Of a stretch of DNA of 64,000 bases, positions 1 through 64,000 are shown piece after piece. The stretch is from positions 4,480,001-4,544,000 of the forward strand of contig CBDCJO010000002.1 in the NCBI GenBank assembly GCA_965217865.1, in the 5' to 3' direction. Origin of the DNA: Candidatus Latescibacterota bacterium. GTDB lineage: Bacteria; Latescibacterota; UBA2968; SICM01. Below the pieces are notes generated by a model that ran no database searches, was not told where the DNA came from, and worked only from the letters and a program-made list of their open reading frames with translations. A program made the translations under genes and the position numbers. The stretch's first letter is position 1. Each line of letters begins with the position of its first letter.

Positions 1-90
1 AAGCCCAAGAACCGCTCCGGCCAACACGACCCCGAGAATGATCTTTCGCGTGCGAGATCGTCTCCGATCAGTACCCGTTTCGTTGTCCAT
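1..90 (-). CDS. Partial gene (5' end only), N-terminal membrane anchor or signal peptide
   Basis: AAGGAG RBS then ATG at 90; reads MDNETGTDRRRSRTRKIILGVVLAGAVLGL and runs off the window edge. Confidence 0.6.
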   Translation of the reverse strand, partial: MDNETGTDRRRSRTRKIILGVVLAGAVLGL

Positions 91-227
91 AATTCTCCTT
101 CGTCTCCCTGAACATAATCGCCCCTGCGATCCAGGTTGGGGAGATGGGTTCCTTTGGTATATAGGACACCATCCTGGGAAGGAAAGTTCCCGAAAGCGTC
201 CCGGTGGTGGGCGAAACCATCGATTCT

Positions 228-2537
228 TTACTGTTCCAGCAGTTGTGCGACAACGGTTCGTTCGGTGGTGGGCAATTTGCACGTGTAGTCCACGCAGATG
301 TAGGCTGTGGATTTTCCGCCGACCATTCGCATGGTTTTGATAAACGGGAGGTAGGCCCCAAGGGTCTTTTGTGCGTCTCCCCCGTCCGCAAGCAGGATGA
401 TCCTATTCGGAATGAACCGGAGATGGATTTCTTTCAACAGGTCCCAGGTGTGGGGGCTGTCCGGCGGGCCGGCGATGATGATCTGTTTTGGCTTTGAGAG
501 GCTGAAATCGAGTGCGACCAGGAACTGGACCAGGCTCTCGGGTGTGTTGAGGATCCGCTCGCCGAAGAAGGCCAGGGACTTATCCGCCATCGACCTGTAA
601 TTCTGAGAGTCGATCATGTGAGACAGACGAAGGAGGTTGAGGATGGCGATCGAATTGCCGGAGGGCGCAGCACCGTCATACGATTCTTTGGTGCGGACAA
701 GGATGGACGGGTCGCTCCCCGAGATATCGTAGAACCCCGAGTTTACGGTGTCATAGAATAATTCGATCTGTTGCTCTTCGAGTGCGATGGCGGTTTTCAG
801 CCAATCGATGTCGAGGGAGGCCTCGTACAGGTCCAGCAAGGCCTGGATAAGAAAGGCATGGTCTTCAAGATGCGCTTCGTAACGGGCATCCCCGGCTCGA
901 AAACGGCGCAGGAGAATTTTCTTTTCGGGATTGTACATCCTGTCCAGAATGAATCGGCCCACCCTTTCTGCGGCGACCAGGTACTCCCGGTCGCCGAGGA
1001 CCTGGTAGGCGCGTGCGAAACCGGAAATCATCAACCCGTTCCAAGAGACCAAAATTTTGTCGTCGAGATGGGGACTCGGCCGCTCTTCCCTTGCCAGAAA
1101 GAGTTTCCTTCTGGATCTCAACAGGGTCTCCTTCAATTCTACGACGGAGACCCCCAAATGTTTTGCGGTTTCTTCGACCGGTTTTGACACAACCAGGATG
1201 TTCTCATTGATAAACTCGTTTTGAGGATCGGATTCTACGTTTCCGTTCTCTTTGACACCGTAAAAGGCGTTGAACACCTCCGCCTCCCCCCGGGTTAAGA
1301 TCCGATCGATTTGGTCCTTTTCCCAGGTATAGAACGCACCCTCTTCCTTATCATCCGGCCTGGACACGTCGATGGCACTCTCCGAGTCTTCGGCAGAGTA
1401 GAATCCTCCGTCAGCGTGCGTCATCTTCCGTTTTACGTAGTCCAGGATGTCCCGAGCGACATCCGCATAAAACGCATCGCGGGTAATTTGGTAGGCTTCG
1501 AGATATGAAACGACCAGGAGGGCTTGATCGTAGAGCATTTTTTCAAAATGAGGAACGTGCCACCGATCATCGGTCGCGTACCGGTGGAAACCGCCCCCGA
1601 TGTGGTCGTAGATGCCGCCGTTTGCCATCGCACGGAGTGACTTCAGGGACATTTCGAGCGCTTCGGATTCGCCCGTCCTTCGATGATATCGAAGCAGGAA
1701 GTTAAAAGAGGCCGGTCGGGGGAATTTAGGGGCTTTCCCGAAGCCGCCGTGTTCTTCATCGAATTTTTTGGAGAAGGCCTCGAATCCGAGGTCGAGAGCA
1801 GCAGCCCCGGCGTGTTTCGCCCTCACGTCCGGTTGGGACATCCCCTCCAGGAAATCCATGATCTGTTGGCCCGTTTTGGCGATCTTCTCGGGTTCCTTTG
1901 TCCAGACTTCGTGGACCTGATTGAGTAAATCCGGAAATCCAGGACGCCCGTGCGCACGGGTCGGGGGGAAGTAGGTGCCACCGAAAAACGGCTTCAGATC
2001 CGGTGTCAGAAACATCGATAGGGGCCATCCGCCGTGTCCGGTCATACCCTGGAGGGCGATCATATAAACGCGGTCCACGTCCGGACGTTCCTCGCGGTCG
2101 ACTTTGATGCTCACGACGATGCTGTTCATCAATTCTGCGATGGCCGGGTTTTCGAAGACCTCCCTCTCCATCACGTGGCACCAGTAACACGTGGAATAGC
2201 CGATGGACAGGAAGATGGGCTTATTTTCCCGCTTCGCTTTTTCAAAGGCCTCGGGGCCCCAGGGGTACCAATCGACGGGATTGAAGGCGTGCTGGAGGAG
2301 ATAGGGACTCTTTTCCCGGATCAGTCTATTCGGCTTTTCCCCTTCCGCGAGTTTCCGTCTGACCACCTCTTCGACCGTTCCTTCAGGTTGATCCTTCGAT
2401 TCCGGGGTGTCGATATTCCGAAGCGTTTGGGATGAGACGGAATCCTCAGCGGGTGTGACGATCAATCGACCCACCATAACGAAGGCCACGGCGAAAAGGG
2501 CGGGCCTCTTGATTGCGGTATAAAGGGTTGGAGGCAT
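228..2537 (-). CDS. Thioredoxin domain-containing protein, YyaL/SSP411 (DUF255) family
   Basis: [72 protein letters not shown] motifs; N-terminal hydrophobic segment. Confidence 0.93.
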
Positions 2538-2566
2538 TGGGCACTTTCAGGTCGTTGAGAGAGGCC

Positions 2567-4779
2567 TCACTCGACCTCTCTTAACGCTTCGAGGGACCAC
2601 CTTCGATCCATGAGTTGATAAGGGCTTTGCGTTGTGTTTTTCCAGGCGCTGTCGATCATCGATTGAGCGGGCTCGCTGAGTCCGCCTTTTCGATACGTCT
2701 CGAAGAAACCTCTGTAGAAATCATCGGGGTGTACTTCAAGGCCAACTTCAAGATAAGCAGATTCGTCGTGACCCGGGGCGATGTAGTCGAAAACCCATTG
2801 CCCTCCGGCCGGGATTCTGGTGTCGAACAGCTCGCGATTTTCTCCGACGGTAAGGATGACCCGGTGCTGGATCACCCGGACCTGCTCGGTGCCTGGAAGG
2901 GCATTCAGTCCCCGGTCAAGAAGCCGGGCGGTCACGAAGATGGCGGGGGTGACGTATGTGGGGAGGTGGTGCCCTGCCCCGACGTTCTCGATCTCCACGG
3001 TCACGCGAACCGAGTCCGGGTCGCCCCCGGACGTGGATGTCGCCTTTAAAAGCAATGCCTTGCGCGTTATTTCCGGATCGTGAACGCCGAGCCAAAGGTG
3101 ACGACGCTCCGGCATGTGGCAGGTTTGGCAGGTCTCCCCCCGCCGGCCTTGAGGTGAAGCCATCCATTCATTATGCGTATTTTGGAGGAGCTTACCATTG
3201 ACACGCGTTCCGGACGGGGGGAATTGATGACACTTCCGGCAGAACTCAGACCGCTCAAAGGCCGTCCGGATCACTGCCCCGCCGTGTCCGGCCCCCCACA
3301 CCTGAGCGGACGTTTCGGCGCCCGGGGAGGGGCCGAAACGTCTGTGACCACGGACGTGACAGGTTGCACAGGATAACCCGGACGATTGGAGGTCCGCACA
3401 ATAATCGGGATTTGTTCGATAGCCCCATACCTCTGGGACCTTTAAATGTTGTTCCCAGAGCGGGGCGTGGCACCCCTGGCAAATCGATGCGGATCCGGGC
3501 TTTTCTTCCATCAACCCATTTTTCAGCTGGCCCATGACCCCCGGCCCCATGCTCCGGCTGTGCAGGGAAGCCCTCCAGTCCCGCCATTGGGAGACGTGAC
3601 AGGCCCCGCACGCATCGGGACCCAATTCCGAGGTCAATGAATCGAGGACCGCGGGCGCAGCCCTTTGTGGAGGTATAGGGGCTCCCCAGTGTTTCTGAAG
3701 AAAGCCCTCTACATCATCCCTCGCTGAGTATTCTCCGGTTTCCTCCGCCCTAAAGGACGTGAGGGCCAGGGACATGGCTTCAATCTGTCCTTTGCTCAGA
3801 TGGATTCGGGGGCTGTGCTGTCTTTCCGAACGGTGATGATTTATGAAGGATCCGGATGAATCCTTCGACACATATTCGACAGGGTTCTTGAAGGCCTGGA
3901 TGTGGTGGCAACGTGCACATCCCTGTTGCGCATATGCCGATAAACCCGCCCGGATGGATGCCTCAGAGGTAGGGGGGGGCCCTCAAGCGTCTTTTCTCCC
4001 ACCGGTCCGAGGAGATAAGCGGCCAGGTTCTCCACCTGATGTTCCGAAAATTCATACTCCGGCATCCTGGCGTTGGCCAGGACCGAACTCGGACTTGACA
4101 GGTAGGCGATCACCCAGGCCTTCCTGAGCTTGGTTCCCGCATCATCCAGCGATGGCCCGAGGGTTCCTCCCTCCCCACCAAGGAGATGACATTTGGGACA
4201 TCCCGCTTCGATGTAGAGGTCTCGACCTCTATCCGGGTGACCCGCTCCGGGTCCGGTCGCTAAGGTGTCCCGGGGCTTCAGGGAGGACAGGAACGCCGCG
4301 ATCTCTGTCTTTTCGGGGTAAGACAGGGGAACACGCGGCATCCGTGCGTTTGGAGAGATTGCTACGGGATTTTCAAGCCAGCGGAGGAGCCAATCTAAGG
4401 AGGTTTTTTCCCCGATCCTGTCGAGATCGGGTCCGCGGCGATTTGAGAAACCTTCGAAGGGCAGGTCGTGACAGGTCACACATCCAAAGTGGTTCAGGAG
4501 ATCTTGTCCGGCGGACAACGTGACATCTAAGATTTCAGAAGGTCCGGGAGAAGTCCGGGGAGGATCAATTATTATAGGATCGGGGTCCTGGAAGTCGGAC
4601 ATCCTCGGACCTTCAATCCGGACGCCCTGGATCAATGGATGGATATCCTCCGCCGCCGAGGATGTCCCCCATCCGATGCCCCCCGAAAGGGACAAAAAAA
4701 GAAGCAGGAATATTCGGCGGTGTGGTTCACCCGGGCGATTACACATAGGCGTTCTGCTAATATCGTCAACGGGTTTCAA
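2567..4779 (-). CDS. Multiheme cytochrome c (8 CxxCH), split by one frameshift at a G8 run (3972-3979)
   Basis: ORF 3841-4779 has a signal-like segment, CVTCH and CPKCH; after the G8 run another frame reads ..AYAQQGCARCHHIQAFKNPVEYVSKDSS and joins ORF 2567-3871 (CGACH, CQGCH, CATCH, CRKCH, CQTCH). Confidence 0.85.
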
Positions 4780-4959
4780 CTAAAAGTTGGGGGGGCGACG
4801 GATCCCCCGAATCGTTACGGAAAATTACCACCTTCCCCGTAAAAAAGCAAACTTCAGGCCGCTGAACAGATCCGGGCAGGCTTGCCGGGTTGGCCCCCCA
4901 GTTCGTAGTCCAGCGGCCTGGAATGAACTATCGCGAATGAAAAAAGGGAATTTGACCTC

Positions 4960-5766
4960 TCAACTGCTCAAAGCGGATGCAGCCAGGGTCTTCAGGTTGG
5001 ATTGAGACACGTCTGCCACCAGGGCGTGGAACAGGCCCCGCTCTTCCCAGACCACCACGTTGAATCCCTTGTAGGCGGTCAGGCGGACGTTGCGGCCCGA
5101 GATCCGGGCGTCCTGTCCGGGAGGCAGGGGGATCCCCATTTTATCGAGGACGAACATGCAGACCATCTGCTTTCCTTTGCCGCGATACATCAGATAGGCG
5201 ACCCTGCGGTCCATGAGATAGCAAAGACGGCCTCCAAGGAGCCGGAGATCGGCCGGATGAAACCGGGGAGGGGCCACGTTGATGTCGATGCGACTCTGGA
5301 ACCACTGGCTGAGATCCTCTCGGCTTGCGGTCCTGAAATCCAGGGCCCCTTCCTGCTTCAAGAGGCACTGAATATGTTCGTCAACGACCTCGGACACGAC
5401 GGACCTGGGCGGACTTGAAGCGTGGAAATATAACGATCCTCCAATCACGCAGAGGGCCAAAGAAGCGGCCAGCGATAGCAGGCCGACCATTCGACGGCGG
5501 CTGAGGGCGTCCCATCGCCTCTGCGTCTCTTCTGCGTTGACGGCCTTGGCAACGCGTTGGCGCAGATCCGGGGAGGCCGGTTCCAGGAGTCGATCCTTCC
5601 TGCTCCGAATCAGAGACCGAAGGGCTTTTCCAGCCTCATATCGCATCCGGCACTCCGGACAGACAGAGAGATGGCCTTCGATAATCCGTCGCTCTTTGTC
5701 CGACACCTCGTCGTCGATGTAAGCGCTGATGGCCTCCTCGACACGGGTGCAGGTCAGTTCAGGCAT
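4960..5766 (-). CDS. Transmembrane anti-sigma factor with zf-HC2 zinc finger
   Basis: C..VEEAISAYIDDE...HLSVCPEC motif, one TM helix, LLGGRLC periplasmic domain; overlaps the stop of the sigma gene. Confidence 0.88.
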   Translation of the reverse strand: MPELTCTRVEEAISAYIDDEVSDKERRIIEGHLSVCPECRMRYEAGKALRSLIRSRKDRLLEPASPDLRQRVAKAVNAEETQRRWDALSRRRMVGLLSLAASLALCVIGGSLYFHASSPPRSVVSEVVDEHIQCLLKQEGALDFRTASREDLSQWFQSRIDINVAPPRFHPADLRLLGGRLCYLMDRRVAYLMYRGKGKQMVCMFVLDKMGIPLPPGQDARISGRNVRLTAYKGFNVVVWEERGLFHALVADVSQSNLKTLAASALSS

Positions 5767-6316
5767 AATCTCCTCCTTGGAGTTCTCCCCGGCTGCCCGC
5801 GGTTTTGTTGAGGTGGGTCCTCAGAAGATTCCGGCCGCGGTGTATGCGCGAACGAACGGTGCCGATCGGGCATCCAAGAATCTCTGAAATCTCTTCGTAG
5901 GAAAACTCTTCGACGTCCGACAAGAGGACGGCGATTCGAAAGTCTTCCGGGAGGGAATCAAGCGCTGCCTTCAAATCGTCGTCGATCAGGTTTTCAAGTG
6001 AAACATTTCCAGGCACCGGAGGGGTTGCGGAATCGTAATCCTGGAGGGGTAAGGTCTCCGGGGTCCGTTGAGTCTTGCGGTAGAGGTTGATGAAGGTATT
6101 GGTCAGGATTCGAAACAACCAGGCCCGGCAACGCTCCTCATCTTCCAGCTTGTCAATAAATTGATACGCTCGGAGACACGTCTCCTGTACCAGATCCTCT
6201 GCGTCCTGGCGATGCCTAGTCATCCTCAAGGCGGCGCTGTGAAGGGCGTCGAGGTGGGGCAGCACCAGGGTTTCAAACCGCCCCTGTCGATCGTGACGAG
6301 GACTGAATAGCCTCAA
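5759..6316 (-). CDS. ECF RNA polymerase sigma-70 factor
   Basis: DAEDLVQET, AWLFRILTNTFIN, FSYEEISEILGCPIGTVRSRIHRGR; probable TTG start at 6316 after AGGAG (ORF track start 6406). Confidence 0.92.
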   Translation of the reverse strand: MRLFSPRHDRQGRFETLVLPHLDALHSAALRMTRHRQDAEDLVQETCLRAYQFIDKLEDEERCRAWLFRILTNTFINLYRKTQRTPETLPLQDYDSATPPVPGNVSLENLIDDDLKAALDSLPEDFRIAVLLSDVEEFSYEEISEILGCPIGTVRSRIHRGRNLLRTHLNKTAGSRGELQGGDYA

Positions 6317-6765
6317 TCCCGTTCTCCTGTGATGGAAATGGTGAGGTCGTTTGGGTATGACATAAAAAGCCTTGTAGGAGTTCCCACCAGCATAAATTAA
6401 TCCCAAATCGGAATCGAGGAATTGATCCCTCGGGCGATCGCGATCTCGACTTGAAAGCCCTCTGAGAAACTTTCATAAATTTAACAGGAACAGATAGTTG
6501 TAAATAATTCTAAGTTGAGATGTATCTCAACGTTCCGGATCGATCCCATCTCGATGGAACACGCCAAAAATTTCTTGACTTTTGATCCTCGCGCGTACAC
6601 CTTTGTCACCGGATCGGTCCCGGGGATTCCGGCCATTCGGGCAGGCGCGGTGTGTAGGCCGCGCCTTCGCCTTTGGTGGGGCCTTGGAGCGGTTGAGGGG
6701 GTTAGGGCTCTTGGGTTACCCCTCTCCCGGAATTTCGTTTTCAACGTGGATCAAGAAGGAACCGT

Positions 6766-7590
6766 ATGCGGGATGTGGTGACTCAATCCGGACGAAAGGC
6801 AAGCCGCATCGGGCTGGCCGCGAGCCCGGACATGGATAACCGATGTGTTGAGATCGGGTTTGCATCGGACACCAACTACTTTTTTTTCTACAATTCCACC
6901 TTCTCTAACTTTATGGACGGCCTCCGCCCGCTCCTCAAACGGAACCGGGAGGATGTGATCGTGGGGTGCGGGAGCGAGGCGCGGGATCAGAAGTCCCTCC
7001 GCCGGGATCTGGACAGGATTCGTAAACGACTCGATGTCGATATCCTGGACATCTTCCATGTTGACTACGTCTCCCCGGGAGACGATGAAGAGACGTTGTT
7101 CGGGGCGACGGGTGTAATTTCGGAGATCGAGCGATGGCGCGACTCGGGGTTGGTCCGGTATGTGGCCGCCTCTGTTCACAGCCGGTCGTTTGCCGTGGCA
7201 CTCGTCCAGAGCGGTCGTGTGGAACTCCTGATGACCCGGTATAATATGGCACATCGAGGAGCCGAGGAGAAGGTACTTCCTGCCGCAGAGGAGGCTGGAA
7301 TCCCGGTCACTGCCTTTACCTGTACCCGATGGGGGACCCTTCTCGAAGGCCATCCCGGGTGGGGCGTCGACCTGCCCGTTCCGAAGGCCGCAGACTGTTA
7401 CCGTTTTGTGCTTCAACACCCTGCGGTACGTATCGCCCTTACGAACCCCGGGACTCCGAAGAGGCTATACGAGAACCTATCGGTTCTGCGCGAGGGTGAT
7501 ATTTGCCCGGAACAATTCAGGTTGTGGGAGGAGTACGGCCGGCTTGTGTACGGGGATGGAAAGCATTCGTTCGAGACCCGGTGGCCGTAA
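6766..7590 (+). CDS. Aldo/keto reductase family oxidoreductase
   Basis: SRIGLA, RLDVDILDIFHV, GLVRYVAASVH, RYNMAHRGAE, CYRFVLQHPAV. Confidence 0.8.
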   Translation: MRDVVTQSGRKASRIGLAASPDMDNRCVEIGFASDTNYFFFYNSTFSNFMDGLRPLLKRNREDVIVGCGSEARDQKSLRRDLDRIRKRLDVDILDIFHVDYVSPGDDEETLFGATGVISEIERWRDSGLVRYVAASVHSRSFAVALVQSGRVELLMTRYNMAHRGAEEKVLPAAEEAGIPVTAFTCTRWGTLLEGHPGWGVDLPVPKAADCYRFVLQHPAVRIALTNPGTPKRLYENLSVLREGDICPEQFRLWEEYGRLVYGDGKHSFETRWP

Positions 7591-7642
7591 AAAATGGGTA
7601 CCGTGACGAATGATAAGGATGCATCTATAAGGAGCTGAGGCA

Positions 7643-8926
7643 ATGAAAAGGTTAGTCCGTCCCCCCAGAGGCAAAAAGGGGAGGCGCAGCCCGGGGGTAA
7701 AGGCCGGATTGGGGCCAGTTGAGGATGGAAGCGGATCCGAAACGCCAACTGAGGAAGCCCTCCGGAGGAGCGAAGAGCGATATCGTGCGCTATTCGAGAC
7801 GGCCTTCGCGGGGATCAGCATTGGGGACCCTGAGGAGAACATCATCCTGGCCAACCCTACGTTCTGTGAATTGCTGGGTTACTCCCGGGCAGAGCTGGTA
7901 GGGATGAATCTATCGCAAATCACGGGACGGGAGGAGTTCAGCCGGTACCAGGAGCTGACGAAGCAGCGGAGAAAGGGCGTCCGAAACTATTACGAGAGCA
8001 CCGTTTATCGCAAAGATGGAATGCCTATCAATGTGATTATCTCGGCATCTCCTCTCACGGGGAGGGACGGGGTTTTTGAGGGCGTTCTGACCGTGGTTCT
8101 GGATATTACAACACGAAAGCGCGCGGAGGAAGCCCTGCAAAAGGCGCGGGATGAACTCGAGCAGCGGGTCGAAGAACGTACGGCTGAGCTGCAGAAAGCC
8201 AATCAATCCCTGCAGGACGAGGTTTCCGAAAACGCGCGCCTGTTCGAGGAGGTTCGAGCGGGTCGAGAGCGGATGCAGGCCCTCTCTCACCGCTTGGTTG
8301 AGGTGCAGGAGGAGGAACGTCGGCGGATCGCCCGCGAGCTCCACGATGAAGTTGGACAAACGTTGACGGGCCTTAAACTGACGCTGGAGATGGGCAGGCG
8401 CCTTCCTCCCGGGGGTGCGGAAAAAACCGGTCTGGAGGAAGCGCAAACCTTGGTGAACGACCTCATTTCCAAAGTGCGCGACATGTCCCTCGAGCTGAGA
8501 CCCGCGATGTTGGACGATTTGGGTCTGCTTCCGTGTCTTCTGTGGCATTTTGAAAGGTTTACCACCCAGACCCGGATTCAGGTCGGCTTCCAACACAACG
8601 GGCTGGAGGGAAGGCGGTTTTCTCCGGAGGCGGAAACGGCAGCATACCGGATTATCCAGGAAGCCCTGACGAATGTCGCCCGACACGCGGGGACCCACCA
8701 GGCCACGGTGCGGGTCTGGGTGAAACAGGATACGTTAAACGTCCAGGTCGAAGATCAGGGCCCGGGTTTTGAACCGGAAGCCACTCTGTCCGCTGGCGTT
8801 TCCAGCGGTCTTTCGGGGATGCGAGAGCGAGCGATCCTGGTCGGCGGTGTTCTGACAGTCGAATCGTCACCGGGGAGAGGAACTCAGGTGATGGCCAGAT
8901 TGCCCCTGGAGATTCCGGGCGATTAA
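7643..8926 (+). CDS. PAS-domain sensor histidine kinase (HisKA_3, NarX/UhpB type)
   Basis: PAS domain; QEEERRRIARELHDEVGQ H-box; QEALTNVARHA; DQGPGF; GLSGMRERA. Confidence 0.93.
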   Translation: MKRLVRPPRGKKGRRSPGVKAGLGPVEDGSGSETPTEEALRRSEERYRALFETAFAGISIGDPEENIILANPTFCELLGYSRAELVGMNLSQITGREEFSRYQELTKQRRKGVRNYYESTVYRKDGMPINVIISASPLTGRDGVFEGVLTVVLDITTRKRAEEALQKARDELEQRVEERTAELQKANQSLQDEVSENARLFEEVRAGRERMQALSHRLVEVQEEERRRIARELHDEVGQTLTGLKLTLEMGRRLPPGGAEKTGLEEAQTLVNDLISKVRDMSLELRPAMLDDLGLLPCLLWHFERFTTQTRIQVGFQHNGLEGRRFSPEAETAAYRIIQEALTNVARHAGTHQATVRVWVKQDTLNVQVEDQGPGFEPEATLSAGVSSGLSGMRERAILVGGVLTVESSPGRGTQVMARLPLEIPGD

Positions 8927-8939
8927 GAAAGCGGGAAAG

Positions 8940-9596
8940 ATGAGCCTCACGACCATTGTTCTGGCTGACGACCACCCCGTTGTTCGGCAGGGTTTGCGGG
9001 CTGTGCTTGAGGCGGAGAAGGATTTTCGTCTGATCGGTGAGACAGGCGATGGGCTGGAGACCGTTCGATTGATCGAGCGCCTTCAACCGGATGTATTGAT
9101 GCTGGATCTGATGATGCCCGGCCTGGGCGGCCTGGAGGTCACCCGGCAGGTGAGCCAACGTTCGCCAAGGACCCGTGTGGTTATCCTCTCGATGCACGCC
9201 GACGAGGCCTACGTGCTGGAGGCCCTCAAAAACGGAGCAACAGGCTATGTCCTGAAGGAATCGAGCGCAGATGATCTGGTTCGGGCCATCCGTGAAGTGG
9301 CCGCGGGTCGGCGTTACCTGAGTCCCCCGCTTTCGGAGCGCGCGATTGAAACATACGTGCAGCGGGCCCGGGACGCTTCCCTGGATGGATATGAATCCCT
9401 GACCCCCCGGGAACGAGAAGTTCTTCATCTGGCAGCGGAAGGTCACCACAATCCTGAGATTGCCACACGGCTTTTTATCAGTTCCCGAACGGTCGAGGTG
9501 CATCGGGCTAACCTTATGCGAAAACTAGGATTTCGGACTCAAACAGACCTAGTTCGATATGCCCTGAAAAGGGGAATCCTACCCCTGGAAAATTAG
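8940..9596 (+). CDS. NarL/LuxR family response regulator
   Basis: LADDHPVVRQG receiver, LDLMMPG, LTPREREVL HTH. Confidence 0.95.
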   Translation: MSLTTIVLADDHPVVRQGLRAVLEAEKDFRLIGETGDGLETVRLIERLQPDVLMLDLMMPGLGGLEVTRQVSQRSPRTRVVILSMHADEAYVLEALKNGATGYVLKESSADDLVRAIREVAAGRRYLSPPLSERAIETYVQRARDASLDGYESLTPREREVLHLAAEGHHNPEIATRLFISSRTVEVHRANLMRKLGFRTQTDLVRYALKRGILPLEN

Positions 9597-9870
9597 AACC
9601 GTCTAGCCGTGAAATACTCATTTCTTTTCCCCTCTTTCCCCCCAGATCCAATATCCGGAGCGATTTCCTGACCGTTCTATTCCCACCTACGCTTTAAATC
9701 CTTCTATACGAACATTTCTGGTTTTCAATGAACACGCTTTCCACGCGTGTTTCCGAAACGGCAAAGTCCATTTCTACGTGGCATTTCCGGTAAAATTACG
9801 TAGATGTACGAATGGACGGATTCGGAATCGATCGTTATTTTGCATAGTACGTGGGAACCGGGGTGAGAAA

Positions 9871-10326
9871 ATGAGCCAGACGAAAATGGATAGCCAGGTT
9901 GCGTGGCAGAGAAACGGAATGATGGATCCGATCTCCGTTTTGCTGGTGGATGATAATGCCACTTTTTTACGCGTTGCTATGCGCTTCTTGGAGGAGCATT
10001 GCCAGGAGGCGGTCGTCGTGGTGGGCACGGCCGAAGGGGGTGAAGAAGCCCTGGACCTGGCGAAAGACCTAAAACCTCGAATCATCCTGCTGGACCTCAA
10101 CATGCCGGGCATGTCGGGATTGGAGACCATCCCCCAGTTAAAACAGGCGTTTCCCGATGTCGGCATTATAGCTTTGACCCTGTTGGATACGGAGAGCTAT
10201 CGAAGCGCTGCGATCACGGCAGGTGCAGACGACTTCGTTCCCAAGGCCGCTCTGAACCTGGAACTGCTCCCGGCTATTAAACGGATTATCGCGGAATACA
10301 ATAAAAGGGGGGCTCCCATGCGATGA
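9871..10326 (+). CDS. Stand-alone receiver-domain response regulator
   Basis: VLLVDDN, LLDLNMPGMSG, AGADDFVPK; no output domain; exact start uncertain. Confidence 0.85.
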   Translation: MSQTKMDSQVAWQRNGMMDPISVLLVDDNATFLRVAMRFLEEHCQEAVVVVGTAEGGEEALDLAKDLKPRIILLDLNMPGMSGLETIPQLKQAFPDVGIIALTLLDTESYRSAAITAGADDFVPKAALNLELLPAIKRIIAEYNKRGAPMR

Positions 10327-10516
10327 TGGGGGCTGGCTATTGCAGCACCGGAGTTACATCGCCGTCCGAAGCTCCCGGCTCTTCGGGCGCGGAGCCCCCC
10401 TTTTTTTCAAAGAATCCGTGATCGTGGATCGTGACTCGGGGATTGGAAAGGCCAATAGTCCGAATCCATTCAAAAAAAACGTTGACTATTCCTCAAACTA
10501 TTCGCATCGATTCTTT

Positions 10517-10757
10517 ACGAATCACGAATCACGAATCACGAATCACGAATCACGAATCACGAATCACGAATCACGAATCACGAATCACGAATCACGAATC
10601 ACGAATCACGAATCACGAATCACGAATCACGAATCACGAATCACGAATCACGAATCACGAATCACGAATCACGAATCACGAATCACGAATCACGAATCAC
10701 GAATCACGAATCACGAATCACGAATCACGAATCACGAATCACGAATCACGAATCACG
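10517..10757. repeat. Tandem heptamer array (ACGAATC)x34
   Basis: 238 bp perfect array 10517-10754; degenerate inverted units (CGTGATC, CGTGACT) lie upstream at 10417-10445. Confidence 0.98.
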
Positions 10758-10845
10758 GCGTTCAGAGAAAGGAGGAGACCTTAGTGTTCTACGTATCCCG
10801 TCTTCAACGAAGTGGCCCAAGTAAATCGATTCCGGAGGTGGATAT

Positions 10846-13229
10846 ATGAAGCAGATACTTTTCTTTGCCCTTCTTGTCCTTCCCGTTAACACCTTCGCGA
10901 TCCACAACACCGCCATCGTGAATGTAGAGGTCGCGCGGGACGTGTCAGCCCCTTCCGGATCCTTCACCGCATCCCTGACCGGAGACCAGGAGGTCCCGGC
11001 CCTCACGACTTCTGCTTCGGGGACGGCTGCGTTGACCTGGGATAGCCGGGGTCTCCACTATCGGATCCCGGGGCAGCGTTGCTCAGTGAACTGCTGGCCG
11101 GGAACCTCTACCTCAACGTTCACACCGCGGATAATCCCGGGGGTGAGCTCCGCGGGCAGGTCGCCATGACATCCGGAGTGGGTTTCTGGGCGACCATGGG
11201 AGGCGGGCAGCAGAATCCACCCCTCACCATCTCGGCCACGGGGACGGCCTCCCTAAATTGGGATAAGGACGGCCTCCACTATCGGATCACGGTGGACGGT
11301 CTTAGCGGTGCGATCACGGGTGCGCACTTCCACAACGCGCCGGCCGGGCAGAACGGCGGCGTGGTCCACAACATCACGGCCTCTTTCACCGGCAATACGG
11401 CATCGGGGACTATCGATGACTCGGCGCTGATCGATGAGCTTATCGGAGGGAACCTCTACCTGAACGTCCATACGGCTGAAAATCCCGGGGGTGAGGTCCG
11501 CGGGCAGGTCTGGATGACCTCAGGAGTCCGGATGACGGCGACCCTGGATGGGGGACAGCAGAATCCGCCCCTCACCATCTCGGCCACGGGGACGGCTGCT
11601 CTGAATTGGGATGGAGACGGCCTTCGCTACCGGATCACGGTGAGTGGGTTGAGCGGTGCGATCGGGGGTGCGCATTTTCACAGCGCCCCTGCGGGTCAAA
11701 ACGGAGGCGTGGTCCACAATATCACAAGTTCCTTCTCGGGCAATACCGCTTCCGGGATATGGCCGGGTCCTCCCGCCGATATGCTGGTGGAGCTGCTGGC
11801 CGGGAACCTCTACCTCAACGTTCACACTGGGGACAATCCCGGTGGTGAGGTCCGCGGACAGGTCGGTATGGTCTCCGGCGTCGGATTTGAAGCCCACCTG
11901 GGTGGGGGGCAGGAGGTCCCACCGGTCACCAACTCGGCCACGGGGACGGCCTCACTCAATTGGGATAAGGACGGCCTCCACTACCGGATCACGGTGGACG
12001 GTCTTACCGGTGCGATCACGGGTGCGCACTTTCATAACGCGTCGGCCGGGCAGAACGGCGGCGTGGTCCACGGTATCACCGCCTCTTTTACGGGCAGCAC
12101 GGCCTCAGGCGTATGGGTTGCCGACGCATCGAATGTCGGGGAACTTATAGCGAGCAATCTATACCTTAATGTACACACCGTGGAAAATCCAGGGGGTGAG
12201 GTTCGCGGGCAGGTGGTTCAGCCCGGGCCCCGGGTGGGTGGCCTGGTGGTTGGGTTCTCCCGGGCGACCTCGGGCATTTCGGCCAATTATGAATGGGATG
12301 CGGTCACCGATGTAGACGGCGAAGCGACGATCGATATCGAGGTCCCGCCGAGGCCCGCTTTACCCAATGTTGGAGCCAGCGGCTACTACCGGGCACGTGT
12401 TATCAACAGCACGGGTGAGGTTCTCGGTCGATGGATAGGTATACCCGTGAGGGGTGGGAGGGTTGTCGACCTCCGCCTCTCGGTTGGAGGACGAGCAGCC
12501 ATAACGGGACCGGTATTCGGAACGCCAATCGAGGCTTCGGTAAAACCGGTTTCCTCCGCTGTCACTACCACGGTCCTGTCCGGAGTCGAACCACAGGCCC
12601 CAATCGTCTCGTTCGGCAGCGTCGATGCGAAGACGGAGGGAAGGTTGGATCTGCCGGTTCAGATCGATCGGGCGGGAGACCTCTTCGCGGGGGATCTCAT
12701 CCTCACCTACGATCCGAACCTTGTTGCCCTCCGGACCGGGAAGATCGGTGAAATCGACTTGGCGATTGTGGAATCGGTCCCAGGTCGTGCTTCCCTTTCA
12801 TTTGAGGGTATTGCAGCGTCGGAAGCAACCCGGCTTCTGCTTTCGTTTGAGCGCCGCACGGGTGATGCGTTGGGCGACATGGAACTCGCCGGGGTGTTCT
12901 ACGATAACGACCTGATGCCGATCGCCGAGGTGGCGACTGAAGCCCGTTTGCACGACGGCCTGCATGCTGTGTACACCCTGCTGCAGAACTATCCCAATCC
13001 GTTCAACCCGACCACGCAGATTCGATATGATCTGCCCCGGTCCGGGCGGGTCAGCTTGACTATCTACAACGGGCTGGGTCAGGTGGCGGCACGACTTGTG
13101 GACATCCGCCAGGACGCCGGTTCCTACACTGTGACCTGGGATGCCAGGGAGATGGCTTCAGGGGTCTATTACTATCGGCTGGAGTCCGGGGGATTCAGCG
13201 CGACAAAGCGGTTGGTTCTGTTGAAGTAA
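10846..13229 (+). CDS. Secreted multi-CHRD-domain protein with C-terminal sorting domain; first repeat has an internal deletion/frameshift near 11067
   Basis: Signal peptide MKQILFFALLVLPVNTFA; repeats with AHFH and GNLYLNVHT..NPGGEVRGQ; C-terminal LQNYPNPFNPTTQIRY..SGVYYYRL; split across ORFs 10846-11169 and 11079-13229. Confidence 0.85.
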
Positions 13230-13256
13230 CACTTATCCAAACGCTCTGAGCCTTCC

Positions 13257-13294
13257 AGCAGGCGCGGTTCTGTAACCGCGCCTGCTTTTTTTTT
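13257..13294 (+). terminator. Rho-independent terminator
   Basis: AGCAGGCGCGGTT-ctgt-AACCGCGCCTGCT followed by a T run, downstream of the CHRD gene. Confidence 0.9.
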
Positions 13295-13490
13295 AGAGGT
13301 TCCCATTGAAAGATTAATCAACATATAAATAAAAGAGGGTATATTAGTTCATCACAAGAAACGACGGACGGGAAACGGGAAACAAAGAAGGTAAATCCAC
13401 CTTCGTGGATCGGAAATCCCGTGGACCGCCAAAACCGATCGCGAGTGAAATTGGAACTCCTGCCAAAAGGTTAATTCTGGTTCCCACGCC

Positions 13491-16298
13491 ATGAGAAAGG
13501 TTCAGAAGCGTTCTTTCAACCCCCAGGACGTTGTTGCGGTCCTCTGTTTCTTCCTCTCCGGATTCGCTGCGCTGGTCTACGAGGTGTCCTGGATCCGAAA
13601 GGCCTCTCTGGTCTTTGGATCATCGACATTCGCAGTCAGCACCGTACTTGCGGTGTTCTTCCTCGGACTGGCCTGCGGGAGTTTCCTGTTCGGGCGGATC
13701 GGCCAGAAGGCCTCGCGACCGCTGAGGCTTTTTGCCCTGATGGAGATAGGCATCGGGCTAATCGCATCCGTGAGTCCTTATGGATTTGACCTGATGGACG
13801 GCCTCTTCGGAGCCGTCTATCGGGCAACGGCCCAGGAACCGGCCCTTCTCCTGCTCTCTCGCGGGATTCTGGTCGCTCTTGTCATTCTTCCCCCGACGAT
13901 CCTCATGGGCGGGTCGCTTCCCCTTTTCTGCCGGCAGTATGTGGTAAAGGACTCAAGGATCGCCGGTTCCGTCGGCCTGCTGTACGGCGTGAACACCCTG
14001 GGAGCTGCCGTGGGCTGCGCCGCGACCGGATTTTTTTTGTTGCCGTCTTTCGGGCTTCAAAATTCTGTGCTGGTCGGGGCCGTTTTGAACGTGTTGTGTG
14101 GAATTGTGGTGGGTTCGATGAGAATCGCTAAGGAGGATGCACCCGACATACTCGTCAAGGAGGAGGGATCCCACAGCGGTAGCGGCATTGCGATCCCGGT
14201 ACTCTTTTTCTCCGTCGGGTTTGCAGCCTTAGGGAGCGAGGTTCTCTGGACGCGCTACCTGGGTCTTTTGATTCACAATTCGGTCTACACTTACACGTTG
14301 ATTCTGACGGTCGTTCTGGTTGGGATCGTGATCGGAAGCGTTGTCTCCTCCAGGTTCTTCGACCGGCGGGTCGCCCGCGCACGATATTTCGGCGCCTTTC
14401 AGGTGCTCTCCGGAATCGGGATTTTGGTCCTTATGAAACTTCCTCCGGGATTTTGGAGGGGGATCGGAGATGAGCTGTGGGTTACTTTCCTCCTTGTTCT
14501 TTTTCCGGCCGTCCTCTCCGGGGCTTCTTTCCCACTGGCGATCCGCATGGTCGTTGGAGACGCATCAAAGGCGACGGTGAACACGGGGAGAATGGCCGGG
14601 GTTAACACGATGGGGGGAATCTTCGGCTCGTTGTTCCTGGGGTTCGTTGCTTTGCCGGCCTTCGGAATGCAGACGAGCCTCCTGTTTACGACGGGTTTAA
14701 GCCTGGCCATCGGTTTTGCCTCCTGGATCTGGATCGACAGGTCAAGGCGTGTCGTATTTTGGGGTCCGGCCGTAGTCACATCTCTTGTGATCTGGCTTGG
14801 AATACCTCCCCTCACCGGGGTGCGGATACCGGCGGACTTCCTTGGAGAACGGGAGAACCTCGTGGCCTATCGTGAAGGCGTTGGCTCCAACCTGGCGGTT
14901 ATTCGGAAGGAGCACGTGCTACAGCTGGAGATCGAAGGGTGGTGGCAGGGTGAGGACCAGAAGAACCATCAGATTATGGCAGCGCATATACCCATGCTTT
15001 TGCATCCGAAACCCCGGAGGGTCCTCGTGGTGGGGGTTGGAACGGGCCAGACGGCCAGCCGCTTTTTGATGTACCCCGTCGATCGCCTCGATTGCGTGGA
15101 TATCGAACCGACGATTTTCGAGTTTATTCGAGGCCATTTCGAGTCAGGATGGATGAATGACGAAAGGGTGGCATTGATTCGGGAAGACGGGCGGAATTAC
15201 CTCAGACACGGGAAAGGTATGTACGATGTGATCTCACTCGAGGTGGGCCAGATCTTTCGGCCTGGGGTGGCGTTCTTCTATACGGCGGATTTCTACCACC
15301 GTGCCCGGGAGCGACTCAATCCAGGCGGACTGGTCGCTCAATTCGTTCCCATTCCATTTTTCACGATCGAACAGCTACAGGGGGTCTTGAAGACTTTCCT
15401 GGATGCTTTTCCGCAGAGCACCTTATGGTATAACACGTCCGAATTGCTTCTGGTGGGGGTGAATGACGGGGGGGATGGGTTCAATCAGGAGTTACTCGGG
15501 AGGTTGTCAGACGACTTGATTCAAGAAGATCTGAGCTACAGCCACTGGGGCGGACCGGAATACCATCTGAACAGTCCCCACGTCTTTCTGGCCGGATACC
15601 TCGTTGGGCCCCAGGGCCTTTCCCGCCTGGCGGCCGGCGGCGACCTGTATCGAGATGACCGCCCGATCCTGGATTATGCCACAAACCGGGTGTATGAATC
15701 GAAGGGATATGAGATCTCGAATCTCAAAAAGTTACGGGACCAGCTGGAGCAGATCGAGACACTGGGAAATTTCCATCTCTCCCCGGACGGACTATTGGCA
15801 ATCGAAAAGATTCGAGAAAAGAACCTGAGCGATATCGTCGTGAGGGCTCTGATCCGGCGGGTCAACCAGCTGATACCCTACAATGATTTTGCGGGGATCG
15901 TTTCGCTGCTCTCGAGGGCGGTTCGATTGAATCCCGAGCACTTCCTGGCGAATCGAATGATGGGGGACGCGCTTCTGATTCAGGGCCGATATGAGGAAGC
16001 TCTCGCATATTATTTAGCCGCCTATGACATCCGCAATGAGGACGGCCCTGTCTTACACGGGCTCGGCGTTGCGAACCAGCACCTCGGCCGAATCGATGAC
16101 GCGATCGAATCCTATCGGAGGGCCCTGAGGGTCCGTCCCGATCACGCGGAGACACACAATAACCTGGGTGTTGCGCTGGGACAGGACGGCGACCTCGCGG
16201 GGGCATTGCATCACTTCGAAGAGGCGGTCAGGTTGCGACCCGGGTACGCAGACGCGGAGCAAAATCTCGCCATGGCGCGGTCTTATGAGGAAAATTGA
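13491..16298 (+). CDS. Fused MFS-like membrane/spermidine synthase-like protein with C-terminal TPRs
   Basis: FFLSGFAALVYEVSW, LYGVNTLGA membrane motifs; VLVVGVGTGQT..CVDIEP..EDGRNYL SAM-binding fold; TPR HNNLGVAL. Confidence 0.88.
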   Translation: MRKVQKRSFNPQDVVAVLCFFLSGFAALVYEVSWIRKASLVFGSSTFAVSTVLAVFFLGLACGSFLFGRIGQKASRPLRLFALMEIGIGLIASVSPYGFDLMDGLFGAVYRATAQEPALLLLSRGILVALVILPPTILMGGSLPLFCRQYVVKDSRIAGSVGLLYGVNTLGAAVGCAATGFFLLPSFGLQNSVLVGAVLNVLCGIVVGSMRIAKEDAPDILVKEEGSHSGSGIAIPVLFFSVGFAALGSEVLWTRYLGLLIHNSVYTYTLILTVVLVGIVIGSVVSSRFFDRRVARARYFGAFQVLSGIGILVLMKLPPGFWRGIGDELWVTFLLVLFPAVLSGASFPLAIRMVVGDASKATVNTGRMAGVNTMGGIFGSLFLGFVALPAFGMQTSLLFTTGLSLAIGFASWIWIDRSRRVVFWGPAVVTSLVIWLGIPPLTGVRIPADFLGERENLVAYREGVGSNLAVIRKEHVLQLEIEGWWQGEDQKNHQIMAAHIPMLLHPKPRRVLVVGVGTGQTASRFLMYPVDRLDCVDIEPTIFEFIRGHFESGWMNDERVALIREDGRNYLRHGKGMYDVISLEVGQIFRPGVAFFYTADFYHRARERLNPGGLVAQFVPIPFFTIEQLQGVLKTFLDAFPQSTLWYNTSELLLVGVNDGGDGFNQELLGRLSDDLIQEDLSYSHWGGPEYHLNSPHVFLAGYLVGPQGLSRLAAGGDLYRDDRPILDYATNRVYESKGYEISNLKKLRDQLEQIETLGNFHLSPDGLLAIEKIREKNLSDIVVRALIRRVNQLIPYNDFAGIVSLLSRAVRLNPEHFLANRMMGDALLIQGRYEEALAYYLAAYDIRNEDGPVLHGLGVANQHLGRIDDAIESYRRALRVRPDHAETHNNLGVALGQDGDLAGALHHFEEAVRLRPGYADAEQNLAMARSYEEN

Positions 16299-16400
16299 AG
16301 ATCGAAGATTGAATATTGAAGATTGAGGTTGAGATCCTTAAGCCTTTAAAAAGTCTGGTGTTTTTTCAAATATTCATTTTTCCGATATTCAATATTCAAT
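16293..16400. repeat. Inverted heptamer element, family B (TTGAAKA..WTTCAA), copy 1
   Basis: ATTGAAG/ATCGAAG/ATTGAAT/ATTGAAG arm and TTCAAATATTCA..TCCGATATTCAATATTCAAT arm; overlaps the upstream TGA stop. Confidence 0.8.
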
Positions 16401-16413
16401 GAAGTTGGTTGGT

Positions 16414-17120
16414 TCAACGGAAGTGGAGATCTATCCCATAAAGGATCAGGCCCAATTTTTTTGCGAGGGCCAAAGAGGCGACGTTGTCCCACGACGTGCT
16501 GTAAAGGGGTAAGTGCCCTTCGTTTGAGACAGCCACCGCCCAACCCGCTACTACGTCCGCAGCGTATCCCCTTCGACGAAATCCCTCCAGCGTGAACACC
16601 CCGGCCTCGTGCGCCTGCGGCGATATGCGCACGCTGGAGCATATCGATACGACCTTCCCGTTTTCGACTGAACCCATACAAGGCTGCAGGGATTCCAGAC
16701 TGAGGATCGTGTCCGGGAAACCGAAGCGCAGGAGCTCAGCGTTCTTCCTGGTAATCCTCAAGATGTTTGTCGGGGCCTCTATTTTTTCGGGAAATCGGTA
16801 TGCCGGTCCGCTCCATTCCGCCTCGATCTCCGCGTCTGCCTTCAAGACATTTCTGAAGGCATCCAGGTTGATCAGCGGATCCGGATAATTTGAAGGTACG
16901 GGCTCCGCCAGGGTCAACGTATTCAGTTTTTCGACGATTCCATCGTGGAGATCGTGCCGAAATCGCCAGATGTGGCCATCCTTCGTGCGTCCCAGGAAGA
17001 ACCGGGGGCCAGGTCCCCGTCAGGTTCGTTTACGTGTTGAAGGAATCCATTTTTGTTATGGGTAAAGAGGGTTCCGACGTGAATCTCCATCAGGTTGAAA
17101 TCAGATATCAATGAAATCAC
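16414..17120 (-). CDS. GNAT family acetyltransferase, frameshifted at a G5 run (about 17004-17008)
   Basis: EAGVFTLEGFRRRGYA..PLYSTSWDNVASLALAKKLG; adding one base in the homopolymer joins ORFs 16923-17120 and 16414-16917. Confidence 0.8.
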
Positions 17121-17165
17121 TTCCTTTCAAGACGACCCCTGACCTTCTGCCTGAAAGTTCTGTAA

Positions 17166-17444
17166 TCAACCGAACGCTTTCTCGGCCGCCTTTTTGATCT
17201 CTTCGTCGCTCAAATCCGAGACGTGTGTTGCGATGCTCCACGAGTGTCCGTAGGGGTCGAACACCTGACCATATCGATCTCCCCAGAATGCGTTCATAGG
17301 CTCGCATCCTGCGGCAACGGCCTGTTTAAATGCCGCATCCACATCTTCAACATACAGATGAAGAGTGACCGTTGTTCCTTTGTTTGTCTTGGGGGATACC
17401 CATCCCGGGCACCCCTGACCATAGCTAGCCGCAATGCAAAACAT
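17166..17444 (-). pseudogene. C-terminal fragment of a VOC/PhnB-like glyoxalase
   Basis: LHLYVEDVDAAFKQAVAAG..AFWGDRYGQVFDPYGHSWSIATH; N-terminus missing. Confidence 0.7.
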
Positions 17445-17753
17445 AACATCAGCGTGAAATCTCTACAAAAAGCCACAATCGACAATAATTGCATTATCGA
17501 TTTAGAGGAGGGAAGACCCTCAGCGGACGATTTACGTCGCCTTGTAACCTCTCATGGCCCAGGGAAGGATATTGCTTCGAGTGGTTGGAATCTTTGCGTC
17601 AGAGAGAAGGCTAGATGGAACCTACGCCGAGAACTTTGGCGAGTTTAGAGCAAAACTGAAAGCTACGGGCTGCGGAAATGTGGAGATTTTGAAGCCTTCT
17701 GGCTATTGGGGTTATTAGCTAGTTCTGCAATCGCGAATTTATTCGTTTTTTTC

Positions 17754-17781
17754 TTGACAGCACCTCCACATCGCGTATATT
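17754..17781 (+). promoter_or_regulatory. Sigma70-like promoter for the BlaI-like gene
   Basis: TTGACA-16-TATATT, then AGGAGG RBS before ATG 17833. Confidence 0.5.
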
Positions 17782-17832
17782 TTCGCTATCTTGTGCAGAC
17801 AACGATTTTCACAGCAGGGATAGGAGGCTGAA

Positions 17833-18228
17833 ATGCCGAGAAAACGGACACAAGGGCTGACGGATCGTGAAGCCGAAATCATGTCAATTCTCTGGGATAT
17901 CAGCGATGCAAGCGTTGAGGATATCCGCGAGCGGCTCAGCGATACACCCTCGGCCAGCACTGTCCGAACGCTGCTTGCCATCATGGTCGATCGCGGTCTG
18001 GTCGCCCACGATGGGGCTGAGTACGCAAAGCGCTACCGAACCAGACTCGACCGTTCTGAGGCCCAGTGGCCCGCTCTGCGCAGGCTGATCGATAGGCTTT
18101 ATGCCGGCTCTACGGAGGCGCTTCTTGTGCATCTGGTCGATCAAGGGGAAGTTGATCTTGAACAACTGAAACGACTTCAGGCCCGCCTCCGTCGGGAAGG
18201 TTCTAAGTTCAGAAGGAAAGGGCCTTGA
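17833..18228 (+). CDS. BlaI/MecI/CopY family repressor
   Basis: LTDREAEIMSILW, STVRTLL..MVDRGLV, LYAGSTEALLVHL. Confidence 0.92.
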   Translation: MPRKRTQGLTDREAEIMSILWDISDASVEDIRERLSDTPSASTVRTLLAIMVDRGLVAHDGAEYAKRYRTRLDRSEAQWPALRRLIDRLYAGSTEALLVHLVDQGEVDLEQLKRLQARLRREGSKFRRKGP

Positions 18229-18313
18229 CGGCCTTACTTCTCAATGAACAATGGCACACATCCGAGAGGATTCTGTTCCCTCGACAGACCTCTGCTCATG
18301 AGAGGAGCTTGGG

Positions 18314-20272
18314 ATGACCCTTGAACTGCTCAGCGATCAGCTCGCGAGGTACCTGATCGACACAGCCTACAAGGCCACGTTCCTGCTGGCACTGGGATTC
18401 ATTCCCTGGCTGGTATTTCGCAATCGCCCTGCATGGCAAGCTCTGGTGTGGACCACCGTCTTAATCGCGCTTGTCGTCCTGCCGATTTCCGCTGTACTGC
18501 TTCCCGGGTTTGAGGTCCCCTTGATTCCACGAACGCACGTTGCGCCCCCCGCGCTGGATCAGGATAACGTCGAGACCGCCAACTTCAGGTCCTTTTCCGC
18601 CTCCGTACCTCCTCATCCTGTGTCTGAAGGAACTCAGGATCGAAATATCCCCCATACGAAGTGGATCCCCTGGGCCGCGGCCCTCTATCTCGCAGGACTC
18701 TGTTTCTCTATCCTCAAGATAGGGATTGGGCTCTGTCGTATGAGCCGGTTGAGAAAGGTCATACTTCCTGCGAGCGCCGATGGCGTGGCTCGTATCAATC
18801 GGTGGCGCGCCCGAATGGGGATTAAGGTTCCGGTTAATTTAGGGACATCGGAGAAGGTTAATGTACCCACCGTGGTCGGGTTCCGACGGCCGCTGATTGT
18901 GATTCCCGGACAACTGGCGGCCCACAAAGACGTCCAGACTCTCGACGGAATCCTTGTCCACGAGCTTGCCCACATAAAGCGGAGAGATACGTTTTACAAT
19001 CTCTTGGGACTTTTGGCGGCTGCAGTATATTGGTACCACCCTCTTGTTCATCTAACCAGGAGATGGCTGGCCGTGACGCGGGAGTTTGCCTGTGATGACT
19101 GGGCAGTATCTATCTTTAGAGATAGGAAAAAGTACTCTGCAACGCTGCTGGAAGTCACATCTGGTCTGGACGGACATCCCGCATTGGCATTGAGCATGGA
19201 CATGGCACGAACGGTCCCTGTTGTCCGGCGCGTTGAAAGGATTCTCAACCTTTCCAGGCAGATCACTCCCGAAACGGGTCGCCTTCGCGCTGCGGCCCTC
19301 ATTGCCACAATTTTTGCATTCTCCTTCGTCCTCGGCTGTATGCATCCCACGCACAGTCGTATTACCCCTCAAGGAGATTCTACACCTGTCGGAGGAAAAA
19401 CAATGTCTCGAACCAATGCGCTTCGATCAATCATGCCGCTGTTTCTGGTCGAGAACCTCGACACATCGACACAGTTTTATATCGACAAACTCGGATTTGA
19501 AGAGCTTTACCGCGGCAACTTTGGAGGGGGGTTCGTTCAGCTCCGTCGAGACGAGTGCGACATCTTTCTCGCCCGGAAGGACAGCGAAGTGGATCTCCGC
19601 AACATCAGAGCCAGGGCTCCAGAAAGAGCAGATTTCGCGTCGTACGACCTTCATATCGTGTGTCAAGCCGGGACGATAGACGCACTCTGGCATGAATATC
19701 GCAATTCTGGCGTGCAGATGGGCTCCGGACCTGAAGATCGTCCCTACGGTGTCCGGGATTTCGGCATTCACGATCCGGATGGCTACAGCATCGTATTCGG
19801 TGCGCCTATCGAGAGTATGACATCTCAAGGAGATTCTACACCTGCCGGAGGCAAAACAATGTCTCGAACCAATGCGCTTCGATCAATCATGCCGCTGTTT
19901 CTGGTCGAGAACCTCGACACATCGACACAGTTTTATATCGACAAACTCGGATTCGAAGAGCTTTACCGCGATAACTTTGGAGGGGGGTTCGTTCAGTTCC
20001 GTCGAGACGAGTGCGACATCTTTCTCGCCCGGAAGGACAGCGAAGTGGATCTCCGCAACATCAGAGCCAGGGCTCCAGAAAGAGCAGATTTCGCGTCGTA
20101 CGACCTTCATATCGCGTGTCAAGCCGGGACGATAGACGCACTCTGGCATGAATATCGCGATTCTGGCGTGCAGATGGGCTCCGGACCTGAAGATCGTCCC
20201 TACGGTGTCCGGGATTTCGGCATTCACGATCCGGATGGCTACAGCATCGTATTCGGTGCGCCTATCGAGTAA
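18314..20272 (+). CDS. BlaR1-like M56 metallopeptidase fused to two VOC (glyoxalase/bleomycin-resistance) domains
   Basis: HELAHIKRRD, YWYHPLV, REFACDD; two copies of IMPLFLVENLD..YGVRDFGIHDPDGY. Confidence 0.88.
   Translation: MTLELLSDQLARYLIDTAYKATFLLALGFIPWLVFRNRPAWQALVWTTVLIALVVLPISAVLLPGFEVPLIPRTHVAPPALDQDNVETANFRSFSASVPPHPVSEGTQDRNIPHTKWIPWAAALYLAGLCFSILKIGIGLCRMSRLRKVILPASADGVARINRWRARMGIKVPVNLGTSEKVNVPTVVGFRRPLIVIPGQLAAHKDVQTLDGILVHELAHIKRRDTFYNLLGLLAAAVYWYHPLVHLTRRWLAVTREFACDDWAVSIFRDRKKYSATLLEVTSGLDGHPALALSMDMARTVPVVRRVERILNLSRQITPETGRLRAAALIATIFAFSFVLGCMHPTHSRITPQGDSTPVGGKTMSRTNALRSIMPLFLVENLDTSTQFYIDKLGFEELYRGNFGGGFVQLRRDECDIFLARKDSEVDLRNIRARAPERADFASYDLHIVCQAGTIDALWHEYRNSGVQMGSGPEDRPYGVRDFGIHDPDGYSIVFGAPIESMTSQGDSTPAGGKTMSRTNALRSIMPLFLVENLDTSTQFYIDKLGFEELYRDNFGGGFVQFRRDECDIFLARKDSEVDLRNIRARAPERADFASYDLHIACQAGTIDALWHEYRDSGVQMGSGPEDRPYGVRDFGIHDPDGYSIVFGAPIE
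19368..20269 (+). repeat. Near-identical tandem duplication, 456 bp period, encoding the VOC domain
   Basis: 19368-19813 versus 19824-20269, only a few substitutions. Confidence 0.95.
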
Positions 20273-20789
20273 ATTTCTTTGAGGTATTCCCAAAGTCCGC
20301 CTGGGCAGTCGTGGCAGCCCGCGACAAGCGAACATAAACTGGCTACTTCGTTGTGGCGATGTGTCTAGGAAGGATGAGAGATATATTGGCGGGCAGGGAG
20401 GTGGGAATCTGGAATGATATTAATTAGCTTCTGCGGGCAGGCCTTTTGGACAGAAAAAAAATGGTGGAGTTGAGGAAAGGATTCAAAACGTCCTCTTCCC
20501 TAAGGTTGAGTTTAAGTACAGTGATTACTCTGCGTCCGCGGTTATCAAGAACTATCTCAAGATCTCCCTATCTTTCCCAGATGGCGAAGCGCCAAATGTG
20601 GCGTTCTTTCGATGTGGGCCCCCATATATTACAATGGTGGCCTGTTTGTGACTAACGACGAAAATTTCCACAAGGAAAGCAAGAAAACCAGCGCTTCTAG
20701 ACTTGGATGCTAGACAAATCCTGAGGCCAGATGAAACTGCTTCTTTGTTCGAAGGATGATAACACCGATCCTCCGAGTTTTTGCACTGC

Positions 20790-20917
20790 GGCTAACAGCA
20801 CGCTCCCGGCTCGCGAGCGCTCGACCCAAATGGCAACGAGCTTGCCTTCCCGCTATTCGGAAGACAATTTATCGTTTGGTTAACGCGGCCATTTCGGGAG
20901 CCTGCGGAACGTTAGCG
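20790..20917 (+). mobile_element. Integron attC site 1
   Basis: GGCTAAC inverse core, GCTCCCG/CGGGAGC internal arms, GTTAGCG core; 128 bp. Confidence 0.7.
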
Positions 20918-21039
20918 GAAATTGCCCCCACCCCCCCAAAACAGCTTTTGCGTGCAAAAACAAAAAACTGCAAATGAGCCTTTCCAGTCACATCGGCGAA
21001 GGTTCATAAACCGTCGGTCTTGAATGGAAGGCCAGCAAC

Positions 21040-22033
21040 ATGAATACGAATTCTAAATACTTTGAAGTAAATCACGAATACTGGGATGAAGCGACGGAGA
21101 TTCATCTTAAGGGAAGCGAGACCTATCCCATCAAAGCCTTCAAATCTGGAAAGAGCACATTGTTTCCTTCCGACATAGAGGAAGTTGGTGACGTGAGAGG
21201 AAAGCAGATGCTGCATTTGCAATGTCACTTCGGATTGGACACTTTGTCGTGGGCACGACTTGGTGCGATAGTTACAGGCGTTGACTTTTCCGAGAAGTCA
21301 ATCGATGCGGCAAAATCCTTGAGCAAGGAAATCAATGTGCCCGCTGATTTCATTTGCTGCAACATCTATGACCTTCCCCATCATGAAAGTATTTGAACTT
21401 GGATACCCCTTCCTTTGGAAGGGGAGGAAAAGTTTAGCTTGCTGAGGGTAAGCTAAAAGGCTGTTTTGTCCGTACCGTAGTCGAAAAGGTAACTTCTAAA
21501 GTGATCAGAGGATATATTCGGTTTCATCTTCAAGAGCAGAAAGGGCCCCTACAGTTGGATCTGTTTGGGGAGGGGAGTGGTTAATGCCCCGCCCTTTGGG
21601 CGGGGTGATTTACTTGCAGGGAGAATTCGATATTGTCTACGCTTCATATGGTGTTCTTTATTGGCTGCCTGATTTGTCCAAATGGGCGGAGATCGTTTCT
21701 CGCTACGTGAAGGAAGGCGGATTCTTCTACCTAGCAGATGGGCATCCGTTTTGGGACGGGTGTATTGAAGATCTGGAGGACGGTGCCCGCCTTGAGGGCG
21801 ATTATTTTGCAAAGGGAGCGCAAAAATCAGAGCCGGGGTTCTTTGACTATGCCAATGAGGATGTAAAATCAACGGTGTCAGAATACGGCTGGAGATACAC
21901 TGTTTCAGGCGTTCTCAATGCTCTCATCCAGTCCGGAATGGCAATCGCATTTTTCAATGAATACCCAGCAATCAGTCCCGAAGGTACTCCCGCTCCCTAT
22001 CCGAAAAAGTTCACGCTGAAAGCTGTAAAGTAA
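21040..22033 (+). pseudogene. Class I SAM-dependent methyltransferase interrupted by a 229 bp insertion
   Basis: LHLQCHFGLDTLSWARLGA..GVDFS; removing 21385-21613 restores ..YDLPHH-LQGEFDIVYASYGVL in frame. Confidence 0.9.
21385..21613 (+). mobile_element. Non-autonomous, internally deleted IS200/IS605-family element
   Basis: Subterminal hairpins CCCCTTCC-ttt-GGAAGGGG and CCCCGCCC-ttt-GGGCGGGG; no target duplication; 21459-21584 encodes a TnpA-like C-terminal remnant GCFVRTVVEKVTSKVIRGYIRFH..QLDLF. Confidence 0.8.
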
Positions 22034-22152
22034 TTGCAAGTAAGATTGCGAGTAGATCCTCTCAAAAACTAAAATACAGATCAATGCTTTGTCGCACGCG
22101 GTATGTGCGCCCTGACCTCTATGACCGAGAGTGGCGCCGCCTATGCGACATC

Positions 22153-22241
22153 CGCTAACACACAGTTCACGGGCTTCGGTCGCTACGCTCCCTACTCCAC
22201 AAACCTGCTGCGCAGGCTTGCAGCCTGCGGGAACGTTAGGC
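22153..22241 (+). mobile_element. Integron attC site 2
   Basis: CGCTAAC..GTTAGGC; shares AGCCTGCGG(G)AACGTTAG with attC 1; TCCGCTAAC is the exact complement of GTTAGCGGA at 20911. Confidence 0.7.
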
Positions 22242-22350
22242 AACATGGGAAAACCCTGTTGGACATTGTTTCGGTATATCTCCGTCTATGCAGTAGATAT
22301 ACCGCATTTCTGCAGGATAATTGTAGTTAGGCCGCCCGATCATTCACACG

Positions 22351-22815
22351 ATGCAGGTACATATGCACTTGGATGAGATTGACCGTTCGATATCCACGTT
22401 CATGCATCGCTGGGGCATCCTTGCCTTACGCCTTTCGTTTGGAATCATCTTTATCTGGTTCGGCGTTCTCAAACCGCTTGGCCTGTCAGCGGCGGAGCCT
22501 CTTGTCATCGCAACGGTCCGTTGGCTGCCGTTATTCGATGGTCAGTTGTGGGTGACCATCATAGGGTGGTGGGAAGTTGCGACCGGGATAGCCTTTCTCT
22601 TTCGAAGGACGATCCGAGTCGCCATTGCGCTTCTGGCCTTACAGATGGTCGGGACATTCATGCCCTTGATCCTCCTGCCTGCAGTGACGTTCCAGGCCGG
22701 GCTTCTACCCTTTGGACCGACGGTGGAGGGTCAGTACATCATCAAGAACCTGATGATCATATCTGCAGCCCTGGTTATTGGTGGGACGGTCCGCAGAGGC
22801 GAAGAAGCGTCCTAA
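22351..22815 (+). CDS. DoxX/YkgB-like membrane protein in a gene cassette
   Basis: LRLSFGIIFIWFGVLK, PTVEGQYIIKNL; stop TAA lies within TCCTAAC; GTTAGGC at 22326. Confidence 0.85.
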   Translation: MQVHMHLDEIDRSISTFMHRWGILALRLSFGIIFIWFGVLKPLGLSAAEPLVIATVRWLPLFDGQLWVTIIGWWEVATGIAFLFRRTIRVAIALLALQMVGTFMPLILLPAVTFQAGLLPFGPTVEGQYIIKNLMIISAALVIGGTVRRGEEAS

Positions 22816-23074
22816 CAATCAACAGCTATCGCGGTCACGGCAGAGACAGGCGAACCAGTAGGGTTTTTAGTTTCAGGCCCTTATGTCCTTTTTTTGATCG
22901 TGGGTCCAGATTGTCAAGCAAAACAAAGGCCCTTGTTCCTCAACCACTTGCTCTCTTCAGACCAATTGTGCTCTATAAATTGCTTGACATTACAATACAC
23001 CAATTTTAAGCTTCCGCCTTACCTAACCATACCGCATACCGCACGCATTTACCGTCTTGAAAGGAGGATGTAAA

Positions 23075-23445
23075 ATGGGCTGCTATAACTCAACGGTCGT
23101 AAACGCTCCGGTCGAAAAAGTGTGGGCGGCACTGAGAGATTTTCATAACCTATCCTGTTTGCCGAACGTGGTAGAAGATGTAAAGAAAGTCGGAGATCCT
23201 TCTGGAACTCAAGTCGGGGCAAAAAGAGTTGTAAATGGCGTTTTTCACGAAACCCTTATTGCTCTCGACGATCACGATCGTGTCCTTCGATATACCATCG
23301 ATGACGGTCCGGATGCGGTTTCAAAGGACAACGTTCAGGGATATATCGGTGAAGTCCGCGCATATCCCGTAACCGAGGATTCTTCGAATTTTGTGACCCG
23401 ATCTACAAAGCTTTGCTGGGTGATCTCAAGAAGACGTTCTCTTGA
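23075..23445 (+). pseudogene. SRPBCC/polyketide cyclase family protein with internal deletion/frameshift near 23385
   Basis: MGCYNSTVVNAPVEKVWAALRDFH; expected C-terminus EFCDPIYKALLGDLKKTFS* is in another frame. Confidence 0.75.
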
Positions 23446-23692
23446 CCTGACGTGGATTGGCACCTATGTCTTTGAAACCTCTTCAGCGGTCCATAATTTT
23501 ACGATGCGCAAAGGATGTGGCCTCAGAATTTGCTTGACACAGGGGGCGATGAAGCTTATAATTTGAACCGGTTGGCCTGAAAAAAAACAATATCAGAACT
23601 TGCAGATTTTGCCATACCAACCCAAAAGGCATCTGCTAACTCACGATAACGTCGCAGGGCGGTTCGCTATCGAGAATTAGCAGATTTTTTTT

Positions 23693-25924
23693 ATGAAACT
23701 GATCGAACCCATATCCGAGGACTTAAAACAGAAGATCGAACGCCACCTGCCCCCAGGGGAGGAGGAGCTGATCCGCGTCTCTACGGATATGTTAGAGGAC
23801 GGGACTTTCGGGAATCAGTGGGTGGTGGTCACCAGGGAGCGCGTCCTGGTCGTCCCCTCGAACGGGGAGGACGGTGTGGCAAACCTCCCGGTGCGAGATC
23901 TCCAAGCGGCACGGACCGAAGCCCTGGTGGGTGGTTCTCAGCTGGAGATCGAAAGAAAGACAGAACCTACTATCCGAGTTACCTATTCCAGCTCCCTGGG
24001 CCCCAAGTTCTCCGAAGTGGCACGCGGGATCGAGCAGCTTCGCCAGGGAAAACCGTTCCAGATCAACCCGGAACTTGACCGTACGCGCTGCGAAAAATGC
24101 GGCCGTCTGCTTCCGGAGAAGAACGGCATCTGCCCGGCGTGCATCCACCGCCTGGCAACTCTGGGTCGAATCGCCGTATACCTGAAGCCCTACAAAAGCC
24201 TTGCGGTAATCCTTGCGGTCGCATCGATCCTGACCACGGTATTCGAATTGATTCCCCCACTTATTACCAGGCGGATTGTGGACGAAGTGCTGGTTCCGAA
24301 GGCGGGCCCGGTTTTGGGTGGAGAGGATCGGGTATGGCTCCTGGGCGTACTGGTCCTGGGGCTTGTCGGTGTGCGGCTCCTTACCTGGGGTGCGGAATGG
24401 ATGCACGGCTGGACCAATACCTGGCTCACTTCCCGGGTGACCGCGGATATCCGCAGCCAGCTATACAAAAGATTGGAGCTGCTCTCTCTGCAGTTCTACG
24501 ATAAACGACAAGTCGGGGCGTTGATGTCCCGGGTTACGCGAGACAGCGGCCGCTTACAGGACTTCCTCGTGGATGGGCTGCCTTATCTCTTCATCAACGG
24601 GTTGATGTTCATCGGGATCCTTTTCGCCCTCTTCTTAATGAGCTGGAAACTGACGCTCTATGTGCTGGTTCCGATTCCCCTGATCCTGGTTTGGGGGATG
24701 GTGTTCTTGAAGCGGATGCGTCGGCTTTTCAACCGCTGGATGCAGGCCTGGTCGGATGCCATGTCCCGTGTCAACGAGTCCCTTACGGGCATTCGAGTGG
24801 TGAAGGCTTTCGCTCAGGAGAATCGGGAGATCGAGGTATTCGGCAAGTACAATTCTGATATCACTCGTATCGCGGTTAGGACGGAGATCAATCGCGCGGT
24901 TTTTTTCACTACCATGACCTTTCTCGTGGGTCTGGGGGTGCTGGTGGTCTGGTTGTTCGGGGGATGGGAGGTCATTGAAGGTGAGATGACCCTGGGCACG
25001 CTCCTGGCTTTTTACAGCTATATGTGGCTCCTCTATGGGCCTCTGGAATGGTTCGGAATGGTCAACAGCTGGATGACCCACGCCTTCGCCGGGGCTGAAC
25101 GAATCTTTGAGATCATCGATGCGCCCCCCGAGGGCTATGAAGATCCGGATTCACTTCCTCTGTCCGATATCAAAAAGGGGATCAGATTTCGGGACGTTAC
25201 CTTCGGATACGACAAGAGCAAACCGGTGCTGCACGATATCCATCTCAACGTCGCCGCAGGCGAGATGATAGGACTGGTCGGTAAATCCGGGGTCGGCAAG
25301 ACCACCATGGTGAACCTGATTTGCCGATTCTACGATGTGGATCACGGCGAAATCGAGATCGACGGTCAGGACATTCGGAAAATCCGTTTGAAGGACCTTC
25401 GAGGCCGGATCGGCATCGTGCCTCAGGAGCCATTCCTGTTCAGCGGAACGATCGCCGAGAACATCTCCTATGGAAGGCCCGGGGTGAATTTCGATGAGAT
25501 CGTGGGTGCCGCAAAGTCGGCGAACGCACACGCGTTTATCGTAGCCAAACCGGACGGATATGACTCGCAGGTGGGGGAACGGGGAGGTCAGCTCTCGGGG
25601 GGGGAGCGTCAGCGGATCGCGATCGCCCGGGCAATTCTTCACGACCCGAAGGTCCTGGTCCTGGACGAGGCCACTTCATCCGTGGATACAGCCACCGAGA
25701 AGCAGATCCAGGAAGCCATCGGCAGGCTGGTGAAGGGACGGACGACGTTTGCGATCGCCCACCGGCTCTCGACCTTGAGGAACGCTCAACGGCTGGTGAT
25801 GCTCGATGGAGGGCGGATCGTGGAGATGGGCACCCACGAAGCGTTGATGGAAAAGCGGGGGGCTTTCTACAACCTGGTGATGTTGCAGCGAGAGATGTCG
25901 GAGATGATCGCCGTAAAGGAGTAG
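23693..25924 (+). CDS. ABC exporter (TMD+NBD) with N-terminal extension and CxxC..CPxC motif
   Basis: GKSGVGKTT, LSGGERQR, LDEATSS; RCEKCG..ICPAC. Confidence 0.93.
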   Translation: MKLIEPISEDLKQKIERHLPPGEEELIRVSTDMLEDGTFGNQWVVVTRERVLVVPSNGEDGVANLPVRDLQAARTEALVGGSQLEIERKTEPTIRVTYSSSLGPKFSEVARGIEQLRQGKPFQINPELDRTRCEKCGRLLPEKNGICPACIHRLATLGRIAVYLKPYKSLAVILAVASILTTVFELIPPLITRRIVDEVLVPKAGPVLGGEDRVWLLGVLVLGLVGVRLLTWGAEWMHGWTNTWLTSRVTADIRSQLYKRLELLSLQFYDKRQVGALMSRVTRDSGRLQDFLVDGLPYLFINGLMFIGILFALFLMSWKLTLYVLVPIPLILVWGMVFLKRMRRLFNRWMQAWSDAMSRVNESLTGIRVVKAFAQENREIEVFGKYNSDITRIAVRTEINRAVFFTTMTFLVGLGVLVVWLFGGWEVIEGEMTLGTLLAFYSYMWLLYGPLEWFGMVNSWMTHAFAGAERIFEIIDAPPEGYEDPDSLPLSDIKKGIRFRDVTFGYDKSKPVLHDIHLNVAAGEMIGLVGKSGVGKTTMVNLICRFYDVDHGEIEIDGQDIRKIRLKDLRGRIGIVPQEPFLFSGTIAENISYGRPGVNFDEIVGAAKSANAHAFIVAKPDGYDSQVGERGGQLSGGERQRIAIARAILHDPKVLVLDEATSSVDTATEKQIQEAIGRLVKGRTTFAIAHRLSTLRNAQRLVMLDGGRIVEMGTHEALMEKRGAFYNLVMLQREMSEMIAVKE

Positions 25925-26049
25925 ACAAACGGTGAGGGTTGGGAGAAACGTGTTGAGAGGTGATGAGTAATTGGTGAGGCAAAATTTGTGAGAAGTGATA
26001 GGTGAGTGGCTATACAAACATTTACCAATCACCACTCACGAGGTTTTCT

Positions 26050-28287
26050 ATGGTTTCAACAAATCCTTTCATTGAAAATTTGCCGCCCGTCATCAAGGAC
26101 AAGCTCCAAAGGGTTAAACCGCCCGAGGAACCTGTTCTTATTCAGGTCGCCACCGATATGGCCGATGAAAGGTCTTTTGGGGAGCAGTGGTTGGTGGTGA
26201 CGGGAAAGCGACTGCTTGTCATCCCACCCGATGGGGCAGACGGAACCGTAGAGGTTCCGATTCCGGATGTGAAGACGGTCAAGGCCGAAGAGCTGGTAGG
26301 CGGGGGAAGGCTTGAATTAGAACGGAAGGTGGGGTGTGTGTCCACCCTCCACTATTCCCGCTCTCTTGCGCCCAAGTTCGCTGAGGTGGCAGAGGGGATT
26401 CGACAGCTATCCCAGGGGGAGTCCCTTTCTCTGCCGACGGAGGTGGCTCAAAACAGGTGCTCAAGATGTGGAAGCCTGCTTCCGGAAAGGGACGGGATAT
26501 GTCCGGCTTGTGTGAAGAAGTTGGATACTTTTATGCGAATCCTGGGCTATATGATGGCTTATAAAGGCCGAATGGCCTTGATGGTTATTCTTACTGTAAT
26601 CGGCACGGTACTGGAGTTGATCCCGCCGAAGATTACACAGTATATCATCGATGACGTGCTCACCCCCGGGACACACGGCGTTCTCCTGGTCTGGTTTGTC
26701 CTCGCGCTTCTGGGGATCAACGCATTGTCCTGGGCCACCCAGGTGGGAAAGAGATGGCTGAGTCGATGGCTGGGGCATCGGTCGATTCAGGAGGTTCGGG
26801 GGGAACTCTACGGCCAGTTTCAGTTCCTTCCTTTGCGGTTCTACGACCGGCGGCGGGTGGGTGCCCTGATATCCACTATGACGAACGACTCGGACCGGCT
26901 GGAAACTTACATGGTCATGGATATGCCTTTTATCCTTTCCAATTCCATGAAGTTCATTGGGATCCTTTTTTTCTTATTTCTCACCAACTGGGAGTTGACG
27001 CTTCTGGTCCTGCTCCCTGTTCCCCCGATTGTGCTGGTCGGAAGTCTCATGTGGAACCGATTGATGAGATTCTGGCGACTCTGGGGAGGCAAGTGGTCCC
27101 GGCTCAGCTCTCAGCTCAACGAGTCGATTACGGGAATCCGTGTGGTCAAGGCCTTCGCTCAGGAAGAGCGGGAGGGGAGGCGGTTCGATAAACACAACGA
27201 GGCGTTGAGGACGGTCAGCGTCAGCGGCGAACGGACCTGGTTCGTGTTCTTTACGGTTTCAAACTTTTTTATGAGCTGCGGGGTCTTCCTCGTCTGGTAC
27301 TTCGGCGGAGGACAGATCCTTCGGGAGGAGATGACGCTTGGGGAGTTGGTTGCGTTTATAAGCTACCTGTGGATGCTCTACGGGCCTCTTCAGTGGTTCG
27401 GGGATTATTATAATTTTATGCTTCGCGCTTTCGCCGGGGCGGAAAGGATCTTCGAGATCCTGGACTCCTCCAGGGAACAACCAGACGGCACCGAAGCTTT
27501 ACCGATGCCGCGAATGGAGGGCAGGGTGGTGTTTCGTAACACACAGTTCGGCTACGATCCGGGCAAGCCTGTGCTTAAAGGGATCGATCTCGATGTGGCG
27601 CCGGGGGAGATGATTGGCCTTGTGGGAAAATCGGGCGTGGGGAAGTCGACGATGATCAATCTGATCTGCCGGTTTTATGATCCTGACCGAGGCTGTGTGG
27701 AGATTGACGGGGTGGATATGCGCAATATCAGATTAAAGGATCTCCGTTCGCACATCGGAATGGTTCACCAGGAACCATTTTTGTTCGACGGAACGATCCT
27801 GGAGAACATCGCGTATGGAAAATCAGATGCCCCGTTTAAGGAAGTGGTTCGCGCGGCCATGGCCGCGGAGGCTCATGAGTTTATCGTCCGCAAACCCGAC
27901 GGGTACGACACGATGGTCGGGGAAAGGGGGGGGAGGCTTTCCGGGGGCGAAAAGCAGCGGATTGCGATTGCCCGGGCGATTCTATCCGACCCAAAGATCC
28001 TGATCCTGGACGAGGCCACGTCCTCCGTCGACACCCAGACCGAGAAGAGGATCCAGGAGGCCATTGCCCGACTGGTGAAAGGCCGGACAACCTTTGCCAT
28101 CGCCCACCGGCTCTCTACGCTTCGAATCGCGGACAAGCTGGTCGTCATGGACGACGGGAAGATAGCTGAAATGGGCGCCCACGAGGAGCTGATGGCTCGC
28201 GAGGGGCTCTTTCATCGCCTCGTCAAGACGCAACAAGAGACGTCGGCGGTCGTTGCGGTGGGTGGGGGAAAAAATGAGGGGAAGTAA
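26050..28287 (+). CDS. Paralogous ABC exporter (TMD+NBD), same architecture
   Basis: GKSGVGKST, LSGGEKQR, LDEATSS; RCSRCG..ICPAC. Confidence 0.93.
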   Translation: MVSTNPFIENLPPVIKDKLQRVKPPEEPVLIQVATDMADERSFGEQWLVVTGKRLLVIPPDGADGTVEVPIPDVKTVKAEELVGGGRLELERKVGCVSTLHYSRSLAPKFAEVAEGIRQLSQGESLSLPTEVAQNRCSRCGSLLPERDGICPACVKKLDTFMRILGYMMAYKGRMALMVILTVIGTVLELIPPKITQYIIDDVLTPGTHGVLLVWFVLALLGINALSWATQVGKRWLSRWLGHRSIQEVRGELYGQFQFLPLRFYDRRRVGALISTMTNDSDRLETYMVMDMPFILSNSMKFIGILFFLFLTNWELTLLVLLPVPPIVLVGSLMWNRLMRFWRLWGGKWSRLSSQLNESITGIRVVKAFAQEEREGRRFDKHNEALRTVSVSGERTWFVFFTVSNFFMSCGVFLVWYFGGGQILREEMTLGELVAFISYLWMLYGPLQWFGDYYNFMLRAFAGAERIFEILDSSREQPDGTEALPMPRMEGRVVFRNTQFGYDPGKPVLKGIDLDVAPGEMIGLVGKSGVGKSTMINLICRFYDPDRGCVEIDGVDMRNIRLKDLRSHIGMVHQEPFLFDGTILENIAYGKSDAPFKEVVRAAMAAEAHEFIVRKPDGYDTMVGERGGRLSGGEKQRIAIARAILSDPKILILDEATSSVDTQTEKRIQEAIARLVKGRTTFAIAHRLSTLRIADKLVVMDDGKIAEMGAHEELMAREGLFHRLVKTQQETSAVVAVGGGKNEGK

Positions 28288-28325
28288 AACCGGTGGCGGG
28301 AATTGAAGGAACTGGGAAAGAGACT

Positions 28326-28889
28326 ATGGCGTCGGATCAAAAGGAAATCAAGACCTCTGAAGAGGATGAGAAAAAACACGCGGTCACCCCGATCGAGGTG
28401 ACTCACCCCGTAAGCGTGGATCCAGGGGACATCCGGATCCACCGGATTCCGGAGTGGCGGACTCGAATGACGATCGAAGGAGATCGTTCCTACCTCAAGG
28501 TAAAGATCGTGCGTGCGGCCCCTCTGTCCAATCCATCGAAGTATATCTGCTTCCTGGACGCGAAGGATGAGGTCATCTGCATGGTCGAGAGTTTGGAAGA
28601 TCTGGATGGGGAATCCCGAATCATCGTGCGAGAAGAACTCGACAGGAGATACATAACTGCCACGGTGAAGCGGATCTTGTCGGTGAGGAATGAATTCGGG
28701 GTCTCATACTGGGAAGTTAAGACGGACCGGGGGGATAGGGAATTCGTGGTCAAGGGGGTGTCTGAGAACGCACAGTGGCTTGGGGAGCGCCGCCTCCTGC
28801 TGGTCGACGTGGACGGCAACCGATTCGAAATACCCGATCTGGATGGGCTCGACAAGCAAAGCCTGGGTTATATTGAGCAGGTCATTTAA
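28326..28889 (+). CDS. DUF1854 domain protein
   Basis: VRAAPLSNPSKYI, EELDRRY, YWEVKTDRG, LLVDVDGNRFEIPD..LDKQS. Confidence 0.8.
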   Translation: MASDQKEIKTSEEDEKKHAVTPIEVTHPVSVDPGDIRIHRIPEWRTRMTIEGDRSYLKVKIVRAAPLSNPSKYICFLDAKDEVICMVESLEDLDGESRIIVREELDRRYITATVKRILSVRNEFGVSYWEVKTDRGDREFVVKGVSENAQWLGERRLLLVDVDGNRFEIPDLDGLDKQSLGYIEQVI

Positions 28890-28892
28890 GGA

Positions 28893-28980
28893 AATTGAAT
28901 ATTGAAAATTGAATATTGGAGGACCAAAAAGAAATCGTGAATTGTTCAAATATTCAATTCTCCGATATTCAATATTCAAT
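28893..28980. repeat. Inverted heptamer element, family B, copy 2
   Basis: ATTGAAT/ATTGAAA/ATTGAAT arm, GGACCAAAAAGAAATC core, TTCAAATATTCAATTCTCCGATATTCAATATTCAAT arm; between convergent genes. Confidence 0.8.
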
Positions 28981-28998
28981 GGCTCTCTGCTTTACGCT

Positions 28999-29856
28999 TC
29001 ACGTTCTTTTATGATTTTCCGGCCTGAGCTTTTCCCACTCCATCAGGAAGTCTTTAAGGTGAGCGCGATGCGCCTTTTCCGATTCCCCCTGCAGCATATC
29101 CTGCAAGAGGAGCTGCTCCACTTCAAACTGTTCCGGGGATAAAAGCCCTCCGAAGTGCGCAAGACGCAGCCAGAGCAGATAGGTTGCCAGGGCGTCGAAT
29201 TCATTGTAGGCGATGATCTTATCGAGCTCACCGTCGAGCCACAGGGGGGCCACTTCGTGGCCGGCGTGACGGATCTTTCCCGGGATCCCACAAACCGTAA
29301 CCATCTCGTTCAGGGAGGGGGTGGACTTCCCCCATCCCCCGACAATTTCCATCAGGTCTATGTTCCATTCGCTCCCCCTGGCGAAGTAATCGGGCCCTTC
29401 CCAGGGTTTGTCAGGACGCGTGCAGAATTCGGGAGAGCGGATGCCGTTCGCAACTGCCCTCTGGATCAGGATCTTGAGATCGGCCGAGATGGAGTTGAAC
29501 CCGACAAGCTGGGGTTTGCTCCGGCCGATTGCATCCAGGAAGGTTTTCAGGATGTTGGCTTCGGCCGTCTGTTCCGTATCCCCGATATCCCGGGGCAAGG
29601 AAAGCAGATGCAGCTTTGTCCCCTCATCCTTCTTCACCGTGCGTACAACGGTCGATATGGAGACGACGCGACAGAGTACGGTCTTGATGTAGGGCATGGG
29701 GTCATCCCGGGTCGCGCCTCCCTTTTCCCACATGACCCGGATCACCTCTTCGTCCGAAGCCGTCTCAGGGAGTTTATAAAGCACGCGTCCCGAGGCGGGG
29801 TCGGGGATCCATTCTACATCAAAGGCCCAAACCTGGTCGAGGATTCTTTTGAACAT
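28999..29856 (-). CDS. PolB-like 3'-5' exonuclease
   Basis: WAFDVEW, LVGFNS..D, IDLME, GIPGK, YNEFDAL (DEDD-type motifs); probable start MFKRILDQ. Confidence 0.85.
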   Translation of the reverse strand: MFKRILDQVWAFDVEWIPDPASGRVLYKLPETASDEEVIRVMWEKGGATRDDPMPYIKTVLCRVVSISTVVRTVKKDEGTKLHLLSLPRDIGDTEQTAEANILKTFLDAIGRSKPQLVGFNSISADLKILIQRAVANGIRSPEFCTRPDKPWEGPDYFARGSEWNIDLMEIVGGWGKSTPSLNEMVTVCGIPGKIRHAGHEVAPLWLDGELDKIIAYNEFDALATYLLWLRLAHFGGLLSPEQFEVEQLLLQDMLQGESEKAHRAHLKDFLMEWEKLRPENHKRT

Positions 29857-29947
29857 CGCTCTTTTAGAGAGTGAAAAAAGTATGAAAACATGGAAGTGGG
29901 GAATTACGGGAATAGATCGTATTTTCAACACTCCGCAATTCCGCACG

Positions 29948-31429
29948 CTATCCCTGTCTTTCCCCCGCCATAACCCCCTCCGCACGCTTCTTCCACTTTT
30001 CGTAGTTGGGTGAAAGGGTGAGGGCCCCGTCAGGCTGAGGGACCAGTTCGCCGTTCACACCACGTAGATCCCCCCGAGCTTCATTGACCCGTGCAAGGCG
30101 TTTCCGCCAGGGTTTAATCCGGGATTCATATTCGGGAAGGCAGGACAGATCTTTGCACTCCAACGGGTCCTCCTCCAGGATGAAGAATTGCTCCCGGCCC
30201 GTGTGGTGAAACCAGATATACTTCTCCCGCCCGTCGGTGACGTACTGCATGCCGTGTTTTTTCCCGTAGCAGAATGTGTGTTCTCCCTGCACAAATTCTC
30301 GCCATCCTCCAGTCTCGCCTCTGGACAACGTCAGCAGGCTTTTTCCGTCGACCGAACCGGGGATGTCAACTCCCGCGGCGTCGAGGAATGTAGGCATGAT
30401 GTCGCGGAGCTCGATCGGCTGGTCGAAGACCCGGTTGCGCGGGAAGGACCAGGCGGCGGGGTATCTCATGAGGAAGGGGACTCGTGCTGAGCCTTCGTAG
30501 GCGTATGTCTTCCGCCAGTGATAGTGATCACCCATCATGTCTCCATGGTCGGAGGTGAAGAGGATGAGGGTGTTGGCATAAGCATCGGGGTCGTGCCGCG
30601 TCAGTTCATAGAGAAAGCGTCCGATCTGGTGGTCGATGAAGGTGATGTTCCCGTAATAGCCCGCGCGAGCTCTGTGGACCTCCGCGTCGCTCCGGTGGGT
30701 CCGAGCGGCGTTGACGTCGGCGATCTTCCGATCGAATTCGGATGCCCAGTCGCCTATTGCGGGTTTGGGAACATCCCGATTGTTGACGTACATGTCATAA
30801 TAAACCTGAGGTGAATCGTAGGGTGAGTGGGGCCTGGCGAAGGACAACCAGATGAAAAAGGGCCTGGTGGGATCCCGATTCTGGAGGAATTTGATACCTT
30901 CGCCCGCGGTCCAGTGAGTGGGGTGGAGGTGCTCTTGAAGGTGGCTGGGCCTTGCCATCCAGCTGTTCCAGTCGATGCTGTGATCCCTGTAGCCGTAAGC
31001 GCCTTCTTTATGTTCTTCGAACCAGAGGTGGTAGTCGCTGATAAATTTACCCTGGCGTCGTCCACTTTCGTCCAGGACCAGGTGGTGGAAACCGTATAGC
31101 CTGCGCTGGGGGGAGTGATGCATTTTGCCCACGGCCTGAGTGTGGTATCCGGCCTTTGCCAGTTCTCCCGGCAGGGTCGCCGGATACTCGAGTGCGTCGC
31201 CCCCGGTCATGGTGAGGCGGCCGTGGTTCCACTGGTCCATCCCGGTCAGGATGGCCGCGCGGGCAGGGGTACAGGAAGGCACCGCCGTGTAGGCGTGGTT
31301 GAAGCGGACGCCCTGTTCGGCAAGTTCATCCAGATAAGGGGTCTCGAGCACCGGATGCCCGTCACATCCGAGGCAGTCCCCGCGCTGCTGATCCGTAGTG
31401 ATCAATATCAGGTTCGGTCGTGTTGGCAT
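29948..31429 (-). CDS. Arylsulfatase (Cys-type sulfatase)
   Basis: PNLILITTDQQR, SCTPARAAILTG (CxPxR), GKMH, TSDHG. Confidence 0.93.
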   Translation of the reverse strand: MPTRPNLILITTDQQRGDCLGCDGHPVLETPYLDELAEQGVRFNHAYTAVPSCTPARAAILTGMDQWNHGRLTMTGGDALEYPATLPGELAKAGYHTQAVGKMHHSPQRRLYGFHHLVLDESGRRQGKFISDYHLWFEEHKEGAYGYRDHSIDWNSWMARPSHLQEHLHPTHWTAGEGIKFLQNRDPTRPFFIWLSFARPHSPYDSPQVYYDMYVNNRDVPKPAIGDWASEFDRKIADVNAARTHRSDAEVHRARAGYYGNITFIDHQIGRFLYELTRHDPDAYANTLILFTSDHGDMMGDHYHWRKTYAYEGSARVPFLMRYPAAWSFPRNRVFDQPIELRDIMPTFLDAAGVDIPGSVDGKSLLTLSRGETGGWREFVQGEHTFCYGKKHGMQYVTDGREKYIWFHHTGREQFFILEEDPLECKDLSCLPEYESRIKPWRKRLARVNEARGDLRGVNGELVPQPDGALTLSPNYEKWKKRAEGVMAGERQG

Positions 31430-31487
31430 TCTGAAAGTCCTATGTGTCACAGATGACCGATAGCGGTTTATCTATCCGCGACCCATC

Positions 31488-31874
31488 CTATGTTGTCTTC
31501 CTGTTTGTCTCCTCCGCTTCCCTTAACCCCTCACCGTCGAAAGCACCCGTGCGTTTGTACCACTGTCTTGCGAATACCAGGATCGCAAGTACGCTGAAGA
31601 TGATCCCGCCGATCCCACCGGCCTTTACCGAATAGGAAACGATGATTTGCGGGGGAAATTCCAGGTAGATCAGACCGAATATCAGGAGGAAGAAGATCGG
31701 GGATAAAAAGGGATGACCGCCTGTGAGGAGATAACGAAGCGGGAACCCGGTCTGAACCGGATCCCCGCCCAGGCGAGAGTCGTCCACGGGGATGAGAGAG
31801 GCGAAGAACTGCCCCAGGCCCCAGGAAAAGATGACGGTGTTGATGATGTCCCACATTTCCTCGCCTGACTCCAA
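31488..31874 (-). CDS. Small hypothetical membrane protein
   Basis: Three hydrophobic segments; fills the gap within a same-strand gene run. Confidence 0.55.
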   Translation of the reverse strand: MESGEEMWDIINTVIFSWGLGQFFASLIPVDDSRLGGDPVQTGFPLRYLLTGGHPFLSPIFFLLIFGLIYLEFPPQIIVSYSVKAGGIGGIIFSVLAILVFARQWYKRTGAFDGEGLREAEETNRKTT

Positions 31875-31983
31875 TCGAATTTACGCACAATCGGGTTCCA
31901 ATATGTCAAGATATCCGGTAGGCGCAGTTCGTCAAGGGTTTTTGGTGAATGGTGATGGGTGAAAGGATCACTTAAATCCCGTC

Positions 31984-33015
31984 TCAACAAAGCCTATCGT
32001 CAAATGAGACGCCAAACCCGGGACGATCTCCCAGCCTGACCGTGCCGTTACGGATCTCGGGCTGGCCTTCGATCCAAGACATCCAGGGCCTGCCCGACTC
32101 GGCCAGGGGTGACGGGTCCACCGCCGCGATCGCGTGAAGGGCCCAGACTTCCGACCCGCGATGGGGACAGATCCGAAGACCGTATCGACCGGCCATTTTA
32201 TAGAGGTTTAGTAGCTGGGTCAACCCCCCGCACCAGCAGACATCCGGTTGTAAAACCGCGTGAAGGCGTCGTTGCATGAGTTCTTCAAAGGCAGAGGCAA
32301 CAAACTTATGCTCCCCGCCCGCGATCGGAATCGGGCATTCCCGGCTCAACCTGTCATAACCGTCCAGGTCGATCGGGGGAAGGGGCTCTTCGAGCCACAT
32401 CAGGTTATAGTGAGCAATTTTGTCTGCGATGCCAAGCGTTCCGGGTACATCCCACGCCATGAATGCATCCGCCATGAGCTGCCCCTCGGGCCCGATCGCA
32501 TCGCGGACGCGTTCCACCAGGTCGACGATCCGATCCGAGGAACGATGGGGATCCAGATTTTTCACGTTGATTTTGACGGCTTTACATCCCGACCGAAGGG
32601 CGGCCTCCACACCTTCGAGATCGGACACGGTCGCGTAGGCCGGTATCCTCCGGCCGGATGTTCCTCCAAGCAGTTCGGCAACGGATTTCCCCTGGCTTTT
32701 TCCCCGAAGGTCCCATAGTGCCAGGTCCACACCGCTGAGAGCCATCATCGCGAGCCCCTCCGGGCCGAACGGCAGGATATGATGGAACATTCGGGTCCAG
32801 AGGCCTTCAACATCGGACGGATCTTTTTCGAGCAGCGCTGCCCGAAGCACGGTCTGTACAACCGACACGCCTGCTGTGCCCCCTCCCCCGACCCCATAAC
32901 CGGTCAAGCCTTCTTCTGTATCGACGGCTACCAGGATCTGCCCAAACCAACTCCGCCAGTCCCGGGGTTCCCCCGGAAGATCCGGATGGATCGCTCGCAC
33001 GCCGCTGATTTTCAC
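31984..33015 (-). CDS. Mandelate racemase/muconate lactonizing enzyme family (sugar-acid dehydratase-like)
   Basis: ALSGVDLALWDLRGK, WLEEPL, IAGGEH, LQPDVCWCGG. Confidence 0.9.
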   Translation of the reverse strand: MKISGVRAIHPDLPGEPRDWRSWFGQILVAVDTEEGLTGYGVGGGGTAGVSVVQTVLRAALLEKDPSDVEGLWTRMFHHILPFGPEGLAMMALSGVDLALWDLRGKSQGKSVAELLGGTSGRRIPAYATVSDLEGVEAALRSGCKAVKINVKNLDPHRSSDRIVDLVERVRDAIGPEGQLMADAFMAWDVPGTLGIADKIAHYNLMWLEEPLPPIDLDGYDRLSRECPIPIAGGEHKFVASAFEELMQRRLHAVLQPDVCWCGGLTQLLNLYKMAGRYGLRICPHRGSEVWALHAIAAVDPSPLAESGRPWMSWIEGQPEIRNGTVRLGDRPGFGVSFDDRLC

Positions 33016-33222
33016 ACCGAGCCTCTACTTTATCCTTGATAACCGAAAGAGAAATGGTAGATTGACGAGTAAATATTCGAAGATTTGGAGGTGAAAGACT
33101 GGAACGATATGTTGCTCTTGGAGTTCGAAATATGATGAACATCGGGTCAAGGTGCAACTCTCGTTTCTGATTCTCTATCGGTATTTCCCGATGGCTTACG
33201 TCTAACCCAGGAGAGGGTTGAT

Positions 33223-33915
33223 ATGAAATTCCGCTGGATCGTTATCATTCTGGTCGTGGTTGCCGTTATCGGTGGACTGGCCTGGCTGCGCTATTCATGG
33301 CTGGTGGGCAGCGAGAAGAACAGGCTCAGCTATAGCGTCGGGAAGACGATTGGGGACAACCTCAGAAAGGAATCGATGGACCTCAATCTGATTGCCTTGG
33401 GATTCGGCATCAGAGACGCTCTTTCAGGGGATGCGGCGCTGTTGACCCGCGATCAGCATCACCGGATCCAGTCGTCTCTCCAGAGGGACATGGTGGAAAA
33501 GGCGAAGGGAAAGGCCAAACAGATCGGTGAGGCCATGAAACGAGAAAGCGCGGTGTTCCTGGCCGAAAACAAAGAGAAGGAGGGTGTTATCACCCTTGCG
33601 AGCGGACTCCAGTACACGGTGATCAGGAAGGGTTCGGGGGAATCCCCGCGATCGAATGATAGAGTCATCGCACATTACCGCGGCAAGCTGATCGATGGAA
33701 CGGTATTCGACGAATCATACAGCCTGGACCAGCCGACCATCTTTCCGGTCAACGGGGTGATCGCCGGCTGGCAGGAGGCCCTTCAGCTGATGAAGGTGGG
33801 CGCGATGTGGGAGATATTCGTTCCGGCTGAACTGGCCTATGGGGAAAACTCCCCCGGTCCTATCCCTTCGAATTCCGCCCTGATTTTCGAGATCGAGCTT
33901 CTGGGGATTAAGTAG
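33223..33915 (+). CDS. FKBP-type peptidyl-prolyl isomerase (FkpA/Mip-like)
   Basis: SGLQY, HYRGKLIDGTVFDES, VIAGWQEALQLM, ELAYG, LIFEIELL. Confidence 0.93.
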   Translation: MKFRWIVIILVVVAVIGGLAWLRYSWLVGSEKNRLSYSVGKTIGDNLRKESMDLNLIALGFGIRDALSGDAALLTRDQHHRIQSSLQRDMVEKAKGKAKQIGEAMKRESAVFLAENKEKEGVITLASGLQYTVIRKGSGESPRSNDRVIAHYRGKLIDGTVFDESYSLDQPTIFPVNGVIAGWQEALQLMKVGAMWEIFVPAELAYGENSPGPIPSNSALIFEIELLGIK

Positions 33916-33941
33916 AGTAGGGAAAATTCAATATTGATAGA

Positions 33942-35024
33942 TTGGAATTTTTAGTATGGCGGCGGACGATCCTTGATCATCGAGTCCTGAAGGAGCTACA
34001 ACCCTCGTACGGTCTCTTGAGACATTATCGACCCGGGGCAGCAAGGTATCGTTTCACCGCGAAAAATGTCTCCGAGGCCAAAAGGTGGCAACGGGTTAGC
34101 CGAAAGGCACTCGGCGAAACAGTCGGATTTCAGGATCTGCGGCCAAGCCCGCTTTCTCCAATGAGGGTTGAAGAGGTCGACAAGGGGGATTACAAACGTG
34201 AAAAGATCCTGATCCGGACTTCGCGCGATTCTGCCATGCCGGTGTATCTCCTCCTTCCTAAAGGGAAAAAAAGACCGTTGCCGGTCGTTCTGGCATTCCA
34301 CGGACACGGGTATGGCGTGAAGGACATCGTCGGACTCTGGCAGGATGGTGAGGAGCGGGATACACCCGGGGGGTATCAAAAGGATTTTGCGGTCTCCCTG
34401 TGCCGAAGGGGGTTCGCCGTGGCGGCACCGGAGATATCATGTTTTGGCGAAAGGCAGACGGACTTTTCTTATTTGAACGCCGTAATCGGACAGGTCGCAC
34501 CCACAACGTGTACCCATGTTGCTATGTTGGCCTTCCATCTCGGGGGGTCGGTCGTCGGTCTCCGGGTATTTGAAGGAAAACGTCTTGTGGATTATCTACA
34601 GACTCGGAGGGACCTGGATATCACGCGTCTGGGGGCGATGGGGATCTCGGGCGGGGGGATGCACACGTTCTTCTCCACGTGTCTTGACTAGCGGATCAAG
34701 GCATGCGTCATCAGTGGATACTACGCAACCTTCCGCGAAGGGGTCCTGGCGATGTCCCATTGTGCGTGCAATTTTATGCCGGGCCTTCATAAATTCGGTG
34801 AGATCTATGATCTGGGCGGGCTGATCGCCCCCCGTCCCCTTCTGGTCGAGGCCGGGGACTACGATCCGATTTTTCCGATCGGGTCAGTGAAAAAGAGCGT
34901 TGCAAGGACGAGGAAGATCTACAAACTGTTCGGTGCGGAACGCGGCCTGGAGACCGATTATTTCGAGGGGGATCACCAGATCAGCGGAAGGCGGGCTTAT
35001 GATTTTTTGATGGAGAAGATATAG
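33942..35024 (+). pseudogene. Alpha/beta hydrolase (dienelactone hydrolase-like) with in-frame TAG at 34689-34691
   Basis: LAFHGHG, MGISGGG nucleophile elbow; CLD*RIKACVISGY continues in frame to LIAPRPLLVEAG..DH. Confidence 0.82.
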
Positions 35025-35026
35025 GG

Positions 35027-35085
35027 AATTGGCAAGTTAAAAATGGAAAATGGAAAGTGCAAATTGGAAAGTGGAAAATGCAAAA
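35027..35085. repeat. Degenerate heptamer run (AAAATGG-like), family C
   Basis: AAAATGG AAAATGG AAAGTGC AAATTGG AAAGTGG AAAATGC; related run at 41917-41960. Confidence 0.7.
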
Positions 35086-35120
35086 CGCCCCCCCCCTTCC
35101 ATGCCCTCAAGTCGTCGCAG

Positions 35121-36209
35121 TTAAACGGCTCGTCCCTTCGGGGATCCTGATTCACATTCGGATTCAACAGCCGCTTTTAACGCCTTCATGTAACCAAGTT
35201 CCCACGCAAACCCGATGCGCTCGGTGTCGTCTTCGATCACACCGACGGCGTGATCCGGATCGAAGAATCCCCGGTAGCCGTATCGAAAAAAGAGGCGCAT
35301 TACTTCGAGCATATCCAGGTCTCCGGTGTCGAGGAAGTCTTCCTGGTAGGATCCCTGGGTAACGGTTCCACGGGGATTCCGGAAGTGGACACCGAAGATC
35401 TTGTTTTTTTCCAGGAAGTATTCGATCGCGCCCAATGTGTCCTCGCCCATCTCGGAAAGCGTTCCAAGGCAGAGGAGGAGTCCACTGTTGGGACTCGGAA
35501 CAAGGTCCACCAACCTCTTAAGGCCTGCCACGCTGTTCAATACCTGTTCCACCCCCCTGTAATATGGTTCCGGGGGATCGTCCGGATGCGCGCAGACATG
35601 AACTCCGGATTCCTCCGCAACCGGGACGATTCGCTCGTACAGATAGCGGATCCGCTCCCACATCTCCTCCGCTGAAATCTCTCCATATGGCGCCACGACT
35701 TCGGATGGGGCCCGCGAAGCATCTTTCTTTGCCCGTGCGCTGCTATGTGTCAGGAGGACCGCCCCTCCACGCCCAATTCCCCGGTAGTATCTCCCCGGAC
35801 CAGAGCCCCCAAAAAGATCTTCAGGACGCGCAATTGGAACGCCGGGAAGGTCCGGCCACCATGTGCCAAGGGAGCGCCAGGGGGTCAGGTTGTAAAAGAC
35901 GATAGGGACACCGACCTTTCCCACCGTACGGATCGTGGCGGAGATTCCTTCAATTTCCTGATCCCGTTCGGGCTTCCCGGAAAGGACCGCGGCGGTCCCG
36001 GTGTGGGGAATGCGGAGTACGAAGAATTCAAGTCCCTGGGATTCGATGTTGCGCTTTAATTCCGCCAATTCATCCACCGTTGGATAGCCGCGATCGTTGT
36101 ACCCGGGGATGACCTGAGCCTCACACGTTATGCCGTCTGCCCCCATCTGTTTCGCGAAGCGCAGCTGCTCCTCTTCCGGACGGTCCCCGACGTCGAAGCC
36201 AATCTTCAC
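35121..36209 (-). CDS. Mannonate dehydratase (UxuA) family protein
   Basis: LRFAKQMGAD, HPDDPP, GLLLCLG, VHFRN, GDLDM, PDH. Confidence 0.82.
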   Translation of the reverse strand: MKIGFDVGDRPEEEQLRFAKQMGADGITCEAQVIPGYNDRGYPTVDELAELKRNIESQGLEFFVLRIPHTGTAAVLSGKPERDQEIEGISATIRTVGKVGVPIVFYNLTPWRSLGTWWPDLPGVPIARPEDLFGGSGPGRYYRGIGRGGAVLLTHSSARAKKDASRAPSEVVAPYGEISAEEMWERIRYLYERIVPVAEESGVHVCAHPDDPPEPYYRGVEQVLNSVAGLKRLVDLVPSPNSGLLLCLGTLSEMGEDTLGAIEYFLEKNKIFGVHFRNPRGTVTQGSYQEDFLDTGDLDMLEVMRLFFRYGYRGFFDPDHAVGVIEDDTERIGFAWELGYMKALKAAVESECESGSPKGRAV

Positions 36210-36476
36210 ACCTAACCCCCTGCGCCCCCTTCCCTAAAGGGAAGGGGGATATCGTCCTTCATAGTGGAAAAAGTCAAGCAAACGATTATTTTCAATCTGC
36301 GCTTTTCGGCTCGGTCCCAGCCGCCTTCTGGCGGCGAAAAATTGGAATCTTTGTTCGTGGATCGGAAAGGCCGAGATGCGTGGATCGTGGTTCGTGACTC
36401 GGGGATCGGAAAGGCCGTCGACGGTATCCTATCAAAAAACCTTTGATCATTCCTCAAAAAATCGGATAGATCATTA

Positions 36477-36620
36477 ACGAATCACGAATCACGAATCACG
36501 AATCACGAATCACGAATCACGAATCACGAATCACGAATCACGAATCACGAATCACGAATCACGAATCACGAATCACGAATCACGAATCACGAATCACGAA
36601 TCACGAATCACGAATCACGA
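36477..36620. repeat. Tandem heptamer array (ACGAATC)x20
   Basis: 140 bp perfect array 36477-36616; same upstream core as at 10417; supplies the TGA stop of the adjacent gene. Confidence 0.98.
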
Positions 36621-38071
36621 GTGGGCCCATCGAAGTATCCCGGCGCCATGAATTGCTTACGCGGTCCATAGGGTTCCGCTCGACCCAAGGCCTCGACGAA
36701 TGCTTTCAGGGGTAGATCCGAATCCGGATATCGGTCCCTCCAGGTGGCGCCGTTTTCCAGTTTCAATACCCCGCGGGGACAGACGGCCGAACAGATCCCG
36801 CATCCCACACAGGAGGACCGCACGATATTCTCCCCTCGTTGGGCGTAAGCCCGCACGTCGATGCCCATTTCGCAATAGGTAGAGCAGTTTCCGCACGACA
36901 TGCACTGCCCCCCGTTGGTCGTGATGCGGAACCGGGAGAAGAAGCGCTGGAATATCCCCAGGATGGCGGCCATCGGGCATCCGAACCTGCACCAGACGCG
37001 GCTGCCGAGAATCGGGTAGAACCCCACCCCGATAACCCCTGAAAACAAAGCGCCGATGTAGAATCCGTACCAGCGGGACATCGGACCTGAGATGCTTCCG
37101 AAGACAGCTCCGTGCGTGGTGGCGTCGACCCAGAGGACAATGGTTGTCGCAGTAACAAGAACGAGAACGGAATATATGATGCTTCGCTCCACTTTCCACG
37201 AGCGGGTGGATTTGCTCGAGAGCTGGCGGAAGGGATCGCCCAAGGTCTCGGCGAGACCCCCGCAACCGCACACCCAAGAACAGTACCAACGTTTGCCGTA
37301 GAAAAAGGTCAGCACGGGCGTGGCGGCGAAAGAAGCAAGGGCACCCCAGAATACCATGAAAGTTCCGAGGGCGCCCGGATGGCCCGTGAGCTGGGAAACC
37401 GTCGAGGGGAACAGATATTCAGGCTTCAACGGCCAGAAGTAAGTGAAGTAAAACTCCGGCTCGTTGAAGCTCTTGAGGATCTGGGGTATCAGAAATGCAA
37501 AACCGAGCTGAAAGAACATAACAGAGGCCGTACGGATGAGCTGGTAGCGATTGTGACGGTATTTCATAAACATCCTGGTGCCGAATACCAGGATGGCGAG
37601 GGTGTAAAGAAACCCGTAAAGGAACCAGCGGTCCGCTCGAGCGCCCGTGAGTGCACGGGAAAGGGGATCCATCAGGCGGACGGCGCGCTCCAGATTTTCC
37701 GGCCACCAGTAGAGGACCACGTAGAAGCCCGTGATGACGATACCGAGACTCCAGGCTATATGGCCCCGGGCAGATGTGCTGCTGAATGTGATGCCGTCAT
37801 TCTTAATCCCCGGTTCCGTGTCCTTGTATTCGAACCATGAGACGCCTGCGCTTCCAAGTACGATCAGGCCGAAACTCAGAACCAACCCCAACCATGTTCC
37901 GGAGAGGGGGCCGCCTGACAGGACAAACACCAGAGCGAGGAGACCCAGTGACACCACGGCAATGGAAGCCATCTTACCGGCCTTCATCGGGACTTCGGCC
38001 TGCGTGGACGGTTCTTCGAATCCGAGGGTTTCTTCTTCGAACTCGTAATCAAGGACACCGGCATCCATCAT
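36608..38071 (-). CDS. Membrane 4Fe-4S binding protein (polyferredoxin type)
   Basis: RWYCSWVCGCG, VWCRFGCP, CMSCGNCSTYCEM, CVGCGICSAVCP; several TM helices. Confidence 0.9.
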   Translation of the reverse strand: MMDAGVLDYEFEEETLGFEEPSTQAEVPMKAGKMASIAVVSLGLLALVFVLSGGPLSGTWLGLVLSFGLIVLGSAGVSWFEYKDTEPGIKNDGITFSSTSARGHIAWSLGIVITGFYVVLYWWPENLERAVRLMDPLSRALTGARADRWFLYGFLYTLAILVFGTRMFMKYRHNRYQLIRTASVMFFQLGFAFLIPQILKSFNEPEFYFTYFWPLKPEYLFPSTVSQLTGHPGALGTFMVFWGALASFAATPVLTFFYGKRWYCSWVCGCGGLAETLGDPFRQLSSKSTRSWKVERSIIYSVLVLVTATTIVLWVDATTHGAVFGSISGPMSRWYGFYIGALFSGVIGVGFYPILGSRVWCRFGCPMAAILGIFQRFFSRFRITTNGGQCMSCGNCSTYCEMGIDVRAYAQRGENIVRSSCVGCGICSAVCPRGVLKLENGATWRDRYPDSDLPLKAFVEALGRAEPYGPRKQFMAPGYFDGPTRDS

Positions 38072-39339
38072 GAGATCTGCTCCTTGAGGGTTCCGACGAT
38101 TTCGGCTTCGTAATGTCGAAAAAACTCCGGGTCGAAATTCGCCTCTTCGAGATTTTCAATGACGTCGGCAACAGGCCGTCTTTCCGCTATCCAGGAATCG
38201 CACACCTGATGCCGGTAGCGAATGCCCATCAGGTTGAGGCCTATGACACCTTCTTTGGTGTAGACGATCCTCACTGAATGGCGATGATTTGGGTGCTCCC
38301 AGATAAGGTTCCGCTCATCTTGAATTCCCATGTTCACCTGGCCGTAAACCTGGTACTCAAGGTCGAAAAATTTGGCAGAGTTGAACCAGATTCCGGGGTC
38401 GTAGGACCAGCTCTCACCCGCAAGCACATCTCCGACAATCTCTCCCTGTTTTTTTCCCGTGTACCAGACCTGCTGGATCAGGTTTCGGCCGCCGTTCTCA
38501 GTCCGAATCTCGGCACAGTCGCCGGCCGCGTAGACTTCAGGCATGCTGGTTCGGAAACTTCTATCCACCAGGACCCCCCGATTCGTCTCGATTTTGGTGT
38601 CCTTCACGAGATCGATGTTGGGAGAGACCCCCGCCGTGAGTCCCACCAGCTCGCAATCGATGCGTTCCTCTTTATCCGTAATCACAGCACATGCCCGGCC
38701 GGTCCCGTCGTCCACGATCTCTTTCAGGTTGGTCTTTAGTTTAAGCCCGATTCCCTGATCGCGGATAACTCGATTGATCATCCGCGATTCCTCTCCGGGT
38801 ATGATGTTATCCCAGAAGGATTCTTCACGAACCAGGAAGGTGACGTGAATATTTCGGGAATGGAGCATCTCCGCCAGCTCGATGCCGATCAACCCGCCCC
38901 CAACGATGACGGCGTGGCGGGTGGTTTTCACGTTTTCGTAGAGGGTTCGAAGATCACGCAAGTCGTATAGACTCTGGACGCCGTCGAGATCCTGGCCCGG
39001 CCAACCGAATTTGTTGGACTTCGAGCCGGTCGCGATGAGAAGTTTGTCGTAATCGAGGGTGTTGCTTTTATGGAGCCGAAGGCGTTTTCGGTCCGTATCG
39101 ATTCCCGTGACCCAGTCCCTGTGTAGATCCAATCGATTTTTCGGCCAGAAATCGTCTTCGAATGGCTTCGTGGACTTATAACTCATGTGGCCCATAAAGA
39201 TGTACATCAACGCGGGCCTGGAGTAGTGGTAGCTGGACTCTCCCGAGATGATGGTTATCCGCCAATCGGGATGTTTCTCACGGAGGCGGATCGCGGCCGT
39301 TACGCCTGTCACTCCGTTGCCGATGATGACGACGTGCAT
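38068..39339 (-). CDS. FAD/NAD(P)-dependent pyridine nucleotide-disulfide oxidoreductase family protein
   Basis: VIIGNGVTG, LLIATG, IVGGGLIGIE, VYAAGDCAE. Confidence 0.92.
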   Translation of the reverse strand: MHVVIIGNGVTGVTAAIRLREKHPDWRITIISGESSYHYSRPALMYIFMGHMSYKSTKPFEDDFWPKNRLDLHRDWVTGIDTDRKRLRLHKSNTLDYDKLLIATGSKSNKFGWPGQDLDGVQSLYDLRDLRTLYENVKTTRHAVIVGGGLIGIELAEMLHSRNIHVTFLVREESFWDNIIPGEESRMINRVIRDQGIGLKLKTNLKEIVDDGTGRACAVITDKEERIDCELVGLTAGVSPNIDLVKDTKIETNRGVLVDRSFRTSMPEVYAAGDCAEIRTENGGRNLIQQVWYTGKKQGEIVGDVLAGESWSYDPGIWFNSAKFFDLEYQVYGQVNMGIQDERNLIWEHPNHRHSVRIVYTKEGVIGLNLMGIRYRHQVCDSWIAERRPVADVIENLEEANFDPEFFRHYEAEIVGTLKEQIS

Positions 39340-39353
39340 GGGGACCTCAAAGA

Positions 39354-39475
39354 AATTGACGATTGAAGATTTTAGATTGAATATTGAAGATCAAAAGGAT
39401 CCATAGGACCACAAGAAATCCCTGAGTTGTTTAAATATTCAATTTTCCGATATTCAATCTTCAATTTATTCAATT
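39354..39475. repeat. Inverted heptamer element, family B, copy 3
   Basis: ATTGACG/ATTGAAG/..ATTGAAT/ATTGAAG arm, GGACCACAAGAAATC core, AAATATTCAATTTTCCGATATTCAATCTTCAAT arm. Confidence 0.8.
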
Positions 39476-39645
39476 TGGGTTATATATATATATCGATGTC
39501 GGTCGTCAGTCAAGAGTTCCGTTGTAAAAAACGGTTCCAGGACTGAAGGTGCAAAAAAATGAGGGTTGAACCTGGGACTTTTCTTTTTTATATTGGGGTT
39601 TCTTTTAATCCCGATAGACCAAGCCTATAATGGCATCATCACGAG

Positions 39646-40668
39646 GTGCTGACTTCCGTGTCCCCATTTAACCGGTTTTTGCTTTCGCTTGGCCTTATGA
39701 TTCTGGTGTTTATCGGAGGAACCCTGGGCTATACTCTGGTTGAGGGATGGACCACGTTTCAGTCGTTCTACATGACGGTGATCACAGTGGCCACCGTTGG
39801 ATTCCAGGAAGTCGAGACCATGTCACCGGGGGGAAGGTGGTTCACCGTTGGATTGATCATCTTTGGAGTGGGGGCAGCAGGATATGCCATCAGCAGTCTG
39901 ACGGCCTTAATCGTAGGTGGTGAGATTCAGGACATCCTCAAGGGGCGTAAAATGGAGTCAAATATAGCGAAGCTGAACGACCATTTCATTATCTGCGGCG
40001 GGGGTGTTGTGGGCAAGGAGATCGCTCAGGAGTTTCAACGGGCAAAGGTGCCTTTTGTCGTTGTTGAGCATAATCTGGAAGCATCGGATATGATCGGTAC
40101 CCCCGGTGTCCTTTTCGTGGAGGGGGACGCGACAGACGATGAAACCCTGATTCGGGCAGGAATCGACCGGGCTAAAGGATTGATCAGCGCACTTCGACAC
40201 GATCCGGATAACGTTTTTGTGACCCTCACGGTCCGCCAGCTCAACTCCGAACTTTTGATCGTTTCACGAGCCAGCGAACAGGGAACCGAGAGCAAACTTC
40301 TCCGAGCCGGGGCTGACAGGGTGGTCTCACCGTATCAGATCGGGGGACGACGAATGGCTTTCGCAGCCATCAGACCTTCGGTGGTCGACTTTCTGGACGT
40401 CCTGACGGGACACGACGACCCGCTTCGGGTGGAGGATATTCAGATTGATTCCGGATCGGCCCTCGTGGGAAAACAGATCCGGGAGACCCCGAATATCTGG
40501 GAGAAAACCGGGGTGATCGTGCTGGGTATCCAGGGATCGGGGGGTCTACATCACGTGGCCACCCCGGACGAACACCTTGCGGCCAGGAAGATCAATGAGA
40601 ACGATATCCTGATCGTGCTGGGAAATGATTCCCAGATCAATCGCCTGAGAGAGATCGCTCAGGGATGA
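39646..40668 (+). CDS. Potassium channel protein with TrkA-N/TrkA-C (RCK) domains
   Basis: TVATVGFQE pore loop, ICGGGVVG, EGDATDD, AGADRVVSP. Confidence 0.9.
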   Translation: MLTSVSPFNRFLLSLGLMILVFIGGTLGYTLVEGWTTFQSFYMTVITVATVGFQEVETMSPGGRWFTVGLIIFGVGAAGYAISSLTALIVGGEIQDILKGRKMESNIAKLNDHFIICGGGVVGKEIAQEFQRAKVPFVVVEHNLEASDMIGTPGVLFVEGDATDDETLIRAGIDRAKGLISALRHDPDNVFVTLTVRQLNSELLIVSRASEQGTESKLLRAGADRVVSPYQIGGRRMAFAAIRPSVVDFLDVLTGHDDPLRVEDIQIDSGSALVGKQIRETPNIWEKTGVIVLGIQGSGGLHHVATPDEHLAARKINENDILIVLGNDSQINRLREIAQG

Positions 40669-41972
40669 AACCCGCCCTCCCCGTCATTCTGAGCGGTGTC
40701 GTGATGGGGGGCTGTTTCCTCGGGATGGCCGTTGTCGGCGATCTTCGTCTTCGGGTTCCTGCATTCTTATCCCTCCATTTTGGTGCCTTCGGCGTTTATC
40801 TCCTTGCCCTGATCTGGATCCACTTCAGGAAAGGCCATACCCATCACCTTGTCTGGATCGTGGCCTTCGGACTTCTGTTCCGGGCTGCTCTCCTGTACAG
40901 CCCGGCGACGTTATCCGATGACGTTTATCGATATCTCTGGGACGGGCGGGTCCAGTCTTACGGGATAAATCCTTATCTTTATCCCCCTGAAGCCCCGGAA
41001 TTGGAGTCGATCAGGGATGGGCTCCACCCAAAGATCAACCATCCTGAAGTCTCGACGATCTATCCCCCATTTTCGGAACTGGTCTTCCTGATCGCTTACC
41101 TGATCTTGCCCGGTCCGATCACGTTCAAGGTACTTTTTACGCTGTTCGATCTCGGTACCGCTTTCCTGCTTTTTCGCCTCTTAAAGAGGCGGGGTGTTCC
41201 CCAGGAGGCCCTGATCGTATACCTCTGGAACCCGCTTGTGGTGGTGGAGGTGGCTGGAAGCGCGCACCTGGACGCCATGGCCATCTTCTGGATGGTCGGG
41301 GCTTTGCTCTGGGTTGAGACGGATAAGCCTCTCCGAGCATCGGCCGCGCTTGGGCTGTCGATCCTGTCGAAGCCGTTCGCACTGGCCCTGATTCCGGTGT
41401 TTTGGGGGAGGATTGGGGACCGGAGGGGGAGGCTTGTATTCCTGCTTGTTCCCGTAATTCTGGCAGCGGGCGCCCTTTCCTACGCAGCAGCGGGGGAAGG
41501 ATTGTATGCCGGACTCCGGACATACGCCGCGCATTGGGCGTTCAATGACGTGTTATACCGGTACATCGCTGACGGCCTGGGATCTCAAAGGCTGGCGAGG
41601 CTGGGGATTGTCGTACTCTTCGGCCTGGGTGCAATCGGTCTTGGAGTCCGGAGGGTCGATCCCGTCACGGCCGGATTTATCCTTACGGGCGCATTCATTT
41701 TGCTGACACCCACCCTTCATCCGTGGTACGTCCTGTGGATGATCCCCTTTCTTGTCTTTCGGGAGAGTCCGGCTTGGCTGTACCTGACGGGAGCCGTTTC
41801 CCTTTCATACCACGTTCTCATTCGGTATGTCGGGGAAGGCATCTGGGTCGAGGCCGATTGGGTAAGATGGGTAGCGTATGGAGTTTTCGGTTTGCTTATC
41901 GTGGGGGAACTGGTGTGGAAATGGAAAATGAAAAGTGGAAAATGGAAAATGGAAAATGAGAGTGGGTTGTAA
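40665..41972 (+). CDS. GT-C membrane glycosyltransferase (GT87/DUF2029-like)
   Basis: LSDDVYRYLWDG, TIYPP, YLWNPL, HPWY. Confidence 0.82.
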   Translation: MKPALPVILSGVVMGGCFLGMAVVGDLRLRVPAFLSLHFGAFGVYLLALIWIHFRKGHTHHLVWIVAFGLLFRAALLYSPATLSDDVYRYLWDGRVQSYGINPYLYPPEAPELESIRDGLHPKINHPEVSTIYPPFSELVFLIAYLILPGPITFKVLFTLFDLGTAFLLFRLLKRRGVPQEALIVYLWNPLVVVEVAGSAHLDAMAIFWMVGALLWVETDKPLRASAALGLSILSKPFALALIPVFWGRIGDRRGRLVFLLVPVILAAGALSYAAAGEGLYAGLRTYAAHWAFNDVLYRYIADGLGSQRLARLGIVVLFGLGAIGLGVRRVDPVTAGFILTGAFILLTPTLHPWYVLWMIPFLVFRESPAWLYLTGAVSLSYHVLIRYVGEGIWVEADWVRWVAYGVFGLLIVGELVWKWKMKSGKWKMENESGL

Positions 41973-41975
41973 GGC

Positions 41976-42671
41976 CTATCTCACGTGCGGATATAGTTTG
42001 GACAGGCGTTCCGGGGAGACGGAGAGGCTGTGGAGGACTTTGAGCAACCACATCAGAAGTATCGTTCTAAAGATCCCGCAGCGTTCCCACCTCCGCGAGG
42101 ATGTGACGGCGTATGCAGGCAACATGACGAAACGGCCAATCCTCGTAGCCCTCAGGCAAAACTCCGAGTCCTCGAAGATCGGCAGGATCGGAAAGCCGCC
42201 TAATTGATCGAAAACCCCTCGGCGTACAAAGACGGCCTGATCCCCGTAGGTGATGTTCAAAAAGCGAGAACGCCACGTGGAAATGATGCCGATCCACGCG
42301 TAGATGGCGCCTTCACCTGCGATTCGCAATCGAAACCGTCCTCCGACAACCCGGGGGTCTTCTAGGGAACGGAGAATCAGGCGAAAGGCATCGTCCGGCA
42401 GTCGCGTGTCGGCGTGGAGGAACAAAAAGACATCTCCTGTGGCCACGCCAGCTCCCGCGTTCATCTGAGCCGCCCGTCCGGAGCCTGCACGTGTTGCAAT
42501 CAAACGGACTCCGGGCATCTCTCTGACCCTGTCGGATGTGCCGTCGGTACTTCCACCGTCAACGACGATAACCTCGGAGCAGTCCGGGACGTTAGCCAAA
42601 GGTTTGAGACAATCTGAGATGATCTCAGCCTCGTTCAGCACCGGTATGATGGCGGATATTTTTTTCATCAA
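41976..42671 (-). CDS. Family 2 glycosyltransferase, TIGR04283-like
   Basis: IIPVLNEA, VVDGGSTDGT, GRAAQMNAGA, FLHADT, YGDQAVFVRR, TSSRRW. Confidence 0.88.
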   Translation of the reverse strand: MMKKISAIIPVLNEAEIISDCLKPLANVPDCSEVIVVDGGSTDGTSDRVREMPGVRLIATRAGSGRAAQMNAGAGVATGDVFLFLHADTRLPDDAFRLILRSLEDPRVVGGRFRLRIAGEGAIYAWIGIISTWRSRFLNITYGDQAVFVRRGVFDQLGGFPILPIFEDSEFCLRATRIGRFVMLPAYAVTSSRRWERCGIFRTILLMWLLKVLHSLSVSPERLSKLYPHVR

Positions 42672-42804
42672 GGCGAATATAAGTCAGAACAGCCGAGGGT
42701 CAAAATCCGGAGATCGGAAAGGCCGTCGATCGTGACTCGTGACTCGGAAAAACCTATCGATACAAATCCTTGACTGCTCCTCAAATTATTCGCATCGTTT
42801 CTTA

Positions 42805-42933
42805 ACGCACCACGCACCACGCACCACGCACCACGCACCACGCACCACGCACCACGCACCACGCACCACGCACCACGCACCACGCACCACGCACCACGCA
42901 CCACGCACCACGCACCACGCACCACGAACCACG
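42805..42933. repeat. Tandem heptamer array (ACGCACC)x17 plus one ACGAACC
   Basis: 119 bp perfect array 42805-42923; upstream core homologous to those of the ACGAATC arrays. Confidence 0.97.
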
Positions 42934-42952
42934 GCATTCAAGGAGGTCGGCT

Positions 42953-43714
42953 ATGAAGCTCGGGCTGGTGACGTATAACCTGGCGAAGGATTGGGACATT
43001 CCAACCATCATCAAGAGGTGCACGGAAACCGGATTTGAAGGGGTGGAACTCCGGACCACCCACGCTCATGGTGTGGAGGTGACCCTTGGAGCCGAGGAGA
43101 GGCAGCGGGTTCGAAGGCAGTTCGAGGACTCGGGCGTTAAGCTTGTGGGTTTGGGAAGCATTTTCGAGTACCACGCGGCCGAGCCGGATATCCTTAGACA
43201 GAATATCGATGGGACGAAGGAATTCTCCCGGCTCGCCCGGGACTTGGGCGTTCCCGGTGTGAAGGTGCGCCCGAATGCCTTTCCGGATGGGGTTGGTCAC
43301 GAGAAAACCATTGACCAGATCGGGGGGGCCCTTCGAGAGTGCGGAGCGTTCGCGAATGACCTGGGGGTAGAGATCCGGTTGGAGGTTCACGGCCCTGAAA
43401 CCTGTAAACCGGAAAACATACGAAAGATGGTCGATGCTGCGGACCAAGAAAATGTGTTCGTCTGTTGGAACTCCAACCCCCAGGACGTCGTGGATGGGTC
43501 GGTCAGGCAGAGCTTTGAGCTCTTGAAACAGAAGGTTTCTCTGGTCCATATCAACGAGCTCCACAGCGTCTATCCGTGGAAGGAGCTTTTCGAACTCCTG
43601 AAGGGAATCGGCTATGATGGTTACTGCCTTGCTGAGATCCCTGAAAGCACGGATCCTGAGCGGGTTATGAACTATTACAAGGCGCTGTTCAAGACTATGA
43701 GCGGGGATGTATAG
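42953..43714 (+). CDS. Sugar phosphate isomerase/epimerase (xylose isomerase-like TIM barrel)
   Basis: GFEGVELRTTHAHGVE, IRLEVHG, CWNSN, VHINEL; AAGGAGG RBS. Confidence 0.88.
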   Translation: MKLGLVTYNLAKDWDIPTIIKRCTETGFEGVELRTTHAHGVEVTLGAEERQRVRRQFEDSGVKLVGLGSIFEYHAAEPDILRQNIDGTKEFSRLARDLGVPGVKVRPNAFPDGVGHEKTIDQIGGALRECGAFANDLGVEIRLEVHGPETCKPENIRKMVDAADQENVFVCWNSNPQDVVDGSVRQSFELLKQKVSLVHINELHSVYPWKELFELLKGIGYDGYCLAEIPESTDPERVMNYYKALFKTMSGDV

Positions 43715-43799
43715 GAATGGTAATACGAATTGATGGGAGGGACGCCGGCCCCGGCGTCCGTAAACATCCAGGTCTTTATGGTAAGGGGTTTGCTGATTC

Positions 43800-44583
43800 C
43801 CATGGGATCAAGGGTTTGATGGTTTTCAGGGCTGACCGCCTTCGGCCTCCTGATCCTGGCCACGCTTTCGTATATCAGCGGTTTCTATTCCCTCGGGCTT
43901 CTCGTCTCATCCGTGACATCCCGGGCATTTACGTCGATTACGGCCCTCGTTGCGGTATGGGTGGGAATGACGGTGGCGGTGCCGAACCTGAGTCCCTATA
44001 TCGCTCGTAGTCTGATCAACCTTCCCACGGTTCAAGAAGTGGAAAGGGAGAAGTGGGCTGTGGCGGAAGAGGGAGACCGGGTAAGGGAGGAGCGAGGACG
44101 GGAGTATCGAAGCAGAACAACCGATTCGGATGTCCAGCAAGGGGTCGTGCACGCGGAGTTATGGAGGGACTTCCTCCTCGGGGTTGCTAGGGACCAGGAG
44201 CAGATCCAGTCTGAATACGAGAGGGCCCTGGACCGACAGGTCCGCGAGCGGTCTGGCTGTCAAGGCTGTCTCCCACAGCATCGTTGGTCTATGCGACGGG
44301 TGAAATTACGGACACGGGTTTAGGTGATATGCGGCGTTTCCGAAAGGCGCTTCAGTCATACAGGGTCGACTTCGTCAATTATGCCGAAGACAAATGGGTC
44401 GAGACCAGACGGAAGGGGAATAATCAGATTTCCACGATGGATTATCCCAGGTTTTTCTACAAACGTCCCGGACTTGCGGAACGGTTGGAGCAAGCTATGC
44501 TCGATCTTGGGATGCTTACGGTCTGGAATCTTCTGTTCTTCACGGCAGCATACGTAGGGTTTCTGCGATATGATGTCAGATAG
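43800..44583 (+). pseudogene. C-terminal remnant of an ABC-2 type permease, frameshifted near 44250
   Basis: FYSLGLLVSS..VAVWV, then SRLSPTASLVYATGEITDTG..VGFLRYDVR, paralogous to the next gene; no N-terminus. Confidence 0.7.
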
Positions 44584-44757
44584 AACGTTCCAGGTTCCAA
44601 TGCGAAGTCGGAATAAATTCAAAGGTCGAGAGTACGGATTCAAGAGCCAAAGCTATAGGATTCGTGTCAAAAAACCAACTTAGTGGCTATTAATCTATGG
44701 AGTTACGTGCCGTCCATCGAATGACCAGGGACTCTCGACCCCGGACTGAATTTTGAT

Positions 44758-46149
44758 ATGCTTTTTCAAATCATCCACAAGGAAGTCCTGCTCCATTTGA
44801 AAGAAGCCCGGTTCGTATGGGTGGCCGGGCTTTTTTGCGGGCTTGTGCTCGTGGGATTTTTTCTGGTTGGCCGGGACTACACAGAGAGACACAAGGCCTA
44901 CCAGGCAAATGTCATGGCCGAGCGGAAACAGCTTCTTGCCGTGGACCCGGGGGCCTCCAAACGGGATCAGGTCTACACCCTGATGAACGAGCGGGGTGTG
45001 TATGCCTTCCTCCTCCCCCGTCCCCTGGGTCCCTTCGCCTCCGGACTGGAGCCGGTTGCGCCGACCCAAGTCCACGCCCTCGACCGATGGTCCTGGAGTC
45101 GTCAGGCCAGCGAGGCTTTTTACCGGAATCCCCTTCTCTCACTGTTTCCACGACCCGATTTCATATATATCGTTGGATCGATTTTGAGCCTGGTCGCCCT
45201 GTTTTTCACCTTCGATGCAATCTGCGGTGAAAAGTCGAGCGGGACGCTGAAATTGATGCTGTCATCCGGGATCAGCAGAGACCAGCTCCTGATCGGCAAA
45301 TGGGTGGGGACAATGCTGACCCTGGTTGTTCCGTTCCTTCTATCGACTGCCCTTGGCGTGGGGATACTCCTGTTGATGGGTCGAACGCAACTGGATCATG
45401 CCGGGCTTCTCCGGATTGCTGGGATCCTGTGTTTCGCCGTTGTCTACCTATCCCTGTTCGTGACATCCGGTCTGGCGATCTCGGTATTAGTACGAAGGCC
45501 ATCCTCCGCCCTGCTGATCTGCCTGACTTTCTGGGTGGGGGTAACGTTCGTATTTCCCCACCTGTTTGCGGGCTTGGGTAGAATTCTTTCCCCCACACCC
45601 ACCTTTCAGCAGGTGAGGATGCAAAAAAGGGCGGTGGACTCCGAGTTGAACCGCGCGAACCAGCGCCTGGCCAAACAGGCCGCGAACTTCGGATGGTCAG
45701 ATGAAGACAGAAACCGACGTCAGGAGGTTTTAAAGAAGGAAGCAGAGGCAAGAAAGGAGGAAATCCAACAAACTTACACGCGCCGGCTCGATCGGCAGAT
45801 CCGGCTCAGCCAGGCCTTTTCACGAATCTCCCCCGTGGCCTGTCTGACCTATGCGGCGGCCGAACTGGCCGGGACCGGCATGGGTTTCTACAGCCGGGTC
45901 TATCAGGCGTTCGCGCAGTTCAAGGAAGGTTTCGGGAAGTACGCACGGCGAATGAAACAGGAGGCCGAGGCCGGTCGGCTGAAGGCCGATTGGCTGAGCG
46001 CGGAGGAGATCCCGGCCCTTACGGTTGCGGATCAGGGACAGGACATGGGATTTGGGAGCGTCGCAACGGAATTGCTCGTCCTTATCCTGTTTCAGGCCGG
46101 GGCATTTTCAGTGGCATATGTGAGGTTCTTGTTTTACGATGTAAGATAA
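44758..46149 (+). CDS. ABC transporter permease subunit (large ABC-2 type)
   Basis: FDAICGEKSSGTLKLMLS, LLIGKW, SRISP, RFLFYDVR. Confidence 0.85.
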   Translation: MLFQIIHKEVLLHLKEARFVWVAGLFCGLVLVGFFLVGRDYTERHKAYQANVMAERKQLLAVDPGASKRDQVYTLMNERGVYAFLLPRPLGPFASGLEPVAPTQVHALDRWSWSRQASEAFYRNPLLSLFPRPDFIYIVGSILSLVALFFTFDAICGEKSSGTLKLMLSSGISRDQLLIGKWVGTMLTLVVPFLLSTALGVGILLLMGRTQLDHAGLLRIAGILCFAVVYLSLFVTSGLAISVLVRRPSSALLICLTFWVGVTFVFPHLFAGLGRILSPTPTFQQVRMQKRAVDSELNRANQRLAKQAANFGWSDEDRNRRQEVLKKEAEARKEEIQQTYTRRLDRQIRLSQAFSRISPVACLTYAAAELAGTGMGFYSRVYQAFAQFKEGFGKYARRMKQEAEAGRLKADWLSAEEIPALTVADQGQDMGFGSVATELLVLILFQAGAFSVAYVRFLFYDVR

Positions 46150-46253
46150 CTCGATGTCACGCCGAATCGGGTTACACAATGGCATGGGGCGCTCCTTCTG
46201 TGGGTTTGTGATTCCCAGGATACCACTGGCTCTCAGACGAGATATTTGGGCGT

Positions 46254-46291
46254 CTGTCTGAGCCCTGTGGCATCCCACAGGGCTCAGACAG
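46254..46291. repeat. Perfect 17 bp hairpin
   Basis: CTGTCTGAGCCCTGTGG-catc-CCACAGGGCTCAGACAG. Confidence 0.8.
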
Positions 46292-46392
46292 GTCCTCGAG
46301 GAAGGCCTGTGATAGATCCACGGGCCAACTATTGACGGGACCGGGAGCGCCCCTTAATTAATACCAATTATTGTCCACAAGATGATTAACGA

Positions 46393-46991
46393 TTAGAGTC
46401 TACAGTATGACTTCTACGCAAGAAGCGTACATCTTTTTGGTCGCGGCAGAGTGAAACGAAACCCGCGATAGGAGTGGGTCTGAGAAAGATCCTCAGAATA
46501 GACGCATTACCTTAGAGATAAGGCAAGACAGGATAGATTGGAGAGGCTCGGTGTTCGGGTGCTGCGATTTACTGACGGGGATGTTAAGCAGAATCTCGAA
46601 GGTGTGCTGCATGGGATTCGGAATTGGATAGATGAGAATGGGATATGACCCATCCCGCCCCGGCTTAAGTCACGCCGGGGCACTCCTCCCGGGAGAAAGA
46701 TCCTCAGATAGACGCATTACCTTAGAGATAAGCCAAGACAGGATAGATTGGAGAGGCTCGGTGTTCGGGTGCTGCGATTTACTGCCGGGGATGTTAAGCA
46801 GAACCTCGAAGGTGTGCTGCATGGGATTCGGAATTGGATAGATGAGAATGGGATATGACCCACCCCACCCCGGCTTAAGTCACGCCGGGGCACCCCTCCC
46901 GGGAGGGGATTTAGAGTCTTCAGTATGACTTCTACGCAAGATGCGTACATCTTTTTGGTTGCGGCTGAGTGAAACGAAACCCGCGATAGGA
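46393..46991 (+). repeat. Composite A-B-B-A direct-repeat block; B carries a DUF559-like endonuclease 3' remnant
   Basis: A about 80 bp (46393-46473, 46911-46991); B about 211 bp (from 46482 and 46693) reading RDKARQDRLERLGVRVLRFTDGDVKQNLEGVLHGIRNWI, then CCCCTCC..GGAGGGG-type palindromes. Confidence 0.8.
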
Positions 46992-47312
46992 AAAGGGAGC
47001 CAAATAGGATTTTAACTGAAAAGGTATTTAATAGGGGCACCTGCCTTGTAGGCCCGTTGGTGGGCGATTATACGGGGTTACCGTCGTGGGGACGAGGTGC
47101 CCCTTTTTTATTATTGATTAGCCATATCAAGCTCTCTATTTTACCGAAGGACTGTGATACCTGGAAAACTATTCTTAGATGAGCCAGTTTTGGGTTATAT
47201 TCATTACTCCTCAAACGGATTCAATCCCCGTAATATCTACCCACCCCTGAATGACCAATGAGGTTTTCTTTTCCCTGCTTTACCGCTAATCCAAATCTCT
47301 ATTGGAGTCCAA

Positions 47313-48056
47313 ATGATCGGGCGGATTATCAGGAAAGAAATTCTTTCTAACCTTTCAAGTCCTACCTTTTTAATTACGTGCCTCTTCTGTTCTGGCCTTA
47401 TCCTGTTGAGCATCTACACCGGGCTGCGAAGCTTTAGCGATCAAGTTTCAGAATACAGACAGACGGAAGCACTTAACCGGCAGATTCTGGGTGAACAGGT
47501 ATTTCTCTGGCCGAACGTAGGCGGGATGTCAAGGGTGATTTATGACGGGGAATTGGATGACTTGCTGCTTCGTCCGATATCCACCCAGGCGCTTCTTTCA
47601 CTCAGGTCCATAAGCTTTCCAGCAGCTTTGCACGGTGCGATCGGGATTTTCATCATCGTGTACGCGCTTGAACAGCTTCAAATCGTGCCTGGGATCCTGA
47701 CGATTTTAGCCGCGGCCGTTATGCTTTTGTCCGGCGTCGTGATCGTGTACTCCCTGTGGTTCATTTCCATGACCCTGGAGTTCTGGTTCGCCGGGCTCTG
47801 GAGCTGGATGAGCTTTATACCGAATTTGTTTGATTTTGCGAAATATCCGGAGGGGATCTTCACCGGCGTCGTGAGATTCTTGTTTCTGACGATCGCGCCG
47901 GTGATCGTGGTGGCCAACTTTCCGACCCAGACGCTGCTCGGCGAACTGCCGTGGATCAATGCGCTGTGGAGTCTGGTACTGGCAGGCTGTCTATTGATTC
48001 TAAGTCAGCTGCAATGGCGTTTTGCGGTTCGGCGGTATACGAGCGTCGGGTCTTAA
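47313..48056 (+). CDS. Chimeric ABC-2 permease (N-terminus of a large permease fused to a DUF990-type C-terminus)
   Basis: MIGRIIRKEILSNL.. resembles the 44758 start; from about 47499 it reads GELDDLLLRPIS..YPEGIF..RRYTSVGS. Confidence 0.65.
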   Translation: MIGRIIRKEILSNLSSPTFLITCLFCSGLILLSIYTGLRSFSDQVSEYRQTEALNRQILGEQVFLWPNVGGMSRVIYDGELDDLLLRPISTQALLSLRSISFPAALHGAIGIFIIVYALEQLQIVPGILTILAAAVMLLSGVVIVYSLWFISMTLEFWFAGLWSWMSFIPNLFDFAKYPEGIFTGVVRFLFLTIAPVIVVANFPTQTLLGELPWINALWSLVLAGCLLILSQLQWRFAVRRYTSVGS

Positions 48057-48108
48057 TAGAGCCGCTCCACCAGGTGCCCGCAACATCCTGCATACAACAG
48101 AGATTTTA

Positions 48109-48903
48109 ATGACTCCTTTGTATTTACACCTCATCAGACTCCAGATTCTGAACAGTTTGGCCTATCGGTTCGAGTACTTCTCCTCGATCGGGACGAATAT
48201 CTTTTTCCTGTTCGGCTCGGTTTACCTCTGGAAATCGGCCTACAAAGGAATCGGAAGCGTCTTGGATGTCAACCAGGAACAGATGATCACATATGCCATC
48301 GTGTCCGTGTTGATGACCGCCCTGTTCTCCATTTCGGTAAGCCAGACCCTTTTCACAAAGATCCGTCAGGGAGACATCGCAATCGATCTGATACGACCCG
48401 TAAATCTCATATATACCTGGTTTGCGGAGGATGTGGGGCAGTCCGTCAGTTCGGTTACAAAATTCTGCTTTCCTGTTTTGTTGACCTCGGTCCTTTTCGT
48501 GAAGGTTCCATTGCCGGCCGATTACGTTGCGGGGCTCTTCTTCATTCCCGGCTGCGTGTTCAGCTTCATCATTCTTTGGCAGATCAGCGCGCTTATCGGT
48601 TTGAGTCTGTTCTGGGTGACCGAGTTCGGGAACATCACACAGATTAAAGACATCGTCATACTCATATTATCCGGCAAGCTGATTCCGTTATGGCTGTTCC
48701 CGGGGATCGTACAGGATATATCGAGCTATCTGCCGTTCCAGTATACATTCCAGGCACCCCTTGAAATCTATATTGGAAGGGTTTCCCCTGCCCAGGCCGT
48801 TCACATCTTTGGGATTCAGTGGCTCTGGATCGGTTTATTCAGCTTGCTTATCTGCGTTGTATGGCGACGGGCCCAAAAACGCGTTTTTGTGCAGGGAGGG
48901 TGA
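48109..48903 (+). CDS. ABC-2 family permease (DUF990 type)
   Basis: LAYRFEY, IRQGDIAIDLIRP, LSGKLIPLWLFP, VQGG end. Confidence 0.88.
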   Translation: MTPLYLHLIRLQILNSLAYRFEYFSSIGTNIFFLFGSVYLWKSAYKGIGSVLDVNQEQMITYAIVSVLMTALFSISVSQTLFTKIRQGDIAIDLIRPVNLIYTWFAEDVGQSVSSVTKFCFPVLLTSVLFVKVPLPADYVAGLFFIPGCVFSFIILWQISALIGLSLFWVTEFGNITQIKDIVILILSGKLIPLWLFPGIVQDISSYLPFQYTFQAPLEIYIGRVSPAQAVHIFGIQWLWIGLFSLLICVVWRRAQKRVFVQGG

Positions 48904-48905
48904 AG

Positions 48906-49721
48906 ATGCTGCTTTCGTTTAGACACCACCTGTCGGTTGCCCTTTTCTTCGCAAAGCTGTCCATTCAACGAAGTCTCGAATATCCCTTTTCGTTTTTCGG
49001 AACAGTCTCATCATTGAGCTTTTCTTATATCTGGATCGGCATGACCCTCAAGCTTCTCGTGGAGAACTTTCAGCCTCTCTCCGGATGGACCTTCCCGCAA
49101 CTCAGTTTTCTATACGGCCTGAGTCTGATCAGCCGGGGGATCATGTCGATACTTTCCTTCCAATCCAGGCAAATAGACGATATGGTGACGCGGGGAGAGT
49201 TCGATCTGTTGCTGTTAAGGCCGTTAAGCGTAACGTTTCAATTCGCAGCGAATAAGATCAATCTTGTCGGCTTGCTCCACGTGTATATCGGGATCGCCTT
49301 CTTCAGCTACGGGGCGGAGCTGGTTGGCTTTGTATGGGATGCCTTCAATACGGTCAAAGTTCTGCTGGTCGTTTTGGGAGCAACCCTGATCTACTGGTCG
49401 TTTTTCACACTCATCAGCTCTGTGGCGTTCTGGACAATGCGCAGCGGGCCTCTTGTGAATGCGAGTCAGGAAATTCTTCGCAGGGGAACTTTCTATCCCT
49501 TGACAATCTACCCCCATTTCCTGCAACTGTTGCTGACGCTGGTGGTTCCGATCGGATTTATAAGCTTCTATCCTTCGTGTGACTTCCTGAACCAAGACGC
49601 CGGCGCCTCTATTCCATCCAATCTTTCTCTGTTAACCCCCGTTGTCGGGGTCGGCATGTTTCTCGCGGCTTTGTATGTCTTCAACCTGGGCTTGAAAAGC
49701 TATGAGAGCGCGGGTTCATAG
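48906..49721 (+). CDS. ABC-2 family permease (DUF990 type)
   Basis: GWTFPQ, GEFDLLLLRPL, YPLTIYP, YESAGS end. Confidence 0.88.
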   Translation: MLLSFRHHLSVALFFAKLSIQRSLEYPFSFFGTVSSLSFSYIWIGMTLKLLVENFQPLSGWTFPQLSFLYGLSLISRGIMSILSFQSRQIDDMVTRGEFDLLLLRPLSVTFQFAANKINLVGLLHVYIGIAFFSYGAELVGFVWDAFNTVKVLLVVLGATLIYWSFFTLISSVAFWTMRSGPLVNASQEILRRGTFYPLTIYPHFLQLLLTLVVPIGFISFYPSCDFLNQDAGASIPSNLSLLTPVVGVGMFLAALYVFNLGLKSYESAGS

Positions 49722-49729
49722 GTGGAACA

Positions 49730-50713
49730 ATGGCCTTGATCGAAGTTCACAATCTGCATAAGGTTTTTAAAGTGACCCGGAAGAAGAAAGGTCTCCTGGG
49801 TTCATTCCAGGGTCTGGTGAGGCCGGTTCGAGACGAGGTGCACGCGGTCAACGATATCAGCTTCAACATCGAAGCAGGTGAAATCGTCGGCTTCATCGGC
49901 CCGAACGGGGCGGGCAAGAGCACTACCATAAAGATGTTGTCCGGGATTCTGTATCCCACCTCGGGTGTTATCACTATAAACGGAATATCACCCCAGGAAA
50001 ACAGAAGGGCCGTTGTCAGGAATCTCGGAGTCGTGTTCGGACAACGAACGCAGCTTTACTGGGACCTCCGTCTGGGGGAATCCTTCGAGCTTTTCAAACG
50101 GATTTACCAGATCGAGGATGCCGTCTTTAAGACCAACGTTGACATGTTATTCGATGTTCTGCAAATCCATGAACTGATCGACATCCCGGTCCGCCAGCTT
50201 TCACTGGGTCAGCGGATGCGGGGGGAGTTGGCCGCTGCTATGTTGCACTCGCCTTCTATCCTTTTTTTGGACGAGCCGACGATAGGAATGGACATCGAAG
50301 TTAAGAGCGCAATCCGGAACTTCATCCTGGATATCAACCGTCTTCGCAAAACAACCGTGCTGCTGACCACCCACGATCTCGATGATGTGGAAGAGTTGTG
50401 TCGCCGGTTGATCATCATCAATAAGGGTCAGATCGTGGAAGACAATCCCCTGGAGGAATTGATCGATCGGATTGCGCCGTACAGGTACCTTCTGGTCGAT
50501 AGCGCGGGCGGGATCGGCGAGTTCTCACATCCACACGCGGAGATCATCAGAGAGAAGGACGATCTCGTCTGGATACGCTTTGTAAAAGAAAGGGTCTCCG
50601 CCTCCGAGCTGATCAATCAACTGTCCCGGCAATGCAATATCAGAGATGTGAGCGTCAGGGAACCGGAGATTGAGGATGTGATCCGGAAGATTTACAAGGG
50701 GGATACAGATTAG
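49730..50713 (+). CDS. ABC transporter ATP-binding protein
   Basis: GPNGAGKST, VVFGQRTQL, LSLGQRMR, LDEPTIG. Confidence 0.93.
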   Translation: MALIEVHNLHKVFKVTRKKKGLLGSFQGLVRPVRDEVHAVNDISFNIEAGEIVGFIGPNGAGKSTTIKMLSGILYPTSGVITINGISPQENRRAVVRNLGVVFGQRTQLYWDLRLGESFELFKRIYQIEDAVFKTNVDMLFDVLQIHELIDIPVRQLSLGQRMRGELAAAMLHSPSILFLDEPTIGMDIEVKSAIRNFILDINRLRKTTVLLTTHDLDDVEELCRRLIIINKGQIVEDNPLEELIDRIAPYRYLLVDSAGGIGEFSHPHAEIIREKDDLVWIRFVKERVSASELINQLSRQCNIRDVSVREPEIEDVIRKIYKGDTD

Positions 50714-50837
50714 GCGTGGGAGTGCCAGATAGCAGGAAACGGCCTTTCTGTGGACCAGTCTTGATTTTGTATCAGTTGGTTATTCATAAATATCAACATG
50801 TTAAGACCTTTTTAAACTATTCGTTGAAAATTTTCCC

Positions 50838-50873
50838 TTGACAAAGATTCTATTTGTAACTATATTTGTTACG
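50838..50873 (+). promoter_or_regulatory. Sigma70 promoter overlapped by a putative Rrf2 operator
   Basis: TTGACA(50838)-17-TATATT(50861); TGTAAC-N7-GTTACG at 50855-50873. Confidence 0.7.
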
Positions 50874-50889
50874 AAACCTGGAGGAAGTT

Positions 50890-51378
50890 ATGAACCCGAG
50901 CAGTAAATTCGTTGTCGCAACGCATATTCTCACGGGCCTTCACGTGGTTAAGGAGCTTCGTGGTATGGACGCCGCAACGTCCGACTTGATCGCGCACAGC
51001 GTGAACACCAATCCCGTCGTGATCCGTCGGATTCTGGGTCAGCTCAAGGGGGCCGGGCTGGTCGATTCGCATCCCGGAGCGAGGGGGGGATTCAGCCTGG
51101 CCAAGTCTGCAGAGCGGATCACCCTTCTCGACGTCTACAAGGCGACCGAAGATTCCTCCCTGTTTCATTTCCACTACAGCGAGCCCAGCCAGATCTGCCC
51201 GGTGGGCAGCACGATTCAGGATGGTCTGAAGGGGGTTTGCAAGGATGCGGAGTCTGCGGTCCAGGATGTCCTGGCTAAAAAGACGCTCGCACAGCTCGTG
51301 TGTGATATGATGGACAATCCGATCTTTCAAACGCGCGTCCGTGAGGCGATCGAAAGCGGAGCCGCACCGGGTTCATAG
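50890..51378 (+). CDS. Rrf2 family regulator (YwnA/HypR-like)
   Basis: SSKFVVATHIL, SVNTNPVVIRR, GGFSLAK..ITLLDVY, CPVG. Confidence 0.9.
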   Translation: MNPSSKFVVATHILTGLHVVKELRGMDAATSDLIAHSVNTNPVVIRRILGQLKGAGLVDSHPGARGGFSLAKSAERITLLDVYKATEDSSLFHFHYSEPSQICPVGSTIQDGLKGVCKDAESAVQDVLAKKTLAQLVCDMMDNPIFQTRVREAIESGAAPGS

Positions 51379-51423
51379 TTCGAAATGCTTCTGGGAAACG
51401 AAGCATTTCTTTTTGGAATTATC

Positions 51424-51442
51424 TGTAACTTAAAATGTTACA
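51424..51442. promoter_or_regulatory. Putative Rrf2 operator 2
   Basis: Perfect TGTAAC-N7-GTTACA; third degenerate copy at 51558-51576 next to TATAAT. Confidence 0.65.
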
Positions 51443-51601
51443 TAATGACATCCGTCAAGGGCAAATTGATCACGAAAGGAGGTATTCAGATGGACGACTT
51501 GAACCACGAGATCACAGTCTAATCATTCGTCATGAAACGATCTTTTTTTGGTATAATTGTAACTGGCGTAGTTTCGAGATCATCATACAGGGAGGTTTCA
51601 A

Positions 51602-52351
51602 ATGAAGAAGCTTGATGGAAAAGTCGCAGTCGTAACTGGAGGAAACAGTGGCATCGGGTTGGCAATCGCCAAGGCCTTCCGAGAAGAAGGGGCTCTAGTC
51701 GCGATCCTCGGCCGTAATCCCGAGACTTTAGAGAGTGCGTCGAAAGAGCTTGGGAAGGGATCTTTTGCGGTTCAAGGAGATGTGTCGAAGATTAAGGACA
51801 TCGATCACCTTTACGCGGAGACGGTGCGAAACTTTGGCAACATCGACGTGCTTGTCGCCAATGCAGGCATCGGAGAGTTCATTCCGGTCGACAGCGCAGA
51901 CGAATCGCATTTCGACCGTGTGGTGAACATCAACTTCAAAGGTGCATAGTTCACCGCGCAGCGATCTCTTGAATACTTGAATAAAGGCGCTTCGATCATT
52001 CTGACGTCTTCCGCGTTGAACCAGATGGGTTGGCCAGGAACTTCCGTTTACAGTGCAACGAAGGCCGCTGTCCGGTCCCTGGCGCGTTCCTTCTCCGCTG
52101 ATCTGCTGCCAAAAGGCATTCGTGTGAACACGTTAAGCCCCGGACCTATCGAGACGCCGATTTTCGAGAGGCTGGGCTTGCCTCCCGAGGAACTCACGGG
52201 CTTCAAGGCACAGGTGACGGACCAGCACCCGATGAAGCGGTTCGGTCGTCCGGAAGAGATGGCCAGCGTGGCGGTGTTCCTGGCGTCAGACGATTCAACC
52301 TATGTCGTGGGTGCAGACCTGGTTGCGGACGGGGGGATGTCACAACTCTGA
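51602..52351 (+). pseudogene. SDR oxidoreductase with in-frame TAG at 51947-51949
   Basis: VTGGNSGIG, NAG, YSATK, SPGPIETP; NFKGA*FTAQ continues in frame. Confidence 0.88.
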
Positions 52352-52482
52352 GTATGTTCCGGCGTTGGCTTGCCAAGAAACAGGCCAGACGGATTTCGTA
52401 GAAACGGGTTCACCGGGTGGACGGACCTTGGGTGAGTGATAAATTCTGAGAGGGAGACCAAAGATGTCATCTCAAAAACAAC

Positions 52483-53877
52483 ATGCAGCCGGTGTTCCTC
52501 ACGAGTCTGACGACGGTTGTTGGCTTCTTAAGCATGAATTTCAGCGACGTTCCGCCCTTCCGTGACCTGGGCAATATCACGGCGATGGGCGTGACAGCGG
52601 CATTCGTGTACTCCGTCCTACTCCTTCCTGCGATTATGGCTGTCCTGCCCATCCGGGTGAAGGTTCGAGAGGGCCGGGCGTACGCAATGACGGACCGGTT
52701 CGCGGATTTCGTGATCGCCCGCCGGAGGTCCTTGCTGTGGGGAGCCGCGGTCGCCGTGCTCGTACTCGGGGCCTTCGTTCCGCAAAACGACCTGAACGAT
52801 CAGTTCGTGAACTACTTCGACGAGAGCCTCGCTTTCCGGACGGATACGGATTTCGCGATGGAGAACCTGAGCGGGATCTACCAGATCGAATATTCCGTCG
52901 GCGCGGGACGGAGCCAGGGGATCAGCGATCCGTTGTATCTCGAACGGCTTGAGGCGTTCGCCGGATGGTTCCGGGAACAGCCGGGTGTGGTCCACGTGAA
53001 TACGCTGAGCGAGACGATGAAACGTCTAAACGCCAACATGCACGATGACGACCCTTCATATTACCGGATACCGGAAAATTCCGAACTCTCGGCGCAGTAC
53101 CTGCTCCTGTATGAGATGTCGCTGCCTTACGGGCTCGACCTGAACAATCAGATCAACGTGGACAAGTCCGCTTCGCGGGTCGTTGTGACCGCCGAGAACG
53201 TAACGACCCGGGAGCTTCGCGGCCTGGTCGAATCAGGCGAGGGGTGGTTGTTCAAGCATGCGCCGGACTATATGAACGCGGTCGGGGTCGGCCCCGCCGT
53301 GATGTTTTCCTATATCTCGGAGCGAAACATCAGGAGTATGCTGGTCGGGACACTCCTGGCATTCGGCGTCATAACCCTGGTGCTGATCGTGGCGCTTCGA
53401 AGCACGAAATTCGGTCTGATAAGTCTTTTGCCGAACCTTCTGCCCGCTGTCTTTGCTTTCGGGCTCTGGGGGATCCTCGTGGCTCAGGTGAATCTGGGTC
53501 TTTCCGTTGTGGTCGGGATGACGCTGGGGATCGTGGTGGATGACACGGTTCACTTCATGAGCAAGTACCTGAGGGCGCGACGGGAGAAGCGTCTCGAATC
53601 CAACGAGGCCGTTCGCTACGCCTTCTCTTCGGTGGTAACGTCGTTGATACTGGTCGCCGGATTCACGGTCCTCGCGCAGTCGACTTTCGGGTTCAACGCG
53701 GGGATGGGCAAGATGACGGCGCTGACGGTCGGGTTGGCGCTGCTGGTGGATTTCCTGTTCCTGCCACCCGTGCTTATGAAACTGGACGGCCGTAGGCGTG
53801 CCGTAGTCTTGAAAAGGAAAGTGGAGGCAGAACCTGAGGCGGGGGACCTTGCAACGGTTCCGGCCTTGACGGACTGA
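52483..53877 (+). pseudogene. MMPL/RND family transporter, N-terminally truncated
   Basis: Begins mid-protein (PVFLTSLTTVVGFLS); GIVVDDTVHF; only about 460 aa. Confidence 0.75.
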
Positions 53878-53903
53878 TAACCCCTTCTGAAAGGAGTAGA
53901 ACG

Positions 53904-54818
53904 ATGTTTTTAGAATCCGTTGTGAAGAGATTGGAAGGAATTCCCGGGACGTTCAGACGGGCAGGCGGTTTGAAATCGACCGCAAGCCTTGCAGCCCTCC
54001 TGTTCCTGGTCAGTCTGGGGCTACCCCCTGTGGGGATAGCGGAGGACGCGAATCCCCCTTCCCTCGCGAGCCTTGTTGAACCGATTCGGGACACGATCAC
54101 GCCTGAACAGCGGGGGCTTGCCGTAGCCATCGAGGCGGATGAGAGAGATACGGGGTTCGGTGACTTTATCGCCGAGCTGAAGATGATTCTTATGAACCGG
54201 CACGGTGACAAGAGCACCCGGGTGATCCGCACAAAGACGTTCGAGATGACGGCGGACGGGGACAAGTCGCTCGTGATTTTCGACGAACCCCGCGACGTGA
54301 AGGGGACGGCATTCCTCTCGTTTACCCACAAAGCGGGGAGCGACGATCAGTGGCTCTACCTGCCGGCGTTGAGGCGAGTCAAGCGGATCGCATCAAACAA
54401 CAAGTCGGGGCCGTTTATGGGCAGCGAGTTCGCCTACGAGGATATCACCTCGCAAGAGGTGGAGAAGTACACCTACCGGTTCGTGGGTGAAGAGACACTG
54501 GAAGGCCAGAAGACTTTCGTTATCGAGCGATACCCGGTGGATCCGAAATCAGGATACGTGCGGCAGGTGGTCTGGTACGACCAGGCCCACTTCCGGCCTC
54601 TCCGGATCGCATATTACGATCGGAAGGACGATCTGCTGAAGACGCTGACCTACCACGGCTACCGGTTATACCTGGAGAAATACTGGCGGGCGGACCGAAT
54701 GGAGATGGTGAACCATCAGACGGGCAAATCAACGACGCTGGCGTGGTCGAACTACGTCTTCGCGACGGGTTTGACGGATCGAGATTTCAATAAGAGCAGC
54801 CTGCGGAGAGTCCGGTAG
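53904..54818 (+). CDS. Outer-membrane lipoprotein-sorting (LolA-like) protein
   Basis: PRDVKGTAFL, DDQWLYLPALRRVKRI, FMGSEFAYED. Confidence 0.85.
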   Translation: MFLESVVKRLEGIPGTFRRAGGLKSTASLAALLFLVSLGLPPVGIAEDANPPSLASLVEPIRDTITPEQRGLAVAIEADERDTGFGDFIAELKMILMNRHGDKSTRVIRTKTFEMTADGDKSLVIFDEPRDVKGTAFLSFTHKAGSDDQWLYLPALRRVKRIASNNKSGPFMGSEFAYEDITSQEVEKYTYRFVGEETLEGQKTFVIERYPVDPKSGYVRQVVWYDQAHFRPLRIAYYDRKDDLLKTLTYHGYRLYLEKYWRADRMEMVNHQTGKSTTLAWSNYVFATGLTDRDFNKSSLRRVR

Positions 54819-54850
54819 GAAAGATCGTATCTAGCAGGCGCGAGGGAATT

Positions 54851-56047
54851 ATGAAAACCACGAAAGGAAAATATCTCATGCGCTCCGGCCTCCTGATCAC
54901 CTTGTTGCTCGTATCCGTGGTGGGATCTTCCCGGGCGGGGGACTGGTCGGGCTTTGCCGCGATCGAATCCCGGGCCTTTCCCCAATCGCCCCTGGCCAAC
55001 CGGCAGCCGAGTATAGACGTGTCTTTTACCCTGGCGCCGGAGTTCACGACGGTGTGGGGGAACGGCGGGCAGGCTTTGTCGTTCGAGGGATTCCTGAGGT
55101 TGGACCAGAACGACGGAAGGCGGACGCACTGGGACATTCGCGAGCTCTACTGGGAGATGATCGCGGACAGGTGGGAGCTGCGCGCCGGGGTGCATACCGT
55201 CTTCTGGGGGGTTACAGAGTCACAACACCTGGTCAACCTTCTGAATCAGACCGACCTGGTGGAGCGGCCGGACGGCGAGGCCAAGCTGGGTCAGCCGATG
55301 GTGAACCTGACGCTCGTAAATGACTGGGGCACACTCGATCTGTTTCTGTTAACGGGCTTCCGCGAACGGATCTACCCCGGGGGCGACGGCAGGCTGAGGC
55401 CGCCGCTCGAGGTGGGCGATGAAGCGGTCTATGACACCGGAAGACTGAAGCGCCACCTGGGATGGGCGGCCAGGTGGTTCCAAACCATCGGCAGCTTCGA
55501 CGTGGGGTTGTCGCACTTCTGGGGGACCGGTCGGGATCCCGTACTGCGGCCTATCGACGGGGAGCTCCGGCCCCACTATCAACACATTCAGCAGACCGGG
55601 ATCGACCTGCAGGCCATTACGGGTGGATGGCTCTGGAAACTCGAGACGATTCATCGAAGCGGCCAGGGGGACCGGTTTACCGCAATGACGGGGGGATTCG
55701 AATACACGTTTTCTAACTTGAAGAACACCGGCACCGACATCGGCGTCCTGTTCGAATATCTGTACGACACTCAGGGATCGGACGCCCTGACGCCGTTCGA
55801 GGATGACCTTTTCGCGGGGACGAGGATTGCGTTGAACGACGTTCAGAGTACGGAGGTCCTCGCCGGGATGATCGTGGACCGGACGTCGGGCAGTAGCCTG
55901 ATGCTTCTGGAGGCGAGCCGGCGCGTGCGGGATCGGTGGAAGGTGACGTTCGAAATGCGCGGGTTCCTGAGGACATCACCGGACGATCCGCTTTACGGAT
56001 TAAGGCGGGACGGGTACGCGGAGCTGAAGATGTCGCATCATTTTTAG
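54851..56047 (+). CDS. Hypothetical outer-membrane beta-barrel protein
   Basis: Signal peptide, VFWGVTESQHLV, C-terminal F; usual partner of MMPL plus LolA-like genes. Confidence 0.7.
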   Translation: MKTTKGKYLMRSGLLITLLLVSVVGSSRAGDWSGFAAIESRAFPQSPLANRQPSIDVSFTLAPEFTTVWGNGGQALSFEGFLRLDQNDGRRTHWDIRELYWEMIADRWELRAGVHTVFWGVTESQHLVNLLNQTDLVERPDGEAKLGQPMVNLTLVNDWGTLDLFLLTGFRERIYPGGDGRLRPPLEVGDEAVYDTGRLKRHLGWAARWFQTIGSFDVGLSHFWGTGRDPVLRPIDGELRPHYQHIQQTGIDLQAITGGWLWKLETIHRSGQGDRFTAMTGGFEYTFSNLKNTGTDIGVLFEYLYDTQGSDALTPFEDDLFAGTRIALNDVQSTEVLAGMIVDRTSGSSLMLLEASRRVRDRWKVTFEMRGFLRTSPDDPLYGLRRDGYAELKMSHHF

Positions 56048-56068
56048 GCCTCAGGGCTCACATTCCGA

Positions 56069-56361
56069 TTGACATTTTTTCGTTATTTTCTTAGCTTAAG
56101 AAGGCAGTCAGGGTAATCAGGAATTAATTCGAAAAGGAATATTGATACATGACAGGGATCCGGATTACACATTCGTCCTGAAGAGACGTAACGAATTGGC
56201 GGGACAGGTATCCGCTTTCGTTATTCGTTTTCAGGGCCCTTGATTGTATGATCCGGGATCCCTTGCAATCTGATTGATCGTCCAGTATTGTAGAGCCATT
56301 CTCCACCGGATGGTTCTTTTTTTTACCGGCCGCAGGAAGGATCCTGCGGCCTTTTTCTTTT
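56069..56361 (+). promoter_or_regulatory. Promoter and structured attenuator leader of the ABC-F gene
   Basis: TTGACA-17-TAGCTT; uORF 56149-56181 (MTGIRITHSS); terminator GGCCGCAGGA-agga-TCCTGCGGCC-TTTTT at 56328-56360. Confidence 0.65.
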
Positions 56362-56376
56362 CGGAAAGGATCCTTT

Positions 56377-57990
56377 GTGTCTTTACTGAACGTTTCAGAA
56401 CTGGCTTTTCGACACGTCTCCCAAAGCGAGTGGCTTTTCAAGGACGTATCGTTTGAAATCAATTCGCAGGACCGGATCGGGTTGATCGGTCCCAACGGGG
56501 CAGGCAAGACAACGCTGTTGGGAATCCTGACGGGAGAGCTCGGTCCGAACTCCGGATCGATCGCGATTCGAAAAGGACTTCGGATCGGAACCATTCCACA
56601 GGAAAGCCCGGTCGGGGAATCGGAATCCCTGGAGGAGTTCGTCCTGCGGGCATTTCCGGAAATCCGCAGATTGCGAAAGGAACTTCAAGGCCTGGAACCA
56701 CGCCTGAATGAAGACTCGATAGCGGGTCGATATGCCGATCTGCTGGCCGCCTATGAAAAACATGGGGGATACCGTTCCGAGGCCGACAGCAGGCGTGTCC
56801 TGGACGGACTCGGGTTCGACGATCGGGAGCGTCGGCTTCGGATGGACCATCTGTCGAGCGGACAGCGCGCCCGGGGGCACCTCGCGAAGCTGCTCCTCAC
56901 CCCTGTGGACTTGCTGCTGATCGACGAGCCCACGAATCATCTCGACATCGCTGCCCAGCAATGGCTCGAAAATTATCTCGCCGGATTGGACCTACCTTAC
57001 GTGATGGTCACCCATGACCGGGCGTTCTTGAGCGGATCGACAAACCGAATCTTCGACATTCGACGCGGTGCGCTGACGGTTTTCGAGGGGGGGTTCGTGT
57101 TTTATCGAGAACAGCAAGGCCTTCAAAATCGACAGGCGTGGGAACGCTACCTCGGACAGCAGAGGCGGATCGATGCGGCTCGACAAGCTTCGGAACGGCG
57201 GATGAGACTGGCCCGCAAGATGACCGATACCTCTCCGGGCAAAAGGAGGAATCACGATCCATATGACGACTCATTTTACGCGCGGAAGGCGGGAAAGGTC
57301 CAGCGCACGGCTCGAATCCTCACGGAAAGGGTTGAGCGGGAACCGGAAATCCCGAAACCCTGGGAAGAGGACCCCATCCCGGTGCTTCGTTTTCCGAATG
57401 TCGCCAGGACGGGTGACACGGTTCTCCAGGTTGATTGTTTGTCGAAGTCATTCGACGAAAAGGGGCTGTTTACGGGTCTTAAGTTTTCCGTCCGGCGCGG
57501 ACAACGCCTGGCGATTCTCGGCCCAAACGGTTCGGGAAAGACCACTTTGCTTCGGATTTTTATCGATGAAGAGATTCCTGACGGGGGCGAGGTAAAATTC
57601 GGGGCCCAGGTTAAAATTGGATACTTTGCACAGGAAGGGTCAAACCTCGACCCGGCGTTATCTCCTGTTGCCATCTGTAAGGCCGTTCACGGGGATGAGA
57701 CGTGGGTGAGGACGATTCTGGGTTGTTTGAAGGTGCGGGGAGAACAGGCGAATCAGCCGGTCGGAACGATGAGCGGTGGGGAGCGAGGCAAGGTCGCACT
57801 GGCTCGTCTGCTTTTGAGCGGCGCGAATCTTCTCCTTCTGGATGAACCGACGAATCATCTGGACCTCGAAGCCCGGGAAGCGGTTGAAGGAACGCTTTCC
57901 CAGTTCCCCGGGACAATCCTCTTCGTCTCCCACGATCGGTTTTTTATCGAGGCCCTCGCGGATCAGGTTATCGATATAGGTGTCGACTGA
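56377..57990 (+). CDS. ABC-F ATPase, possibly ribosome-protection (ARE) type
   Basis: Two NBDs (GPNGAGKTT/LSSGQ, GPNGSGKTT/MSGGE), DEPTNHLD twice, no TM; extended interdomain linker. Confidence 0.9.
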   Translation: MSLLNVSELAFRHVSQSEWLFKDVSFEINSQDRIGLIGPNGAGKTTLLGILTGELGPNSGSIAIRKGLRIGTIPQESPVGESESLEEFVLRAFPEIRRLRKELQGLEPRLNEDSIAGRYADLLAAYEKHGGYRSEADSRRVLDGLGFDDRERRLRMDHLSSGQRARGHLAKLLLTPVDLLLIDEPTNHLDIAAQQWLENYLAGLDLPYVMVTHDRAFLSGSTNRIFDIRRGALTVFEGGFVFYREQQGLQNRQAWERYLGQQRRIDAARQASERRMRLARKMTDTSPGKRRNHDPYDDSFYARKAGKVQRTARILTERVEREPEIPKPWEEDPIPVLRFPNVARTGDTVLQVDCLSKSFDEKGLFTGLKFSVRRGQRLAILGPNGSGKTTLLRIFIDEEIPDGGEVKFGAQVKIGYFAQEGSNLDPALSPVAICKAVHGDETWVRTILGCLKVRGEQANQPVGTMSGGERGKVALARLLLSGANLLLLDEPTNHLDLEAREAVEGTLSQFPGTILFVSHDRFFIEALADQVIDIGVD

Positions 57991-58163
57991 AAACAAGCTT
58001 TTGTTTATTCAACGAGTTAGGTTCGTTTACCGGACGTCCGGAAAATTGTGTCGGCCATAAGGGGTCTCCAAATCAAAAGAAGCGTTTACGAGGGAGGAGG
58101 AGTTATTTATCTTTAGATCGGAATAGGTCCAACCTGTCCATCAACCGAAGGATTAACCCTTAT

Positions 58164-58766
58164 ATGCAATTGATTCTGATTCGACACGGAGAATCGATGG
58201 ATCAAACCCGAAAAGTGCTCTCGGGTCAGGCCACATGCGCGGGTCTTTCCGGCCGCGGTTTTCAACAGGCACGAGTTTTGGCCGATCGCATTCGGACCAC
58301 AGGCGAATTCAACGCGTGTCAGGATTTCCTCTGCAGCACGGTGCGAAGAGCTCGTGAAACCGCTGAAGTGCTGATGGATGCTTTGCCGGTTTCGTCGTAT
58401 CAAGAGGATAGGGACCTGTGCGAAATTCTTTTCGGGGAGGCGGAGGGTCTCACGCAGGAGGCCTCCGGAGCCAAATACGGTATGTCAACGCCAACCGGAG
58501 GAGAGAGCTGGAGGGCGTTCCGCGACCGGGTGGGCTCCACGCTGGATCGGTATTCCGAACGGTTCGGAGGTCGAACGGTGGTTGCGGTGACTCACGCCGG
58601 ATTCGTCCTGGCCTCTATGATCGAACTGTTCGGTGGACCCGAAACCAGGGCCTGGTTGGATCCTTCGAACACGGGAATTACGGAGTGGTACCGGTCCGAA
58701 GGGAAGTGGACGCTTGTTAAGTATAACGACTTTTCTCACCTTTGTATGGTGAATGGAGAAGGTTGA
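58164..58766 (+). CDS. Histidine phosphatase family protein
   Basis: LIRHGES, RARETA, VTHAG, YNDFSHL. Confidence 0.9.
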   Translation: MQLILIRHGESMDQTRKVLSGQATCAGLSGRGFQQARVLADRIRTTGEFNACQDFLCSTVRRARETAEVLMDALPVSSYQEDRDLCEILFGEAEGLTQEASGAKYGMSTPTGGESWRAFRDRVGSTLDRYSERFGGRTVVAVTHAGFVLASMIELFGGPETRAWLDPSNTGITEWYRSEGKWTLVKYNDFSHLCMVNGEG

Positions 58767-58775
58767 AAAAGCTCC

Positions 58776-59670
58776 TCAGCTAAGATCGTAGATTGCGTCA
58801 AATCGCTTCCCGGTTTCAACCAGGGTTACCGGGACCTGGGCGACCTCCTCGATTTTATCGATTAACCCCTGGACTCTGGGGGTTATTTTCAATTTGTCCC
58901 GAATATCCGGATCGAGATGATCGCAAAAGGTCAATGCGATTTGGGTGGGACCGTTCAACATCACCGCTTCCTCGAGATGATCCCAGGAAATTCCGCTGGA
59001 TTTCTTCCTGCGGCGTCCGGTCCTCACTCCGAACTCCGCGATGTTTCGGGCATCCTGTTCCTCTTCGGATATTTGAAAAGGAAGCGGTCCTCCGCCAACC
59101 CGGGATGGAAGGGCTTTTACGACGAGTATAACCTCCTTGATATATCTCCAATTCAATCCTACGTCGTCGGCCAGGGCGGCTGTGGTACAATTATCAGAAG
59201 TGCTATAGGGATAGTCTCGGGTTAATGCCAGAGAGAGAAACGTCAAACGGAATTCCGCCTGCGCGACGCCCGTGCCGCTTTGCGTCGAGCCGACTTCGTG
59301 CCGCAAGTGGTTATCCAATTGCTCCTCCTTCCTGTGTTTCGGCAGGATGACGGGGCACCGGAAGTCAACCCGGGCGCGTTTTGAGGTTCCGAACTCTTCG
59401 TCAAACTCGGTGATTTCATTCAGGAATATCTCGGGATCCACCGCCACCCCGCTTCCAACCCGAAGTTCCCCACCTGCAAGGATTCCGGCCATCGGGATCT
59501 GGGTGAGTCTTTATCATTCTTTTGGCATCCAGGTACAGGCTATGTCCTGCATTCGTTCCCGTTCCTGCGCGGACACAAATATCGGCTTTATCCCTCTGTG
59601 CCAGATATGACGCTACTTTGCCCTTTCCCGAATCACCCCAGAACGCATCGACAATAATAGTTGCTCCCAC
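58776..59670 (-). pseudogene. purA: Short-type adenylosuccinate synthetase with frameshift (about 59502) and probable internal deletion (about 59240)
   Basis: WGDSGKGK, NAGH, GSTQSGTG, YPYSTS, SRVGGGP, TGRRRK; the EGxQG segment expected before TFLSL is absent. Confidence 0.82.
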
Positions 59671-59775
59671 TGTATCACCTCCATTTGTGAACAGTTTTCT
59701 AAGCCGACCGATAAAATAAACCATTTCTTACATAAGTAAAATTGATTATATTTATTATGTTGATAAGGATCGCTT

Positions 59776-60648
59776 ATGAATATAAATCAGTTTCGGGCCT
59801 TTTGTTTTGTTGTCGAGGAGAAAAGCTTCAGCCGGGCAGCCAGGCGGATGTTCGTGAGCCAGCCCGCTTTGAGCATGCAGATCAAATCCTTAGAGGGCGA
59901 GTTAGGAGAACCTCTCTTTGATCGAAATAACAGAATGGTTCTCCTGACGGATGGAGGCGAGATTTTTTATGAACATGTAAAACGCATTTTTGAGGAGATC
60001 GATTCAGCCCGCCATCAGATTGATGAAATCCGGGAACTTTCCCGGGGACATCTCAGGATTGCTTGCAGCGACACGGTGAGCAAATATTATCTGCTTCCGA
60101 TTCTATCCGATTTTTTGGATAAACATCCGGGAATTGAGCTCACGGTTCATAATAAGACCACTCAGCAGATCGTTAAGCAGGTGCTCGATATGGAGGTGGA
60201 TATCGGGTTGGCCACCATGCCGGTTTCCCACGTTCAACTTTCCGAAAAGCCGATTTTTGGATATCATGATGTGGCGGTCTGTAAACCTTCTCATTCCCTT
60301 GCAAAGCGGTCGGCGATCGACCTTATGGGGCTCAGCCAGATTCGATTGCTTTTGCTGGAACCGGGAACAAAAAGCAGGTCGCTTATCGATCAGGCTTTCA
60401 TAAATTCGGGATGCGCTCCGGGATCTGTGATGGAACTTGGGAGTGTGGAGGTCCAAAAGGATTTTGCGAAAATCGGTTTGGGGGTTGCGATCGTTCCGGA
60501 CTTCGCGGTTGGTGGAGAGGCAAAAGATGGGACCCTTTCCGTGCTCAAGATAAAAAATGTCCCCAAGCGGCAGGTTGGCACGGTGATTCGAAAAACGCGG
60601 TCTCTATCCCTTGCGGCTAAAACTTTCCTTGCGAAGTTAGGTAAATGA
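59776..60648 (+). CDS. LysR family regulator, divergent from purA
   Basis: SFSRAA..VSQPALSMQIKSLEGELG..LFDR; GLGVAIVP. Confidence 0.95.
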   Translation: MNINQFRAFCFVVEEKSFSRAARRMFVSQPALSMQIKSLEGELGEPLFDRNNRMVLLTDGGEIFYEHVKRIFEEIDSARHQIDEIRELSRGHLRIACSDTVSKYYLLPILSDFLDKHPGIELTVHNKTTQQIVKQVLDMEVDIGLATMPVSHVQLSEKPIFGYHDVAVCKPSHSLAKRSAIDLMGLSQIRLLLLEPGTKSRSLIDQAFINSGCAPGSVMELGSVEVQKDFAKIGLGVAIVPDFAVGGEAKDGTLSVLKIKNVPKRQVGTVIRKTRSLSLAAKTFLAKLGK

Positions 60649-60685
60649 ACGTCCTATGGGCTTCCGGTGCCAGGCAGAAAACAGA

Positions 60686-60725
60686 AAAAATGGCCGGTAC
60701 CCCATAAAAAATGGGCACCGGCCGT
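60686..60725 (-). terminator. Terminator hairpin between convergent genes
   Basis: A run then TGGCCGGTACCCAT..ATGGGCACCGGCCG. Confidence 0.5.
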
Positions 60726-60809
60726 CTCACAGTTTCGCTTCATGCAAAAGCTGCCTGAAGCCCTATGACAGCAAGGGCTATGATTTCAAGATTGCAGACT
60801 GAATGAATC

Positions 60810-61391
60810 TTAGAACTCTGCAGGAAGTGTTTGCAGCCTCTGCTGCAGGCCTTGGATCTCCTGATCCAGTGCCGTAAGTACTTTTGTGCTCCTACAGCGC
60901 GTATAGAGCAGTCCCGGAAGTTCTACCCTAAGGAGGTCCTCAATTATAATGAGATCCTCAACAGGCATTAGCCCGATTGTCTCCCCCTCTTCTTGTTCAA
61001 GGTCACCGATTGCAGTAGAACCTCCGTCTACAACATGGTCACTTGGCGCCTGTGTCCCGCCTTCCCCGCCTGAGCCCGAGGTAGACGGCCACCAGAGCGC
61101 TTGCAGGGCCTCTGTGACTATCCGCTTCTCAGACTCGTCGGCCTGGTCCATATACTGCTTGATCGCCATAAAGAGATCCTGTGTGCTCATCAATAGGTCC
61201 AACCTGGCATTTAGATGCGTCCTGTGAGCGTTCAGGTTGTTTTGGAAGACCTCCAGCAGAGGCCCAGGCACAGAGGCGGGCTTTGGTAGCGGAATGGGAA
61301 GTAAGCCGGGCTGCTGTGCAGCAGCAGACGCCGACATCCCGCAAAGTAAGACCACCGATAGAAGTACGTGTTTGTACCGGTAGATAAACAT
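60810..61391 (-). CDS. Hypothetical secreted protein
   Basis: AGGAGGGAGG RBS, signal peptide MFIYRYKHVLLSVVLLCGMSASAAA. Confidence 0.6.
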   Translation of the reverse strand: MFIYRYKHVLLSVVLLCGMSASAAAQQPGLLPIPLPKPASVPGPLLEVFQNNLNAHRTHLNARLDLLMSTQDLFMAIKQYMDQADESEKRIVTEALQALWWPSTSGSGGEGGTQAPSDHVVDGGSTAIGDLEQEEGETIGLMPVEDLIIIEDLLRVELPGLLYTRCRSTKVLTALDQEIQGLQQRLQTLPAEF

Positions 61392-61412
61392 TGCAATATC
61401 CTCCCTCCTTAG

Positions 61413-62938
61413 CAGCCTGTTGAAAAAGTGCATTTATGCCAAGATGACTGTTGTCTTTCCTTGTGGTTTGGTCCTATGATATATCAGGTTCAAACTGAGA
61501 AGGGAGGACGAGCAAATGGCAATGGGAAAACGAGGACGACAGAGACAGGAAAACCTGTTCATCGCATCGAACACTTTGGTGAAATCTCCGGGTCATCCGT
61601 TCTACGAGAAGCTGAATCAGGTATTGGGGGCGAACGGCTTCGACGAGTTCGTCGAGGGGCTTTGCCAGCGGTATTACGCTCCTCATATGGGTCGCAAGGG
61701 CATTCCGCCCGGGGTTTATTTTCGGATGCTTTTGATTGGGTATTTCGAGGGACTTGATTCGGAACGTGGGATCGAATGGCGTGTATCTGACTCGCTGACG
61801 TTGCGCCGGTTTTTGGGGTATGCCCTTGACGAACAGACCCCGGATCATTCCAGCCTGTCTCGCATCCGGCATCGGCTTCCCTTGGAAGTTCACGAAGCGG
61901 TTTTCAAGTGGATCCTGAGGGTCTTGTGCAAAGCGGGTCTGGTGAAGGGGAAGACGTTGGGCGTGGATGCTACGACACTGGAGGCCAACGCCGCGATGCG
62001 CAGCATTGTACGCCGTGACACGGGTGAAGGCTACCAGGCATTCCTTGAGAATCTGGCCAAGGCCTCGGGCATTGAAACGCCTACCCGCGAGGACTTGTCC
62101 AAGATCGATAAGAAGCGACCGAAGAAGGGATCGAACCAGGACTGGGAGCACCCGCACGACCCGGATGCCAAGATCGCTAAGATGAAGGACGGTCGCACGC
62201 ACATGGCGCACAAGGTGGAGCACGCGGTGGATCTGGACACCAATGCCATTGTGGCAGTGGCGTTGTCGGGAGCAGATGAAGGAGATACCGAGTCGTTGCC
62301 CTGGACGCTGCTCGAGGCGCCGCTCAATCTCAAGCAGGTCGCGAAGGACGAAAAAGCTGCCAAACGTTTGCACAGACAGCGTATACGGGAGGTGGTTGCG
62401 GACAAAGGATATCATAGCAACGATGTATTGACCAGTCTGAAGCAAGGCGGCATCCGGAGTTACATTTCAGAACCGGATCGGGGACGCCGCAAGTGGAACG
62501 GCCGACGAGATGAGCAGGCCGCGGTATATGCGAATCGACGCCGGATCAAGGGAGATCGCGGCAAGGCCTTGCGCCGAAGTCGTGCAGAACGGGTGGAAAG
62601 AACCATCGCTCACACATATGATACCGGTGGCATGCGCAGGTTGCACTTGAGAGACCGCGGCAATATCCTCAAGCGTTTGCTGATCCACATCGGGGGCTGC
62701 AACCTGGCTCTGCTCATGCGCAAAGTGATGGGCGTAGGTACTCCGAAGGCCCTCCAGGACCTGGCCAAGGCCTTGCAGCGTCTACTGCTCGTCCTACAAT
62801 CACGTTTGCTGCCCTCGGTCACCTTTTTAACCTCTTATCAGCGTCTCCTGCTCAATCTCCTTACCTTGATTTATCTGACCCGCACTCCAGGCGTCTTTTC
62901 CGTTTATGTGCGTTGAAAGGTAGTTCTTCAACGGGCTG
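61413..62938 (+). mobile_element. IS1182-like insertion sequence, 1526 bp
   Basis: Terminal IRs CAGCCTGTTGAAAAAGT / AGTTCTTCAACGGGCTG; TTAG direct repeat at 61409-61412 and 62939-62942. Confidence 0.88.
61516..62916 (+). CDS. DDE transposase (IS1182/IS5-like)
   Basis: PDHSSLSRIR, GVDATTLEANA, DPDA, VADKGY, RVERT. Confidence 0.93.
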   Translation: MAMGKRGRQRQENLFIASNTLVKSPGHPFYEKLNQVLGANGFDEFVEGLCQRYYAPHMGRKGIPPGVYFRMLLIGYFEGLDSERGIEWRVSDSLTLRRFLGYALDEQTPDHSSLSRIRHRLPLEVHEAVFKWILRVLCKAGLVKGKTLGVDATTLEANAAMRSIVRRDTGEGYQAFLENLAKASGIETPTREDLSKIDKKRPKKGSNQDWEHPHDPDAKIAKMKDGRTHMAHKVEHAVDLDTNAIVAVALSGADEGDTESLPWTLLEAPLNLKQVAKDEKAAKRLHRQRIREVVADKGYHSNDVLTSLKQGGIRSYISEPDRGRRKWNGRRDEQAAVYANRRRIKGDRGKALRRSRAERVERTIAHTYDTGGMRRLHLRDRGNILKRLLIHIGGCNLALLMRKVMGVGTPKALQDLAKALQRLLLVLQSRLLPSVTFLTSYQRLLLNLLTLIYLTRTPGVFSVYVR

Positions 62939-63352
62939 TTAGGGATGAAAAACTGTGGAACCGAAAAAATACTTCTGAACCAGGAAACCGAACCGGAATC
63001 CTCCCTCATAAGGTTGAACAACTGTGGCGTTGGTCGTCCGAAACTTTAGATTGGGTCGTCTATTGTCCCGGAAAAGGAGACGTGGCAATGGAGCCACTTT
63101 TTCTCACATTTACTTCTAAATCGGTTTTTGCCTTAAATAAAGGCTGTGACAGTGATTACCATCCTTAAAAAATATAATGCAGGAGTGTCTGATCCACAAC
63201 TCAAATTGGGTCGTCAAAATTGGTTCGGAAGAAGGCTTCCCACCAAAGACGGTTTCTGTTGGGCTTGATTTATAACCTATGATTTGCTATCTTTACTGAA
63301 GGGAATTGTAGATCATTACAGTATTGAGCTCAAAATAGCAGGGATTTAAACC

Positions 63353-63481
63353 GTGATCAAAGGCCGCCGGATATTTCGTATTTTCTCGATTTCAATCACA
63401 GTCGACACAAACGGATTCGTGCGTTCTAATCCGAATCCAAATCGAGATAATTCCGGCACCCAACGGCGGGATCGTTTATGA
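63353..63481 (+). CDS. Putative Asn-rich leader peptide 1 (42 aa)
   Basis: GTG start after AGGGA; VIKGRRIFRIFSISITVDTNGFVRSNPNPNRDNSGTQRRDRL*. Confidence 0.65.
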   Translation: MIKGRRIFRIFSISITVDTNGFVRSNPNPNRDNSGTQRRDRL

Positions 63482-63511
63482 CCTTGAGTCGATAGGTTTC
63501 TTCTAAATCCC

Positions 63512-63550
63512 AACCCGCCGTTGAGTTCTCAACAGCGGGTTTTGTTTTTG
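63512..63550 (+). terminator. Attenuator terminator 1
   Basis: AACCCGCCGTTGAG-tt-CTCAACAGCGGGTT then TTGTTTTT; 5' arm is also complementary to CAACGGCGGG at 63461-63470. Confidence 0.82.
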
Positions 63551-63581
63551 TAAACACCGATATAGAAAGAGTAAAACAGCG

Positions 63582-63716
63582 ATGATCAACAACCTTACAA
63601 GTATCAGCCAAGTCATAATAATGAAGCCCACCGGTTTCAGTGCCCGCCTGAATCCCAATCCTAATTCGAACTTCGATAATTGTGCCATTCGGCGGCGGGC
63701 AGGACCGTGGTTCTGA
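63582..63716 (+). CDS. Putative Asn-rich leader peptide 2 (44 aa)
   Basis: MINNLTSISQVIIMKPTGFSARLNPNPNSNFDNCAIRRRAGPWF*. Confidence 0.7.
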   Translation: MINNLTSISQVIIMKPTGFSARLNPNPNSNFDNCAIRRRAGPWF

Positions 63717-63742
63717 TCAAATCAAAACTTGAGTCCGAATCC

Positions 63743-63782
63743 AGCCCGTCGTTGTTCCGAGCAACGGCGGGCTTTTTGTTTT
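63743..63782 (+). terminator. Attenuator terminator 2
   Basis: AGCCCGTCGTTGTT-ccg-AGCAACGGCGGGCT then TTTTGTTTT; 5' arm can alternatively pair with GGCGGCGGGC at 63691-63700. Confidence 0.85.
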
Positions 63783-63804
63783 CCACAGATAGGAGGATAA
63801 AACC

Positions 63805-64000
63805 ATGAAACGCACTTTGATCTCTGAACTTCCCGGTAAAACCGGACACGCGGTTACCGTTATGGGATGGGTACATACCATCCGAGACCAGAAACGTATG
63901 GTCTTTCTCATCGTAAGGGACCATACGGGCTGCGTCCAGACGGTGCTTGAGAAGGCGCAAAACCCGGAGCTGGCGGAATCCCTTGCTGGCCTGACCCGCG
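63805..64000 (+). CDS. aspS: Aspartyl-tRNA synthetase, archaeal/non-discriminating type (5' part only)
   Basis: AGGAGG RBS; MKRTLISEL..VTVMGWVHTIRDQKRMVFLIVRDHTGCVQ anticodon-binding OB fold; truncated by the window edge. Confidence 0.78.
   Translation, partial: MKRTLISELPGKTGHAVTVMGWVHTIRDQKRMVFLIVRDHTGCVQTVLEKAQNPELAESLAGLTR

Follow-up and report, generated by a model that had tools for sequence, protein, structure and literature searches.

Here we report the architecture of the leader that precedes aspS2, a gene for a short aspartyl-tRNA synthetase, in genome G000 of a Candidatus Latescibacterota bacterium. The leader lies at the end of the window, by which we mean the whole stretch of 64,000 nucleotides that was analysed (G000:C2:4480001-4544000). 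Between a promoter-like element and the gene stand two modules, each with a short Asn-rich upstream open reading frame (uORF), a strand at the uORF 3′ end that can pair with the 5′ arm of a terminator, and the terminator itself. The features, in window coordinates, are as follows.

63265..63293, + strand: putative sigma70-type promoter (TTGATT, 17 nt, TATCTT), inferred from a by-eye reading of the sequence
63353..63481, + strand: uORF1, 42 codons, GTG start, weak Shine-Dalgarno sequence (ORF list and reading)
63461..63470, + strand: module 1 antiterminator 5′ strand (codons 37-40), 9 nt past the last Asn codon
63513..63550, + strand: intrinsic terminator 1 (hairpin and U tract), fold of -17.6 kcal/mol
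63582..63716, + strand: uORF2, 44 codons, ATG start, weak Shine-Dalgarno sequence (ORF list and reading)
63641..63648, + strand: possible protector strand, pairing with 63693-63700 in the MFE fold if the ribosome is absent
63690..63700, + strand: module 2 antiterminator 5′ strand (codons 37-40), 9 nt past the last Asn codon
63696..63707, + strand: Arg-Ala-Gly-Pro codons 39-42, a SecM-like tail and candidate ribosome pause (codon conservation)
63743..63783, + strand: intrinsic terminator 2 (14-bp hairpin and U tract), from terminator scanner and folding
63791..63797, + strand: aspS2 Shine-Dalgarno sequence AGGAGGA
63805..64000, + strand: start of aspS2 (437 aa; the gene ends at window position 65118, past the window), from the ORF and profile matches

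The original prediction of two Asn-rich uORFs of 42 and 44 residues, each with its own terminator ahead of aspS, holds at both positions, as does the complementarity it described between the end of each uORF and the terminator 5′ arm. In module 1, 63461-63470 can pair with 63514-63523 over 10 bp without a mismatch (duplex -19.2 kcal/mol, terminator hairpin -17.6); in module 2, 63690-63700 pairs with 63744-63754 over 11 bp, three of them G-U, with folding energies of -19.1 kcal/mol for the duplex and -23.4 for the terminator. Terminator 2 was listed by a simple terminator scanner that did not list terminator 1, and folding found both. The peptide of uORF1 ends ...SNPNPNRDNSGTQRRDRL, with Asn at codons 20, 26, 28, 30 and 33 and Asp at codons 18, 32 and 40; that of uORF2 ends ...LNPNPNSNFDNCAIRRRAGPWF, with Asn at codons 24, 26, 28, 30 and 33 (plus 3 and 4) and Asp at codon 32. 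The promoter-like element agrees with consensus at 8 of 12 positions, which put it under the scanner threshold and off its list; a similar TTGACT-17-TAT element occupies the same place in G077 and G036, the other two genomes with tandem modules. The contig of a second study spans 63109-64000 with zero letters different.

Two other features of the window were noted in passing. A high-copy insertion sequence (IS; IS1182/IS5-like transposase, below cut-offs) occupies 61516-62938, ending ∼330 nt before the promoter-like element and ∼400 nt upstream of the modules, and has a read depth ∼100-fold over its flank in four runs. At 58776-59724, on the minus strand, lies a short archaeal-type adenylosuccinate synthetase-like gene split across two frames.

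The aspS2 enzyme and its gene set

The aspS2 product scores over the curated cut-offs of PRK05159 (505 bits; cut-off 353) and TIGR00458 (422; 368.4), matches that assign it to the aspartate--tRNA(Asn) ligase family of short archaeal type, and the non-discriminating type of AspRS anticipated downstream of the leader is thus supported at the level of family profiles. His24 and Pro79 fit the signature of Deinococcus AspRS2. Among structures, the Deinococcus/Thermus AspRS2 entries 1n9w/3kfu match at E 1.6e-82, and the closest matches in the PDB are the archaeal AspRS 3nel and 1b8a. The closest named homologue (74%) belongs to a Candidatus Latescibacterota genome, L012, that is the same DNA as G077.

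Genome G000 also carries asnS, a long bacterial aspS, gatB, glnS and tgt, with gatCAB elsewhere, on C1. Of the gene content that had been anticipated, gatB was found, and the expected absence of asnS was contradicted: the genome has an asnS gene, and so do 24 of the 25 tested genomes that carry aspS2 or its leader. This rules out aspS2 as the sole route to Asn-tRNA and makes it a spare or back-up enzyme. The presence of both gatB and glnS means that GatCAB most simply serves Asn. The long AspRS has a His and a Gly residue that we take to be a mark of non-discriminating AspRS, so that it may itself be non-discriminating, which would weaken the need for a spare enzyme. According to PMC4206432, Deinococcus and Thermus have a short archaeal-type second AspRS beside AsnRS, GlnRS and GatCAB; the gene set of G000 is the same as this AspRS2 set, with the specificity of aspS2 read from its sequence.

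As for free asparagine, AsnA was not found in G000, a genome that is 96% complete. Four genes of the AsnB family are over the cut-off; three stand among what appear, by eye, to be polysaccharide genes, and the fourth (C2:4362804-4364321) stands alone and could supply free Asn, which counts against the proposal developed below. In a survey of 40 genomes, 15 of them non-carriers, the 25 with the gene or leader had asnS in 24 cases, gatB in 24 and an AsnB-family match in nine; G099, which is 89% complete, had neither asnS nor gatB.

Conservation and predicted switching of the two modules

An aspS2-type gene was found in 24 of 168 genomes of the phylum, and directly upstream of it in 23 of the 24 lies an Asn-rich uORF ending [PA]-I-[RQ]-R-R-A-G-P and followed by a terminator, in agreement with the expectation that uORF and Asn codons would be conserved among relatives. 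The exception is G001, which has none at this place; there the gene closes an ABC-transporter operon, and it is at the head of that operon that the RNA scaffold stands. A leader pattern written with neither Asn nor AGP terms found 22 sites in 21 of the 168 genomes and none in a reversed control; 21 of these sites precede aspS2, and the remaining one, in G016, has a full leader and no aspS within 1.5 kb. The tandem arrangement is shared by two further genomes, G077 and G036; on the AspRS tree these two and G000 make up a single clade. At 3 of 24 the tandem is the minority state. Module 1 scores 84-89 in similarity against other module 1s and 97 against a scaffold copy before a GNAT cluster in G077, as against 57 for its own module 2; recent tandem duplication is ruled out by these scores, and the tandem instead joins two lineages. 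In G078 a module-1-type leader lies 4 kb upstream, with a ValRS-like gene as well as an IS between it and aspS2. A gene for an 815-aa protein, ValRS-like by eye, directly precedes aspS2 in G078 (C1:4470100-4474340), G084 (C10) and G089 (C1), hinting at clusters of spare synthetases.

A pattern scan of metagenomes gave 15 matches, of which one (L119) is a true member and the other 14, with no Asn patch and no aspS, were set aside as chance. Among 80 loci from a protein scan of a genome collection, this leader occurs only at L012; 17 have a T-box core motif by regular expression and two, both alphaproteobacterial, have a different uORF with NNN. The latter (L077, ∼2310-2500, Pleomorphomonas; L087, ∼2310-2500, Agrobacterium) have a short uORF with three consecutive Asn codons before the same type of aspS and no U-tract terminator, and are possibly cases of translational attenuation.

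The chance of meeting such modules was gauged across the whole genome, where 1089 terminator-like hairpins yielded 25 with an upstream antiterminator candidate, and at least three Asn in the 14 codons before the antiterminator were seen in only two of the 25, namely modules 1 and 2. In random AT-rich stop-free windows of 14 codons (n=36,206), at least four Asn occurred in 0.22% and at least five in 0.014%. Known RNA families did not account for the leader: Rfam gave only five matches at window positions 62900-64000, all to unrelated families at E 4.9-8.3, and none at gathering score in leaders L003, L005, L007 and L012, and no covariance model of the Trp, His, Leu, Thr or Phe leaders, the T-box or the aspS motif matched it.

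Covariation of antiterminator and terminator, a further expectation, was found in module 2, with kin sequences. In an alignment of 15 of the 25 sequences (10 lineage representatives, four more from genus g4, and L119), 95.2% of 165 antiterminator cells are paired, compared with 26-61% in slid controls. Two of the 11 antiterminator pairs changed on both sides among these related sequences, a two-pair count that 46 of 500 shuffles reached, whereas the covariation score was reached by one of 500; in terminator 2, five of 11 pairs have changes on both sides. The module 1 antiterminator is kept in G077 with one G-U change and in G036 with one mismatch, the three sequences having one-sided changes.

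Folding was combined with a footprint model in which the ribosome covers 15 nt from the P site and steric effects are ignored. Both modules have their last Asn at codon 33, and a ribosome stalled there is predicted to leave the antiterminator strand free with 0 nt to spare: for stalls up to codon 33 on the early transcript the probability of the antiterminator is 1.00 in both modules, and two to three codons further on it falls to 0.02 in module 1, while in module 2 the strand is covered. The same model gives Asn-stalled probabilities of 0.67-1.00 in 11 of 11 module-2 leaders and 0.53-1.00 in 3 of 3 module-1 leaders, in line with the trp/his-type geometry first proposed. For the full-length leader at equilibrium the terminator is the favoured fold (0.83-1.00) even when a ribosome occupies the Asn codons, from which it follows that the switch must be kinetic and decided during transcription. 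In classical attenuators, too, the choice of fold is made during transcription.

With no ribosome, module 1 is predicted to fold into the antiterminator and module 2 of G000 into a protector hairpin; the no-ribosome antiterminator probability is at least 0.8 in 8 of 11 module-2 leaders. The default of an untranslated leader would therefore usually be read-through, and a ribosome must occupy the strand for the OFF state. The protector or pause hairpin is not conserved, being confined to G000 and G008 among the module-2 leaders modelled. Many attenuators have no protector hairpin, so only the strict four-segment trp type is excluded by its absence.

We consider it very probable, from these sequence features, that modules 1 and 2 are ribosome-mediated transcription attenuators in series that induce a spare aspS2 of the non-discriminating type when the decoding of Asn, and possibly Asp, codons slows. 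RNA polymerase would start near 63300 with a ribosome trailing it on uORF1. When Asn-tRNA(Asn) is short, the ribosome would stall in the Asn patch with its leading edge just before the antiterminator strand, and the free strand would capture the terminator 5′ arm while the 3′ arm is still within the polymerase, letting transcription continue; when Asn is plentiful, the ribosome would move over the strand and the terminator would form. Module 2 would repeat the test, making the overall leak approximately the product of two leaks; here the ribosome is probably delayed at RAGP, and with Gly in its P site it would lie precisely over the strand. The induced enzyme would make Asp-tRNA(Asn), GatCAB would convert this to Asn-tRNA(Asn), and the shortage would be relieved. 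Counting against the proposal are the weak Shine-Dalgarno sequences at both G000 starts, unlike those of G077; the uORF1 homologues in G077 and G036 are Asn-rich and have strong ones.

The RAGP tail of module 2

All 23 leaders directly before aspS2 end in RAGP within the motif P-I-[RQ]-R-R-A-G-P, and four more obtained with AGP-free patterns (G016, G096, G098 and L119) are all RAGP-ended as well, two of them with Asn in place of the Ile. On a tree of 23 taxa, positions 1-2 of the codons for Ala, Gly and Pro never changed, against 11 changes at position 3, six of them in Ala and four in Gly. Each of the four possible codons is in use for Ala and likewise for Gly, while the three codons after Pro change at every position. 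Selection on RAGP at the protein level is likely in our judgement, and we give a real, functional ribosome arrest at this site an even chance.

The alternative, to which we accord somewhat less than an even chance, is that RAGP is a by-product of the RNA constraints on the scaffold, that the ribosome blocks pairing by passing or at the stop codon, and that both modules are plain classical attenuators. The bases of Arg-Arg-Ala are indeed fixed by antiterminator pairing, and a 3-bp CGG/CCG hairpin from the last Arg to the Pro codon, predicted in 13-14 of 15 sequences, could explain why the Pro codon is conserved. Other leaders on the scaffold end RDGA, REGP, RDGS or WDGP, which makes R-x-G ancestral, and RAGP is absent from the leaders before long aspS genes. 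These constraints leave the Gly codon unexplained, since its positions 1-2 have no conserved pairing partner and yet never changed, while its third position changed to all four bases; the third-position changes in Ala, the free variation after Pro and the RAGP ends of the leaders found without AGP in the pattern likewise argue against a by-product. So does the under-representation of RAGP in bacterial proteomes, as reported in PMC12992588.

The footprint model bears on the same question. A ribosome at RAGP covers the 12 nt of the strand and brings the predicted antiterminator probability to 0.00 in 11 of 11 modules. With the ribosome on the stop codon the probability is 1.00 in 7 of 10, G036 lacking any stop over 50 codons; the model ignores sterics, and a ribosome at the stop may sterically block pairing. 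In module 1 of G077 the stop codon likewise leaves the strand free in the model, yet that module lacks RAGP.

In its C-terminal R-A-G-P and the free sequence after Pro, uORF2 resembles SecM and the RAPP-like arrest peptides, as described in PMC10951299 (for the SecM arrest motif) and PMC12992588. It differs in having Arg rather than Ile before the R and in lacking the upstream F/W/I set out in PMC10951299; across the motif, the SecM residues upstream of Arg (Ile immediately before it, and Phe and Trp-Ile further up) are absent. Nor is it secretory: the aspS2 leaders, of 24-48 aa, have by reading no conserved hydrophobic stretch and no secretory or membrane N-terminal part that could sense force, and the candidate arrest in uORF2 would act within a switch that controls transcription of a synthetase gene. 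If RAGP does arrest ribosomes, SecM-type arrest would have been put to use outside secretion, as a timing part that lowers the leak of an attenuator. Tentatively, module 2 may be a hybrid of two types of control usually regarded as separate, a codon-sensing attenuator turned off through SecM-type RAGP arrest of the ribosome on the antiterminator strand. In three genomes a second, unrelated Asn module from a portable scaffold found across the class would have been added in front of it, which would amount to a two-key switch for tRNA-dependent Asn synthesis.

Signal, scaffold and relation to known attenuators

The Asn patches tell something of the signal. Over 10 lineages and 110 codons they comprise 51 Asn, 16 Asp, 12 His and 10 Pro, and the frequency of Asp and His means that the signal may be Asn plus Asp. 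The response of aspS to a shortage of Asn-tRNA(Asn) that had been proposed would then not be to Asn alone. An Asn-Pro alternation had also been singled out, and this is not conserved: NPNPN is common to G000 and G077 only, and most relatives read NNNDDNNP, although the Pro two codons before the antiterminator strand is kept, with one change on the tree. With few exceptions the patch codons of module 2 have the form NAY (Asn, Asp, His and one Tyr), and their second-position A is almost invariant. NAY codons are the set read by queuosine tRNAs, and with tgt present the sensing of queuosine would be a conceivable trigger; we leave it at low odds as the His enrichment falls mostly in one clade, and drift under a purine-poor, unpaired constraint is not separable from it.

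The scaffold itself is reused at other loci. With a less strict pattern, 40 distinct sites (43 rows) were obtained in 33 of 132 genomes of the class, against seven matches in the control, and 30 of its loci plus 10 fetched regions were read. Tandem leaders rich in Leu, Val and Thr stand before an acetolactate-synthase-type gene (ilvB) in G002 (C7:9985-10347) and G001 (C203:172-577), so tandem use of the scaffold is a recurrent feature of this family. Thr-rich scaffold leaders precede thrS in four of six genomes (that of G118 is not Thr-rich and that of G162 is unreadable), and 11 genomes of family f2 (L161-L171) have Asn/Asp leaders ending RARWRWP-stop, without RAGP, before a long bacterial-type aspS. 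The identity of the amino-acid codons therefore follows the downstream gene on one and the same scaffold, which is the strongest indirect sign that the uORFs are translated sensors. Scaffold leaders with no amino-acid cluster precede GNAT/methyltransferase and ABC-transporter genes, and possibly sense compounds that stall ribosomes; they lie at:

G000:C2:4924900-4925110: cluster-free scaffold leader
G077:C1:1006828 and 2102342: cluster-free scaffold leaders
G111, G112 and G001:C30: cluster-free scaffold leaders

Sites in G083, G087 and G090 and one in G078 look like plain terminators. Many scaffold leaders end Pro-stop, GP-stop or PG-stop. With its swapped patches (Asn, Thr, Leu/Val, Gln or none) the scaffold offers a natural series on how an attenuator is retuned, and where a gene is poorly annotated the codon patch in front of it hints at the probable substrate.

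A rival reading is that the same switch answers to another trigger, aspS2 being an auxiliary synthetase that is switched on by a block of the housekeeping AspRS or AsnRS, such as a natural inhibitor of synthetases might cause, or by a drop in Asp-tRNA, and not mainly by a lack of asparagine. This would alter the trigger and not the attenuation mechanism, and we regard it as unlikely, although several observations favour it. Asp is the second commonest patch codon (16 of 110); the gene is patchy within genera, with 14 of 21 genomes in g4 and 3 of 15 in g13; it adjoins a second ValRS-like gene in G078, G084 and G089 and ends an ABC-transporter operon in G001; and clusters of GNAT and methyltransferase genes are also preceded by the scaffold. 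Attenuation likewise controls an auxiliary TrpRS of Streptomyces that is resistant to an antibiotic. The Streptomyces homologues of aspS2 (L058, L059, L066, L070, L072, L079, L080 and L084) have T-box leaders in 8 of 8 tested cases, at E 1e-8 to 1e-16 and below the Rfam gathering score, and the specifier in the two alignments shown is GAC (Asp); an AAU (Asn) specifier was ruled out by these Rfam alignments. Weighing against an auxiliary role are the 51 Asn codons to 16 Asp and the pattern in g4, where an AsnB-family match is absent from 14 of 15 carriers and present in three of five tested non-carriers, as a biosynthetic role would have it, these genomes being kin and so not independent. On either trigger, the Streptomyces T-boxes indicate that control by tRNA charging recurs for this type of gene.

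It is highly improbable that the terminators are constitutive, the upstream copies of their 3′ arms fortuitous and the uORFs untranslated: weak start signals in G000, the dominance of the terminator at equilibrium and an IS ending ∼400 nt upstream speak for such a reading, but it leaves unaccounted for an Asn patch conserved at a fixed distance, the strong Shine-Dalgarno sequences in relatives, the conservation of codon pattern, the amino-acid clusters that match the downstream gene elsewhere and the singling out of just two of 1089 hairpins genome-wide.

Attenuation by a leader peptide is the preferred reading. Classical systems of this kind are trp, his, leu, ilv and pheA, with pheST for a synthetase gene. 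The aspS2 leader shares with them a short uORF with clustered cognate codons, an antiterminator strand at its 3′ end, and an intrinsic terminator between uORF and gene that is mutually exclusive with the antiterminator; it differs in its Asn (with Asp) codons, its two modules in series, the lack of a conserved protector hairpin and the conserved RAGP of module 2. In Clostridium acetobutylicum the indirect Asn pathway is reportedly under an Asn T-box, and a 2013 study is said to have found one T-box reading two tRNAs. Pathway, redundancy (AsnRS, a spare non-discriminating AspRS and GatCAB) and logic would be the same there, with the proposed difference that the aspS2 sensor is a translating ribosome, and not direct binding of tRNA. 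The uORF, antiterminator and intrinsic terminator of the leader-peptide model are set out in PMC2659441, passages of which list a 'tRNA synthetase leader' for aspS of Shewanella and say nothing of an Asn peptide. The Salmonella mgtCBR leader (PMC3641672) likewise has two uORF-based attenuators, which sense different signals (ATP and proline) additively, whereas both aspS2 modules are Asn-coded and each has its own intrinsic terminator. Tandem uORF attenuators, as in mgtCBR, and T-box control of the Asn pathway are already known. No Asn leader attenuator or RAGP-tailed attenuator was found in open-licence PMC and bioRxiv texts. The older comparative-genomics surveys of attenuation by Vitreschak, Seliverstov and Lopatovskaya may hold a predicted Asn leader in their tables. 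If the proposal is true, control by leader peptides would extend to Asn (with Asp) and to the indirect tRNA pathway, and the Asn T-box would have a counterpart that works through the ribosome.

A last locus on the module-1 scaffold was noted in G000 itself (C2:4570520-4570800, minus strand; L143/L185), where a Gln-rich leader, with a region of five Gln in a row and its own promoter-like element and terminator, precedes the gene at C2:4568457-4570487. The 676-aa product of that gene is MetRS-like but below MetRS cut-offs, and the genome has two other MetRS genes. The phylum has three homologues, and in one of them (G097) a leader with QQQ and a terminator recur, which suggests that this MetRS-like protein answers to a shortage of Gln-tRNA.
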